From contig JBBQRQ010000027.1 in the NCBI GenBank assembly GCA_038214755.1, forward strand, positions 1 through 51,993: a stretch of 51,993 nucleotides of DNA. The letters are read 5' to 3'. This DNA is from Verrucomicrobiota bacterium. Lineage in GTDB: Bacteria; Verrucomicrobiota; Verrucomicrobiia; Limisphaerales; CANJXF01. The position numbers and the translations under genes were made by a program. The notes below the pieces were generated by a model that worked only from the letters and a program-made list of their open reading frames with translations, was not told the DNA's origin and searched no databases. Below are positions 1-51,993 of the stretch, in pieces; the stretch's first letter is position 1; every line of letters begins with the position of its first letter.

Positions 1-113
1 CCCTAAAAAAACCGGAGCCCCTTCGTATCCCCCTGCGCCGTTCTTTTTCCCCGGCGCGGCCTCGCCCCACTGCGCTACGTTGTGAGCACCCGCCAGATTC
101 CATGAACCCGCCT

Positions 114-184
114 GTAGCCGCCGACGTGAGGACTCGGAAACTCGCGTGGCTACCCCAAGTCCGCCTCCTCACGTCGGCAGCTAC
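114..184. repeat. GTAG-type REP-like palindromic doublet (family A, GTAGCCGCCGACGTGAGGAGGCGG...CCGCCTCCTCACGTCGGCGGCTAC)
   Basis: Inverted arms GTAGCCGCCGACGTGAGGA / CCTCCTCACGTCGGCAGCTAC; same family at 18681, 25831, 37738; flanked by CATGAACC / GGTTCAGG. Confidence 0.85.
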
Positions 185-234
185 GGTTCAGGGGTTCAAT
201 GCGCGAAAAAATTTTCGGGGACATATCTCCCCCC

Positions 235-1530
235 TCAAAGTTGCGAGCTTAAAAAACCAGCGCAGTAATCGCTGCATTTGAGATACCACCCGCGTTTCGC
301 CAAATCCTCGGCGAGCAATGGCAGCGATTTACGTTTGTCATCGTCAAAGACTTTGATTTGCGCCGTGGCGAAAGTTTTATCCAAAACATTAATGTTCGCT
401 TCATCGTTGATGCGAAAAGAGCGGTTGTCGAAATTCACGGAGCCGGCGCACACAAAAACATCATCCACGATCATCACCTTGCAGTGGAAGAGCGCGGGTT
501 CGTATCGATAAAATTTCACGCCCGCGTCGAGCAACTCCCCCCAGCGCGAGCGCGACGCGGCGCGGCCCACGCTCGAATCATTTTTGAGCGGCACAATAAT
601 CTCCACCTCGACTCCCCTTTTTCGCGCCGCTAACAATTCTTTCACAGCCAGCGTGTCCGGCACAAAGTAGGCGTGTTCGAGCCGAATATTTTTTCTGGCG
701 GCGGCGATGGACAAGAGGTGCGCCAGCCGCGCATTTTCCTCTCCCTCTTTGGGACCGCTCTTGAAACATTGCACGGCGCAATTGCCCGTTTCTTTTAAGA
801 CCGGAAAATATTCCGGCCCCTGTAAAACTTCCGAAGTAGTCTGCAACCAATTTTCCGAAAAAACTCCCTGCATCTCCGCCACCGCCGGGCCTTCCACCCG
901 AAAATGCGTGTCACGCCAATGGTTGGTCGTCTCGCCGTCTCCCAACCATCGGTCCGCCAGACAAGTTCCGCCGATGAATCCGACCTTTCCATCCACAATC
1001 AGCAGCTTGCGGTGCGTGCGATGATTGATGTTCATCTTGAGTTTGTACCAACTGTCGCGCCCGAATTTTACGAATCGAACTCCGGCCGCGCTCATCTGCC
1101 GAATATCCACGCCCTTCAACTTCAGCGTGCCCATGCCGTCGGCCATGCAATGAATTTTCACTCCGGCTTGGGCGCGCTCAATCAACGCCTTTTTAAAATC
1201 GTCCCCCACCTTGCCCGACTCCCAGATGTAATTTTCAAAACTGATGCTGTTGCTGGCCCTCGCAATCGCCTCCAGCATCGCCGGGAAAATCTGGTCGCCG
1301 TTCAGCAAATGCGTCACGCGGTTCCCCTTCAAAAAAGGCGGGCCGAGCAAGTGTCCCATTGACTGTTGGAAAGCGGGGTCTTCCACTGAATAGCTGGTCT
1401 CGATCGGTTTCCCAATGGCTTTGCGAGAAGTGGCTTTGTAAACGATTCCAGCGATGATCAATAACCCGACCGCGATCACTCCCACCGAATGTTTTGAAAA
1501 ATAATTTCTTCGCGGCCTTTTCCGTTTCAT
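235..1530 (-). CDS. cls: Cardiolipin synthase (phospholipase D family)
   Basis: Two HKD motifs (HRKLLIVD, HCKVMIVDD...GSVNFDNRS), WRDTH motif, N-terminal TM helix; start placed at MKRKRP (1530) because the longer ORF runs through a repeat. Confidence 0.9.
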   Translation of the reverse strand: MKRKRPRRNYFSKHSVGVIAVGLLIIAGIVYKATSRKAIGKPIETSYSVEDPAFQQSMGHLLGPPFLKGNRVTHLLNGDQIFPAMLEAIARASNSISFENYIWESGKVGDDFKKALIERAQAGVKIHCMADGMGTLKLKGVDIRQMSAAGVRFVKFGRDSWYKLKMNINHRTHRKLLIVDGKVGFIGGTCLADRWLGDGETTNHWRDTHFRVEGPAVAEMQGVFSENWLQTTSEVLQGPEYFPVLKETGNCAVQCFKSGPKEGEENARLAHLLSIAAARKNIRLEHAYFVPDTLAVKELLAARKRGVEVEIIVPLKNDSSVGRAASRSRWGELLDAGVKFYRYEPALFHCKVMIVDDVFVCAGSVNFDNRSFRINDEANINVLDKTFATAQIKVFDDDKRKSLPLLAEDLAKRGWYLKCSDYCAGFLSSQL

Positions 1531-1670
1531 CGCAGAAAAATACCTTCCGCAAGCGCCAAAACGAAATAAGGGGAAACGCGAAAAAATCCTCAGCAACTTT
1601 CCTCCGGGGAAATAAATAAGGCTCAATTGCCGGGGCAGGAGATGCGCAAAGAAAGGACGCATTTGGCAAG

Positions 1671-1834
1671 CGGCGCATCTTGACACTACCACCAAAGTAG
1701 TGGGGCAGACATCTTGTCTGCCTGCGGGGCTTCCAGCCCCAAGAGCAGGATTCGCGGGCAAGATGCCCGTTTGGCAGGCTGGAAGCCTGCCCCACTACAT
1801 CGAATCGCTTTGGTGGTAGTAGCAAGATGCGCCC
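1671..1834. mobile_element. MITE-like element with 26-bp TIRs and 9-bp target duplication, enclosing a GTAG REP doublet (1697-1798)
   Basis: TIRs GGCGCATCTTGACACTACCACCAAAG / CTTTGGTGGTAGTAGCAAGATGCGCC; direct repeat TTTGGCAAG at 1662-1670 and 1835-1843; inner GTAGTGGGGCAG...CTGCCCCACTAC. Confidence 0.8.
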
Positions 1835-1904
1835 TTTGGCAAGCGAGGCGCAGGAATCTGTATTTACTCGCGGAAAAATAAATATAATTTCCGCAATCGT
1901 TAAA

Positions 1905-2609
1905 ATGAGCGCGCCTGCCCATCAATCGCAGCCTAAAAGTTTTTCAAAACATGGACGAACCTTCTGGATCGTTTCTATCGCGTGCGTCGTGGCCTTCCTG
2001 GTTCTCTTTTACTTTGTGGACACTCACGCGCTGCACGACTGGGCGGAAAAACTTCCCGGTTGGCTCGTTTTTGCTTTCATGGCTTTCTTGCCCGTCTTGG
2101 GCGTGCCCATCAGCTTGCTGCTGGTCATTGGCGGGGCGCGCTTTGGCGCAATTGGCGGACTCATCGCTTCAGCCTTTGCCATTGCCGTGAACCTTCTTTT
2201 GACTTTTTGGGTGACAAAATTTGTTTTGCGCAAACCAATCACTGCATTTTTTAAAAAATCTAAATATAAAATCCCGCAAATTCCCACGGGAGAATACGTC
2301 TCCGTCTCGCTTCTGACCGCGCTTGTTCCCGGCCTGCCCTACGCGGCCAAAAATTATCTTCTCGTGCTCGCGGGCGTTCCTTTCCGGGTTTTTTTCTGGA
2401 CCTGTCTTCCCGCGCATTTTTTCCATGCTTCACTCGGAGTCTTGTTTGGCGATTTCACGAAAAAATGGACCCCCGCTCGGATTATTTTTCTAATCGGGTA
2501 CGGAATCATCCTCACCTTGCTCGCGCGGCGAGTGGTCAAACGGCTGCGCGCAAAAACAACGTCATCCTCACAACCGGGATTCAAACAAGAGCCCGCGGCC
2601 AAGCCATGA
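1905..2609 (+). CDS. DedA/TVP38 (VTT, SNARE-associated) family membrane protein
   Basis: Multiple TM helices, 'LVPGLPYAAKNYLL' motif; start chosen at MSAPAH. Confidence 0.8.
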   Translation: MSAPAHQSQPKSFSKHGRTFWIVSIACVVAFLVLFYFVDTHALHDWAEKLPGWLVFAFMAFLPVLGVPISLLLVIGGARFGAIGGLIASAFAIAVNLLLTFWVTKFVLRKPITAFFKKSKYKIPQIPTGEYVSVSLLTALVPGLPYAAKNYLLVLAGVPFRVFFWTCLPAHFFHASLGVLFGDFTKKWTPARIIFLIGYGIILTLLARRVVKRLRAKTTSSSQPGFKQEPAAKP

Positions 2610-3274
2610 TTCTAAAACAACAAATCAACAAACGCCGGTTGCTGCAAACTTTCGTCGCGCTCGTTTTGATCTCGCTGGCTGCGACCCTTTACTTCATTCA
2701 CTCCATTGACTTGAAGGACCTTCACCACCGAATTGCCGCTTATCCCGGCCTGGTCGTTTTTTTCCTGGTCGCCATCCTGCCTATTTTCGGTTTTTCAATC
2801 GCGATCATCTACTTGGTCGTCGGCGTGAAATTCGGCGCGAGCTGGGGCATGGCCGTCATCGCGCTGGCCACCGCGGCGCACCTGCTCGGCTCCCATTGGA
2901 TGGCGAAAAGTTTTTTGCGCAAGCGTCTCGAAGCTTTTATCGCCCGAAAAAAATATCGATTGCCGGAAATCCCGGCAGGAGAAAATGCGTCCGTCAGTTT
3001 GATGACCGCCATCATTCCGGGCCTGCCTTACTTTGCGCGCAATTATCTTTTGGCGCTGGCCGGTGTCCCGCTGAAAACTTATTTTTGGATATGCCTCCCG
3101 GTCTATGTCATCCGGTCGTTCGTCACGGTGTCTTTGGCGGCGTTCAGCAAAGAATTCACCACGAAGAAAATTATTTTTATCGTCGTTATTCTGCTCATCA
3201 AACTCGCGATCTGCGCCTGGGTCATCCAACGTTTGCGAAACAAACAAAAGCGAAAACGCGCGCGTGATTCGTAG
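2606..3274 (+). CDS. DedA/TVP38 (VTT) family membrane protein, paralog of the preceding gene
   Basis: ATGA overlap with previous stop; 'IIPGLPYFARNYLLALAGVP' motif; clear paralogy. Confidence 0.8.
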   Translation: MILKQQINKRRLLQTFVALVLISLAATLYFIHSIDLKDLHHRIAAYPGLVVFFLVAILPIFGFSIAIIYLVVGVKFGASWGMAVIALATAAHLLGSHWMAKSFLRKRLEAFIARKKYRLPEIPAGENASVSLMTAIIPGLPYFARNYLLALAGVPLKTYFWICLPVYVIRSFVTVSLAAFSKEFTTKKIIFIVVILLIKLAICAWVIQRLRNKQKRKRARDS

Positions 3275-3532
3275 CGCAGGTTTGCAACCTGCTGGATATC
3301 GTCGGGTGTGATTTCAAGTGGCGGTCGCTACTGGTGCCGTTGAAAGCGCCAGAGGACTGGCGCACTCCAAGACGCTTCGCGCCATTCATGCGCCATCGAA
3401 ATTCGCGCAAGCGTCTTGGAGTGCGCCAGCCCTCTGGCGCTCTTGTTCTGACCGCCAGTTTAAATCACACCCGATATCGCCAGCGCCCCACCGGTTCCAA
3501 ACCGGTGATACGGCAGGTTAAAGCTGCGCTAC
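3271..3532. repeat. GTAG REP-like element (family B, GTAGCGCAGG...GCTGCGCTAC) interrupted by a MITE
   Basis: Ends match the uninterrupted copy at 26923-27030; interior split by the element at 3304-3472. Confidence 0.75.
3304..3472. mobile_element. MITE-like element with 23-bp TIRs and 9-bp target duplication, enclosing a CGCACTCCAA/TTGGAGTGCG REP doublet
   Basis: TIRs GGGTGTGATTTCAAGTGGCGGTC / GACCGCCAGTTTAAATCACACCC; flanks GATATCGTC (3295-3303) and GATATCGCC (3473-3481); inner palindrome 3345-3441. Confidence 0.8.
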
Positions 3533-3578
3533 GATTCCGCAGGTTGCATCGAAGCGGCACTAATTCTATTCTCCCGAC

Positions 3579-4196
3579 GTGATTGCACTCCTCGATTACG
3601 ATTCCGGCAATTTGCGGAGCGTGGAAAAAGCTTTGAAAAAAGTCGGCGCGGAGGTTCGCGTCATCACCCGCCCCCAAGAAATGATCGGCGCGGCTGCCGT
3701 CGTTCTTCCCGGCGTGGGCGCGTTCGACGATTGCCTGAACGCTCTGGATAAACAGGAACTGCTCGGCGGCGTGCGTGACTTCATCAAAACCGGAAAACCA
3801 TTTTTGGGCATCTGCGTCGGCTATCAGGCGCTGTTCGAAAAAAGCGATGAGTTCAACAGTTGCGCGGCGGGTTTGAATATTTTTGGCGGCAAAGTCTGCC
3901 GCTTTTCCCAGCAACCTGGATTAAAAATTCCGCAAATCGGTTGGAACCAAATTGATTTCGCTCAGCCTCAATGTCCCTTGTTCAAAAATATCGCAGACGG
4001 CAGCTACGTGTATTTCGTTCACAGTTTTTTTCCGCAACCGACGGACGAATCCATCGTCGCCACGCGCACCACTTACGGCGAAACATTTGCGTCCTCGGTT
4101 TGGAAAGAAAATATTTTCGCCACGCAATTCCATCCGGAGAAAAGCCAGGCCATCGGATTGCAGTTGCTGAAAAATTTTGTAGCGCTGGCGAAATAG
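3579..4196 (+). CDS. hisH: Imidazole glycerol phosphate synthase glutaminase subunit
   Basis: DYDSGNLRSV, LPGVGAF, GICVG, YFVHS, QFHPEKS motifs. Confidence 0.97.
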   Translation: MIALLDYDSGNLRSVEKALKKVGAEVRVITRPQEMIGAAAVVLPGVGAFDDCLNALDKQELLGGVRDFIKTGKPFLGICVGYQALFEKSDEFNSCAAGLNIFGGKVCRFSQQPGLKIPQIGWNQIDFAQPQCPLFKNIADGSYVYFVHSFFPQPTDESIVATRTTYGETFASSVWKENIFATQFHPEKSQAIGLQLLKNFVALAK

Positions 4197-4202
4197 ATTT
4201 AC

Positions 4203-4282
4203 GTAGCCGCGTCTCGTGAGAGCGCGGATTTTTAGAAGAGGGCGAGAGGAAGTCAGCCCGCGCGCTCACGAGACGCGGCTAC
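4203..4282. repeat. GTAG REP-like doublet (variant GTAGCCGCGTCTCGTGAG)
   Basis: Arms GTAGCCGCGTCTCGTGAG / CTCACGAGACGCGGCTAC. Confidence 0.8.
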
Positions 4283-4390
4283 GTTCAAACCATTCTGCCC
4301 TCTTGTGCGACGGAAATTGCTTTGCTAGGTTTGCTCGCACGACGGTTGCTCATTTGGGCAAATCAAAAGGAAACTTAACTCACTAAAATT

Positions 4391-5017
4391 ATGGCATACG
4401 AATTACCACCTCTTCCCTATCCGAAAAATGCGCTCGAGCCGCATATCGACGCTCAAACGATGGAAATTCATCACGACAAACATCACAACGCTTACGTCAC
4501 GAATTTAAATAAAGCCATCGCTGGCAAAGCTGACTTGGAATCCAAATCCATCGAAGACCTCATCAAGAATCTCGATGCTGTCCCTGCTGACATCAAAACC
4601 GCAGTGCGCAACAATGGCGGCGGTCATGCTAATCATTCCATGTTTTGGAAAACGCTTGGTCACGCCGGCGGCAACCCCGCCGGGAAATTGGCCGACGAGA
4701 TCAACGCGACTTTTGGCAGCTTCGATGCGTTCAAAGAAAAATTTGAAGCGGCCGGCACGACTCGTTTCGGCAGCGGCTGGGCGTGGCTCGTCGTTAACGG
4801 CGGAAAACTTGAAATCTGTTCCACCGCCAATCAGGACAATCCGCTCATGGGAAAAACCATCGCCGGTTGCGAAGGCAAACCGGTTCTCGGCTGCGACGTC
4901 TGGGAACACGCTTACTATTTGAAATATCAAAATCGCCGGCCGGATTATCTCAAAGCGTTTTGGAACGTGGTCAACTGGAATGAAGTTTCCAAATTCTACG
5001 ACGCGGCGAAAAAATAA
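4391..5017 (+). CDS. sodA: Superoxide dismutase [Mn/Fe]
   Basis: [36 protein letters not shown] and QD residues favour the Mn type. Confidence 0.95.
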
Positions 5018-5040
5018 TTCAGCGCAACATTCTTCTCGTG

Positions 5041-5075
5041 GCGGCGCTCTCGGAAGAGCGCCGCAACGTTTTTTG
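5041..5075 (+). terminator. Probable intrinsic terminator after sodA
   Basis: Hairpin GCGGCGCTCT-CGGA-AGAGCGCCGC followed by a T-rich tract. Confidence 0.6.
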
Positions 5076-5173
5076 CTTCGCAATTATCTTTTGATTCGTT
5101 GCGCCAAAATATCATTCACCGTCCGCTAGCAGCGTCTTTCGCACGCCGACACAAAAACTTTAAAATAAAAAAA

Positions 5174-5470
5174 CTATTCTGGTGATGGTTCGTCCTTAAC
5201 CGGATCTTCTTCGCTCAACGCCGCAATTCGCTCCCGCTCACTCTCCTCACGTTCCTTCTCCAGACGTTTGGCGTTTTTATCTTCTTCCGCCGGTACCCAA
5301 TAACAGCCATTGATTGCCTCAATAGCCCCCTTGCCACAGAGTCTTTTAAGCTCAGGGGCGGCCCACGTTTTATCTCGCTCATAGCGATCTGGATCAACCT
5401 CCTTGCTAATCTCTTTGACGGACAACACGCGGCCGGTCTGTTCCTTTAAAAATTCCAGAATTTCGCTCAT
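5174..5470 (-). CDS. Hypothetical small protein, possible winged-helix N-terminus with acidic tail
   Basis: 98-aa ORF; 'ILEFLK...LSVKEISKEV...LKRLCGKGAIEAINGCY' is wHTH-like. Confidence 0.6.
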   Translation of the reverse strand: MSEILEFLKEQTGRVLSVKEISKEVDPDRYERDKTWAAPELKRLCGKGAIEAINGCYWVPAEEDKNAKRLEKEREESERERIAALSEEDPVKDEPSPE

Positions 5471-5646
5471 ACGGGTGAGTTAACAGCCCAATGGATAAGC
5501 TGACAATGATTGCGTTGTTGAATTACGGAATGTGAATCCGATAAGAGCGAGCTTTGCCCTATAAATTCACAGTGTCATATCAGCAAGGAATCTTTGAATT
5601 TCTTCCTGGAAATTATTTATGACACGACGCCAAAGAGGATTTCATT

Positions 5647-5807
5647 CTATCTCGCTCCGCGCACCAAAGTTTGAACCGAATAAAGCGAAGTCCGCGCAGT
5701 GATGAAAAGTGTTTTGCCATCGTCGCCGCCAAAGCAAAGGTTCGCCGGCGTCTCCGGCACAAGAATTTTTCCAATCAACAAACCGTCTGGCGCGAAGATG
5801 TGAACGC
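5647..5807 (-). pseudogene. Orphan duplicate of the last ~53 codons of the gluconolactonase gene
   Basis: Translates [52 protein letters not shown]; 41-bp identity between 5753-5793 and 6694-6734. Confidence 0.9.
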
Positions 5808-5843
5808 TGCCGGAATTGGGAAACGGATGTCGGTGCGGCCGAA

Positions 5844-5864
5844 CAAGCTAAAGCTTGAACTCCA
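5844..5864. repeat. Solo REP-like hairpin (CAAGCTAAAGCTTGAACTCCA)
   Basis: CAAGCT-AA-AGCTTG palindrome with ACTCCA tail, between the toxin gene and the duplicated gene end. Confidence 0.5.
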
Positions 5865-5870
5865 ACATCG

Positions 5871-6209
5871 TCAGCGACGGTGAATGGGCAATCGCAAAAC
5901 CTCCACTATTTTCCGGGCGATCAGGTATCGGCGTTCCTCGGTGACATTGCCCTTTTTGTCGTCGAAGCGCGCTTTGGGCAGCAAATGAATTTTGTCGCAA
6001 CGAACCATCGTTTTCCAATCCAACCCGTCAGCTTCGTCCAAAACTTCTTCGGTGGATTTTGCGCCACGATTCACTCTGGCTGAGGTGCAGAGCAGGGCAT
6101 TGACTTCTTCGATCTCGGGATTCTGGCAGGTCTCGTCGTTGGAGATGATGACGGCGGGATGCCGCTTTTCCTTGCTGAAGGGAAACATGAAAATGTCCCA
6201 TTGTTTCAT
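5871..6209 (-). CDS. Type II toxin, PemK/MazF-like endoribonuclease
   Basis: MKQWDIF...KRHPAVIISND...LCTS...GLDWKTMVRCDKI pattern typical of MazF/PemK; 112 aa, directly downstream of a small antitoxin-like gene. Confidence 0.8.
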   Translation of the reverse strand: MKQWDIFMFPFSKEKRHPAVIISNDETCQNPEIEEVNALLCTSARVNRGAKSTEEVLDEADGLDWKTMVRCDKIHLLPKARFDDKKGNVTEERRYLIARKIVEVLRLPIHRR

Positions 6210-6216
6210 GTTCTAT

Positions 6217-6516
6217 TTATTCCAGATCTTTTGGCGCGCGAATCACCGAGGCTTTGGCCAGACGGTTCTCTTCTTGAATTTCAGCGTGGCTCTGGACGTT
6301 GGCGAAATAATTCGGCGGACGGACGGGAATCGGCTCGATTTCAGGAACTTCCTGCAAAACAAATCGCTGCCGTCCCCTGACGATATAAACCGTTTCGCCC
6401 CGGCTGGCTTTTTCCATCAAGCGACCCAGATACGTCTTGGCCTTGCTCAACGTGAACAATTGCGATTGCAGATTGATCTTCTGTTTTTGGAGACGAGGAC
6501 GAGGGGCGACTTTCAT
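6217..6516 (-). CDS. Type II antitoxin, Phd/YefM-like
   Basis: FTLSKAKTYLGRLMEKASRGETVYIVRG is the Phd/YefM N-terminal signature; ends 7 bp before the toxin start. Confidence 0.75.
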   Translation of the reverse strand: MKVAPRPRLQKQKINLQSQLFTLSKAKTYLGRLMEKASRGETVYIVRGRQRFVLQEVPEIEPIPVRPPNYFANVQSHAEIQEENRLAKASVIRAPKDLE

Positions 6517-6587
6517 AGGCCAAACATAGGCTACGTTCAGGCTGTGTCGAGTGTTATCCCAATCGCACTCGCATCTGTAACCACAAT

Positions 6588-7508
6588 TTACCTGGCTCCG
6601 CGCACCGAGGTTTGAATCGCGTAAAGCGACGACCGCGCGGTGATAAAAAGCGTTTTTCCATCCTTGCCCCCGAAGCAGAGATTCGCGGGCGTTTCCGGCA
6701 CAAGAATTTTTCCAATCAACAAACCGTCTGGCGCAAAAATATGGACGCCATCGCCCGCGCTCGACCAAACACGGCCCTTGTTGTCGCAACGGATTCCGTC
6801 CGGCACGCCATTGTCGATGACGCAGAAAACTTTTCCGTTCGCGAGAGTTCCATCCTTTTGCACCTCGAAAATGCGGATGTGATGGGGTTTGCCCGAATCG
6901 GCGAGGTAAAGTTTCTTCTCATCCGGCGAAAAGCAAAGTCCGTTCGGTTTGTCGAAATCTTTCACCACCGCTGAAATCATTTTGCTTTTCGGATCGAACC
7001 GATAAACAAAATTTCCTTCCTGCTCTTTTTTATTTTTGCCAAGTCCGTAGTCGGGATCGGTGAACCAAATAGTTCCGTCGGATTTCACCACGAGGTCATT
7101 CGGGGAGTTGAATTTTTTACCTTCGAACCCGGAAACAATCGTGGTGACGCTGCCATCTTTCTCCGTGCGCGAAATCCGGCGGCCCGAATGTTCCGCCGTC
7201 AAAAGCCTGCCTTGTTTATCCACCGTATTTCCGTTGGCGTTATAGCTGTCGTCGCGGAAAATTGTCGTGCCAGTTTCTTTGCTCCACTTCTTTAAATGAT
7301 TCGCAGGAATATCGCTGAAAACCAAATAACCCTTCGAAAGCCAAACCGGCCCTTCCTCGAAGCCAAAACCCCCAGCAAGCTTTTGAACTTTCGCTCCTGC
7401 CGGAATAATTTTTTTAAACTCGCCCTCGTTTTTGATTTCGAAGCCCGCCGCCTCAGTAGAAAGCGACAGCGCAAAAAACGCGCCGCAAATCAAAGTCGTC
7501 GTTTTCAT
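6588..7508 (-). CDS. SMP-30/gluconolactonase/LRE family secreted protein
   Basis: Signal peptide MKTTTLICG; EGPVW, FSDIP, NSPND, PNGL, PDGI motifs. Confidence 0.92.
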   Translation of the reverse strand: MKTTTLICGAFFALSLSTEAAGFEIKNEGEFKKIIPAGAKVQKLAGGFGFEEGPVWLSKGYLVFSDIPANHLKKWSKETGTTIFRDDSYNANGNTVDKQGRLLTAEHSGRRISRTEKDGSVTTIVSGFEGKKFNSPNDLVVKSDGTIWFTDPDYGLGKNKKEQEGNFVYRFDPKSKMISAVVKDFDKPNGLCFSPDEKKLYLADSGKPHHIRIFEVQKDGTLANGKVFCVIDNGVPDGIRCDNKGRVWSSAGDGVHIFAPDGLLIGKILVPETPANLCFGGKDGKTLFITARSSLYAIQTSVRGAR

Positions 7509-7516
7509 ATTTTTAT

Positions 7517-8815
7517 TTATTTTAGCCAGGCGGGAATTTTTTCCGCCGCCCAAATCTCCTCGACCGGTTGCCGCCCCCGAATGACCGCGACATTTTTTCC
7601 GTTGACCAAAATTTCCGCCGCCATGCCGCGCGCATTGTAATTGGAAGCCATCACAAATCCATAGGCGCCAGCGCTGAGGAGCGCGAGATAATCGCCTTCG
7701 CCCACTTTGGGCATCGGACGATCTTTGCAAAAAAAATCTCCCGACTCGCAAATTGGACCGACGACATCCGAGGAAATTTTCGCGCCGGATCTTTTTTTGA
7801 GCGGAATAATTTCGTGATAGGAATCGTAAAACGCCGGGCGAATCAAATCATTCATCGCCGCGTCCACGATCACAAAATTTTTCCGGCCGGTGCGTTTCAC
7901 GTGCTCGACTCGCGTGACCAGAATTCCCGCGTTGCCCGCGATGAATCGACCCGGTTCCAGCAGAATTTTCAAACGGAGCGGACACAGCAGCGGCAACAAT
8001 TTTTCCGCGTAGCTTTCCGGCGTGAGAATATTTTTGGCGGCGGAAGTTTTCCACCAACGGGGCGAACCGCTTTCCAGCGCGGGCTGATAAACAATTCCCA
8101 GACCGCCACCGACACTGAAGAATTCCAATTGGTATTTCGCCGCGAGTTTTTTCACGAGCGGCAAAACTTTTTTCACCGCCAGTTCGAAAGGCGCGACTTG
8201 GGTGAGTTGCGAGCCGATGTGCATTTGCACACCGCGCAGCCGCAGATTTTTCAACCGGCTCGCGCGCGCGTAAACGCCTTCCACATTTTCCAACGCGATG
8301 CCGAATTTATTTTCGTAAGTGCCGGTCGTGATCTTGGCGTGAGTGTGCGCATCGATGTTTGGATTGACCCGCACGGCAATGGGCGCGATTTTTTTCAGCC
8401 GCGCCGCGACACGGTTGATGCGTTCCAATTCCGGTTCACTCTCCGCGTTGAACGAATAAATATTTTGCCGCAAGGCGAATTCGATTTCGCTTTCCGTTTT
8501 TCCAACACCAGCGAAAACGCATTTTGTCGGCTCACCACCGGCGGCGATGACGCGTTTCAGTTCGCCCGCGCTGACGATGTCAAACCCGCTGCCGAGATTG
8601 GCCAGCACGCGCATGACCGCGAGATTTGAGTTCGCTTTCGTCGCGTAACAAATCAGGTGATGGAGCGGCGCAAGGGCAGAATCCAAGCGGCGAAAATGAT
8701 CGGTCAACGTTTGTTGCGAATAAATGTAAAGGGGCGTTCCAAATTTTTTGGCGAGCGACTCGACCGAAACTTCTTCACAAAAAAGTTTGCCGCCGACGTA
8801 GCGAAAATGATGCAT
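7517..8815 (-). CDS. lysA: Diaminopimelate decarboxylase
   Basis: YATKAN, HIGSQ, EPGR, GPICESGD, GAYG...SNYN motifs. Confidence 0.97.
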   Translation of the reverse strand: MHHFRYVGGKLFCEEVSVESLAKKFGTPLYIYSQQTLTDHFRRLDSALAPLHHLICYATKANSNLAVMRVLANLGSGFDIVSAGELKRVIAAGGEPTKCVFAGVGKTESEIEFALRQNIYSFNAESEPELERINRVAARLKKIAPIAVRVNPNIDAHTHAKITTGTYENKFGIALENVEGVYARASRLKNLRLRGVQMHIGSQLTQVAPFELAVKKVLPLVKKLAAKYQLEFFSVGGGLGIVYQPALESGSPRWWKTSAAKNILTPESYAEKLLPLLCPLRLKILLEPGRFIAGNAGILVTRVEHVKRTGRKNFVIVDAAMNDLIRPAFYDSYHEIIPLKKRSGAKISSDVVGPICESGDFFCKDRPMPKVGEGDYLALLSAGAYGFVMASNYNARGMAAEILVNGKNVAVIRGRQPVEEIWAAEKIPAWLK

Positions 8816-8891
8816 CGGGCGTTGTTATGCCAAACGCTGTTCCAACTTCAAAGTGGAAATGGTGAAAAGAAAAATCCGCCCGCTTTCAAAT

Positions 8892-9020
8892 TGTCAGCCA
8901 AATGGAAAGGAGCGCAGACCGCCTGGTCCGCGTGCTTCCGCAGCGATGAAGAGACACAGGATTTTGTCCGTTTCGAAACGCGCGGACCAGGCGGTCCGCG
9001 CTCCTTTCGTTTAAGCGACA
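8892..9020. repeat. REP-like doublet (GGAGCGC-GACCGCCTGGTCCGCG) with degenerate TGTC...GACA outer inverted ends
   Basis: Arms GAAAGGAGCGCAGACCGCCTGGTCCGCG / CGCGGACCAGGCGGTCCGCGCTCCTTTC; related copy at 38504. Confidence 0.75.
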
Positions 9021-9056
9021 CTGTTCTCAACTGGACTCTGGAAGAGTCCGCAACCT

Positions 9057-9078
9057 GCAGGCTGGAAGCCTGCGCTAC
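9057..9078. repeat. Solo REP half (GCAGGCTGGAAGCCTGCGCTAC)
   Basis: Related to hairpins at 1774-1798 and 30078-30098. Confidence 0.7.
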
Positions 9079-9082
9079 CCAG

Positions 9083-10102
9083 TTACGGCTCCGCGATTAT
9101 TTTCGCGCGCTCCAGATGATAGTCGTGCGGAGTGATTTCGTCGGCTCTGTATTTGCGAAGCAACTCGGCCAATCGCCCCTCTTTGGTCGCGGGGTCGGGG
9201 GGAGGCGAGTAAAGGGACGCATTGCCCACCGCAGATGAGTTAGGCTGCCCCCTTCTTCTTTCCATGGCCTCTTCTTTGGCCCTTATTTCGGCCTCAATTT
9301 TTTGAATTCTTTTTTCTGATTCTGCCTGCTTTTTCGCCGCCTCGCTTTTTGTGGCCGAAAGTTTTCTCGCGGGGACCAGCGGACGATTGGCATTTTCTTT
9401 CGCGTCCAACTCGGCTTCTTTCCGGCGCAAAATATCAGCGAGTTGCTCATTGGAGGCCGCGTTGACTGCGGGTTGAGAAAGGGGTGGCGCGGCGGGGGTG
9501 GGCAGAACTTCTTCCACGCGCGGTATCGCTCGCACCATTCTGGGTCGAGCCGGCTCGGCTGAAGGTTGCGGACGCATCGTCCCGTTGCGTGTCGCGCCGG
9601 TCTGGGCGTCCAATTCATTTTGTTTGCTCCGCAAAACTTCGAGCAGGTTGTCCTCCTCTGCCGGTCGCGTGTTCGGCCAGCCAGCGCGGGCCGGTTTGGG
9701 CCGACTTTCTTTCCCACGAGGTTGCGTATTCATCGCACGGGACTTATCCAATTTCGCGGAAAAGGGATAACGTTGGTCTCCCGACACATTTCTTTCTGTC
9801 GCATCCAAGTCCTGCTGTTTTTGGCGAAGAAGTTGCGTGAGGCGGTCCTCCCCCCCAGGGTTTCTTGCGGGCACAGTGGCCGACATTTCAAACTGGGTGC
9901 CCGACGCGCGAGATGGCGCAGGACGGGCTTTTTCCGCTTTCCGGTTTGACGTTTTCGAGGGGGCTTGGGTCGCGTCCAATTCCATTTGTTTCCGGCGCAA
10001 AATTTGGGTCAAAGAATCGGGCGCGCCATCCCTCTGGGCAAAGACCCGGTTCAGACTCAGGCCAACTAAAATGGAAATCATTGCTAACTTTTGGAAGCGC
10101 AT
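9083..10102 (-). CDS. Secreted hypothetical protein with four short helical repeats and a SHOCT-like C-terminus
   Basis: Signal peptide; LxxxLRxKQxELDA repeated 4x; C-terminal RLAELLRKYRADEITPHDYHLERAKII. Confidence 0.75.
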   Translation of the reverse strand: MRFQKLAMISILVGLSLNRVFAQRDGAPDSLTQILRRKQMELDATQAPSKTSNRKAEKARPAPSRASGTQFEMSATVPARNPGGEDRLTQLLRQKQQDLDATERNVSGDQRYPFSAKLDKSRAMNTQPRGKESRPKPARAGWPNTRPAEEDNLLEVLRSKQNELDAQTGATRNGTMRPQPSAEPARPRMVRAIPRVEEVLPTPAAPPLSQPAVNAASNEQLADILRRKEAELDAKENANRPLVPARKLSATKSEAAKKQAESEKRIQKIEAEIRAKEEAMERRRGQPNSSAVGNASLYSPPPDPATKEGRLAELLRKYRADEITPHDYHLERAKIIAEP

Positions 10103-10202
10103 GGGAGATTAATAGTGGAAACAACTTTGGGAATCAACAGCATTTCGTGACGCGCGTGATGGAGACTGATGGAGAGGCGCATCTCCATTTCCGGCAAAAT
10201 AA

Positions 10203-10277
10203 CGGAACGCCGATCTCCTGATCGGCTCTTCTGAAACAATGGAGCGCTCCCATGCCGATCGGGAGAGCGGCGTTCCG
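10203..10277. repeat. REP-like doublet (GGAACGCCGATCTCC-GATCGGC)
   Basis: Arms CGGAACGCCGATCTCCTGATCGGC / GCCGATCGGGAGAGCGGCGTTCCG; preceded by GGCGCATCTC, the TIR motif seen at 1671 and 29777. Confidence 0.7.
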
Positions 10278-10313
10278 CTGCCACCTTTTTTCCGAACATT
10301 TGAAATCTGCAAT

Positions 10314-11321
10314 TTAGCGAGAGGCTCCCGTGGTGGAAGCGAATTGGGAATTCCATTTCGACGAAAACGGATAAAACAAAATCGACTTGGTCATCACATT
10401 TTGCACCTCGCGGCGAGTGATCTTCACTCGTTGCCTCGGATCAAGAATATTTTCCTCGCGCAATTTCTGGATGGTTTTGGCTCCGATCAAAATTGGCCAC
10501 GCGCAGGCCAGGCGCAGTCGGACACTTTTTCGCGGCAACGAATTGGTGTAAGCCCATCCTGCGGCGAGATGTTGCTCCGTCGCGTGCAAAAGATATTGGT
10601 AGAGTGGGCGAAATTTTATTCCGTTGGCGGGCGACAACAAATCGTTGGGCGTCAGATCCGCGTCGCGCAAATTCTCCAATGGGATGTAACAACGGCCCGT
10701 CCGCAAATCGCGGGGCAAATCCCGGAGAATATTGACAAGCTGCAGACCTTTCCCAAAACGAATCGCATTTTGCACGAGGAACGCGTCATCCAATTTCGCC
10801 GAGGGAAATAAATGCGCCCGACACATCTTCGTCCAAAATTCTCCGACGCAACCGGCGACGCGATAGGTATAGTCGTCCAACTCGGATTGAGTTTTCAGCG
10901 CGACGATATTTTTCTCACTCGCGCGGGCGAACCTTTTCAAATCCAATTCCTGCCCGCTGGTGATGGTGTCCATGACTTCGCGAATCTTTTGCTGATCCTC
11001 ACTTGAGAATTGCGCGAGTAGAGCCAGGGAATCTTCGCAGCGTTCCAATAAAATTTTCTCGGCGGGCAAATCTTGATGGCGCGCCAGTTCACCAAAATTC
11101 AGTGGCGCATTGCTCGTTCCCAAAATTCGCGAGCGAAGATTTTCCAACGCTTCCAGCCGTCGCTCCACTGAAATAATTTCCGTGTCCGCAATGGTGTCGG
11201 TTGTTCGCGCGAGCAAATAGGCGAGAGAAATTTGAAAACGAATCGCGCCCGGCAGAATCCGCATCGTGAGATAAAACGAGCGAGAGGTTTCCTTGAGCAA
11301 ATCGTTAAAGTTGGAATTCAC
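10314..11321 (-). CDS. Squalene/phytoene synthase family protein (farnesyl-diphosphate farnesyltransferase-like)
   Basis: TSRSFY, YLLARTTDTIAD, DDYTYRVAGCVGEFWT, FGKGLQLVNILRD motifs. Confidence 0.9.
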   Translation of the reverse strand: MNSNFNDLLKETSRSFYLTMRILPGAIRFQISLAYLLARTTDTIADTEIISVERRLEALENLRSRILGTSNAPLNFGELARHQDLPAEKILLERCEDSLALLAQFSSEDQQKIREVMDTITSGQELDLKRFARASEKNIVALKTQSELDDYTYRVAGCVGEFWTKMCRAHLFPSAKLDDAFLVQNAIRFGKGLQLVNILRDLPRDLRTGRCYIPLENLRDADLTPNDLLSPANGIKFRPLYQYLLHATEQHLAAGWAYTNSLPRKSVRLRLACAWPILIGAKTIQKLREENILDPRQRVKITRREVQNVMTKSILFYPFSSKWNSQFASTTGASR

Positions 11322-11398
11322 CGGAGACTGTGCGCGCTCAATTGAGGATCGTTACTGATGAACCAAAGAAGCGCGTGCGTGTCCAGCAGCAGCTTCAT
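11318..11398 (-). pseudogene. Truncated VapC/PIN toxin (first 26 codons only)
   Basis: MKLLLDTHALLWFISNDPQLS is a PIN-toxin N-terminus; it stops at the squalene synthase start. Confidence 0.8.
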
Positions 11399-11399
11399 T

Positions 11400-11624
11400 T
11401 CATGTATCTTTGAAATCATCCAGCGGCGCGTCAAAATCCGGCGACATCCAGATCGTGCCCGGCAAACTTCCAACCTGCGGATGCACGTGCTTACGAGATG
11501 GAGCAGCGGAAAGTTTCGCCTTCGGCTCACCGTTCTGCGTGATGGTGAACTCCTCGCCAGCCGCGACCTGACGAAGCAGTTCGGGCAACGCAGCCTGGGC
11601 TTTTTCAAGGGCGACCATTTGCAT
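11400..11624 (-). CDS. Phd/YefM-family antitoxin (VapB-type partner)
   Basis: KAQAALPELLRQVAAGEEFTITQNGEPKAKL plus C-terminal GSLPGTIWMSPDFDAPLDDF. Confidence 0.85.
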   Translation of the reverse strand: MQMVALEKAQAALPELLRQVAAGEEFTITQNGEPKAKLSAAPSRKHVHPQVGSLPGTIWMSPDFDAPLDDFKDT

Positions 11625-11847
11625 AACATTTAATCAATACCGGCAGTTTGTGTCCCATCTTTAACCCAACCAGAATCCAATCCTCCAACGTCGAGCGCAG
11701 TTCGTTTTCACATTCGCGCAAAGTGCGGCCAAATGCCGCCACGCCGTTGAATCTGGGGATTTGCCCCGCGAAGGAGCCGTCGTCCAGTTTGTCGTAACGC
11801 GCCAATTCCAACGCGGCTTCACTGTAAGCGGGGATCGGAAATGTCAT
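11605..11847 (-). CDS. HicB-like antitoxin (orphan, no hicA seen)
   Basis: LDDGSFAGQIPRFNGVAAFGRTLRECENELRSTLEDWI...LKMGHKLP is a HicB-like pattern. Confidence 0.8.
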   Translation of the reverse strand: MTFPIPAYSEAALELARYDKLDDGSFAGQIPRFNGVAAFGRTLRECENELRSTLEDWILVGLKMGHKLPVLIKCYANGRP

Positions 11848-12110
11848 GGCTAATACTTAAATGGTTTCGGTGAGAAAACAAGCGTAGCCGTTGAGGTTTG
11901 AATTCACTAGCGCGAATCTTGCGTGACCGGATTGAGTCGGCGTCCATCCATGCCGCTGCCGATGGTCAACGTCGCTACCAAGATGTCGTGCCTCGACGCT
12001 GGGAAAATCGCCGTGAAATGAATTCCTTTGGAATTGGAGCGCGCGAACAAGCGAATGGAAGTTGCGATACGATCTAACGGCGTTTTGCGGAAGCAGGGTT
12101 CACGTGTATA

Positions 12111-12650
12111 ATGCCTTTCGTGAAAACTTATCACGCAACGATTTTGGTGGTTGAGGATGACCCCAATGACCAGTTCCTGATTGAGAAGGCGTTCCGTAAA
12201 ATCGGGGTGACCAGTCCCATCCATGTCGTGGGTGACGGGGCCGAGGCGATTGCCTACATGTGCGGCGAGGGCAAATATGCGGATCGTGAAAAGTATGCGT
12301 ATCCGACATTCATCGTGACGGATTTGAAAATGCCGACGGATGGTTTCGCGGTGCTTGAATTTCTTAAAAAAAATCCTGAGTGGAAAGTTATTCCTGCCGT
12401 AGTGTTGTCGGCCTCTTGTGATTTGGATGACGTCAAGACGGCCTACAGGCTGGGAGCCAGTTCGTATCACGTGAAGCCGCCATCGATGGACCAGTTGAGC
12501 CAGCAGCTAAAAATCCTGCATGATTATTGGCTGACCTGCGAAGTGCCGCAGGTGGACATGAGCGGAAAGCAGTTGGAGACAGATAGCGAAGGGAAGTTGG
12601 GCGAAAGATTTTCGGAGGAGCCAACGCTGGAAACCGAGCCGCAGCACTGA
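12111..12650 (+). CDS. Single-domain response regulator (Rcp1-like receiver) with C-terminal extension
   Basis: ILVVEDD, TDLKMP, LSAS, ASSYHVKP; no adjacent kinase. Confidence 0.9.
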   Translation: MPFVKTYHATILVVEDDPNDQFLIEKAFRKIGVTSPIHVVGDGAEAIAYMCGEGKYADREKYAYPTFIVTDLKMPTDGFAVLEFLKKNPEWKVIPAVVLSASCDLDDVKTAYRLGASSYHVKPPSMDQLSQQLKILHDYWLTCEVPQVDMSGKQLETDSEGKLGERFSEEPTLETEPQH

Positions 12651-12673
12651 TTCATGAATGGTTTCCGCGCATT

Positions 12674-14074
12674 TCACGAAAGCTGTTTCCGCCATCTTGC
12701 CAGTTGCTTCGCGACTTCTTTGGTTCCCGGAGCACCAATGAGATTTCGTTGTGACATCGCTTTCTTCAAATCGAAAACTGCAAGCGCATCCGCGCCAAAA
12801 TTTTTGTCCACCGATTGAAATTCTTTGAGCGAAAGTTTGTTCAACGGTTTTTTTAATTTCTCTCCCAGAGCGACAACTGCGCCGACCGCGTGATGCGCTT
12901 GCCGAAATGCCATTCCTTTGCGGACGAGGTAATCCGTGAGATCAGTCGCGAGCAAAGCCGGATCGCTCGCGGCAGTTTCACATGCCATTTTGTTGAGGGA
13001 AATATTTTGCAACATCGCCGCCATCAATCGAACCGTGACGCGGATTGTGTCCGCTGTGTCGAACAACCGTTCTTTGTCCTCCTGCAAATCGCGGTTGTAA
13101 GTCATCGGCAAACCTTTCAAGAGCGTGAGCAAGGCAATCAAGTTGCCGAAAACGCGACCGGTTTTGCCACGCCCCAGTTCCGCGATGTCAGGATTTTTTT
13201 TCTGCGGCATCAACGACGAACCCGTCGTGTAAGCATCCGCGATTTTGATGAAATTAAATTCCGCGCTCGCCCAAAGAATTACGTCTTCTGCCAGCCGCGA
13301 TAGGTGAACGGCGGTCAATGCCGCCACGCTGCAAAATTCGACGGCGAAATCGCGGTCGCTCACCGCGTCCATCGAGTTTTGCGTGAGTTGCGAATTTCCT
13401 CTCGCATCGACGAAGCCGAGAAGTTTCGCGACGAGTTCGCGGTCGAGTGGCAAGGTGGAGCCGGCGATTGCGCCGCTGCCGAGCGGGCAAACATTCACGC
13501 GCTGAAAACAATCGGTCAGTCGCGAATGGTCGCGGTCAAGCATCTCGACGTAAGCGAGCAAATGGTGCGCGAAATAAACCGGCTGGGCGCGTTGCAAATG
13601 CGTGTAGCCGGGAATGATGACGTCAGAATTTTTCGCGCCGAGTTCGACGAGCGATTTTTGCAACGAGCGAAGTTCACCGGAGAATTCCGCGATCTGATCG
13701 CGCAACCACATTCGCAGATCGAGCGCGACTTGATCATTGCGTGAACGGGCCGTGTGCAGTTTCGCTCCGGCCGGGACGCGCTTGGTCAATTCCGCCTCGA
13801 TGTTCATGTGGACATCTTCTAGTTCCGGTTTCCACTCGAACTTGCCGTCGGAAATTTCCTGGCCGATTTGTTCCAGCCCTTTTTTGATTTGCGCCAGTTC
13901 CGCTTTCGTGAGCACGCCGATTTTTTGCAACATGGTGGCGTGGGCGATGGAACCGAGGATGTCCTGTTTCCAAAGCCGCCAATCGAACGAAATGGATTCA
14001 GTAAATTGCGCGACATTCGCGCCCGGCCCGCTGGCGAATCGTCCGCTGCGAGAAGTTGGAGAGGATTTTTTCAT
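12674..14074 (-). CDS. argH: Argininosuccinate lyase
   Basis: EDVH, HTARSRNDQ, PGYTHLQRAQP, GSSLMPQKKNPD, YNRDLQEDK motifs. Confidence 0.97.
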   Translation of the reverse strand: MKKSSPTSRSGRFASGPGANVAQFTESISFDWRLWKQDILGSIAHATMLQKIGVLTKAELAQIKKGLEQIGQEISDGKFEWKPELEDVHMNIEAELTKRVPAGAKLHTARSRNDQVALDLRMWLRDQIAEFSGELRSLQKSLVELGAKNSDVIIPGYTHLQRAQPVYFAHHLLAYVEMLDRDHSRLTDCFQRVNVCPLGSGAIAGSTLPLDRELVAKLLGFVDARGNSQLTQNSMDAVSDRDFAVEFCSVAALTAVHLSRLAEDVILWASAEFNFIKIADAYTTGSSLMPQKKNPDIAELGRGKTGRVFGNLIALLTLLKGLPMTYNRDLQEDKERLFDTADTIRVTVRLMAAMLQNISLNKMACETAASDPALLATDLTDYLVRKGMAFRQAHHAVGAVVALGEKLKKPLNKLSLKEFQSVDKNFGADALAVFDLKKAMSQRNLIGAPGTKEVAKQLARWRKQLS

Positions 14075-14140
14075 GCGTTCGTGCAAACGAATCTGCGATG
14101 GAGAAAAACGAAAGTCACGCGTGGAGATGCATCTTGAAAA

Positions 14141-14839
14141 TTAAGCCTGGATCAATTCTTTCAATTGAGCGGCGAATTTTGGACCGCTTCCCGTCTCTTC
14201 GTGTTTGAAATAAATAAAAAGATCTTTCGTCTCCTCATTTGCTTTCAAAATTATTTTCGCCCATCGCCGTAATTGCTTTTTGTCGTATTGATCGCGTAAG
14301 CGAAAATAACCGAAGTCACTCGACATCACTGGCGGCGTGGATAGCTTCTCACTGTCGGCGACGCACAACGCGGCTCCGTGCGATTTCAGCGCGGCAAAGA
14401 TTTCGTCGTCGAACCACGAGGCGTGGCGAAACTCGAAGGCCACTTTCATTCCGCGCGGAATCGAATCGAGAAAATTTTCAAGGCGCGGCAAATCCTTTTT
14501 TAAAAACGGCGGAAGTTGAAAGAGCGTGGGACCCAACTTGTCGCCAAGCTTTTGCGCGACTTTCCAAAACCGTTTCAAGGACGTTGCGGAGCCAGCAAGT
14601 TTTTGGGTGTGGGTGATTTGTCGGGGCGCTTTCAGGCTGAAACGAAATTTCGCCGGAGTCCTCGCCACCCAACCCAAAAGAGTTTTGGCATTCGGGACTC
14701 GATAGAAAGTGTAATTGATTTCCGTCGTGGAAAAACGCGCGGCGTAGAATGGCAACATCTTCGCCGTGGAAAGATCGGTGGGATAAAATTTTCCCTTCCA
14801 TTCCGGATATTGGAAACCTGATGTCCCGATCCAAATCAC
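14141..14839 (-). CDS. DUF72 family protein
   Basis: IGTSGFQYPEW, EINYTFY, LFQLPP, AFEFRH, YFRLR, YFKHE motifs. Confidence 0.92.
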   Translation of the reverse strand: MIWIGTSGFQYPEWKGKFYPTDLSTAKMLPFYAARFSTTEINYTFYRVPNAKTLLGWVARTPAKFRFSLKAPRQITHTQKLAGSATSLKRFWKVAQKLGDKLGPTLFQLPPFLKKDLPRLENFLDSIPRGMKVAFEFRHASWFDDEIFAALKSHGAALCVADSEKLSTPPVMSSDFGYFRLRDQYDKKQLRRWAKIILKANEETKDLFIYFKHEETGSGPKFAAQLKELIQA

Positions 14840-14847
14840 GAAACAAA

Positions 14848-17007
14848 TTATTTGTTGGTCGCCGGCTTGCCAATCCCGATCGATTCGAGAAACGGTTCGA
14901 GCGATTGGTCGCGCCCGAGAAATTTGCGGATGGAAACGTTTACGTCGCGCGCATCGCCGGGAGCGTAAATCTCATCTCGCAAACGCATTCCCACCGATTT
15001 GTCGTAATAGCCATCTTTGGATTTTTCAAAAACCGTCGCCATGTCCGCCGCAATGGCATCCGCCCACGCATATCCGTAATAGCCCGCGTCGTAGCCCATG
15101 AGATGGCCGAAATAGCCGACGTAAGCGGTGTTTTCCACCGGCGGGAAAAAAACGTCTGCGCCTACGTCGTTGGAAATTTTCACGACATCCTCGTTCTCCT
15201 CAAAACCAGAATGCAGTTTCAAATCCGTGAGGCCAAACGAAAGCTGACGGCGATAACGCGTGCCTTCCGTCGCGAGTTTCGATTCCTTTAATTTGGCCAG
15301 AATGGACTGCGGAATTTTCTGGGTGGGATCGCGGTAATCGGCGGCAAAACTGTCCAAAACATTTTTGTCCCAAACCCAGTTCTCCAGCATTTGCGAGGGC
15401 GCTTCGACGAAATCGCGGGGAACACTCGTGCCGGCAAAACGTCCGTAATTGGCCCGCGTCAAAATCGAATGCATGGCGTGTCCGAACTCGTGAAAAAGCG
15501 TTTCCACTTCGTGATGCGCGAGCAGCGAGGGTTTGCCGGCGTCGCCCGGCGGTGGAAAATTGCAGATCAGCGCGACGGTGGGCCGTTGGTATTTCCCGCC
15601 CGGCAAAAGTTTTCCCTCAATGATTCCGAACTGCGCGAAGTGATTATATTTTCCTTCGCGCGGAAACATATCGAGATAAAACAGACCCATCGGCTCGCCG
15701 GTTTTGGCGTCGGTCACGGCGAAAAGTTTCAGATCATCGATCCATTTGTAAGGCGCGTCGATTTCGTAGAATTTCAAACCGAAAATGCTTTGGTAAATCT
15801 CAAACATGCCGTGCAAAACGCGATCGTAGGAAAAGTAAACGCGCAGCTTCTCCGCATCGACAGTGTATTTCTCTTTCTTCAATTGGTTGGCGTAATAGCG
15901 CCAGTCCCAAAGATTTATTTTGGCGCTGGCATCGCCCGTTTCTTTTGCCTTCAGCTTTTGGAACTCCGCAACTTCCGCGTCGAACTTTGGTTGCAAGCCA
16001 ACTTTTAATTTCTCCAAAAAGTCCATCGCGGTCTTCGCGTCCTTCGCCATTTTCGGCTCAATTCGATAATCGGCCCACGATGCGTATCCGAGCTTGTGCG
16101 CGATGTCATTTCGCAGTTTCAAAATCTGTTTGAGCAACGGAATATTTTTTTCGCGCGCCAGGTTGTCGTGCTCCGCTTGAAACTGTTTGCGAGTGGCCTC
16201 GACCTTGCAGTTCTCCAGCACCATCAAGTAATGAAACGTGATATTAGCCATCACGGTGAATTCGTCGTCACCGGTTTTGATTCCTTTTTGGTTAAGAAAT
16301 TCATCCGGCACCCCGGCCAAATCAGCCTTGGAAAATTTCACCGCCTTTTTTGCATCAGTCACATTCGTCTCAAAATCCGTCACCAATTTTGAAACTTCTT
16401 TGCGCAAGCGCTCGACCTCGTCGCGCTGATCTTTGGGCAATTCCAAACCGGCGCGCCGATAATCGAGCATCGTTTCATCGAATAATTTTTTATCCTCGCC
16501 TGAGAGCTGCGGATTTTTCGCGGCGAACGCTTTCACCGCCGCGTAAACATCGTCGCGATAATCAAGACCTACCGACCATTCCTGAAAAATTTTAACGGCA
16601 TCGGTCGCCGCTTCGCGCATGGCGGCGTTGGTGCTGGTCTCTTTAATTAACGAGAGGCGATTGGCCAGAGTTCCGGCGCGATACGAAATATCGTCCAAAG
16701 CGAGAATCGTATTGGCGAATGAAACTTCGGAGGATTTGAGCGCGCCGATTTTATCGAGAGAGGCGTTGGCTTCGCTCATCGTGTTGGTCAAGGAAAGTTT
16801 GATGGCGTTGGAGGACGTTTCAAATGTGGGAAGGCTGAGAACGGAATCAAATTTTGCGGCCTCACCTTGAAACGCGGCCAATGTTTTGGGTGCGGCTGGC
16901 GCCGACGCCGTTTTCGCAGTTTCCTGCGACTGGGATTTACAACCCAAAATTGAAACGAGCGACGCAAAGCCGATGGCCAGCGAGAAAGCTGAAAGAGATT
17001 TTTTCAT
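14848..17007 (-). CDS. M3A metallopeptidase (thimet oligopeptidase-like), probable lipoprotein
   Basis: Lipobox ILGC; FHEFGH zinc motif; DFVEAPSQMLENW; GYYGY. Confidence 0.93.
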   Translation of the reverse strand: MKKSLSAFSLAIGFASLVSILGCKSQSQETAKTASAPAAPKTLAAFQGEAAKFDSVLSLPTFETSSNAIKLSLTNTMSEANASLDKIGALKSSEVSFANTILALDDISYRAGTLANRLSLIKETSTNAAMREAATDAVKIFQEWSVGLDYRDDVYAAVKAFAAKNPQLSGEDKKLFDETMLDYRRAGLELPKDQRDEVERLRKEVSKLVTDFETNVTDAKKAVKFSKADLAGVPDEFLNQKGIKTGDDEFTVMANITFHYLMVLENCKVEATRKQFQAEHDNLAREKNIPLLKQILKLRNDIAHKLGYASWADYRIEPKMAKDAKTAMDFLEKLKVGLQPKFDAEVAEFQKLKAKETGDASAKINLWDWRYYANQLKKEKYTVDAEKLRVYFSYDRVLHGMFEIYQSIFGLKFYEIDAPYKWIDDLKLFAVTDAKTGEPMGLFYLDMFPREGKYNHFAQFGIIEGKLLPGGKYQRPTVALICNFPPPGDAGKPSLLAHHEVETLFHEFGHAMHSILTRANYGRFAGTSVPRDFVEAPSQMLENWVWDKNVLDSFAADYRDPTQKIPQSILAKLKESKLATEGTRYRRQLSFGLTDLKLHSGFEENEDVVKISNDVGADVFFPPVENTAYVGYFGHLMGYDAGYYGYAWADAIAADMATVFEKSKDGYYDKSVGMRLRDEIYAPGDARDVNVSIRKFLGRDQSLEPFLESIGIGKPATNK

Positions 17008-17112
17008 AAATAAGCCGCGTTACGAAAACATTGGAAATTGTTTTTCGCAATAGCAATTCGCCAAGGATTGTGGGTCGGAGCGTTTGTCTGCGCACGGCTT
17101 AAAAACGAACGC

Positions 17113-18330
17113 TTAAATTCCAAGCGCCTTGATCAATCCCAAAATCAAAATCCCAATCAATAGCGCCGCCAGCAAACTCGCCAGAAACGGTTTCGCTCCG
17201 GTCTGCTTCATTGCCGAAAATTTTGTCTCCAGCCCAACGCCCGCCATGCTGATGATGATGCAATATTTGGAAAAATTTTCGAACACCGACGCGAGACTGA
17301 ATCTTGGATTACTGGTGCCGCCGAACAAAGCGGCGTGGCTATGAAACGTGACATCGGGGATCAGTCCCAGCGTTCTCAGCAAGGCCATTCCGAGAAAACC
17401 CAGAACGAACATCGGGAACAAATGAAAGTAATTGATGTTTTTCTTTTCCATCCCGCCGTCGAGTTTCATTTGCGCGCGGGCGTGCATACAACCAACTAAA
17501 AAGACCACCGGCGCGAGAAGACAGACGCGCGCGAGTTTGACGATCGTCGCGGTTTCCCCGGCGGTTTTTCCATAGGCAAAACCGGCGGCCACCACTTGCG
17601 GCGTTTGATGAATGGCCAGCCCCGCCCAGACGCCAAAAGCTTTTTCGCTCAAGTGCATCATCGTGCCCAAAACCGGCAGCAGAAACATGGCGAGCAGACC
17701 CAGCAAGGTCACCGTCGCCACACTGAACACCACATCCTTTTCCTCGGCCTCGATCACCGGCGCCGTGGCGACGATGGCTGTGCCGCCGCAAATGGCCGTG
17801 CCCACTCCGAGCAAAAGTCCGAGTTTCGGAGGGAGGTTCATTTTCTTTGCGAGAAACATTAACAATGACAATGCGACGATGGTTTCCAAAAGACTGAGAA
17901 AGATTCCGGCGGAACCCACTTTTAAAACGGCAACAAAGTCCAAACGCGCTCCGAGAAAAATGATCCCAAGGGGTAACAATTTTTTTACGGAAAATTTTAT
18001 TCCGATTCCGAAATTTTTCGGCAGCGACCAAACATTACTGAAAGTCATTCCGAGAATGATGGCGAGCATGACCGGCTCGATGGGATGTCTTTTGTCCTGG
18101 AGGGTGAAAGGCCACAACGGAAGTTCGCTGAGAAAAATGGCGGCAATGCTCAAGCCCACGGCGACGGATAAACCAGGAAGGGGAGAAGCTTGTTTTTCCG
18201 CGACAGTCGCTTTGGGCCTGGCTTGCGGCGGCAAAGTCAGCACATCCGAACCGCCTTCCATGTAGTCCAAATATTCCGCCCAGGAATAGTCTTTCGCTTC
18301 TGAAGCAGGAGCGTCGCTGATTTCGGGCAT
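17113..18330 (-). CDS. YeiH/UPF0324 putative sulfate exporter family membrane protein
   Basis: GTAICGGTAIVATAP, IHQTPQVVAAG, ATIVKLARV motifs. Confidence 0.9.
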   Translation of the reverse strand: MPEISDAPASEAKDYSWAEYLDYMEGGSDVLTLPPQARPKATVAEKQASPLPGLSVAVGLSIAAIFLSELPLWPFTLQDKRHPIEPVMLAIILGMTFSNVWSLPKNFGIGIKFSVKKLLPLGIIFLGARLDFVAVLKVGSAGIFLSLLETIVALSLLMFLAKKMNLPPKLGLLLGVGTAICGGTAIVATAPVIEAEEKDVVFSVATVTLLGLLAMFLLPVLGTMMHLSEKAFGVWAGLAIHQTPQVVAAGFAYGKTAGETATIVKLARVCLLAPVVFLVGCMHARAQMKLDGGMEKKNINYFHLFPMFVLGFLGMALLRTLGLIPDVTFHSHAALFGGTSNPRFSLASVFENFSKYCIIISMAGVGLETKFSAMKQTGAKPFLASLLAALLIGILILGLIKALGI

Positions 18331-18457
18331 GGCGGAGCGAGATTAAGCAGCGTGAAAATTCCCAGCAACTTTTTTCTATTTTTCAACGCGTCAGAAATTC
18401 AATTCGATTGCTAAAGCGCCTTGAATTCGTATCTTGTGCGGCAGACAGGAAAATTTT

Positions 18458-18667
18458 ATGAAGGGAAAAAGCACACTCCAACCGCTGGTCAAAGGTCAAC
18501 TTTGGAAGATAAAAGATGTGCATGTGGAGATCATGGAAGTGGGCAAAACGCTCACGCACTACCGGCTTTATCAAAATCAAAAGCGGGTTCCCATCAGCCT
18601 CGGAGGAATCGGCACGGTGCAGGAATACCTCAAGAAAAATAAAGCAGTTCTGGTCAAGAAACGTTAG
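18458..18667 (+). CDS. Hypothetical small basic protein
   Basis: 69-aa ORF divergent from yeiH, with plausible composition (KGQLWK...VGKTLTHY). Confidence 0.65.
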   Translation: MKGKSTLQPLVKGQLWKIKDVHVEIMEVGKTLTHYRLYQNQKRVPISLGGIGTVQEYLKKNKAVLVKKR

Positions 18668-18680
18668 AACAGTTTCGTTT

Positions 18681-18749
18681 GTAGCCGCCGACGTGAGGAG
18701 GTGGATTTCGTTTTTTCGCTGGGATCCGCCTCGTCACGTCGGCGGCCAC
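18681..18749. repeat. GTAG REP-like doublet family A
   Basis: GTAGCCGCCGACGTGAGGAGGTGGAT / ATCCGCCTCGTCACGTCGGCGGCCAC between convergent genes. Confidence 0.85.
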
Positions 18750-18756
18750 GTTTCGA

Positions 18757-19422
18757 TTAATCCAAAATCACTCGCGCGGCGGGCGCTTTGACGAAACTGA
18801 TTTCCCGCAGGTAAATCGGTTCCAACTTTTCGCCGGGGACGAATTTCGTTTTCGCGCAGGCAATTTTTCCCAGCATGGCGGCGTCGGGAAATAAATTTTC
18901 CGCCCCCGTAAAAAAAATCGCCGCTGCTGGCCCGGCCACCCGCTGGCCTTCTGCGATGCGGCGTTCCACTTCCGCGCGCGCGACGATACGAAGTGGTTCG
19001 ATTTCCCAGACGCCATTTTCTCCCAGTTCGTATCGAGCCCGGTAAAATTCGTTTCGCTGCGCATCGACGATCAAATCTGCGCTGCCACGAATTTCGTTTT
19101 CAAAAACCTGCGCGGCCAGACATTCGACGCTGCTAATCCCGAGAAGTTTTATTCCGCGCGCCAGTTGCCAGCCTTGCGCCAAGGCAATTGCCGCGCGAAT
19201 TCCAGTGTAGGAGCCGGGGCCAAGTCCAACTGCGATGCAATCAATTTCCTCCCGCTCCATCGCAGCCTGGCGCAAGGCCGATTCGGTCAACTGAAAAGCG
19301 TGAGTGGCGCGTCCGTTTTTTTCTTCGGCGTGTCCGCGTTGGAGCGAGGAGCCAGCGGCCAATTTTTCCACAATCGCGACGCTCCGTTGCTCGGAAGAAA
19401 ATTCAACGGCCAAAATCTTCAT
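18757..19422 (-). CDS. tsaB: tRNA threonylcarbamoyladenosine biosynthesis protein TsaB
   Basis: MKILAVEFSS, GLGPGSYTGIR, DAQRNEFY, EPIYLR; follows tsaE. Confidence 0.93.
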   Translation of the reverse strand: MKILAVEFSSEQRSVAIVEKLAAGSSLQRGHAEEKNGRATHAFQLTESALRQAAMEREEIDCIAVGLGPGSYTGIRAAIALAQGWQLARGIKLLGISSVECLAAQVFENEIRGSADLIVDAQRNEFYRARYELGENGVWEIEPLRIVARAEVERRIAEGQRVAGPAAAIFFTGAENLFPDAAMLGKIACAKTKFVPGEKLEPIYLREISFVKAPAARVILD

Positions 19423-19855
19423 AGGTAATTCCCCGCTCGGTCTCGTTGATGATTTCAATTTTGACGAGGCGAAAAAGCGCGATGGAATTTGAAAGTTCAG
19501 TTTTTAAATTTGAAATTCCCCAGCGGTCAATCCACTCCACCACCACCACGCCGCGCCCGTCGAAAAAATATTGGTTCAATCCCGCTCCGCTAATTTGTTC
19601 GCGAGTTTCCAATCGATACAGATCGAGATGAAACAGCGGCAAGCGTCCGCTGGAATATTCCTTGACCAAAGCGAATGTCGGCGAATGAATTCGTTCCACG
19701 ATGGCCAAACCGCGAGCGAGTCCTTTGACCAACTGCGTTTTGCCCGCGCCCAAATCGCCGGAGAGTCCGATCACCCAGCCGCTTTGGGCCGCGCGACCCC
19801 ATTCTTCGCCGAGCGATTCCGTCTCGGCTGGATTATGCGAAGTGAACGTAGCCAT
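19403..19855 (-). CDS. tsaE: tRNA threonylcarbamoyladenosine ATPase TsaE
   Basis: GDLGAGKT, SPTF, HLDLYRL, VEW motifs. Confidence 0.95.
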   Translation of the reverse strand: MATFTSHNPAETESLGEEWGRAAQSGWVIGLSGDLGAGKTQLVKGLARGLAIVERIHSPTFALVKEYSSGRLPLFHLDLYRLETREQISGAGLNQYFFDGRGVVVVEWIDRWGISNLKTELSNSIALFRLVKIEIINETERGITYEDFGR

Positions 19856-20765
19856 GAACGTGCAAAGGCCGGAGACCATTTTCGTCGCGAATTTGCAGGC
19901 CGGGTTTCGTGGAAATTTTTCCGATGCAACTCAACCGCACCTGCGGAAATTGCTTTTTCCACGAATCGATCAAGCCCACGGCGTCGCGACTGGTCACCGT
20001 AAAAAGCAGTTCAAAATCTTCGCCATCGGTCAACGCGGCAAGCAACGGAGGTTTGGCGGAAGACTCGGCGCGCGACTGCAATTTCGCAGCGCGGCTGATC
20101 GGAATCGCCGAAGCGAGAAGTTCAGCGCCGACGCCGCTGGCTTGCAAAAGATGGCGCAGATCGCCCGCCAGCCCGTCACTCACATCGATCATTGCGTGAA
20201 TGGAAAAGTTTTCCGTGAGCCAACGCGCTTCCTGCAAACGCGGCTGAAAATTAAAATGTTTTTCCGACAACGAACCGCCCAGTTCGCCCGTGACAAAAAT
20301 GGCGTCGCCCGGTTTCGCGCCGGAGCGAAGAACGCATTTTTTTTTGGAGACCGTCCCGAGCAACGCAATGGAAATCAAAATACGTTCGGGATTGGTGGTC
20401 GTTTCTCCGCCAACGATTGCGACCGCGTGTTCGGCCGCGAGTTGATTCATTCCGTCGTAAATTTTTTTCACAAATTCGACATCAAAATTTTTGGGCAACG
20501 CCAGCGTGACCAGCGCGGCTTTGGGCGTTCCGGCCATCGCGGCGATGTCGCTCAAGCAACGCGCCAGCGCTTTGCGTCCAATTTTTTCAGGAGACGTTGT
20601 CGCGCCGAAATGAATCCCTTCGACGACCGCATCCGTTTTGAACAAAATCCATTGGCCGGGAATTCCCAGGTCGAGCACCGCGCAGTCATCCCCTGCTCCA
20701 ACGACGACGGTTTTGTTGCCGGGCAGAGCGCGCGTCAGTTGGGCGATGAGTTCAAATTCGTTCAC
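19833..20765 (-). CDS. thiL: Thiamine-monophosphate kinase
   Basis: EFELI, GDDCA, SDIAAM, GGET, DVSDGL, GEDFELLF motifs. Confidence 0.95.
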   Translation of the reverse strand: MNEFELIAQLTRALPGNKTVVVGAGDDCAVLDLGIPGQWILFKTDAVVEGIHFGATTSPEKIGRKALARCLSDIAAMAGTPKAALVTLALPKNFDVEFVKKIYDGMNQLAAEHAVAIVGGETTTNPERILISIALLGTVSKKKCVLRSGAKPGDAIFVTGELGGSLSEKHFNFQPRLQEARWLTENFSIHAMIDVSDGLAGDLRHLLQASGVGAELLASAIPISRAAKLQSRAESSAKPPLLAALTDGEDFELLFTVTSRDAVGLIDSWKKQFPQVRLSCIGKISTKPGLQIRDENGLRPLHVHGYVHFA

Positions 20766-21496
20766 GTCGCTCGGAAGAAATGTTTATCCCAGAGGAGAAA
20801 AACAAAATTGATCGTATTGAAACAACTGTGGGCGAGGATCGGCGCGAGAAGAGTCCCGGTGTTTTCGTAAAGCAAAGTCAGGATCACAGCGAGAAAAACC
20901 AGCGACAAAAAAGCCGGCGCATTTTCGTGTGTCAACGCAAACAAAATGGAAGTGCCCCAAAGCGCGAGTTTAGGAAAGCCGGCGCGTTTGACGGTCGGAT
21001 AAATAATTCCGCGAAAAAGAAGTTCCTCGACGATGGGCGCTGCGATCAGGGCCAGTCCTGCCAGAAAAACCTGGTGCAAAGGGGACATGCCGCCTTTCTG
21101 AATTTCCCGAACGACTTGTTGTGGCTCTGGATGAAGATGGGTTGAAGTCATCAGCCTTGCGGTCAGTTGTTGCAACGCCCGCGCCACCGGCAAAACAAGA
21201 ACCGCCGCCATGACAGCCAAAACTACCGCGCGGCCTCGTCGAGGTGAAGTAAACCCAAACGTGTCGCGCCAGGAGAGATTTTCCGCTTTCAAAAAAGAGT
21301 TGATCCAGAACAGCGCCGCGCCGTGAAAAGCCAGAGCAATGATGACCATGCCGGCGAGTTTGGTTTGGCTTTCGGACCAGCCCATATTCAAATGCGGCAA
21401 CGACGCGACGAGCAAGATTCCAATCGACCACGTCGCGAAAACTCGAAGGAGCAAGCGGACGGCTGATTCGGTTTTCCAAATTTTCTCCGGCAACAT
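20762..21496 (-). CDS. CPBP family intramembrane metalloprotease (CAAX/Abi)
   Basis: EELLFRG, FALTH, HSCFN motifs. Confidence 0.9.
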   Translation of the reverse strand: MLPEKIWKTESAVRLLLRVFATWSIGILLVASLPHLNMGWSESQTKLAGMVIIALAFHGAALFWINSFLKAENLSWRDTFGFTSPRRGRAVVLAVMAAVLVLPVARALQQLTARLMTSTHLHPEPQQVVREIQKGGMSPLHQVFLAGLALIAAPIVEELLFRGIIYPTVKRAGFPKLALWGTSILFALTHENAPAFLSLVFLAVILTLLYENTGTLLAPILAHSCFNTINFVFLLWDKHFFRAT

Positions 21497-21566
21497 GGCG
21501 GGAAGTTAAAGTTCGAGTTTTCAAACTTCAAAGTTATTTCGGAGTTGAAATGCACGAAGGATTTTT

Positions 21567-21651
21567 AACCACGGAGGCACAGAGACACATAGAAAGCGAG
21601 TTAATGAATTTATTTTTTCCTCTCTCTCTGTGCCTCCGTGCCTCTGTGGTT
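21567..21651. repeat. Inverted repeat built of 9-mer units (AACCACGGAGGCACAGAGACAC...CTCTGTGCCTCCGTGCCTCTGTGGTT)
   Basis: Related copy at 28951-29016. Confidence 0.75.
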
Positions 21652-21739
21652 TTTCCTTTCGCAAAAGGGAAATTACCCCTTGCTTCCGCAAAACTCGTTC
21701 CCTATATTGCGCGCTCTTTTTAAGAGAAAGACGAAATTT

Positions 21740-21949
21740 ATGCGACGACCCAAAGGGATAAAAACCAGAAAAGCGGTGGCAAAACGTTTTAAAATTACCG
21801 GCACCGGAAAAGTCATGCGCTCGCGCGCGGGCAAACGCCATTTGCTCCAGGGTAAAAGCTCCAAACGCCGTCGCAGCCTCGGCACGTCGAAGCAACTCGA
21901 TAAAACCGATACCTATCGCATTCTGCAAAATTTGCCGTTCAGCCATTGA
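21740..21949 (+). CDS. rpmI: 50S ribosomal protein L35
   Basis: KTRKAVAKRFKITGTGKV...KRHLL; adjacent to rplT. Confidence 0.96.
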   Translation: MRRPKGIKTRKAVAKRFKITGTGKVMRSRAGKRHLLQGKSSKRRRSLGTSKQLDKTDTYRILQNLPFSH

Positions 21950-21995
21950 ACCGATTCACGATTTAACTCTTTGACCATTTAACGATTTACAAGTC

Positions 21996-22376
21996 ATGCG
22001 TGTCACCAATTCTCCCGCCTCCCGAAAACGTCGCATCCGCACGATCAAAGCTGCCAAGGGCTTTCGGCTGCGTCGCTCCAAACTTTATCGCTACGCCGCC
22101 GATGCGCTCGATCACGGACGTCAATACGCCTTTCGTGATCGCAAAACCAAGAAGCGAAATTTCCGCGCGCTTTGGCAAATCCGCATCAACGCCGCTGCTC
22201 GCGCCGCCGGCATCACCTACAGCCGTTTCATGGAAGGCTTGAAAGCCGCCAACTGTCCGCTCGACCGAAAAGTTTTGGCGGACCTCGCAGCGACGGATAG
22301 CGCGGCATTTCTGGAATTGGTTCGACTCGCGCAAAATGCTTTGAAGACCAAAGCGCCGAAAACCGCGAAGGCTTGA
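21996..22376 (+). CDS. rplT: 50S ribosomal protein L20
   Basis: AKGF, YAFRDRKTKKRNFRALWQIRINAAAR, DRKVLADLA. Confidence 0.97.
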   Translation: MRVTNSPASRKRRIRTIKAAKGFRLRRSKLYRYAADALDHGRQYAFRDRKTKKRNFRALWQIRINAAARAAGITYSRFMEGLKAANCPLDRKVLADLAATDSAAFLELVRLAQNALKTKAPKTAKA

Positions 22377-22408
22377 GTTTCGCATTTCGAGTTAAATTCA
22401 GAATTTTA

Positions 22409-22442
22409 AAAGAGGCGGCCAGTCAATTGGCCGCCTTTTTCA
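22409..22442 (+). terminator. Intrinsic terminator after rplT
   Basis: AGGCGGCCA-GTCAAT-TGGCCGCCT followed by a T run. Confidence 0.75.
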
Positions 22443-22525
22443 TTTGCTGAAACGAATCAACAAATTGATTTGCCTGACCGGGCAGACCAGTTACAACCCA
22501 ATCGTTTTTTCATCGGCAAATAATT

Positions 22526-23893
22526 ATGGAAGGAACAATAAAAATTGCGTTGATCGGCGCGGGAATGTTCGGCGGGGATGTTCATGCGCGCGCGTATGCC
22601 GATCTGCAACGCGCGGGAATTTCTTCGCAACTCGGGCGCGTCGGGCTGGACAAATGGACACGGGATTTTGCGCCGATCCAGTTTGAATTGGTCGCGGTGG
22701 CCACGCGGTCAGAGAAATCGGCGCGGCGGGCGGTGAAGAATTATAAAGAGATGATTTCGGAGACCCGCGTTCCACAAGGCTCTCTCGGTTCGGAGGGACG
22801 CGCTTCGCAAGTCCCTAATTCTTCTAACGAAAGTGGGACTTGCGGAGCGCGTCCCTCCGAACCAAAAGCGTATTTCGGCGCGACGCCGTGGGTCGACGTG
22901 TTGCGCGATTTTCCTGACCTCGATGTGATGGCGGTCGCCACGCCGGATAATTTGCACACCGAAGTTATTCTGGCGGCGCTCGAACGCGGGGTCCACGTCA
23001 TCACGGAGAAACCGATGTGCCTTTCGATTCACGAGGCTGACCAAATCATCGAACTTGCGCAAAAGAAAAATCGCGTCGTCGCTGTCGATATGCACAAGCG
23101 TTACGACCCCGATCATCTCCGCATTCGGGACGACATAAAAAATCGCATCGGCGCGCCACTTTACGGCACAGCTTATTTGGAGGAACCGCTCGAAGTTTCG
23201 ACGAGCACCTTCAAATGGGCCGAACAAAGTGATCCGTTCAGCTACGTCGGCCCGCATTGGACCGATTTGATTTACAGCTATTACAAAAGCAAACCGGTTT
23301 CACTCACGGCGGTCGGCCAGAAGAAACGTCTCGTGCGCGACGGCATCAATGCCTACGACGCCGTGCAAGTGCGCGTTGATTACGGGAACGGCATGAGCAT
23401 CAATTTCCACAACAACTGGATCACGCCTGCTGACTTTGAAGGTCCGGTGAATCAAGGCCACGAAATCGTCGGCACGGATGGCAAGGTGGAAAGCGACCAG
23501 CAATATCGCGGGTTCCGTTTCTGGAACAAAGGCGGCGGCTCGCGCACGAGCAACAATCATTTCACGCGCGAAGTTTTGCGTCCGGATGGAACGAAAGCTT
23601 ACGTCGGTTACGGCGTGGATAGTTTAACAGTCGGTCTCGCGGCGATTTGCCGGATGAAATTTTTCAGCGAATCCCGCGAACAAGTTTCAGAAATTTATCC
23701 CACAGCGGAAGAAGCGCGCATCACCGTCGCCATCGTTCACGCCGCCGCGATTGTGCGCGATTTGAACTTCAAATATTTGCAGGAAGGAAAAGGCTCACCC
23801 GTCACCGCGCGTTTCGGCAAAGATGGAATTACGATTGTCGATCCGAATCGAAGCGACGCGGTGTTTCAAAATATTTACGCAAGGCCAATTTGA
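22526..23893 (+). CDS. Gfo/Idh/MocA family oxidoreductase carrying an in-frame palindromic insert
   Basis: IGAGMFG, VATPDNLH, HVITEKP, HKRYDP motifs. Confidence 0.9.
   Translation: MEGTIKIALIGAGMFGGDVHARAYADLQRAGISSQLGRVGLDKWTRDFAPIQFELVAVATRSEKSARRAVKNYKEMISETRVPQGSLGSEGRASQVPNSSNESGTCGARPSEPKAYFGATPWVDVLRDFPDLDVMAVATPDNLHTEVILAALERGVHVITEKPMCLSIHEADQIIELAQKKNRVVAVDMHKRYDPDHLRIRDDIKNRIGAPLYGTAYLEEPLEVSTSTFKWAEQSDPFSYVGPHWTDLIYSYYKSKPVSLTAVGQKKRLVRDGINAYDAVQVRVDYGNGMSINFHNNWITPADFEGPVNQGHEIVGTDGKVESDQQYRGFRFWNKGGGSRTSNNHFTREVLRPDGTKAYVGYGVDSLTVGLAAICRMKFFSESREQVSEIYPTAEEARITVAIVHAAAIVRDLNFKYLQEGKGSPVTARFGKDGITIVDPNRSDAVFQNIYARPI
22787..22863. repeat. REP-like doublet inside the oxidoreductase CDS
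   Basis: GGTTCGGAGGGACGCGCTTCGCAAGTCCC / GGGACTTGCGGAGCGCGTCCCTCCGAACC, 29-bp arms with 1 mismatch. Confidence 0.85.
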
Positions 23894-23902
23894 GCATCGC
23901 CG

Positions 23903-23983
23903 GGGTAGCACCCGCGTCCCGGCAGGTGCGTAAGAAATCGGGTAAAAAATTCTTTTCGCACCCGCCGGAGACAGGCGCTACCC
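23903..23983. repeat. GTAG REP-like doublet (family C, GGGTAGCA...GTGCG / CGCACCCGCCGGAG...GCTACCC)
   Basis: Related copies at 27886-27915 and 35228-35314. Confidence 0.7.
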
Positions 23984-24091
23984 GGAGCATTGATTTGAGT
24001 GCTTATCTTCAAGGAGACTTCAGCCGAAAGAACTTCCGCTGAGCGCTGCTCCTTTTCTTACTTTCCCCCTTTCTCACTTTCTCAAGCAAAC

Positions 24092-25756
24092 TCACCACGG
24101 ATGTCGAATTCGCCACCAAATAAAAAATCCGTAAATGCTCAACACGATTCCCACAAAAAGCAGCCACCACACCCGCCAGTCCTGCCAACCCCGGTGACGC
24201 GCCTGAATGTCCGGCGGCAAGGTCAGGTAGGAACGATTCCAAATAATTCCTTTGATTTTATTTTCCGGCGGCGGCGCGGTCAGAAGCGAAACCACCAGCA
24301 TCACACTCATGCAAAAAATCCAGGCGGCGAGCGCGCGATGATTGAACGTGTTGTAATTGCCGAGCAGTTCAAATTGAGTGAGGACCCACGTGAAAGCAAA
24401 ACCGGCGATGATGGTCGCGACGGCGGCGGGCGCGTTGGCGCGTTTCCACAAAATGCCGAGAGTAAAAATGACGGCGAAAGGCGGAGCGATAAAGAAAAAC
24501 ACCGTCTGCATTTTTTCAAAGAGCGGTCGCGCGGTGTTGTTGGTAAATGAAATGGCCACCCAAATACTCGCAACCAAAATCACCACGCCACTCCACCGCC
24601 CGAAACGCACTTGCTGTTCCTCGGTTGCGTCGCGCTTAATCAACTTTTTGTAGAGGTCGAGCGTGACGATGGTCGAAGCGGAATTGAGCACGCTGGATAC
24701 GTGGCCCATTAGCGCGGCGGCCATTCCCGCGAGCAGCAGACCTTTCAATCCGGTGGGAATGAGTTGTTTGACGAGCACGAGGTAGGATTGATCTGGAAAT
24801 TCCAACTGCGGAAACATTTTGAAGGCGATGATTCCCGGCACGATAAAAAAGAATGGCATGATGATGTGCAAAAATCCCGCGCACACCACGCCGACGCGCG
24901 CGTGCCATTCGTCCTTCGCGCCAAGAACTCGTTGCACCATGTGCTGGCTCGTGCAGCTATACCAAATGCCGACCGAGAGAAATCCAGTGAAGACTCCAGT
25001 GAAGGGAAATGGCTTGTGCGTTGGCGGTTTGAAAATCTGAAAATGTTCAGGCTGCTCGCGGATGAATGCGCCAATGTCGTGGACGTGACGCAGCGCGAGG
25101 ATGGGAACCAGAAATCCGGCGATCAGAAGAATAATCATTTGTAAAAGATCGGTCCACGCCGCCGATTTCAATCCGCCGTAAATGGTGTAGAGACCCGTCG
25201 TGACCGCAAAGAAAACGATATACATGACCACGGGGGAAACGGGTTTGCCCAACCAGATAAGTTTCGGGATGACGCGCGAAAGTCCTTCACCAAAAAAACT
25301 GTCGAGCATAATTCCGCCGGAATAAAGCGCGCCCGCATTGATGGCCGCGACGAACCCGATGACCGACGCGATGGCAAAAATGTAGCGGCAAGTGGAATTG
25401 TAACGGCGCTCCAAAAATTCCGGCATGGTGTAAACGCCGGTCCGCACGTAGTAGGGCAGAAAAACCAGAATGAGCAGGCTGTAAATAATCCACGCGTTCC
25501 AATCGCCCGCCGCCAAAACGATGCCGTGCTTGTAGGCGCCGCCGACGTTGGAAATAAATTGTTCGCTGCTGATGTCCGCCGCGACCATTGAGGAGCCGAC
25601 GACGAACCACGGGATGGTTTTGTTGCCAAGGAAATAACCTTGCGTGGTGTTTTTTCCTTTGCGCGCCACCCAAAATCCGAGGCCGACGGTCGCAACCATG
25701 TAGAGGACAAAAATGGCGAGGTCTAAAATTTGCAGAGAGACGTGGCCGTTGGTCAT
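24092..25756 (-). CDS. Sodium:solute symporter (SSS family), probably sugar/polyol
   Basis: GYFLG, TMPEFLERRY, YTIYGGLKSAAWTD, QHMVQRVLGAK motifs; many TM helices. Confidence 0.92.
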   Translation of the reverse strand: MTNGHVSLQILDLAIFVLYMVATVGLGFWVARKGKNTTQGYFLGNKTIPWFVVGSSMVAADISSEQFISNVGGAYKHGIVLAAGDWNAWIIYSLLILVFLPYYVRTGVYTMPEFLERRYNSTCRYIFAIASVIGFVAAINAGALYSGGIMLDSFFGEGLSRVIPKLIWLGKPVSPVVMYIVFFAVTTGLYTIYGGLKSAAWTDLLQMIILLIAGFLVPILALRHVHDIGAFIREQPEHFQIFKPPTHKPFPFTGVFTGFLSVGIWYSCTSQHMVQRVLGAKDEWHARVGVVCAGFLHIIMPFFFIVPGIIAFKMFPQLEFPDQSYLVLVKQLIPTGLKGLLLAGMAAALMGHVSSVLNSASTIVTLDLYKKLIKRDATEEQQVRFGRWSGVVILVASIWVAISFTNNTARPLFEKMQTVFFFIAPPFAVIFTLGILWKRANAPAAVATIIAGFAFTWVLTQFELLGNYNTFNHRALAAWIFCMSVMLVVSLLTAPPPENKIKGIIWNRSYLTLPPDIQARHRGWQDWRVWWLLFVGIVLSIYGFFIWWRIRHPW

Positions 25757-25830
25757 CGCTGCCGAATGCAGTAGGGATTTTCCGCGGCGGCGTCAAGCGC
25801 GCGAGGGCGAGGGTTTCATGCGTTGGAGCC

Positions 25831-25894
25831 GTAGCCGCCGACGTAAGGAGGCGGTCTCAATCTCACGAATCCGCCTCCTCACGTCGACGGCTAC
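25831..25894. repeat. GTAG REP-like doublet family A
   Basis: GTAGCCGCCGACGTAAGGAGGCGG / CCGCCTCCTCACGTCGACGGCTAC. Confidence 0.85.
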
Positions 25895-25908
25895 GCACGC
25901 GATCAGAA

Positions 25909-26898
25909 CTATTTCGATTTCAATTGCACCGGCTCAGTTTGTTTTGTCGCGACTTGTTTTGTGCGAAGCCCTCGCAAGAGATGGTTCTTCAAACTCTCCT
26001 CAAATAAATCGCGATTGATCGCCTGTGCCGCCGTCGCTCCGTCGCCCGCGGCAATGATCATCTGGCAATTCGCGGGAGTGACGCACCCCGCCGCGTATAA
26101 ACCGGGAACGGAAGTTTTCATGCAGCTATCGACCACGATTTGCCCGGCGGCATCTATTTTTGCGCCCAGCGCTTTTCCCAATTTATTGTGAAAAATATCT
26201 CCGCGCGTGGTGAACAGCGCATCGACTTCCACGCAGCGGCCATCTTCAAAAGTGAGAGATTTTAAAAAACCTTTTTTATGTTTCACGCCGGAAATCCGCG
26301 AGCGATAAACCGGAATCTCATACTCAGAAATCCACTCGGCGTGTTGTTTGTCCCAGGATGGTTTTTTTCCGTTGGTGGCAATGACCAGACAGCCGGCGTA
26401 ACAAAGCATTCCGAGGGCGTATTCGACGGCCTCGTTACTTTGTCCGACAATGGCGATTTGTTTATCCTGGTTTCGGTAGCCGTCGCAATCTTTGCAAAAA
26501 AACATGCTATGACCGAGGCACTTTTTCACATGCGGAATATCTGGTGGAATGTGCGAAACACCCGTCGCAAGCAAAACGCGTTTGGCGCGATAGCTTGATT
26601 TTTGTCCGCGCAGAAAGAAATGGTTGCGATTTCTGCGTGCGCCAGAAATTTCATCCTGCGCCATTTTGGATTTATATTTCTTGGCGTGAACCTGCCCGCG
26701 TTTGATTAATTCTTCGCCAGAAATTCCAGCGGGAAATCCAAAATAGTTTTGCACCTCGGGTTCCCACAGCGCGAGCGACTTGCCGGAATCGATCACCAAA
26801 ACACTGCGCATCGCCCGTCCGAGGTAGAGGGCTGCGGAAAGTCCCGCGCAACCTCCGCCGACGACAATCACGTCCCAAATTTTTTTCTTTCGTTTCAT
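25909..26898 (-). CDS. Thioredoxin reductase-like FAD-dependent oxidoreductase
   Basis: VVGGGCAGLSAA, LATG, CKDCDG, TSVPGLYAAG motifs. Confidence 0.88.
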   Translation of the reverse strand: MKRKKKIWDVIVVGGGCAGLSAALYLGRAMRSVLVIDSGKSLALWEPEVQNYFGFPAGISGEELIKRGQVHAKKYKSKMAQDEISGARRNRNHFFLRGQKSSYRAKRVLLATGVSHIPPDIPHVKKCLGHSMFFCKDCDGYRNQDKQIAIVGQSNEAVEYALGMLCYAGCLVIATNGKKPSWDKQHAEWISEYEIPVYRSRISGVKHKKGFLKSLTFEDGRCVEVDALFTTRGDIFHNKLGKALGAKIDAAGQIVVDSCMKTSVPGLYAAGCVTPANCQMIIAAGDGATAAQAINRDLFEESLKNHLLRGLRTKQVATKQTEPVQLKSK

Positions 26899-26922
26899 TG
26901 GTTCGTCGTGCTGCTGAAAGTC

Positions 26923-27030
26923 GTAGCGCAGGTTTTTAACCTGCCGTATCGCGGGTTTGCAACCCGCTGGATGTCGCGACGCCCAGCCGGTTGCAAACCG
27001 GCGATACAGCAGCGTGCAAAGCTGCGCTAC
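26923..27030. repeat. GTAG REP-like doublet family B (intact)
   Basis: GTAGCGCAGG...TATCGCGGGTTTGCAACCCGCTGG / CCAGCCGGTTGCAAACCGGCGATA...GCTGCGCTAC. Confidence 0.8.
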
Positions 27031-27052
27031 GACTCATGCGAAATCCGGGTTT

Positions 27053-27109
27053 AAAAAAAGTCCGGCAATCCTCTTCCGTGGTCGCGCCGTGAAGAGAAAT
27101 TGCCGGACT
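27053..27109 (-). terminator. Probable terminator of yciF
   Basis: Hairpin AGTCCGGCAAT...ATTGCCGGACT with an A7 run on the + strand (U tract on the - strand). Confidence 0.6.
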
Positions 27110-27134
27110 GAGCAACAATAAGGATCGTGTCGAA

Positions 27135-27698
27135 TTATTTGCTTCGACCCGATTTCCTGGAAGAGGAAGAAGAAGTTTTCTCCTCTTCGTCTTCTTCGGA
27201 CTCACCACCTTGTTCGGCCTCCACGTTGATCGTGCTCTCCGCGATGTCCGTCAAAGTTTCGTCCGCTTCTTTTTCCTCGTCGAGCGTTTGTCCGAGCAGA
27301 TCAGCGTCTTCCTCGCGTCCGAGCAACTTCGCAAACGTCGCCAGTGTTCCGTAAACGGCGATTTCGTAATGCTCCACCCGTTGGGCTGCTGCGATCAATG
27401 CGGCGTCCAACACATGTTCGGCGATCTCTTCGTCCATCGTATCGTTGGCTTCTTCAATCAATCCTTCCATCGCCTTGCATTTTTTCCCTTTCGGCGATTC
27501 ACCGAGGCTTTCAAAGATTTGATTGAGCCGTTCGACATGTTCCCGCGTTTGTTCCAGATGATCTTCGAAAGCGGTGCGCAACTCATCGGAGTTGGCCGCA
27601 GCCGCGACTTTGGGCAACGCTTTGACCAATTGAGTCTCGGCGTTGTGCAGATCACGAAGTTCCTCGATGTAAAGATCCTGGAGTGTGTTGATTTTCAT
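27135..27698 (-). CDS. yciF: YciF/DUF892 ferritin-like stress protein
   Basis: ELRDLHNAE, HLEQTREH, CKAMEGLIEE, AQRVEHYEIA, EEKEAD motifs. Confidence 0.92.
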   Translation of the reverse strand: MKINTLQDLYIEELRDLHNAETQLVKALPKVAAAANSDELRTAFEDHLEQTREHVERLNQIFESLGESPKGKKCKAMEGLIEEANDTMDEEIAEHVLDAALIAAAQRVEHYEIAVYGTLATFAKLLGREEDADLLGQTLDEEKEADETLTDIAESTINVEAEQGGESEEDEEEKTSSSSSRKSGRSK

Positions 27699-27871
27699 AA
27701 GCTGTTTCCTTTTTTTTAATTTGTTTTCGTTTACGCGAAAAACTATCCGTGCGCGAAAAATTTACTCAATCCGAGGTATCCCCCTTTTTCGAGTCAACTT
27801 TTTCCGAAAGAAAGTATCAGGGTAAAAATCACAGAAGGCGCGACGGCGATTAAAAGCGCCGACCCCTTCGA

Positions 27872-28468
27872 CTATTGCTCCGACTGGGTAGCATCTGCCT
27901 CTGGCGGGTGCGAAATGAACGCAGCTTTTCTGCGAAAAAGTTCGTAATGAAACAAAGCGGCCACGACCAGCGAATGCAGAATCTTCCCCGATAAAACCAA
28001 TTCGAGAATTTGCGCAACTGGAACCAGCCGAGTCAAAATATCTTCGCTGCCGTCAAATTTTATCTCGTGTCTGGCGCGACAATTTTCTACCAGCACCGTG
28101 AAGCAGGTGTTGCCCATGATCGCCGGATTGGGAAAAACTTTCCCGATGATCCTGGCATGTTCGCCTTCGTAACCCGTCTCTTCGCGCAACTCGCGAGTCG
28201 CCGTTTCCACCGCGGAAGCATCGGTCGAATCCATCATGCCGCCCGGAATTTCGAGTTCGACCGTATTCGAGCCGTGTCGAAATTGTTCCACCATAACCAA
28301 TTCATTTTCCAGCGTGACCGCTATGACATTCACCCAGTTGACCGAATCAAGGACGAAGAAATCGTGTTGCTTTCCGGTGCGGGGCGAAATTTTTAAATCC
28401 GAACGGAGAGTGAAAATGCGGAAGTCGCCGATCTGTTTCGTCGAAATTTTTTTCCACGGCTCGATCAT
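27872..28468 (-). CDS. NUDIX hydrolase (ADP-ribose pyrophosphatase-like)
   Basis: QFRHG...LEIPGG...RELREETG Nudix box; last codons overlap a REP half at 27886-27915. Confidence 0.9.
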   Translation of the reverse strand: MIEPWKKISTKQIGDFRIFTLRSDLKISPRTGKQHDFFVLDSVNWVNVIAVTLENELVMVEQFRHGSNTVELEIPGGMMDSTDASAVETATRELREETGYEGEHARIIGKVFPNPAIMGNTCFTVLVENCRARHEIKFDGSEDILTRLVPVAQILELVLSGKILHSLVVAALFHYELFRRKAAFISHPPEADATQSEQ

Positions 28469-28665
28469 GGCGCAAGTCCTTTTTCTTGAGCGGCCCAGCC
28501 TTGCTTCATCAAGCCGAGCAAATGCGACATCGCTTCTTCGTAACTTTTATTTTTTTGCGCGGCCAATTGAGTTGCGCGTTTGTCCAATTGCGCGGCCATC
28601 TCCAAAGATTTTTCCGCCGGGCAACCGAGCGTGACGAGGACCGGGGCGAGTTCGGCAGTGGTCAT
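28465..28665 (-). CDS. Hypothetical small protein coupled to the NUDIX gene
   Basis: ATGA overlap with the NUDIX start; helical 66-aa ORF. Confidence 0.7.
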   Translation of the reverse strand: MTTAELAPVLVTLGCPAEKSLEMAAQLDKRATQLAAQKNKSYEEAMSHLLGLMKQGWAAQEKGLAP

Positions 28666-28732
28666 CGGAATACAAAACCACCGAGCCATCGCGCGGCCAG
28701 GCCGCAACCAAAGGAGCGGAAGGCGCGACGTA

Positions 28733-28859
28733 TTGGGAGTGCGGGGACATGTCCCCGCTTTGGCTGCACGGTGGAAAAAAAGAGTGGCTCAATAAGTTCG
28801 AGAGCTTCCTCTGTCCGCGAGGCGCGCAGGAAAAGCGGCGTCATGCCGCCGCACTCCAA
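28733..28859. repeat. REP-like doublet of the GGAGTGCG...CGCACTCCAA family
   Basis: GGAGTGCGGGGACATGTCCCCGCTTT / AAAGCGGCGTCATGCCGCCGCACTCC. Confidence 0.75.
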
Positions 28860-28950
28860 GGAACGTTGCGAGGTATTTGGAGTAGGGCGAATGTCGTCAC
28901 TTTGACCACCTGAGAAAATCTTCTCAGAAAGGATCGATGTCATGAGGTAG

Positions 28951-29016
28951 AACCGTAGAGGCACAGAGTGGAAATCGGACGTTTGTATTTCTCTGCGCCT
29001 CTGTGCCTCTGCGGTT
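28951..29016. repeat. 9-mer-unit inverted repeat (AACCGTAGAGGCACAGAG / CTCTGTGCCTCTGCGGTT)
   Basis: Same family as 21567-21651. Confidence 0.7.
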
Positions 29017-29022
29017 AAAAAA

Positions 29023-29712
29023 TTATTTCACCGAATCTCGAGCAACAATTTTGATGCTCTCGACGCCGACGCGTTTATCGGGACGATCGGGCGGATGCGT
29101 CGCGGTGGTCGCGATTTTTTCCAGAACATCATCGCCTTTGATCAACTTGCCGAACGTCGTGTATTTCCCATTGAGAGAAGCCGGGTCGCCGTGGCAAATG
29201 AAAAACTGGCTGCCGGCGGAATCGGGATCGTTCGAGCGCGCCATCGACAGCACGCCGCGTTTATGGGAGCGGTCGTTGAACTCGGCCTTGATTTTGTAAC
29301 CCGGATCGCCCGTGCCCCAACGCGCTTCGTCCTTCGCATTTTTCGTCAGCGGATCGCCGCCCTGAATCATGAATCCTTTGATGACGCGGTGAAAAGCGGT
29401 GCCGTCGTAAAATCCTTCGCGCGCCAGTTTTTTAAAATTTTTCACCGTCTCGGGCGCGACGTCCGGCCAGAATTCCGCGACCATTTCGCCTTCGGTGGTT
29501 TTGATCACAGCCACTTCATTGGTTTCATTATTCACAGTTTTGTTTTCTCCTTTGGTTTCGTTTTTTGCGGGATCAGTTCTATTAGATTTATCGTCGGCCA
29601 CTTTGCCGGGCGCGGCAGTATTGGCCTTGGGCGGGGCAGCGAAAGTTCGATTCGCGCCGAGGTGCAGGCACAGAGACAAGCCGAGAAAAGTAGAGAGCAA
29701 TTTCAATTTCAT
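29023..29712 (-). CDS. Periplasmic cyclophilin-type peptidyl-prolyl isomerase
   Basis: FYDGTAFHRVIKGFMIQGGDP, LSMAR, SAGSQFFI; signal peptide. Confidence 0.93.
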   Translation of the reverse strand: MKLKLLSTFLGLSLCLHLGANRTFAAPPKANTAAPGKVADDKSNRTDPAKNETKGENKTVNNETNEVAVIKTTEGEMVAEFWPDVAPETVKNFKKLAREGFYDGTAFHRVIKGFMIQGGDPLTKNAKDEARWGTGDPGYKIKAEFNDRSHKRGVLSMARSNDPDSAGSQFFICHGDPASLNGKYTTFGKLIKGDDVLEKIATTATHPPDRPDKRVGVESIKIVARDSVK

Positions 29713-29776
29713 ACTTCGGAGATTTGCCACGAACGGTCGGGAAAGTCACGAAACAATTCTGTTACGACGACTTGCA

Positions 29777-29998
29777 GGGCGCATCTCAGTTTCTTGCAAC
29801 TCGAATGACTCCTCTCATTAGCACCCGCGCTTCAGCCGGGTGAATTGGAACAGAGGGCGACCCGCAACCGCTTGAGCGGTTTCCCACTTGGGGCAAACCG
29901 CTCAAGCGGTTGAACTGGCCTCGCGACCTTGACACCCGGCTGAAGCGCGGGTGCTAATGAGATTCCGAGCAAACATTTCAAAAGACTGAGATGCGCTC
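29777..29998. mobile_element. MITE-like element (GGGCGCATCTCAGT TIRs) enclosing a long perfect palindrome
   Basis: TIRs GGGCGCATCTCAGT / ACTGAGATGCGCTC; inner arms CTCATTAGCACCCGCGCTTCAGCCGGGTG and AACCGCTTGAGCGGTTT; degenerate flanks CGACTTGCA / CGACTCGTC. Confidence 0.75.
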
Positions 29999-30101
29999 CG
30001 ACTCGTCGCGTACGCGTCTTTGCGCGCAGGTGACGAGGGTTTCAGCTTCGTTTCGCGGCAGGATGCCTCGGAACCTCCAGACTGGAAGCCTGCGCTACGT
30101 C

Positions 30102-30521
30102 CTACGACGGTGCGCGCAGGTAAGGCCGTAGTCGTTCCCGTAAAATTTCCGGAATGCGCTTCGGCTTTTCGCCAAGGTCGGCGCAGACGTGGAATGTTTC
30201 GGCTTCGAGCAACAATTTTTTGTCCTGTTTGAGGATGCGATAAACGAAATTGAGCCGCACCCCCTGCAATCGCGTGAGCCAGACTTCGATGGCGAGCAAG
30301 TCATCGTAACGCGCGGGCGATTTGTAACTCAGATGCGCTTCGACGACGGGAAAAATCGTGTTCTCATTTTGCCATTTCGAAAATGGAATTCCGAGTTCGC
30401 GAAAAAATTCTCCGCGCGTCGCTTCGAGCAAATCCAAATAGCGCGCGTAATAAATGTGATTGCCGGCGGTGCATTCGGCGTAGGTGACGCGATGCGTGTG
30501 CTGGAAAACTTTCTCGGACAT
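30102..30521 (-). CDS. Acyl-CoA thioesterase (YbgC/FadM hot-dog family)
   Basis: RVTYAECTAGNHIYYARYL...YKSPARYDD. Confidence 0.88.
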   Translation of the reverse strand: MSEKVFQHTHRVTYAECTAGNHIYYARYLDLLEATRGEFFRELGIPFSKWQNENTIFPVVEAHLSYKSPARYDDLLAIEVWLTRLQGVRLNFVYRILKQDKKLLLEAETFHVCADLGEKPKRIPEILRERLRPYLRAPS

Positions 30522-30666
30522 GGGCCGATTTCAATTGTCGGGAAAACACTTGTCGAGTTTCGTTTTTCTGTATCAGCGCGAATCTCTGCTATTCCCGGTT
30601 CTGATTCACAAGTGGACAAAAAAAACTCAGATTAGTAACTTCGGCGAAGGACCGCCAAAGCCGCTT

Positions 30667-31032
30667 ATGCTAAAAGGGAGGATAAATGCACCGACAGCAG
30701 TATTATGGTTTTCCGTTTTCGCGCTCATGTCATTAGCAGTAATGCCCGCGAGCGACACGAACTTTACGAGCGCAAATTTAGTCGGATCAATTGCCTTTCC
30801 GTTAGTAATCAGCGGCTGGGTTTTCGCTGATGCTCACCAACGAGGAAAAGAACTTTGTTATGATTACGACAGCTTCGTTTTCTTCGCTTGGCCGGTCATT
30901 GTTCCCATCTATTTATTCCAAACCCGCGGGGTTCGTGCGTTCATAACATTCTTCTGCTTCGTCGGTATCTGCGTCCTCGGGATTCTGTTTGGGTTTGCTC
31001 TGTCTTTTATCCGAGACTTGGTTTCTCAATAA
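30667..31032 (+). CDS. Hypothetical membrane protein
   Basis: Four hydrophobic segments; 'FFAWPVIVPIYLFQTRG'; lower GC than neighbours. Confidence 0.65.
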   Translation: MLKGRINAPTAVLWFSVFALMSLAVMPASDTNFTSANLVGSIAFPLVISGWVFADAHQRGKELCYDYDSFVFFAWPVIVPIYLFQTRGVRAFITFFCFVGICVLGILFGFALSFIRDLVSQ

Positions 31033-31135
31033 TTCGCGAGGACAAGTTTGCCGCTGAATTTTACGAACGAAGGGGCTCAAGGCAGTTTTCACAACATCTG
31101 GTTGCGCCCTAAAACTTTCGGCGTATCTTGGGCGC

Positions 31136-31342
31136 ATGGACTGGCAGGAAATTATCGCGTTGAGCATCGTTGCTGCGACGGCTTTGGTATTCGCTTTCCA
31201 AAAATTTCGCCGGAAAAAATTCAGCTTCCAGCGCGACACTCATTGCGGATGTTCCAGCGCCAGCCCATCGGTCGCCAGAGCGTCGATCATTTTTCACGCG
31301 CGCAAAGGTGAGCGTGGAGAGATCATCATGAAGATGAGGTAA
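31136..31342 (+). CDS. Small Cys-containing membrane protein (FeoB-associated Cys-rich-like)
   Basis: MDWQEIIALSIV TM helix followed by a basic stretch and HCGC. Confidence 0.6.
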   Translation: MDWQEIIALSIVAATALVFAFQKFRRKKFSFQRDTHCGCSSASPSVARASIIFHARKGERGEIIMKMR

Positions 31343-31379
31343 ACTTGCGTTCGCCCAATGACTAATCTATTTTCCCAAC

Positions 31380-31790
31380 ATGCCCATGTGCAAAGTTAGT
31401 TCCACCCTCCATTTTTCAAAACGTTCGCATTCCACCAGCAAAGAGGCGGAGACGCATTGGGTCCCCAACACCGACGTTTATGTGATGGACGGCGGCGTGG
31501 TCATCAAAGTGGAATTGGCCGGGATGCGCCGCGAAGATTTGGAACTGACCGTCGAGGGCAATCGGCTCAAAATCCGAGGACAACGGCCCGATGGCTGCCG
31601 CGCGCCGAATTGCAAATTTCTGGTGATGGAAATAAATTACGGCGCGTTCGAGAGCGTGATTGAATTGCCATCCGGTTACAATTTAAGCGAAGCCAGGGCC
31701 GCGTATCAAAATGGATTTCTGCGAATCGATGTTCCCGTGGCCGCTCATTCCATTCCTCGAAGGTTATCCGTTACAAATATTGGGGCGTAA
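31380..31790 (+). CDS. Small heat shock protein Hsp20
   Basis: WVPNTDVY, VELAGM, EINYGAFE, AAYQNGFLRI. Confidence 0.92.
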   Translation: MPMCKVSSTLHFSKRSHSTSKEAETHWVPNTDVYVMDGGVVIKVELAGMRREDLELTVEGNRLKIRGQRPDGCRAPNCKFLVMEINYGAFESVIELPSGYNLSEARAAYQNGFLRIDVPVAAHSIPRRLSVTNIGA

Positions 31791-31839
31791 ATATTCGTAA
31801 CATTTCAGGGGCGATGGCATCTAATGGTAGAAAGGAAAC

Positions 31840-34239
31840 ATGACCCCGCCCGACCCTCAATTGATCGACATCCTCGGCTCCTCCGGCAGCGCCGATCCTT
31901 CCGGCACAAAAATCTGGTCCAAATCTTTGCCGGAAAATCTCCCGATCCTTGGTCTTTCGGACATCGTCATTTTTCCTGGTATGGTTGCGCCGCTGCTGGT
32001 CGAGACCACGCAGAGCATCCGGCTGATTGACGATGTGGTGGCGGGGGATCGTTTTCTTGGACTGGTTCTGCAAAAAAATCCCAATGTCGATAATCCCGTT
32101 CCGCAGGATTTATGGACGCATGGTTGCGCGGCGCGGGTGTTGAAGATGTTGAAATTTCCCGACAACACGGTGCGCGTTTTGGTGGAAGGTTTGCGCCGGT
32201 TCAAAATTGTTGAATTCACTTCGACCGATCCCTATCTCATCGCGAAAATTGAAAAGATAAATGACATCGCGGAAGACTCCGTCGAAATCACCGCCTTGAG
32301 CCGAAACGTGGAAAGGCAATTTGAAGAAATCATCAAACTTTCCCCGACTCTCTCCGAACAGGTCAAAGTGGCCGCGCTCAACACTCAGGACCCAGGAAAA
32401 CTGGCCGATCTTGTCGCCGGAAATTTGAATCTCACTCTCGACGAACGCCAGCATTTGCTCGAGACCGCCACGGTTAAGGAACGGCTGACAAAATTGTTGC
32501 CTCTGCTCAATCGCGAATTGGAAGTGCTGACTCTCGGCTCCAAAATTCAAAATGAAGTCATCAGTTCGATGTCCAAGACGCAGCGCGATTTCTTTTTGCG
32601 CGAACAGATCCGCGCCATTCAACGCGAATTAGGCGAGGCCGATTCCGCTGGCAGCGAAGCCGTCTCGCTCCGCGAACAGATCGAAAAAAATCAACTGCCC
32701 GAAGAAGTCAAAACGGTTGCCCTGAAAGAACTGGAACGGCTGCAACAAATGTCGCCCGCCGTCGCCGAATACACGATGACGCGCAACTATCTCGATTGGC
32801 TGATCAATTTGCCGTGGACAAAATTCACCGAGGACAAAATCGATCTCGACGCCGCCGCGCGCATTTTGGACGAACAACATTTTGGGCTGAAAAAAGTCAA
32901 AGATCGTTTGCTGGAATTTCTCGCGGTCATCAAACTCAAGCAACAATTGAAGGGGCCGATTCTTTGTCTGGTCGGCCCGCCCGGCGTGGGAAAAACTTCG
33001 CTCGGAAAAAGTGTGGCGGACGCGCTGGGCCGAAAGTTCGCGCGCATTTCTCTCGGCGGCATGCGCGATGAAGCGGAAATTCGCGGGCATCGCCGCACCT
33101 ATGTCGGAGCGTTGCCTGGAAGAATTATTCAAACCTTGCGCCGGATGGAGAGTCGCAATCCGGTCATTCTCCTCGATGAAATTGACAAAGTCGGCTCGGA
33201 CTTTCGCGGCGATCCTGCCTCGGCGCTCCTCGAAGTTCTCGATCCCGCGCAAAATTCCACGTTCACCGATCATTATTTGGATTTGCCGTTCGATCTCTCC
33301 CGGGTCCTGTTCATCACGACAGCAAACTGGCTCGACCCGATTCATCCCGCGTTGCGTGATCGGCTCGAAGTGATCGAATTGCCCAGCTACACGGCGGCGG
33401 AAAAATTGCAAATTGCAAAACGCCATTTAGTGCCGCGACAACTCGAAGAGCATGGGCTGAAAAAGAAATTGGTTCGCTTTCCCGACGCGACTTTGCGCCG
33501 TTTGATTCAGGACTACACACGTGAAGCGGGCGTGCGCCAACTCGAGCGCGAAATTGCTTCGCTCACTCGCAAAGCCGCCCGACAAATCGTGACCAAAAAA
33601 AATCCAACGGAGCCGGTGACCATTCTGCCGAAAGATTTATCCGACCTGTTGGGGCCGGCGAAATTTATTTCCGAAGAAGCCGAGCGCATCACTGAGTATG
33701 GCATCGCCATCGGGCTGGCCTGGACGCCGGTTGGCGGGGAAATTCTTTTCATCGAAGCGACGCGGATGCCGGGGAAAGGGAATTTGATTTTGACCGGCTC
33801 GCTCGGCGATGTGATGAAAGAAAGCGCGCAAACCGCTTTGAGTTTTCTCCGCAGTCAGGCGGCGCATTTGAAAATTGATCTGACCGATTTCGACAAGCGC
33901 GACATTCACATCCACGTTCCCGCTGGCGCAACTCCCAAAGACGGGCCGAGCGCGGGTCTCACCATTGTGGCTGCGCTGGCCTCGTTGCTCATGCGGCGCA
34001 AGGTCCGCTCCGATCTGGCCATGACTGGGGAAATCAGTTTGCGCGGGCGCGTGCTTCGCGTCGGCGGCATCAAAGAAAAAGTTCTGGCGGCGGCGCGTTC
34101 CGGGCTGAAACAAATTATTCTGCCCGAACAAAATAAAAACGATTGGTTGGAAGTTCCCATCGAAGTGCGGAGCAAAATGAAAGTCGATTTCGTGAAACAC
34201 ATTTCGCAACTGATTCCATTAGCCCTGCGCCCCGCATGA
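31840..34239 (+). CDS. lon: Lon protease
   Basis: GPPGVGKTS, LLDEIDK, PKDGPSAG, AMTGEI, GGIKEK motifs. Confidence 0.97.
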   Translation: MTPPDPQLIDILGSSGSADPSGTKIWSKSLPENLPILGLSDIVIFPGMVAPLLVETTQSIRLIDDVVAGDRFLGLVLQKNPNVDNPVPQDLWTHGCAARVLKMLKFPDNTVRVLVEGLRRFKIVEFTSTDPYLIAKIEKINDIAEDSVEITALSRNVERQFEEIIKLSPTLSEQVKVAALNTQDPGKLADLVAGNLNLTLDERQHLLETATVKERLTKLLPLLNRELEVLTLGSKIQNEVISSMSKTQRDFFLREQIRAIQRELGEADSAGSEAVSLREQIEKNQLPEEVKTVALKELERLQQMSPAVAEYTMTRNYLDWLINLPWTKFTEDKIDLDAAARILDEQHFGLKKVKDRLLEFLAVIKLKQQLKGPILCLVGPPGVGKTSLGKSVADALGRKFARISLGGMRDEAEIRGHRRTYVGALPGRIIQTLRRMESRNPVILLDEIDKVGSDFRGDPASALLEVLDPAQNSTFTDHYLDLPFDLSRVLFITTANWLDPIHPALRDRLEVIELPSYTAAEKLQIAKRHLVPRQLEEHGLKKKLVRFPDATLRRLIQDYTREAGVRQLEREIASLTRKAARQIVTKKNPTEPVTILPKDLSDLLGPAKFISEEAERITEYGIAIGLAWTPVGGEILFIEATRMPGKGNLILTGSLGDVMKESAQTALSFLRSQAAHLKIDLTDFDKRDIHIHVPAGATPKDGPSAGLTIVAALASLLMRRKVRSDLAMTGEISLRGRVLRVGGIKEKVLAAARSGLKQIILPEQNKNDWLEVPIEVRSKMKVDFVKHISQLIPLALRPA

Positions 34240-35225
34240 TTCGCCGCAAGATTTTTCAACCACGGATGGACGCGGATGGACACGGATCAAATTTGAAATC
34301 CGAAATCCGAATTCTCGAAATCCGAAAGAAGACCGAAATCCGAATACCGAAAACGACTTCTCACCCGCGCACAGAAATGTATCGCGCTAAACACCGAGTT
34401 CCGCGTCGCTTCTGGCCTTCGGGCTTCGGATTTCTTTCGGATTTCGGATTTCGGATTTCGGATTTTGAGTTGAATCCGTGTTCATCCCCATTCATCCGTG
34501 GTTGTTTTTTCTTTGTGCTTTTCGTTGGTCAGATTTTCGGCCAACCACCGGAAGCCGAGCCGCAAACCGGCGAGGCCATTGCCCAGGAATTGCGGACGAT
34601 GCGCCCCGAAGAGAACACGGAAATTTCCGGCGTCTTGAAAATTCGCTCGCCCAATCGCCGTGAGGATATTCCAGTTGTTTTCAATGTTATCGCAGACAAA
34701 AATTCCTGGTGCGTCATTTACGAAACCCGTCCCACGACCAACCGTCCCGCCGAAAAATTGGTTGTCATCCATTCGCTCACTTGCCCGAATAAATATTTGT
34801 ATGCCCGCGCGCCAACGCCCTCCGCTGCTTTGTCCGAACCGAAACCGCTAGCGTCGAGCGAAGCCGCCATCCCCTTTGCCGGCTCGGATTTTTGGCTGAA
34901 CGAACTAGGTTTTGATTTTCTCGATTGGCCCGAGCAAAACAAACTCAAGGGAGAAATGAAACTCGGCCGGCCCTGCTACGTGTTGGAAAGCCACAACCCC
35001 CGCGCTCTAAAAGTTGTTCGGGTCAAATCATGGATCGATAAAGAAACCGGCGGCGTGCTGGTGGCCAACGCTTTTGATCGTGACAATAAACTGGTCAAAG
35101 AATTTTCGTTAGGCGGAAGCAGCTTCAAAAAAATCAAGGGCCATTGGCAATTGAAAAAAATGAGAATCAGTTCGCCCAAAAATAAATCCGAAACAGTGTT
35201 GGAGTTCGATTTGCCGAAAGACTAA
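34236..35225 (+). CDS. Outer-membrane lipoprotein-sorting (LolA-like) protein with an in-frame repeat insertion near its N-terminus
   Basis: ATGA overlap with the lon stop; FAGSDF, GRPCYVLES, SWIDKE, KKIKGHWQL motifs. Confidence 0.7.
   Translation: MIRRKIFQPRMDADGHGSNLKSEIRILEIRKKTEIRIPKTTSHPRTEMYRAKHRVPRRFWPSGFGFLSDFGFRISDFELNPCSSPFIRGCFFFVLFVGQIFGQPPEAEPQTGEAIAQELRTMRPEENTEISGVLKIRSPNRREDIPVVFNVIADKNSWCVIYETRPTTNRPAEKLVVIHSLTCPNKYLYARAPTPSAALSEPKPLASSEAAIPFAGSDFWLNELGFDFLDWPEQNKLKGEMKLGRPCYVLESHNPRALKVVRVKSWIDKETGGVLVANAFDRDNKLVKEFSLGGSSFKKIKGHWQLKKMRISSPKNKSETVLEFDLPKD
34258..34503. repeat. Nested inverted repeat: CACGGATGGA-type outer arms around AAATCCG/CGGATTT heptamer arrays
   Basis: AACCACGGATGGACGCGGATGGACACGGAT / ATCCGTGTTCATCCCCATTCATCCGTGGTT; inner GAAATCCGAAATCCG... 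/ ...CGGATTTCGGATTTCGGATTT. Confidence 0.85.
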
Positions 35226-35227
35226 CG

Positions 35228-35314
35228 GGGTAGCATCTGCCTCCGGAGAGTGCGAAAAACCAATTCGTTGTTGGGCATTCGAAATAAAAGATCTCTTCGC
35301 ACCCGCCGGAGGTC
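35228..35314. repeat. GTAG REP-like element family C (right arm truncated)
   Basis: GGGTAGCATCTGCCTCCGGAGAGTGCGAA / TTCGCACCCGCCGGAGG. Confidence 0.7.
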
Positions 35315-35452
35315 TTGTCATTACCCCACCGGTGATCGCGTTTCTCCCCAGGTAATTCATTGCTCGCAACGTTGGGTTTCAATGATGGAATCCAGATGGG
35401 GTTCATGAACGCCGCAGTTGCTCCGAGTCTCCGCCAATGATACGCTGCCGCC

Positions 35453-35677
35453 ATGAAAAATAACCTGCCGGTCTGGAGCGACCCCGAGCGTCTGGGCGGA
35501 CGGGTCTGCTTCAGTGGGACGCGGGTGCCAGTGGATGCGCTATTTGATAACCTTGAGGCCGGTCTGAGCCTTGATGAATTCCTGGAAGAGTTTGAAGGCG
35601 TCACGCGCGCGCAGGCAGTAGCGGTGCTGGAGTTCGCTCGTCGCTCAGTGCCGTCCGACGAGCCGACACCGGCATGA
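35453..35677 (+). CDS. DUF433 family antitoxin
   Basis: SDPERLGGRVCFSGTRVPV...LDEFLEEF...VTRAQA. Confidence 0.9.
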   Translation: MKNNLPVWSDPERLGGRVCFSGTRVPVDALFDNLEAGLSLDEFLEEFEGVTRAQAVAVLEFARRSVPSDEPTPA

Positions 35678-36108
35678 AGCGCGTGCTGCTCGACCATTGC
35701 GTGCCGCGCCGGACCCGGCAAGCGCTGGCGGGTTGTGAGGTGGCCACGGCTTATCAGCGCGGCTGGAGCGAACTCAAGAACGGTGCCTTGCTCGAAACTG
35801 CTGAACGCGACGCTTTCGACGTGCTGGTCACAGCGGACAAAAACCTCCGGTATCAACAACGCCTCGCCCATCGGCGCATCGCCATCGTGGAATTGCCGAC
35901 TAACTCCCTCTTGGATCTTTTACCCCATTTCACCGCCATCGCTGGGGCCGTAAACCGCGCCCAGCCCGGCGACTATCTGGAGCTTTCCTTCGCGCCTCAA
36001 CCGGAACTATTCAGTGAAGAGAAACGCCCGACCTCACCCCGGCCCTCTCCTCCGAGGAGAGGGAGAATATTATTCAGCGCTGGAAAATATTCACCGTTTA
36101 ATGCCTGA
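35674..36108 (+). CDS. DUF5615/PIN-like toxin; C-terminus extended into a MITE
   Basis: VLLDHCVP, KNGALL, VLVTADKNL; ATGA coupling to the DUF433 gene. Confidence 0.85.
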   Translation: MKRVLLDHCVPRRTRQALAGCEVATAYQRGWSELKNGALLETAERDAFDVLVTADKNLRYQQRLAHRRIAIVELPTNSLLDLLPHFTAIAGAVNRAQPGDYLELSFAPQPELFSEEKRPTSPRPSPPRRGRILFSAGKYSPFNA

Positions 36109-36195
36109 TTGCGGACCCTGCTGGCAGGTTCCCTCTCCTCGGGGGAGAGGGTTAGGGTGAGGGCGAGCAATCTGTCCAACTGAATCGTTCCGGCT
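35999..36195. mobile_element. MITE-like element (CCGGAAC-ATTCAGT TIRs) enclosing a CCTCACCCC...CCCTCTCC palindrome
   Basis: TIRs AACCGGAACTATTCAGT / ACTGAATCGTTCCGGCT; inner arms 36032-36066 and 36130-36163. Confidence 0.75.
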
Positions 36196-36333
36196 TAAGC
36201 AGGAGGATGTTGCCTCCAATCTCGACGGGATGGCAGCGTCCTGCCCAAGGTTGCGAGGCACGAGCGGCCGGAGGCAAATGCTACCCGATGGCGCGCCCTT
36301 GCTTGCCCATCAAAAATGTCCTAACGTTTTTTT

Positions 36334-37734
36334 ATGAAACGTTGGTTGGTTTTTCTTCTCTGCCTCACTGGATTTTTTCCAAACCTTTCGCGGGGTTCGG
36401 AAATGATTTTGCCCAAAAAAGTTTACGTCATTCCCATTCGCGAAAACATCGAGCCGCCGCTGGTTTATCTCGTGCGACGCGGCGTGAAAGAAGCGATGAC
36501 TGCCAAAGCGGATGTTCTCATCATCGACATGGAGACCAATGGCGGACGGGTTGATGTCACCGAGGAGATCATCGAAATTCTCAACCAGTTCAAAGGCGAC
36601 ACCGTGACGTATGTGAATCGAAAAGCGTTTTCTGCCGGCGCATTTATTTCTTTTGCCACGAAAAAAATTTACATGGCCCCACAGAGCGTCATCGGCGCCG
36701 CTGCGCCCATCATGCTTTCTCCCGGTGGCGGCGGTGTGGAAGCGATGCCGGACACGGTTGAAGCGAAAATGAGTTCGGCCATCAGCGCGCTCGTTCGGGC
36801 CAACGCGGAAAAAAACGGGCACAATGTGGAAGTCGCCGACGCGATGGTCAAAAAAACCAAGGAGCTAAAAATCGACGGAAAAATTTTAAATGAAAAAGGA
36901 CAAATTCTCACGCTCACCGACCAGGAGGCGCGACAAGATTACGGTGATCCGCCGAAACCGCTGCTCTCGGCGGGAACGATTGAATCATTTGACGCTTTGC
37001 TAAAAAAATTAAATCTCCAGGATGCGAAGGTCACCAGAATTTCTCCGACCGGCGTCGAGCAGCTCGCCTTTTGGATCAACGCGATCGCTCCGCTTCTGCT
37101 GATTGCCGGTGTGATCGGATTCTATATCGAATTCAAAACGCCCGGCTTCGGTCTGCCGGGGATCGTCGGGATCATCGCGTTTGCCATTTATTTTTTGGGC
37201 GGTTACATCGCGGCGTTGTCGGGAGCGGAATGGATCGCGGTCTTCATCATCGGAGTGGCGTTGCTGGCGTCGGAATTATTCGTGCATCCTGGAACCATTT
37301 TGCCCGGACTCATCGGCGCAACATTGGTTTTAGTTTCCCTGATCATGGCGACGGTCGATATTTATCCCGGCGCGCCGAGAATTCCGACCATGCCGCAATT
37401 GCGCGCGCCGATGCAGGAGGTCGGGGTCGCGCTGGTGATCTCGATCATCCTAGTCGTTTTGTTGATCCGATTTTTTCCGAAGACGCCGCTTTTTGGCGCT
37501 CTGGTTTCGCAGACGGCGAGTGGCGTTGGAGCCGATGTTCGACTTCAACAAAAACAAATTTCGCGCGAAGGCCAGATTGGCGTGGCGATTTCTTCGTTAC
37601 GGCCCGGCGGCAAGGCGCAATTCGGCGAAGAAATCATCGACGTGATGACGCAAGGCGACATGATTGCGAAAGGGCAAAAAGTAAAAATCATCGGCAACAG
37701 CGGAACAGAAGCGATTGTGGAAACGGTCGCGTGA
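36334..37734 (+). CDS. nfeD: NfeD family membrane-bound serine protease (long form)
   Basis: TNGG, AFSAGAFI, IGAAAP, EFKTPGFG, SSLRPGGKA motifs. Confidence 0.9.
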   Translation: MKRWLVFLLCLTGFFPNLSRGSEMILPKKVYVIPIRENIEPPLVYLVRRGVKEAMTAKADVLIIDMETNGGRVDVTEEIIEILNQFKGDTVTYVNRKAFSAGAFISFATKKIYMAPQSVIGAAAPIMLSPGGGGVEAMPDTVEAKMSSAISALVRANAEKNGHNVEVADAMVKKTKELKIDGKILNEKGQILTLTDQEARQDYGDPPKPLLSAGTIESFDALLKKLNLQDAKVTRISPTGVEQLAFWINAIAPLLLIAGVIGFYIEFKTPGFGLPGIVGIIAFAIYFLGGYIAALSGAEWIAVFIIGVALLASELFVHPGTILPGLIGATLVLVSLIMATVDIYPGAPRIPTMPQLRAPMQEVGVALVISIILVVLLIRFFPKTPLFGALVSQTASGVGADVRLQQKQISREGQIGVAISSLRPGGKAQFGEEIIDVMTQGDMIAKGQKVKIIGNSGTEAIVETVA

Positions 37735-37737
37735 CTC

Positions 37738-37819
37738 GTAGCCGCCAACGTGAGGAGGCGGATTTTCCACGAAGCAAAAAATAGAAATCATTAATCCGCC
37801 TCCTCACGTGGGCGGCTAC
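37738..37819. repeat. GTAG REP-like doublet family A
   Basis: GTAGCCGCCAACGTGAGGAGGCGGATT / AATCCGCCTCCTCACGTGGGCGGCTAC. Confidence 0.85.
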
Positions 37820-37824
37820 AACTT

Positions 37825-38499
37825 ATGACACCGTCTCTAATTCCAAGGAAAACCATTTTATTATTTAGCCTTTCAGTTTTTGCGGTCGGCTGCGCGCATC
37901 GCATTCAAGACCGCGTTGAGCTTCCAATGTCAAAGGCCGTTCCCATTTTCGACGGGAAAACTTTTCACGGCTGGGAAGGAGACACGAATAAAACCTGGCG
38001 GATTCACGACGACTCAATTGTCGGCGGCGATGGAAAAACCGCCGTGCCGCACAACGAATTTATTTGCACCGAGCGCGTGTTCACGAATTTCGTTTTGCAC
38101 ATCAAGTTCAAATTGACCGGCACAAATGGTTTTGTGAATGGCGGCGTGCAGGTGCGGAGCCAACGTGTTCCAAATCATTTTGAAGTGAGCGGGTATCAGG
38201 CTGATCTGGGCGATCCGACCTGGTGGGGTTGTTTGTATGACGAATCGCGCCGCAACAAAGTGCTGGCGAAATCCGACATGGAAAAAGTGAACGAGGTTTT
38301 GCAACGCGGCGATTGGAACGATTACAAAATTCGCTGCGACGGAAAACACATTCAGATTTGGCTGAACGGATTGCAAACGGTTGACTACACCGAGACGGAT
38401 GATTCGATTTCGGCAAGCGGCGTGATTGCGTTGCAAGTTCACGGTGGCGGGCAATCGGAAATTTTTTACAAAGATATTTCGGTGGAGGAGTTGCCCTGA
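37825..38499 (+). CDS. DUF1080 (3-keto-disaccharide hydrolase-like) lipoprotein
   Basis: Lipobox AVGC; FDGKTFHGW, NGGVQVRS, GYQAD, WNDY, GVIALQVH. Confidence 0.9.
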   Translation: MTPSLIPRKTILLFSLSVFAVGCAHRIQDRVELPMSKAVPIFDGKTFHGWEGDTNKTWRIHDDSIVGGDGKTAVPHNEFICTERVFTNFVLHIKFKLTGTNGFVNGGVQVRSQRVPNHFEVSGYQADLGDPTWWGCLYDESRRNKVLAKSDMEKVNEVLQRGDWNDYKIRCDGKHIQIWLNGLQTVDYTETDDSISASGVIALQVHGGGQSEIFYKDISVEELP

Positions 38500-38503
38500 A
38501 ACG

Positions 38504-38632
38504 GGAGCGCGGACGTTCTTCGTCCGCGAGTTTCTGAAAATCAACATGACCGCTGGCCTTTTTATTCGGTTCGAGAGCCATTCCCTTTTTCACTACGAGA
38601 CGGTCACTCGCGGACGAGAACGTCCGCGCTCC
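38504..38632. repeat. REP-like doublet (GGAGCGCGGACG family)
   Basis: GGAGCGCGGACGTTCTTCGTCCGCGAG / CTCGCGGACGAGAACGTCCGCGCTCC. Confidence 0.8.
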
Positions 38633-38643
38633 GATTTTTTCTC

Positions 38644-39342
38644 ATGAATTTTTCCGCGAACTTGATTTCCATTCAAACACGGATCGAGGCCGCCTGCGCT
38701 CGTGCCGAACGCAACCCTTCTTCCGTCACGTTGCTCGCCGTCAGCAAAGGCCAACCGCCCGAAATGATTCGAGCCGCCGCCGACGCCGGATTGTCTTTAT
38801 TCGGCGAAAGCAAAGTGCAGGAAGCAAAAGTAAAAATTTCTTTGTGCCCAGGAAAACTTCGCTGGCAAATGATCGGCCATTTGCAATCCAACAAATGCCG
38901 CGACGCCGTTCATTTTTTTGAAATGATTCAGAGCGTCGATAGCTTCTCACTCGCGCAGGAAATCAATAAATTTGCGACCGCCGCCGCCAAGACGATGCCG
39001 ATTTTACTTGAGGTAAATGTGGCCGGTGAAGCGAGCAAGTTCGGTTACGCGCCGGAAAAATTATTGGCCGAGTTGAAAGAAATCAACGCACTGCCCCGAA
39101 TTGAAATTCACGGCCTAATGACGATTGCTCCATACGCGGAAGACCCGGAAAAAGTCCGCCCGATTTTTCGCCGCTTGCGTGAAATAAAATTGGAGTGCGA
39201 ACAAATCCTGGGCGCGCCGCTGCCGCAATTGAGCATGGGCATGAGCGGCGATTTTGAAATCGCGATTGCAGAAGGATCGACGCTGGTGCGAGTCGGCACC
39301 GCATTGTTCGGCGCGCGACAGAAGCTCCGCAAAAGCGAGTGA
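38644..39342 (+). CDS. yggS: Pyridoxal phosphate homeostasis protein
   Basis: LAVSK, FGESKVQE, IGHLQSNK, LSMGMSGD, VRVGTALFG. Confidence 0.95.
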   Translation: MNFSANLISIQTRIEAACARAERNPSSVTLLAVSKGQPPEMIRAAADAGLSLFGESKVQEAKVKISLCPGKLRWQMIGHLQSNKCRDAVHFFEMIQSVDSFSLAQEINKFATAAAKTMPILLEVNVAGEASKFGYAPEKLLAELKEINALPRIEIHGLMTIAPYAEDPEKVRPIFRRLREIKLECEQILGAPLPQLSMGMSGDFEIAIAEGSTLVRVGTALFGARQKLRKSE

Positions 39343-39369
39343 GATAGAAAAGCTGAGCGGTTGCTTTTA

Positions 39370-39583
39370 ACCCGAACTCCGAAACTGGAATGGGTAGCAC
39401 AGGCGACCCGCCTGTGCCATCCGGCCACTGGCCGGACGGAATGGGAAGGATGTTGGCCCAGGAAACCGACGCACGGAAAAGTTCGCACGCTTTCCCCGTT
39501 CCGAGCGGCGGGGTCGGCGCTCGGCACAGGCCAGTGGCCTGTGCTACCCGCGGCAACGGCCACCTCTACTTCGGAATTCGAGT
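39370..39583. mobile_element. MITE-like element (ACCCGAACTCCGAA TIRs, TTA flanks) enclosing a GTAG REP doublet (39392-39549)
   Basis: TIRs ACCCGAACTCCGAA / TTCGGAATTCGAGT; TTA on both sides; inner GGGTAGCACAGGC...GCCTGTGCTACCC. Confidence 0.7.
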
Positions 39584-39830
39584 TTAACAGGCGGCTATTT
39601 TCTTTCGCTTCCACCAGCGGAGAGATTGAACGAGGACGAATCCTCCGCCGAAAATCCCAAGGGCCATATTCACCGGTTCAGGGGTGCCGCTCATTTCCAT
39701 GCTCCAGCTATCGAGCGCGGCTGTTCCTCCTCCATCCACATCAGAAATAAATAACGTCCAGGAACCGGATGCCACGTGCCCGCTGAACGCTGCCAGCCCG
39801 TGGCCGCTGTTCGGACTTGCGACTTCGTCA
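39584..39830 (-). pseudogene. 3' remnant of a PEP-CTERM surface protein (P-domain-like C-terminus)
   Basis: ...GLAAFSGHVASGSWTLFISD...LDSWSMEMSGTPEP, then a TM helix and RWWKRKK; no signal peptide or N-terminal part; degenerate REP half at 39841-39875. Confidence 0.7.
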
Positions 39831-40009
39831 CGGAGATTTCCAATCCCCCGTCTCGCGGATTCTCCAATCGGCAGACGGTGGAATGTTCCAAACCCTGCCG
39901 GTTAGAACAGGCGCTCCGGCTCAAAGGCAAAAGCCAGGTTCAAACGGTCCATTCGAATTCTTCAATTGCCTGCGTATGAGGTTTGCACAATATTCCCGCC
40001 TCGTTTTTT

Positions 40010-43000
40010 ATGCGCCGACAATATCCATTTCATTTGATCGAACCGAAATGGCAGCAGTTTTGGGAAAAGGAACAAACGTTTCGCGCCTGGAACCCGGGCG
40101 AGAAAATTCCGCAAGGACATCCCTTCGCGCAACGGCATGGCTTGGAAAATAAAAAGGCGGATGCGAATTCTCTTCCGCCAAAATTTTATATCCTCGACAT
40201 GTTCCCGTATCCGAGCGGAGCGGGCCTGCACGTGGGCCATCCCGAAGGCTACACCGCCACGGATATTCTGGCGCGCTACCGACGGGCCAAAGGTTTCAAC
40301 GTTTTGCATCCGATGGGCTGGGACGCGTTTGGTTTGCCCGCCGAACAATACGCCATCAAGACCGGCCAGCATCCGCGCAAAACGACGGAGGAAAATATCG
40401 CGAATTTCAAACGCCAAATAAAATCGCTCGGCTTCAGTTACGATTGGTCGCGCGAGGTCGATACGACTGACCCAAAATATTTCAAGTGGACGCAGTGGAT
40501 TTTTCTGAAGCTTTACAATTCCTGGTTCAATCCAGAGACCAATAAAGCAGAGACCATGGAAACGCTTCGTTTTCCGCCTAAACAAAACATGACGGAAGCA
40601 GACAAACGCGCCTATCGCGACTCTCAGCGTCTTGCTTACGTCGCCGAGGCACCCGTGAATTGGTGCGAAGAACTCGGCACCGTGTTGGCCAACGAAGAAG
40701 TCATCGACGGCAAAAGCGACGTCGGCGGATTCCCTGTGGTTCGCAAACCGATGCGCCAATGGATGCTCCGCATCACCGCCTACGCCGAACGTTTGCTCAA
40801 CGATTTAGAAGGAATTGATTGGAGTCACTCGCTCAAAGAAATGCAGCGGAACTGGCTTGGGCGCAGTGAAGGCGCGGAAATCGCCTTTGAGGTTCGGCAC
40901 AATACCTTTGATTCGAAGGAACGCGAATTCTTCCATGACACGCATTGGCTGACTGTCTTCACGACACGGCCGGACACTCTTTTCGGTGCGACTTACATGG
41001 TGCTCGCACCAGAACATAAAATCCTTTCGCAAATCACGACACCCAAACAGAAAGAAGCCGTCGAAGATTATAAATCGTTCGTTTCTGGAAAATCTGATTT
41101 GGAACGCACGGAACTCGCAAAGGAAAAAACCGGCGTTTTCACAGGGGCTTACGCGCTCAATCCAGTGAACGGCGAAAGAATTCCCATCTGGATTGCTGAC
41201 TACGTTTTAGCGAGTTATGGCACCGGAGCAATCATGGCCGTGCCGGCACACGACACGCGCGACTACGAGTTCGCCACAAAATTTAATTTGCCAATTCTCC
41301 AGGTTGTCCAGCCGCCCAACCCAAAAACAGATTGGCGAGGGTTTGTTGACGAAGGCATTTCAGTAAATTCCAGCGGCCCGGAAATTTCGATCACCGGGCT
41401 TCCCACCACCGAAGCCAAAAAGAAAATCACCGACTGGCTCGAAGCAAAAAGTCTCGGCAAAAAAACCATTAACTACAAACTGCGCGACTGGCTTTTCAGC
41501 CGTCAGCGTTATTGGGGCGAGCCGTTCCCGATTGTCTGGAAACGCGATCAAGACGGAAAACTTTTTCACGAAGCGGTGCCGGAACATTTACTGCCAGTTC
41601 GTCCGCCGAATTTGGACGACTATAAACCCACGTCTGATGGTCGTCCTCCTTTGGCGCGCGCGACGGATTGGGTCAAGCTGGCAAATCATGTGGAACGGGA
41701 AACCAATACGATGCCGCAATGGGCGGGAAGCTGTTGGTATTATTTGCGCTATCTCGACTCTCAAAATTCTGCGCGGCCCTGGAATAATCTTGTGGAAAAA
41801 TATTGGATGGGAACGCTGGAGCCACGCCTTCCTGAGTCGAACCAGGAAATAGACAAAGAGATCAAACGCGTGGTGGACGCTGCGATTTTTTCTCCGCGTC
41901 ATTCGCGCAGGACAGCAATAATTGGTCGAGTTCCCAAAGCGGTCGCGGCCATGGCGTTTCAAGTGTCAGGATTAAATATTGAAGATTATTTTTTCCGCCT
42001 CGATAGCTACGGAGTTCGACATGCTTTTCTGCAACATAAAGTTGAAGCATTTGAAAAGCCTCGCGGGCAACGCGCTTTGGCAGCGGAAGATTTTTACAAA
42101 TTACCCGCCGTTTACGCCGCGCCTGATCACATCGAAGACGGTGGGATAAATCAGTTAGGACGGCGCGTCCTTCGATTCCACAAACGCATTAACGGAATTG
42201 CCATTGTGGCGGAAGAAGTTCTTACCGGAATAAAATGTCTGGCGTTACAGACGATGTTCGTCCGAGAAACTGCGGGAGATGAGTTGCAACCGGCGAGAGA
42301 TACCGCCATCGGGGTCTCTCTCTCAACGGCCGATACCGACCGGTCTGAGGAAAAGTTTATCTCGAAAAATTCTCCTGTCAACCAACCGACTCTCGGCGTC
42401 GATCTCTACGTTGGAGGAACCGAGCACGCCGTTCTGCATCTGCTTTACGCGCGCTTCTGGCACAAAGTTTTGTTCGATCTCGGCTACGTCTCGACGCCCG
42501 AACCGTTTTTCAAACTCGTCAATCAAGGACTCATCCTCGGCGAAATGGAGTTCTATATTTTTCGTGATAAAAATGGCGAACGCGTAAGTGCGGCTGGAAT
42601 TGTCGATATTGAAGACGCTGCGGAAACACTCGTTGGCAAAGAGAAAGTTACTGGCGCAAAAGTTGTCGCTCACAAAATAGATGCGAGCGAAGTCGAAAAA
42701 AGAGGGGCTTTTTTCTGTTGGAAGAATCCAGACCTTGACATACGCGTCGATTTTCGTTGCTTCAAAATGTCGAAGTCGCGCGGCAACGTCGTGAATCCCG
42801 ACGACGTTATGGGCGAATACGGCGCGGATGCGTTTCGCCTTTACGAAATGTTCATGGGCCCGCTCGAAATGGTGAAGCCGTGGAACACAAAAGGCGTGGA
42901 AGGCGTTTACCGTTTTCTCGGTCGCGTCTGGCGTTTGTTTGTCGATGAAAAAAGCGAAACGGAATTTGAACAGGCGGAATCAACCACCGAGGCGCAGACC

Positions 43001-43540
43001 CACCGAGAGTTGTTGGAAAAAATTCAATTGAGCGCGGCGATCAAAGACGTTCCCGCTTCGCCGTCGCAACTCAAAGCGCTTCACGCCTGCATCAAAAAAG
43101 TCACGGAAGATTTGGACGCCTTGCGTTTCAACACCGCTATTTCCGCGCTGATGGTTTTTGTCAACGACGCGATTTCGTGGGAAACGAAACCGGTTTCCGG
43201 GTTGCGCGATTTTTTGATTTTGCTCGCGCCATTCGCGCCCCACTTGTCCGAGGAAGTTTGGCAAAAGCTACAGAACCCACGCCATCCGCAATCTGTCTCG
43301 CTCTCCTATCACCCCTGGCCGGAATTCGATCCGGCCGTGCTCATCGAGGACACATTAGAGATTCCAGTGCAGGTGAATGGCAAACTGCGGGATCGCTTGA
43401 GAGTGGCGGCGGGTGCAACCCGGGAACAACTGGAGGCGGCTTCATTGGCCAGCGAAAAAATCAAATTTTTTCTGGAAGGAAAAGCAGTAAAGAAAATTGT
43501 TATCGTCCCAATGAGATTGGTGAATATTGTGTTGGAGTAA
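40010..43540 (+). CDS. leuS: Leucine--tRNA ligase with a large internal insertion
   Basis: [62 protein letters not shown]; 1176 aa, longer than typical. Confidence 0.97.
41813..42394 (+). other. In-frame inserted domain in LeuRS resembling a PBECR (BECR-fold) ribonuclease
   Basis: Lies between YWMG and GVDLYVGG; motif [12 protein letters not shown]...RGQRAL..ED...P.V...PD.I..GG.N..G...L.F.K..NG...AEEV.TG...LALQTM. Confidence 0.7.
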
Positions 43541-43594
43541 TCCACCCGATTGACAAGTTAACCTCGGTTTTAAATTATCTGTCCCATAATGTTT

Positions 43595-44125
43595 ATGAAA
43601 ATTATTAAATTTCTTACAGCCAGTTTTATGACCGCAGCGTTAGGAGCGAATAGCGCCACGGCGGCCCTTCCGAAAGTCGGAGAGAAAGCGCCCGTGATCG
43701 AAGGCAAAAATCAGGATGGAAAAAATTGGAGGCTCAGCGATTCACTCGGAAAAAAGATCGTGCTGCTTTATTTTTATCCGAAAGACAATACGCCAGGTTG
43801 CACGAAAGAAGCCTGTGGTTTGCGCGACCAAATGGCGGATTTGAAAAAGGATGGCGTGGAAGTGATCGGCGTCAGTTTTGATTCGCAGGAAAGCCATCAA
43901 AAATTCATTGAAAAATATAACCTCAACTTTCCGCTGCTGGCCGATACGGACGGGAAGATCGCCGATGCATATGGCGTCCGGCGCGAGGCTGGAAAAAATG
44001 TGGCGCGCCGAGTGAGTTTTCTAATTGGAAAAGATGGAAGGATTTTACACGTCACCGACAGCCCCAATGCCGATGTTCATCTGGCGGAAATGAAGGAAGC
44101 CATTGCGGCATTGAAGAAAAAATAG
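43595..44125 (+). CDS. bcp: Peroxiredoxin, BCP/PrxQ subfamily, with signal peptide
   Basis: YFYPKDNTPGCTKEAC motif. Confidence 0.9.
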   Translation: MKIIKFLTASFMTAALGANSATAALPKVGEKAPVIEGKNQDGKNWRLSDSLGKKIVLLYFYPKDNTPGCTKEACGLRDQMADLKKDGVEVIGVSFDSQESHQKFIEKYNLNFPLLADTDGKIADAYGVRREAGKNVARRVSFLIGKDGRILHVTDSPNADVHLAEMKEAIAALKKK

Positions 44126-44277
44126 TTCGCTAGAAAAAAACGTTGAGGATTTTTCCCCCGTGCGGGGAAAGGCGTGTCGGGTAGGACTCCACCGAAAAAT
44201 TTCCTCGGAACTCTTGGCCGCCGGTCGCGTGGACAGGCGGCCAAGGTCGTAAGCCGATGGCGGGCACTGTTTCTTTT

Positions 44278-44544
44278 CTAATGACGGCGCCTCTCGCTCC
44301 CTGCTGCCTCATTCAAAACATCGCTGTCCCACGGAATATCGACCACCGTCCGAACAGTCTGCGATCGGTCGAGGCCCAGGCTCAATTCCGGGTGGGTGTC
44401 AGGGCGCCGTTTGGTCAAATCCAGGGGCGCGGTTCCGGGGGAAGTCGCGGCATAATCGGACTTGGGCGAGGCACAACCGACCCACAACAGCGAGCCGAAT
44501 GTAGCCGCTGCAACTATTCTGAGGAGTTTAAGTTTTGTGTTCAT
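44278..44544 (-). CDS. Hypothetical small lipoprotein
   Basis: MNTKLKLLRIVAAATFGSLLWVGC lipobox. Confidence 0.6.
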   Translation of the reverse strand: MNTKLKLLRIVAAATFGSLLWVGCASPKSDYAATSPGTAPLDLTKRRPDTHPELSLGLDRSQTVRTVVDIPWDSDVLNEAAGSERRRH

Positions 44545-44752
44545 GTTTTCAATCATAGGGCCTTTGGGAAAAAATACAATCAGGACTAGCCCGCCATTTT
44601 TAACGGACCTTTCCCCAAAAAAACCGCCTTATTCCGTGTCAGGGAAAAGCTGATTGTGTCCTACTTATGAGAGGGCCAATGGGCGCAGCGAAAAAATTGG
44701 CGGAGAAAATCAAAATAATAAAATGGCATCGCCGTTGCTTAAGCGAGCGGCA

Positions 44753-45289
44753 ATGCAATCTCTGGCTAAACATTTTATTCGCATCTTACTGGGAGCGATC
44801 TTGTCCGCCTGGCTGCCCGCTGGAAGTGCCATCACCATGGCTGAATTGGAAAAAGTGCCAAATCTTACCCCGGAAAAACTGGCTGGTTATTTCACCAATT
44901 TCGAATTTAAATTTCACGCGGAAGTCCAGGATCACGATATTTTTTTGCGCAACCAATCCGGAGATTGCGATGATTATGCCACTGTCGCTTCGGAGATCCT
45001 CAGCAAAAATGGTTATACGACCCGATTGATCGCGATTCGGATGAAAGGAGAAACCCATGTCGTTTGCTACGTGAACGAAACCCAAAGTTATCTGGACTAC
45101 AATTTTCGGAAGGATGAAAAGAGAACAGTTTCTTGTGACAACGCCATCACGGAAATCGCCCAGAAGGTGGCGCAATCTTTTCAGCGTCACTGGATAGCTA
45201 CTTATCAATTCACTTTCAACGCCACCGAAGGAGTGAAGCGATTGGTGCAAAATATTATCAGCAATCGGTCAGTTGAAAAAGCGGGTTAG
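44753..45289 (+). CDS. Secreted transglutaminase-like cysteine peptidase-domain protein
   Basis: GDCDDYA...ETHVVC...YLDYN gives a candidate Cys-His-Asp triad; signal peptide. Confidence 0.7.
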   Translation: MQSLAKHFIRILLGAILSAWLPAGSAITMAELEKVPNLTPEKLAGYFTNFEFKFHAEVQDHDIFLRNQSGDCDDYATVASEILSKNGYTTRLIAIRMKGETHVVCYVNETQSYLDYNFRKDEKRTVSCDNAITEIAQKVAQSFQRHWIATYQFTFNATEGVKRLVQNIISNRSVEKAG

Positions 45290-45310
45290 GTTTGAGCTCG
45301 GGCCTGCTGA

Positions 45311-45595
45311 CTATCGTTCTCGAAATTCCCGCCAAATTTTCCAGCCCGCTCCGCACCGGTTCACCAGACGGGTCACCCATGTCCTTTTTTTAAAAATGCG
45401 GAACCCAGAAAAGGGGGCCATCCAGGCCCGCACGCGATTGGCGACTTGATAAAAACCGTAACCGCGCTCAACCAGCCCGCAGACCTGCCGAAGGTTGTCG
45501 GCTTCCGCCAACAGATCATTCCGGTGCGAATCATTTTGTTGAACGAGCCAGGCTTTCCGCGCGGAAAGGTTTTCTATTTCTGTTTTCTGAGCCAT
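45311..45595 (-). CDS. YqjK-like protein
   Basis: LSARKAWLVQQNDSHRNDL; third gene of a DUF883-holin-YqjK-type cluster. Confidence 0.65.
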   Translation of the reverse strand: MAQKTEIENLSARKAWLVQQNDSHRNDLLAEADNLRQVCGLVERGYGFYQVANRVRAWMAPFSGFRIFKKRTWVTRLVNRCGAGWKIWREFRER

Positions 45596-46050
45596 GCGCG
45601 GTCTTTTTTTAATTGCGCCACTGTTTCGGAGAAAGGCCCCTTCCTGTTCGAGGGACCCCGCAGACAGAGGAATGCGGCCACTCCGCCCAACATAAATAAA
45701 TTGAGGTGGATGATTGTTTCAGCAATCGGACCCGGTGGCTTTAACCGACCTTTGATCAAGTGGAGAATCGTCAGCGCGCCAATTAGACAAAAAACGAAAA
45801 GGCCCGCCGCGACGCACAGGCGATGTTCCCAAAAAATAAAAAACAACGTGCCGGCGATAGAAATAAATGCCATGAAACTGGCAAACAAAAATATCCCGCC
45901 CCAGATCGCCGCCGAAGCCAAACGCACTTTTTCCTCATTCGCTTCGATCTTCGCCAGTTCCAAGCGATTTTTTAGCATCGCCGCCACAATATCGATCACC
46001 CTTCGGATCGATCCAATCAGACCTCCCAGATTCTCGGGCAAATGAAACAT
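45574..46050 (-). CDS. YqjE-like phage holin family membrane protein with a duplicated C-terminal segment
   Basis: NRLELAKIEANEEK, TM helices, PFSETVAQLKKDRAWL. Confidence 0.75.
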   Translation of the reverse strand: MFHLPENLGGLIGSIRRVIDIVAAMLKNRLELAKIEANEEKVRLASAAIWGGIFLFASFMAFISIAGTLFFIFWEHRLCVAAGLFVFCLIGALTILHLIKGRLKPPGPIAETIIHLNLFMLGGVAAFLCLRGPSNRKGPFSETVAQLKKDRAWLRKQK

Positions 46051-46064
46051 GACCTTCTATTGGC

Positions 46065-46391
46065 TCACGACCTTCGCTTCAACAAAACCCCCACCAAAAA
46101 TCCAACCCCCGCCGCGACACCGATAGAGCGATATGGATTTTCGCGAATGGCTTGGTCGGCGGCGCGCAATCCGGCTTCGGCCTGCTCCTCCAACTCGGCG
46201 CAAGTTTCCTTGCAGTCTTCCAGCACCGTCCTCAAACGTTCACGGGCTTGGCGGGTTCTCTCCGCCACTTCGCCGCCAGTGGCTCTGATCAATTCTTCGG
46301 CGTCTTCGGCCACTAGTTTTAAATCCTCGACCAGTTTGGCTTTGGATTCGTTAAAACTTCTCAACTCCATGGGTCTAGTTCGTTTTGGCAT
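46065..46391 (-). CDS. DUF883/ElaB/YqjD family membrane-anchored ribosome-binding protein
   Basis: DLKLVAEDAEELIRAT...IRENPYRSIGVAAGVGFLVGVLLKRR. Confidence 0.92.
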   Translation of the reverse strand: MPKRTRPMELRSFNESKAKLVEDLKLVAEDAEELIRATGGEVAERTRQARERLRTVLEDCKETCAELEEQAEAGLRAADQAIRENPYRSIGVAAGVGFLVGVLLKRRS

Positions 46392-46861
46392 AATTCCTTT
46401 CGCAACGTGAACGCCGTTCCAGCATCACTACGGGGTCACCGTAAAGGAACAAGAATCCAGACGACCATCAGGTGTTTCCTGTTTTTATATCGGGAGGTTG
46501 GTCGGTTGCGGTAAGGAAAACCATGGGGACAAAATCGTCGGATAACGTTTGGGAATTTTTCGTGACAGTGGGTGTACCCAGATCGTTTATCTCGTATAAC
46601 TTTTCCGTCTCAACGTTGACGGGATCTTCGTGTTGAACAATCACCGGCACGAACAAACCAACCCGACCGGAAAGAATGTTTTTCAACAAGACAATCGCGG
46701 ATGAATTCGTTCGGCGATTTTTCTGAACGCCCACCGCGTCGGTCGTATGGGAACCTCTGGAATGATTCGAAGACGTTGGCAAGCGTTTTGGTTGCATTCA
46801 ACGTTGGCGGTTGACCAGAAACAGTGTAAGATCAACGCCAATTGAAAATAAGGAATTAGCA

Positions 46862-48895
46862 ATGAGAAATCTTGTAAAAAATTTGCGCGTCTGGATTTTG
46901 GTCGCGGCGGTCTTCGCGGGGGCTGACTCCAGTTTTGCCCAAAAATATTCGGTGGTGGACCTCGGCGCGTTCACGAATTCACTCAGCACCGTGAACGCGA
47001 TCAACAATTCCGGCCAGTTCGCGGGCGTGCTGAACATCAATGGTGGCTATCGCGCCGTACTTTACGGCGGATCGTGGACGAATCTCGGCACGCTCGGAGG
47101 CAGTAGCAGTTTCGCGCTCGGGATGAATGACGCGCTCCGAGTCGTGGGCCGTTCCCGCCTCACCAACGGCACGGTGAATCGCGCATTTCTGTGGACGCCG
47201 GGCGGTACCAATGGCATTGCAAGCAACCCGCAAATGAAAGATCTCGGCACACTCGGGGGTGCGGCGGCGGGGGCGGAGGACATCAACACGTCGGCGCAAA
47301 TTACGGGCTACGCGCAGACAGGGAGTGATGATCATGCGTTTCGTTACAGCGGCGGAACCATGACGGACATAGGCAATTTGCTGCCCAACAATCACAACTC
47401 TTACGCCTCTGGGATCAATGACGCAGGCCATATCGTAGGCACCGATTACGACAATTCGTTTAATACAGCAACAGCCTTTCGTTACAATGGCAGCACCGTT
47501 AGCGTTCTGGCGTTCTCTGGGTGGAACAACACTTACGGACTGGCGATCAATAATAACGACCACATCGCCGGTTATGTCAGCGGAAGTTCAGCCGATCACG
47601 CCTTTCGCTATTCCACCAACTTTTTTGATTTAGGAACGCTCGGCGGCTCTTTCAGCTATGCGTTTTCCATCAACAACAGCAACATCATTGTAGGTGGCTC
47701 ATACACGGATGCGAACAATCTCCTCTATCACGCGTTTATCTGTACGAACAGCTCGCTGGTGGACCTCAACAACCAGCTCGACGACTCGGGCGCAGGCTGG
47801 GTCTTGAACGAGGCGCGGGCGATCAACGACAGCGGACAAATCGCTGGCATCGGAATGTTGAACGGTGAAAAACACGCATTCCTGCTGGCAAAACTTCCAC
47901 CGGGCATCACCCACCAACCCAGCTCGCAAACCATAGCCTTGAGCAACAGCGTCACGTTTACGGTCGGCGCGACGGGCACGGCACCCTTGAATTATCAGTG
48001 GCGATTCAACGGAACAAATCTAGCCGGAGCGACGACGAATTTTTATACATTGAATAACGCGCAGCCGAGCAACGCTGGAAATTACACCGTCATCGTCACG
48101 AACAATTACGGCGCGGTGACTAGCGCCATCGCGACGTTGATCTTCGGAATTCCGCCCAGCATCACCAATCAGCCCGTGTCGCAGTCGGTCGTAGTGAGTA
48201 ACAACGTGACGTTCACCGCTGGCGCGACGGGCACGACCCCGTTGAATTATCAGTGGCAGTTCAACGGGAATTCAATTGCGGGCGCGACGACGAATTTTTA
48301 TTCAATCACCAACGCGCAATCCGCAGACGCGGGAAATTACACGCTCGTTGTGACGAACAATTACGGCGCGCTCACGAGCGCCGTCGTCGTGTTGATGGTC
48401 AATTTTCGACCCAGCATCACGAATCAGCCCGCGTCGCAGTCCGTTGTGGCTGGTAACAGTGCGATGTTTACCGTCGGCGCAATGGGCACACCGCCGTTGA
48501 ATTATCAGTGGCGATTCAACGGAACAAATCTAGCCGGAGCGACGACCAATTCCTACACGGTGCTGAACGCGCAAACGAACCATGCGGGAAATTACACCGT
48601 GGTGGTGATGAATAATTACGGCGCGGTGACAAGCACTGTGGCCACGTTGACCGTGACTGTTCTCGTTCCACCAAGGATCACAGACATCAAAATCTTGGGG
48701 ACGAATCTGTTGCTCAGTTTCACGACAATAAATGGAGGAACTTATTTCGTGGAAGGGAGAAGCAATCTGGTCACGGGTGTCTGGAGCGATTTGATTTCCA
48801 ATATTGCGGGCAACGGCAGCGTGAATACGGCAACGAATTTTGGCGGCACCACCTTACCGGAACGTTACTATCGCGTCCGGCTTTCATCTCCCTAA
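46862..48895 (+). CDS. Secreted protein with HAF repeats, three Ig-like domains and a Verrucomicrobia-type C-terminal domain
   Basis: Signal peptide; DLGTLGG/AIND/HAF repeats; 3x PxITxQP...YQWxFNG...AGNYTVVVTNNYG; ends YFVEGRSNL...W...RYYRV. Confidence 0.9.
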   Translation: MRNLVKNLRVWILVAAVFAGADSSFAQKYSVVDLGAFTNSLSTVNAINNSGQFAGVLNINGGYRAVLYGGSWTNLGTLGGSSSFALGMNDALRVVGRSRLTNGTVNRAFLWTPGGTNGIASNPQMKDLGTLGGAAAGAEDINTSAQITGYAQTGSDDHAFRYSGGTMTDIGNLLPNNHNSYASGINDAGHIVGTDYDNSFNTATAFRYNGSTVSVLAFSGWNNTYGLAINNNDHIAGYVSGSSADHAFRYSTNFFDLGTLGGSFSYAFSINNSNIIVGGSYTDANNLLYHAFICTNSSLVDLNNQLDDSGAGWVLNEARAINDSGQIAGIGMLNGEKHAFLLAKLPPGITHQPSSQTIALSNSVTFTVGATGTAPLNYQWRFNGTNLAGATTNFYTLNNAQPSNAGNYTVIVTNNYGAVTSAIATLIFGIPPSITNQPVSQSVVVSNNVTFTAGATGTTPLNYQWQFNGNSIAGATTNFYSITNAQSADAGNYTLVVTNNYGALTSAVVVLMVNFRPSITNQPASQSVVAGNSAMFTVGAMGTPPLNYQWRFNGTNLAGATTNSYTVLNAQTNHAGNYTVVVMNNYGAVTSTVATLTVTVLVPPRITDIKILGTNLLLSFTTINGGTYFVEGRSNLVTGVWSDLISNIAGNGSVNTATNFGGTTLPERYYRVRLSSP

Positions 48896-48915
48896 ACGAG
48901 GCGCGGCAAATTGTT

Positions 48916-49680
48916 CTACTGCGCGCGCTTTGCGCTCACGTGCCAGTCGAAATACAATTCGTTGCGTAGATTGCCATGCACTGGTTTGGCGGGAAGGTTA
49001 TCGCTCCAAGGTGTCCCGCTGCCAATGTTACCCTGATCCAAGTCTGTCATGGCCCAGACACGTGAAGCAGAGCCGTAGCTGCCGGTTGTTCCCAATTTAA
49101 TTGGAGCTTGGGGCTGAGCGCCAAGGACGGCAGGAAATCCGAATGGCCGGACCTTCGCGACACCCGGATCAACATCGGGCTGCATGAGATAGGAATGACG
49201 CCCATTGGGAGTATCGAGATTTGGGGCGGAGCGTTTGAATGCGGGACAAAGAAAGACATCGGCAGTCACGACATCGCTAGAAGGCGCTGGCAATCCCATG
49301 TAATCGGTTAGAAAAAAGACGAGAAAATTGGTGGAGTCGAGGTCATAGTCGGGCCATTGACCGCCCAAGAGCGGCCCAGGCAGCTTGTCTTTACTGTCAT
49401 CGGCGTACATTTGGATGGCAGCGCCGATTTGTTTAAGATTGGAGACACAATGGATTCGCATCGCTCGGGCCTTGGCTTGCCCCAAGGCAGGCAGCAGCAG
49501 CGCCGCGAGGAGGCCGATGATGGCAATGACCACCAACAATTCGATGAGCGTGAAACCGAAGGAACCGCCGTTGCCCCTCTTTGAATTTGCGCGCGTTTTT
49601 GATATAAAAAATTCTGCGGTAATATTTGGATTTCCTCCGATGTGATCCGCGCTGACTATTTGACCGTCCCCACTATACAC
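48916..49680 (-). CDS. Prepilin-type N-terminal cleavage/methylation protein with H-X9-DG-like C-terminal motif (DUF1559-like); start uncertain
   Basis: [52 protein letters not shown]. Confidence 0.85.
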
Positions 49681-50189
49681 GCCGGATTCCCCGCGACAAT
49701 TGAGTAGGGAGGAACTTCAAAATCAACCACCGCCGCCGCGCCGACGATTGCTCCCTCTCCCACGCAAGCCCCCGCTAAGAGCAAAGCCCGTGCCCCGACC
49801 CAACTATTCTCACCAATGAGAATGGAGGGTCGCGACTCTACCGCCCCAGTTACGTCACGTTGCGATGTTTTAAATGGTGTCGCGCAGAAGGAATCCGCCA
49901 AAACCACCTCATGGGCGAGAAAGGCATAGTCGCCGATCACGACCTTTGAGTTGGTGGAAATGATCGCTCCCACCAAAGTGGCATAGTTGCCAATTTCGAC
50001 TTCACCCTCCGGCCCGAGGTCAAAAAATGTTCCGTGATAGATTCCGCTGTCATGCCCGACCCTCACTCCCCGTTGACTTTGATAATGCAAGCAGGAGAAG
50101 GAACTGTAACACCAACTGCGTTCGCCCAGCACAACATTGCTAGGCAGCGGTTGGGGAAACCAATCGTGTGGCAATTGAGCGGGCTTCAT
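49656..50189 (-). CDS. Hexapeptide-repeat (LbH) acyltransferase
   Basis: IGENSWVG...[13 protein letters not shown]...VAGNPA. Confidence 0.88.
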
Positions 50190-50788
50190 AGGATCGCGTT
50201 TCCACCTTCGACCAATCGCGCCGGATTACCTGCCACCCTCGCGCCTGCTGGAACATCCGCCGTCACGACCGACCCCGCTCCCACGCGCGCCCCGCGACCG
50301 ATACGCACCCCTTTTAAAATAATTGCCCCAATGCCGATCCACGCATCATCTTCGATCACCACCGGCTTTGCCGTCACGGCGGGGCGCAAGCGGCGGTCGC
50401 CTTCCGGCGCGTTGGCCATGGCGTCTTGTTTGCGCAACCCAGGATCGCGCGGATGAAAATCGCTGTCGGCGATGGTCACGTTGTAGGAAATAATCACTCG
50501 CTGTCCGATGCGGATATTCTCCGCGCACATGAACACTGCGCCCACCAAAACGGAATCGTCTCCCACCTCGATCACACCAGCGGGTTCGATGTTAAACTCC
50601 GTCCAAGTATAAATCTTGACGCGATTGCCAATCACCAATCCGGGGTCGCGCGTGCTGCGAAAGCGTTTGAAACTTTCTTTTCGCTCCAGGTAACATTCCG
50701 CGCCCACGCGGATATTTTTCGGCAACGTCGCGTGATCCCATCCGCCGGTGATCGCTTTGAATTCTTCCGCGCTAATCTGTCCGCTCAT
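50186..50788 (-). CDS. Hexapeptide-repeat (LbH) acyltransferase
   Basis: DSDFH, PVVIEDDAWIG, GAGSVVT, VAGNPA. Confidence 0.9.
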   Translation of the reverse strand: MSGQISAEEFKAITGGWDHATLPKNIRVGAECYLERKESFKRFRSTRDPGLVIGNRVKIYTWTEFNIEPAGVIEVGDDSVLVGAVFMCAENIRIGQRVIISYNVTIADSDFHPRDPGLRKQDAMANAPEGDRRLRPAVTAKPVVIEDDAWIGIGAIILKGVRIGRGARVGAGSVVTADVPAGARVAGNPARLVEGGNAIL

Positions 50789-51951
50789 AATCCAATTCTC
50801 CTCAGCAAATCACCGAGCACCACATCCGAGGCGAAATGCGTTCGCGCCAGTTCGCGCGCGGCTCGCTGGTGTCGCGGGTAATCCGCCTCGACCGATTCAA
50901 TGGCCCGAACCGCTTCATCCAAATTTGAAAAAGCAAACAATCCTTCGCCCGTCGGAATCAATTCCGAGAAGCCCGTGTCCTGGATGACCACCGGCAAACC
51001 GGCTGCCAGATAACAAACCGACCGGCAACTGAACCAACCTGAACGCGTCGCGACATAAACATTTTTTGCCACGCTGAGTTCGCCGCGCGAACGTTGGATG
51101 TAGCCGCGATAATCCTCCGCCGTTCGCGAAACGGCCTGCGAATCCTTCACCGACCAACCGAGCGCGCGCCACGCTTCACGCGACGCCTGATCTCCGCCCA
51201 CCGCGATTTCGAGTTTGGTGCCGCCATGCGGGATGCGCCGGGGTAAGTTTTCGATTTTGGAGAATTCCATTTCCTTTGTTCCGTAACTCACACCTTGATA
51301 CTGGATTGTTTCCTGGAAATTTTTCCAGGTCATCACCGTGGTCCAATTCTCGTTCGGCGGTTGAGCGTTCCAACACTCCATCACGACGGGCGGACGTGTG
51401 GGTTGCCACGGCAAACCAAAGTCGGGCAGAGGGCAATCGGGTTGCCCGATGCGCTCGGCGTAGGTGAAGAAAAAATCGTGCGCGCGGTAGCCGTGGCTGC
51501 CCTGCCAGTTCGGATTTGCATCCCACTTTGGAAAATTGCGGAAATGATTCCAGCCGGGATCGGAATCAATCAGCACTTTGCGCTTACAGGGCATGTATTC
51601 GTCGCGCAGCAACGTCCCGCCCGAAACGTTAAGAAATAAATCCGCGCTCTGGATCACCTCGGCAAAAGCGGCGTCATCCATCCCAAAAGTTCTCCCGTCC
51701 AGGTTGCGAAAGCGCCAACGCTTCGCCATAGTCGGCGACAACGCGCCGAGAGATTTGGAAAGGAACTCGACCGCATACGAACAGTCCTCGCCATATTCGC
51801 CTTTGCGCGGGTCGTAGGTTTGCCAGCCGGTGTCCTCCAAATAAAACACCTCGAAGCCCAGCCGCTCCAGACCCAGCGCGTATTGCCCGTAATCCCACAA
51901 CACCCCTCCGACGGGATAACTCGCGATCATTCCGGTAACGATGGCTTTCAT
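50785..51951 (-). CDS. Glycosyltransferase-like protein (GT-B fold)
   Basis: YALGLERLG, DSDPG, ELSVAKNVYV...GWFSCRSVCYLAAGLPVVIQDTG; coupled to two acyltransferases. Confidence 0.75.
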   Translation of the reverse strand: MKAIVTGMIASYPVGGVLWDYGQYALGLERLGFEVFYLEDTGWQTYDPRKGEYGEDCSYAVEFLSKSLGALSPTMAKRWRFRNLDGRTFGMDDAAFAEVIQSADLFLNVSGGTLLRDEYMPCKRKVLIDSDPGWNHFRNFPKWDANPNWQGSHGYRAHDFFFTYAERIGQPDCPLPDFGLPWQPTRPPVVMECWNAQPPNENWTTVMTWKNFQETIQYQGVSYGTKEMEFSKIENLPRRIPHGGTKLEIAVGGDQASREAWRALGWSVKDSQAVSRTAEDYRGYIQRSRGELSVAKNVYVATRSGWFSCRSVCYLAAGLPVVIQDTGFSELIPTGEGLFAFSNLDEAVRAIESVEADYPRHQRAARELARTHFASDVVLGDLLRRIGL

Positions 51952-51993
51952 CGCTCAGGTTGATCTTGGGCGTTGCCCAGCTCCGTTCGCAGG
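51948..51993 (-). CDS. 3' end of an upstream operon gene (truncated by the window edge)
   Basis: Open frame LRTELGNAQDQPER* with an ATGA overlap on the next start. Confidence 0.5.
   Translation of the reverse strand, partial: LRTELGNAQDQPER

Follow-up and report, generated by a model that had tools for sequence, protein, structure and literature searches.

Why does a leucyl-tRNA synthetase (LeuRS) carry within its catalytic domain a long additional segment related to toxin-type ribonucleases, and what could such a segment do there? To our knowledge, few enzymes are as highly conserved as the aminoacyl-tRNA synthetases, and the bacterial ones rarely gain new domains. The literature that we searched for PBECR/BECR domains together with synthetases contained no description of an RNase-like module inside LeuRS. 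The gene in question lies in a stretch of 51,993 nucleotides from a Verrucomicrobiota bacterium (contig JBBQRQ010000027.1, positions 1 to 51,993), referred to here as the window, and its main features are the following:

40010..43540, + strand: leuS, encoding a LeuRS of bacterial type with 1176 aa (start codon ATG, 40010)
40229..40240, + strand: class I catalytic-site signature HVGH (HIGH), without variation among 17 aligned LeuRS sequences
41771..41812, + strand: 14 LeuRS residues directly upstream of the insert, whose '[PG]W' form tracks the insert subtype, not the genus
41813..42394, + strand: in-frame insert of 194 aa, a complete PBECR3 module
42395..42430, + strand: Rossmann-fold strand of 12 aa where LeuRS resumes after the insert, invariant across the LeuRS alignment
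42542..42763, + strand: leucine-specific domain, 74 aa, just before KMSKS and separate from the insert
42764..42778, + strand: KMSKS signature, read from the sequence

The reading frame is open without interruption over 1185 codons (39983..43540, + strand) from a TTG at 39983, and the true start of leuS is likely the ATG at 40010, from which the protein begins with MRRQYPF, matching its relatives. The LeuRS sequence scored 957.1 bits against the NCBIfam model TIGR00396 (leuS_bact), for which the curated equivalog cut-off is 548.4, and its CP1 editing domain was recognized in the Pfam scan (PF13603, 205 bits). It was the sole TIGR00396 match above the cut-off in the source genome (G000; 97% complete, a metagenome-type assembly of 175 contigs), and a single leuS was also found in four of the five other insert-bearing genomes checked (5/6 in total). 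Since the signatures are intact and the gene is the only leuS in five of these six genomes, insert-bearing LeuRS evidently remains a working synthetase; the initial annotation, made from the window sequence, had likewise described leuS as intact around the insert. Among the insert-bearing loci, the leucine-specific domain is present only in the window and in L072, and it was absent from the same-genus LeuRS genes seen. Rfam returned no family and the tRNA scan no gene over the whole window.

Translation of 41813..42394 returned the 194 extra in-frame residues that had been claimed, directly after ...EKYWMG. At the aligned site, solved bacterial LeuRS reads 'YWG-AVDQYIGG', with zero intervening residues, and the strand encoded by 42395..42430 aligns with 'VDQYIGGIEHA' of solved LeuRS. 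The insert occupies a surface loop of the catalytic domain directly ahead of this strand, which belongs to the latter half of the Rossmann fold. In insert-less LeuRS of the same order, the site is occupied by a linker of 6-37 residues, so the alignment with relatives bore out the claim that this position is normally short. That the segment is a normal conserved LeuRS region of the phylum was ruled out by these insert-less relatives, by the solved LeuRS and by its absence from all of the 400 genomes sampled elsewhere in the phylum.

A metagenome-type assembly in many contigs could also fuse leuS with a phage gene by mis-assembly, and the possibility of a chimera at the junctions had been raised. 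The frame is continuous, however, and the G+C content is even over both junctions (0.49-0.52). A separately built contig from sequencing run X1 spans 41400..42464, including both junctions, with 0 differences and a flat depth of 23.7; since the run may be the source sample, this contig is not independent. Independent support is provided by 19 further genomes and by several metagenome proteins of different provenance, in which the insert occupies the same site. An assembly chimera was refuted on these grounds, and we regard the probability of an artefact as negligible. Run X1 also yielded 'joints' that skip ~645 bases, in short contigs with 85% likeness, which we read as LeuRS genes of other organisms and not as an insert-free form.

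The nature of the insert was addressed by profile searches and structure prediction, which delineated the following parts:

41813..41959, + strand: helix-strand-helix extension at the N terminus of the module, outside the Pfam model and within the unit seen in phage/polyvalent homologues
41960..42268, + strand: PBECR3 core, BECR fold (PF18812)
42020..42037, + strand: predicted catalytic histidines, His70 (codon 42020..42022) and His75 (codon 42035..42037)
42251..42253, + strand: codon of the C-terminal Thr147, predicted to be catalytic, in the last strand (142-152)
42269..42394, + strand: disordered C-terminal tail, pLDDT <50 for residues 163-184
42320..42352, + strand: conserved tail motif of 11 aa, the window's version of 'TSETLR'

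PF18812, whose gathering score is 30 bits, matched residues 50-152 of the insert alone with 37.7 bits (E 2.1e-9), and the whole LeuRS with 33.6 bits, and scored 38.6 bits in the genome scan; sister inserts scored 61.0 bits (G007) and 68.2 bits (G012). The proposed assignment to a PBECR3-type BECR domain is thereby confirmed. NCBIfam has no family for the insert, and its matches in PHROGs were no better than E 0.3. The structural model of the insert was confident (mean pLDDT 86.4, pTM 0.75), and its core, with a helix at 65-75 and strands at 106-112, 118-126, 129-137 and 142-152 (pLDDT >90), has the layout of the BECR fold. With VIA-align, its top PDB neighbours were RNase toxins of the BECR/RelE type, aligned over 72-101 residues at rmsd 2.8-4.6 A with Z of 4.6-6.9, among them BrnT (Z 6.9), RelE (5.2), the EF-Tu-dependent tRNase CdiA-CT NC101 (5.1) and colicin D (4.7). 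These Z values are modest, all being below 8, in the range where the tool warns that a match may reflect a common arrangement. Eleven of the 12 best PDB neighbours are toxin chains, the one exception being a ParDE entry. Foldseek against the PDB returned nothing at E <= 0.001 and its top rows were unrelated NTF2-like folds.

The initial annotation had also described the flanks of the domain as linker-like, which holds for only one of them. The first ~50 residues belong to the module and fold confidently in the model, into a helix (10-26), a strand (34-39) and a second helix (42-52), with pLDDT 89-98 for residues 1-50 and above 90 for these elements, and profile matches in unrelated proteins start at insert-profile positions ~15-20. 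The last ~40 residues, on the other hand, are disordered in the model. Within this tail, the motif T[SPA][EDG][TNA][LHDFP] occurs in all 18 of the LeuRS inserts and behind 59 of the 166 non-LeuRS PBECR3 domains. Autoinhibition by the tail would predict that it docks on the domain; the model has it disordered, which speaks neither for nor against such a mechanism. The full-length LeuRS model was poor (mean pLDDT 60, pTM 0.39), and we therefore make no geometric claim as to where the insert lies with respect to the active site or the tRNA path. An intein was rejected, as had been proposed from the sequence: the insert ends with ...NQPTL followed by Gly, lacks a C-terminal His-Asn with Cys/Ser/Thr, and has neither a Hint fold nor a homing endonuclease, and the Pfam scan detected no Hint/intein family.

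According to the survey by Iyer et al. (PMC5512222), the PBECR active site combines a His in the N-terminal helix with a C-terminal Thr/Ser, and the endoribonuclease activity is itself presented there as a prediction. In our model, Arg69-His70...His75 are carried on the helix 65-75. All 20 LeuRS copies retain His70, as do 155 of 166 other PBECR3 domains, and His75 is present in 20/20 and 166/166. Position 147 is always Thr in the 20 LeuRS copies, and 160/166 of the others have Thr or Ser there. Glu81 is found in all 20 LeuRS copies and Lys124 in 19 of them. A loss of the predicted catalytic His and Thr residues, which would have pointed to an inert remnant, was thus not seen in any LeuRS copy.

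The retention of these residues bears on the idea that the insert is a domesticated, non-catalytic RNA-binding module, which could for example hold tRNA-Leu and compensate for a missing leucine-specific domain. There is a precedent in the proposal, made by Iyer et al. (PMC5512222), that the inactive PBECR of phage Mu MuF binds RNA, and 16 of the 18 insert-bearing LeuRS lack the leucine-specific domain. Unlike the inactive MuF domain, however, the LeuRS inserts retain the predicted catalytic His, His and Thr. Furthermore, most insert-less relatives also lack the leucine-specific domain and the window LeuRS has both domain and insert, so the insert does not track the loss of this domain. We consider such a binding role very unlikely.

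To see how the insert is distributed, LeuRS genes were compared across the order and the phylum. Of the 401 genomes sampled within the order, 20 have the insert (~5% of species), as against 0 of 400 genomes sampled elsewhere in the phylum; even in the same genus, six of eight genomes are without it. Besides the window, homologous inserts at the identical site comprise 17 complete loci and two truncated by contig ends. A search of genome contigs with the single insert found no relative, and one with a three-sequence alignment of the window's insert subtype found two named records; an alignment of all 18 inserts contained no sufficiently conserved stretch for such a search. Outside LeuRS, 4092 representative proteins match the insert profile, and PBECR3 was recognized in 71/71 of those subjected to a Pfam scan. 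About half of these 71 have phage/polyvalent partners (portal, MuF_C, ART-PolyVal, DarA_N, InPase, LPDs), and most of the remaining ones showed PBECR3 alone. A family-2 glycosyltransferase (P0025) also has the same module, tail motif included, embedded in its central part.

In a tree of 186 PBECR3 domains, a single branch with support 96 separates the 20 copies embedded in LeuRS from all others, which indicates that they stem from one origin, in an ancestor within this verrucomicrobial order. Since then the inserts have diverged to 22-60% identity. In 11 divergent pairs the dN/dS of the insert was 0.19-0.46 and that of the flanks 0.07-0.25, values that are rough because dS is saturated in most pairs; the near-identical pair L059/L061 (dN/dS 1.04) has very few changes and is uninformative. 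The insert evolves about twice as fast as the remaining LeuRS. By these estimates it is maintained by purifying selection, with the full conserved residue set of the family.

The history of the insert differs from that of its host gene. The LeuRS backbone tree tracks taxonomy and requires at least seven changes of insert presence, on an uneven sampling in which the insert-bearing rows stem from the scan of 400 genomes and the insert-less ones from the 24 closest relatives. The insert tree rejects the backbone groupings (AU p 2e-61 to 6e-5), for groups picked after the backbone tree and the identity matrix had been seen. Within one genus, flank dN is 0.13-0.15 as against an insert dN of 0.93. 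Directly upstream of the insert, '[PG]W' is found in five of six members of the window's insert clade, which span four families, and in none of the 12 other insert-bearing or 18 insert-less LeuRS, which without exception have F instead. The inserts have evidently been lost repeatedly and exchanged between leuS alleles by recombination, with a short flanking tract co-transferred. Their frequent loss means that the insert is dispensable.

The initial annotation had put forward three candidate roles: a tRNA-targeting anti-phage or stress effector guarded by LeuRS, a tRNA quality-control module and a selfish domain. The history of the insert would fit a selfish or near-neutral passenger, that is, a cassette in a permissive loop that spreads by recombination between leuS alleles and has no cellular function. 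The loop tolerates 6 to 37 residues in relatives, presence is patchy with lateral movement, and the occurrence in the glycosyltransferase P0025 fits a cassette as well. Insert-less linkers also resemble deletion scars: [ES]TL[DNRH], a motif chosen post hoc, occurs in 4/18 linkers and in 0/5000 shuffles. However, dN/dS stays well below 1 over a long divergence and the predicted catalytic residues are invariant in 20/20 copies, which is not expected of a functionless segment, so that a decaying or inert passenger is disfavoured. No mobility gene and no terminal repeats were seen at the junctions, either. We therefore take the passenger explanation to be unlikely, with a real chance of being correct.

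The neighbourhood was searched for signs of a toxin–immunity system or a mobile element. Within ~6 kb, and leuS aside, no family was common to more than two of eight insert-bearing loci, so no conserved neighbour was found with which leuS would form a toxin–immunity pair; an unlinked inhibitor could still be encoded elsewhere. Phage context was not apparent from reading the sequences of the neighbouring ORFs, none of which bears a phage name, and only LeuRS domains accompany the insert in the Pfam scan, which is not the composition of a polyvalent protein. The source genome has five tRNA-Leu isoacceptors, and three of its tRNA-Leu genes are 97-100% identical in insert-less members of the genus, and this candidate substrate therefore shows no sign of co-adaptation.

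These observations are relevant to a housekeeping role in RNA processing or quality control, directed for instance at damaged or mischarged tRNA-Leu or at the leuS transcript. Physical coupling to a tRNA-binding, editing-competent enzyme, purifying selection, and the lack of an immunity gene near leuS, which fits a benign specificity, are all in line with such a role. Against it, ~95% of the species of the order, including six of eight same-genus genomes, live without the insert, which moreover diverges rapidly, is exchanged laterally and is polymorphic for presence/absence, as is typical of conflict genes. We judge housekeeping to be rather improbable.

The explanation that we favour, by a narrow balance of the evidence, is that the host has captured an RNase module which remains catalytic, is tethered to an enzyme that binds tRNA and probably has a part in genetic conflict, with its activity, target and role deduced from sequence comparison and modelling. 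According to this explanation, a PBECR3 module, a predicted metal-independent BECR-fold endoribonuclease that normally forms part of polyvalent effector proteins of phages and conjugative elements, would have entered the LeuRS loop in a single capture. The putatively competent RNase would be held on flexible tethers beside an enzyme that binds every tRNA-Leu, and may either cut tRNA or another RNA in the vicinity of LeuRS or become active upon a trigger, for example in defence against phages or other mobile elements. Because the cell depends on this very LeuRS, the activity of the module should normally be narrow or restrained; an always-on tRNase within the sole LeuRS would be self-harming, which counts against the capture of an active RNase, as do the lack of a shared immunity-gene candidate near leuS, the near-identical tRNA-Leu genes of insert-less relatives and the frequent loss of the insert.

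A more specific proposal, which we regard as speculative and would expect to fail rather than hold, is that LeuRS::PBECR3 is a synthetase-embedded immune module, an 'integrated decoy' within an essential enzyme. An RNase with the 'TSETLR' boundary motif of polyvalent proteins would be kept inside the only LeuRS of the cell. Upon infection, the tethered RNase might cut host or phage-encoded tRNA-Leu presented by LeuRS; alternatively, a phage peptidase acting on module boundaries in polyvalent proteins might cleave LeuRS at the tail motif, freeing the RNase and splitting the synthetase. By either route translation would halt and the infection abort.

If the captured module is active, it would tie tRNA charging directly to RNA cleavage, and defence or stress control would have an architecture that is new. 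It would also represent a natural experiment in how an essential enzyme can house a potentially lethal one without harm. A comparison set is at hand, with ~20 natural alleles in six or so subtypes, many natural deletions and insert-free relatives. The LeuRS inserts could also offer a first tractable handle on what PBECR3 domains, as predicted RNases, cut.

The insert can be compared with several known systems. Like inteins, it is in-frame, at a fixed site in a conserved essential gene, patchily distributed and laterally spread with co-transfer of a short flank. Unlike inteins, it has no splicing residues, Hint domain or homing endonuclease and must stay in the mature protein. LeuRS tolerates the gain and loss of peripheral modules, and the window backbone is that of an ordinary bacterial LeuRS. 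Around the insert site, the relatives in the order that lack the leucine-specific domain best match the LeuRS of Mycoplasma mobile (PDB 3ziu, E 8e-66), which we take to be without an editing domain. None of the solved LeuRS that matched has residues in this loop, and the module found here has a toxin-type nuclease fold, not one for tRNA handling or editing.

Colicin D (Z 4.7) and the CdiA-CT toxins of NC101, Kp342, Y. kristensenii and S. marcescens (Z 4.6-5.1) are similar to the insert in predicted fold, and no sequence similarity was detected between the insert and colicin D, colicin E5 or CdiA-CT toxins. In a 2026 preprint (10.64898/2026.08.28.747851), PBECR3 is placed in a 'colicin-like' group with colicin D and CdiA-CT EC869. 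Colicin D, colicin E5 and the CdiA-CT toxins are tRNases, whereas tRNA is a putative target of PBECR3. Some toxins of this type need a tRNA-carrying EF-Tu partner, as the titles of PDB entries 5i4q and 7vmc have it. They are, however, secreted and encoded beside an immunity gene, whereas leuS has no such gene next to it.

The closest counterparts are the PBECR3 domains of phage and conjugative polyvalent proteins and of MuF/portal fusions (Iyer, Burroughs, Anand, de Souza, Aravind 2017, PMC5512222): they belong to the same family and comprise a unit of ~165 aa. They share with the LeuRS insert the N-terminal extension, the 'TSETLR' tail and the His, His, Glu, Lys and Thr residues. The LeuRS copies differ from them in forming a clade of their own and in their setting: the known PBECR3 domains reside in virion-delivered or transferred multi-effector proteins, whereas the LeuRS copy is chromosomal, has no apparent phage genes nearby and is built into the catalytic domain of an essential enzyme of the host.

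The leuS gene of the window lies in a single long open frame on the forward strand, in which the likely start codon was chosen because the LeuRS proteins of relatives begin with MRRQYPF:

39983..43540, + strand, single long open frame containing leuS
40010, + strand, ATG, likely start codon of leuS, giving a product of 1176 aa
40229..40240, + strand, HVGH, read in the sequence
42764..42778, + strand, KMSKS, read in the sequence

The product matched the LeuRS model TIGR00396 with 957 bits (cut-off 548) and the editing domain PF13603 with 205 bits in Pfam; these matches and the two motifs identify it, at the level of sequence, as a bacterial LeuRS, and as an intact one, in agreement with the initial annotation. 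The 194 extra in-frame residues claimed there were also recovered, since translation of 41813..42394 reproduced them exactly after ...EKYWMG; in a printed alignment, the solved bacterial LeuRS has at this position a loop without extra residues, reading 'YWG-AVDQYIGGIEHA'. The G+C level is unchanged over both insert junctions. A separately assembled contig from sequencing run X1 spans 41400..42464 with no differences and even depth, but does not count as independent support because X1 may be the source sample.

Two further features of the locus were recorded. A leucine-specific domain of 74 aa (42542..42763) precedes KMSKS; the other LeuRS proteins of the genus that were seen (G001, G004, G005, G007 and G008) and the majority of the order carry just 'LILGEDGQKMSKS' at this site, and outside the window the domain occurs only in the genomes G022, G023 and G495 (locus L072). 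Given this scattered distribution, leuS of the order has a second mosaic site, which is independent of the insert. Upstream of leuS, where the neighbouring gene ends at 39342, a G+C-rich gap of 640 bp contains a dispersed repeat of ~185-230 bp (39365..39590), for which BLAST against the genome gave up to 39 overlapping matches with 82-92% identity, in both orientations and on many contigs. Rfam had no family for this repeat, and the ORFs over it, e.g. 39361..39750, are probably spurious. By eye, a ~30-aa segment, 'GQASRLS..K..S.K.GDRRDACPT', was seen twice in a relative's LeuRS (P0006, residues ~205-235 and ~445-475, in two different variable loops) and near the N-terminus of P0004; these segments have the look of a short dispersed DNA repeat copied in frame and translated.

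The insert was used as a query against 60 relatives and gave two weak matches, each in a LeuRS-sized frame, with PBECR3 scores above the cut-off (61.0 and 68.2 bits). Metagenome protein sets contained more insert-bearing LeuRS, whose inserts share 48-85% identity with one or other type. With a profile made from four inserts, matches were obtained in 24 of 401 genomes of the order: at 18 loci, including that of the window, an insert of 186-210 aa occupies the identical LeuRS site, two further inserts inside LeuRS are interrupted by contig ends, and the remaining matches are a free-standing protein, a 4282-aa frame of polyvalent size, and weak matches or other contexts. Mis-assembly as the source of the insert is refuted. 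In LeuRS of the order that lack an insert, the site is filled by 6-37 low-complexity residues, and in an even sample of 400 genomes elsewhere in the phylum the profile matched ten, with no LeuRS motifs at the matched loci (0/400 LeuRS-embedded). The insert is thus not a general LeuRS feature. Public (NCBI) records name the insert-bearing LeuRS just 'class I tRNA ligase family protein', which looks like a failure of naming due to the insert; one is titled Akkermansia muciniphila yet groups with the window's order, a probable mislabel. The free-standing protein of genome G010 (L014/L056, contig C5, ORF 1171..1986 of L014; 271 aa) is a PBECR3 protein without the family's conserved 'E..RG' segment, and the LeuRS of G010 itself is insert-less.

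The assignment to a PBECR3-type domain was upheld by Pfam: PF18812 matched insert residues 50-152 with 37.7 bits (E 2.1e-9), over the gathering score of 30. A whole-genome scan found no other PBECR3 match in the window's genome, 14 control genomes had none, and PHROGs and NCBIfam returned nothing for the insert. A structure model, built on an alignment of 47 sequences (17 LeuRS inserts and 30 short proteins of the search of representative proteins), was confident (pLDDT 86.4, pTM 0.75) and has the following elements, in insert numbering:

10-52, helix-strand-helix extension
60-64, strand
65-75, helix with Arg69-His70 and His75
between 65-75 and 106-152, two more helices
106-152, four strands, the final one with Thr147
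163-184, disordered tail

Foldseek against PDB gave no match at E <= 0.001. VIA-align against 48,161 chains ranked RNase toxins of the BECR/RelE type at the top:

BrnT, Z 6.9
Salmonella toxin 7vd7, Z 6.3
RelE, Z 5.2
CdiA-CT NC101, Z 5.1
two other CdiA-CTs, Z 5.0 and 4.9
colicin D, Z 4.7
CdiA-CT Kp342, Z 4.6

As all of these values are below 8, where according to the tool a score can stem from a common arrangement, the modeled fold backs the PBECR3 assignment made from sequence but is insufficient alone. RNase activity of the PBECR3 family is itself a prediction. Iyer et al. 2017 (PMC5512222) place the PBECR active site in a His of the N-terminal helix together with a C-terminal Thr/Ser.

Among the 20 LeuRS-embedded copies, His70, His75, Glu81, Gly85, Pro98 and Thr147 are invariant, and Lys124 and Asp105 are each present in 19; pairwise identity of the inserts is otherwise 22-60%, with one pair at 98%. 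Nei-Gojobori dN/dS for 11 divergent pairs was 0.19-0.46 in the insert versus 0.07-0.25 in the flanks, with dS saturated in many pairs and the near-identical pair uninformative; pairs with dS near 1 gave similar values for both, e.g. 0.21 versus 0.19-0.23 for loci L058 and L060. Insert dN reached ~2.5 times flank dN. The insert is under purifying selection, with the conserved residues of the family intact. A selfish passenger tolerated in LeuRS is disfavored by the retained residues and dN/dS values. A non-catalytic RNA-binding helper of LeuRS is likewise disfavored, as the active site is intact and the insert is uncorrelated with loss of the leucine-specific domain. We consider that the insert is probably an active RNase, although this is a prediction made with some reserve.

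In the representative proteins, the four-insert profile found 4092 matches at E <= 0.001, 2287 at <= 1e-10 and 122 at <= 1e-30. Of the best 150, 71 were scanned with Pfam and all 71 contained PBECR3; about half had partner domains of phage or polyvalent type (MuF_C, ART-PolyVal, InPase, DarA_N, portal proteins, Mu-like protease, ddrB-ParB, LPDs, lysozyme, Zeta toxin and RadC), and most others had PBECR3 alone. Two LeuRS fragments (P0021 and P0043) and a family-2 glycosyltransferase (P0025) with the module in mid-protein were exceptions. The matches cover profile positions ~15-180, and the mobile unit is therefore ~165 aa, exceeding the Pfam model of 115 positions. A tail motif following the domain, T[SPA][EDG][TNA][LHDFP] (typically TSETLR), in a pattern picked after it had been seen, occurs in 18/18 LeuRS inserts and 59/166 other domain instances. 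The insert amounts to a complete PBECR3 module with a single origin.

In a FastTree phylogeny of 186 domain sequences, a quick method applied to a set drawn by a profile made from the inserts themselves, the 18 inserts and two LeuRS fragments fell on one side of a branch with support 96, which favors a single capture into LeuRS. The LeuRS backbone tree (36 rows, stripped of the insert, of the 14 residues upstream of it and of the leucine-specific domain) agrees with taxonomy. The insert occurs on it in a scattered pattern that takes 11 changes in the best tree, and well-supported branches by themselves require at least 7; no frequency was drawn from it because the rows with and without an insert had been sampled in different ways. 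The insert tree conflicts with the backbone tree: AU tests, on groups picked after the backbone tree and identity matrix had been seen, rejected four backbone groupings (p 2e-61 to 6e-5). One family, f16, alone contains four insert subtypes and one insert-less gene. Between the window's genome and G007, of the same genus, dN was 0.13-0.15 in the flanks versus 0.93 in the insert, and the insert query had no match in six other genomes of the genus. The insert is polymorphic and laterally exchanged. The 14 residues directly upstream covary with insert subtype: '[PG]W' is found in 5/6 members of the window's insert clade, drawn from four families, and Phe at that site in each of the 12 other genes with an insert and the 18 without one, as would be expected for homologous recombination carrying a short flank along. 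The motif [ES]TL[DNRH], picked post hoc, occurs in 4/18 insert-less linkers, a count reached in 0/5000 shuffles, which hints that some of these linkers may be deletion scars of the insert tail. One insert-less row in the linker, flank and backbone-tree sets is from a genome flagged unpublished (G009); no conclusion rests on it.

The insert resides in an essential, functional LeuRS. In the window's genome (97% complete) and in G012, G709, G542 and G491, the insert-bearing leuS is the sole copy above cut-off, and its protein must therefore charge tRNA-Leu. Genome G525 (7.9 Mb, 2% contamination) has an insert-bearing leuS on contig C78 and a second, insert-less one above the family cut-off (C5:134885-137422), which could be either a genuine paralogue or contamination. 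The insert loop precedes a strand of the Rossmann fold that lines the active site with its far end (GGTEHA), and, judging from the fold, the insert presumably exits on the face opposite the catalytic pocket, on flexible tethers; the full-length LeuRS structure model was poor. The window's genome has five ordinary tRNA-Leu genes. Three were compared: in the four genus members without an insert that were searched, their identity is 97-100%; in G007, with its different insert, two are at 93-99% and the third has only a 76% match. Judged from these genes, the tRNA-Leu substrate shows no adaptation to the insert.

Within ~6 kb of eight insert-bearing loci, no family besides leuS itself was common to more than two, and no linked immunity gene is evident from gene content. 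Since the cell also depends on LeuRS, the activity of the insert must be narrow or conditional. A housekeeping RNase is disfavored, as the insert is missing in ~95% of the order. Conflict genes show such a pattern of rapid divergence, swapping of alleles and presence/absence polymorphism, and for this reason we tentatively suggest, at somewhat less than even likelihood, that the insert serves conflict rather than housekeeping. The target of the predicted RNase may be tRNA near LeuRS, though this is less likely than not.

In the literature searchable without subscription, we found no relevant paper on PBECR3 nested in LeuRS; the PBECR3 family and LeuRS are each already known. The glycosyltransferase P0025 (526 aa) has its PBECR3 module at residues ~122-313; in that module the 'TSETLR' tail is retained and the catalytic Thr is replaced by Ser. 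By its sequence, P0025 is a second case of the module nested in a housekeeping-type enzyme. In a 2026 preprint (10.64898/2026.08.28.747851), PBECR3 is grouped with colicin D and CdiA-CT EC869.
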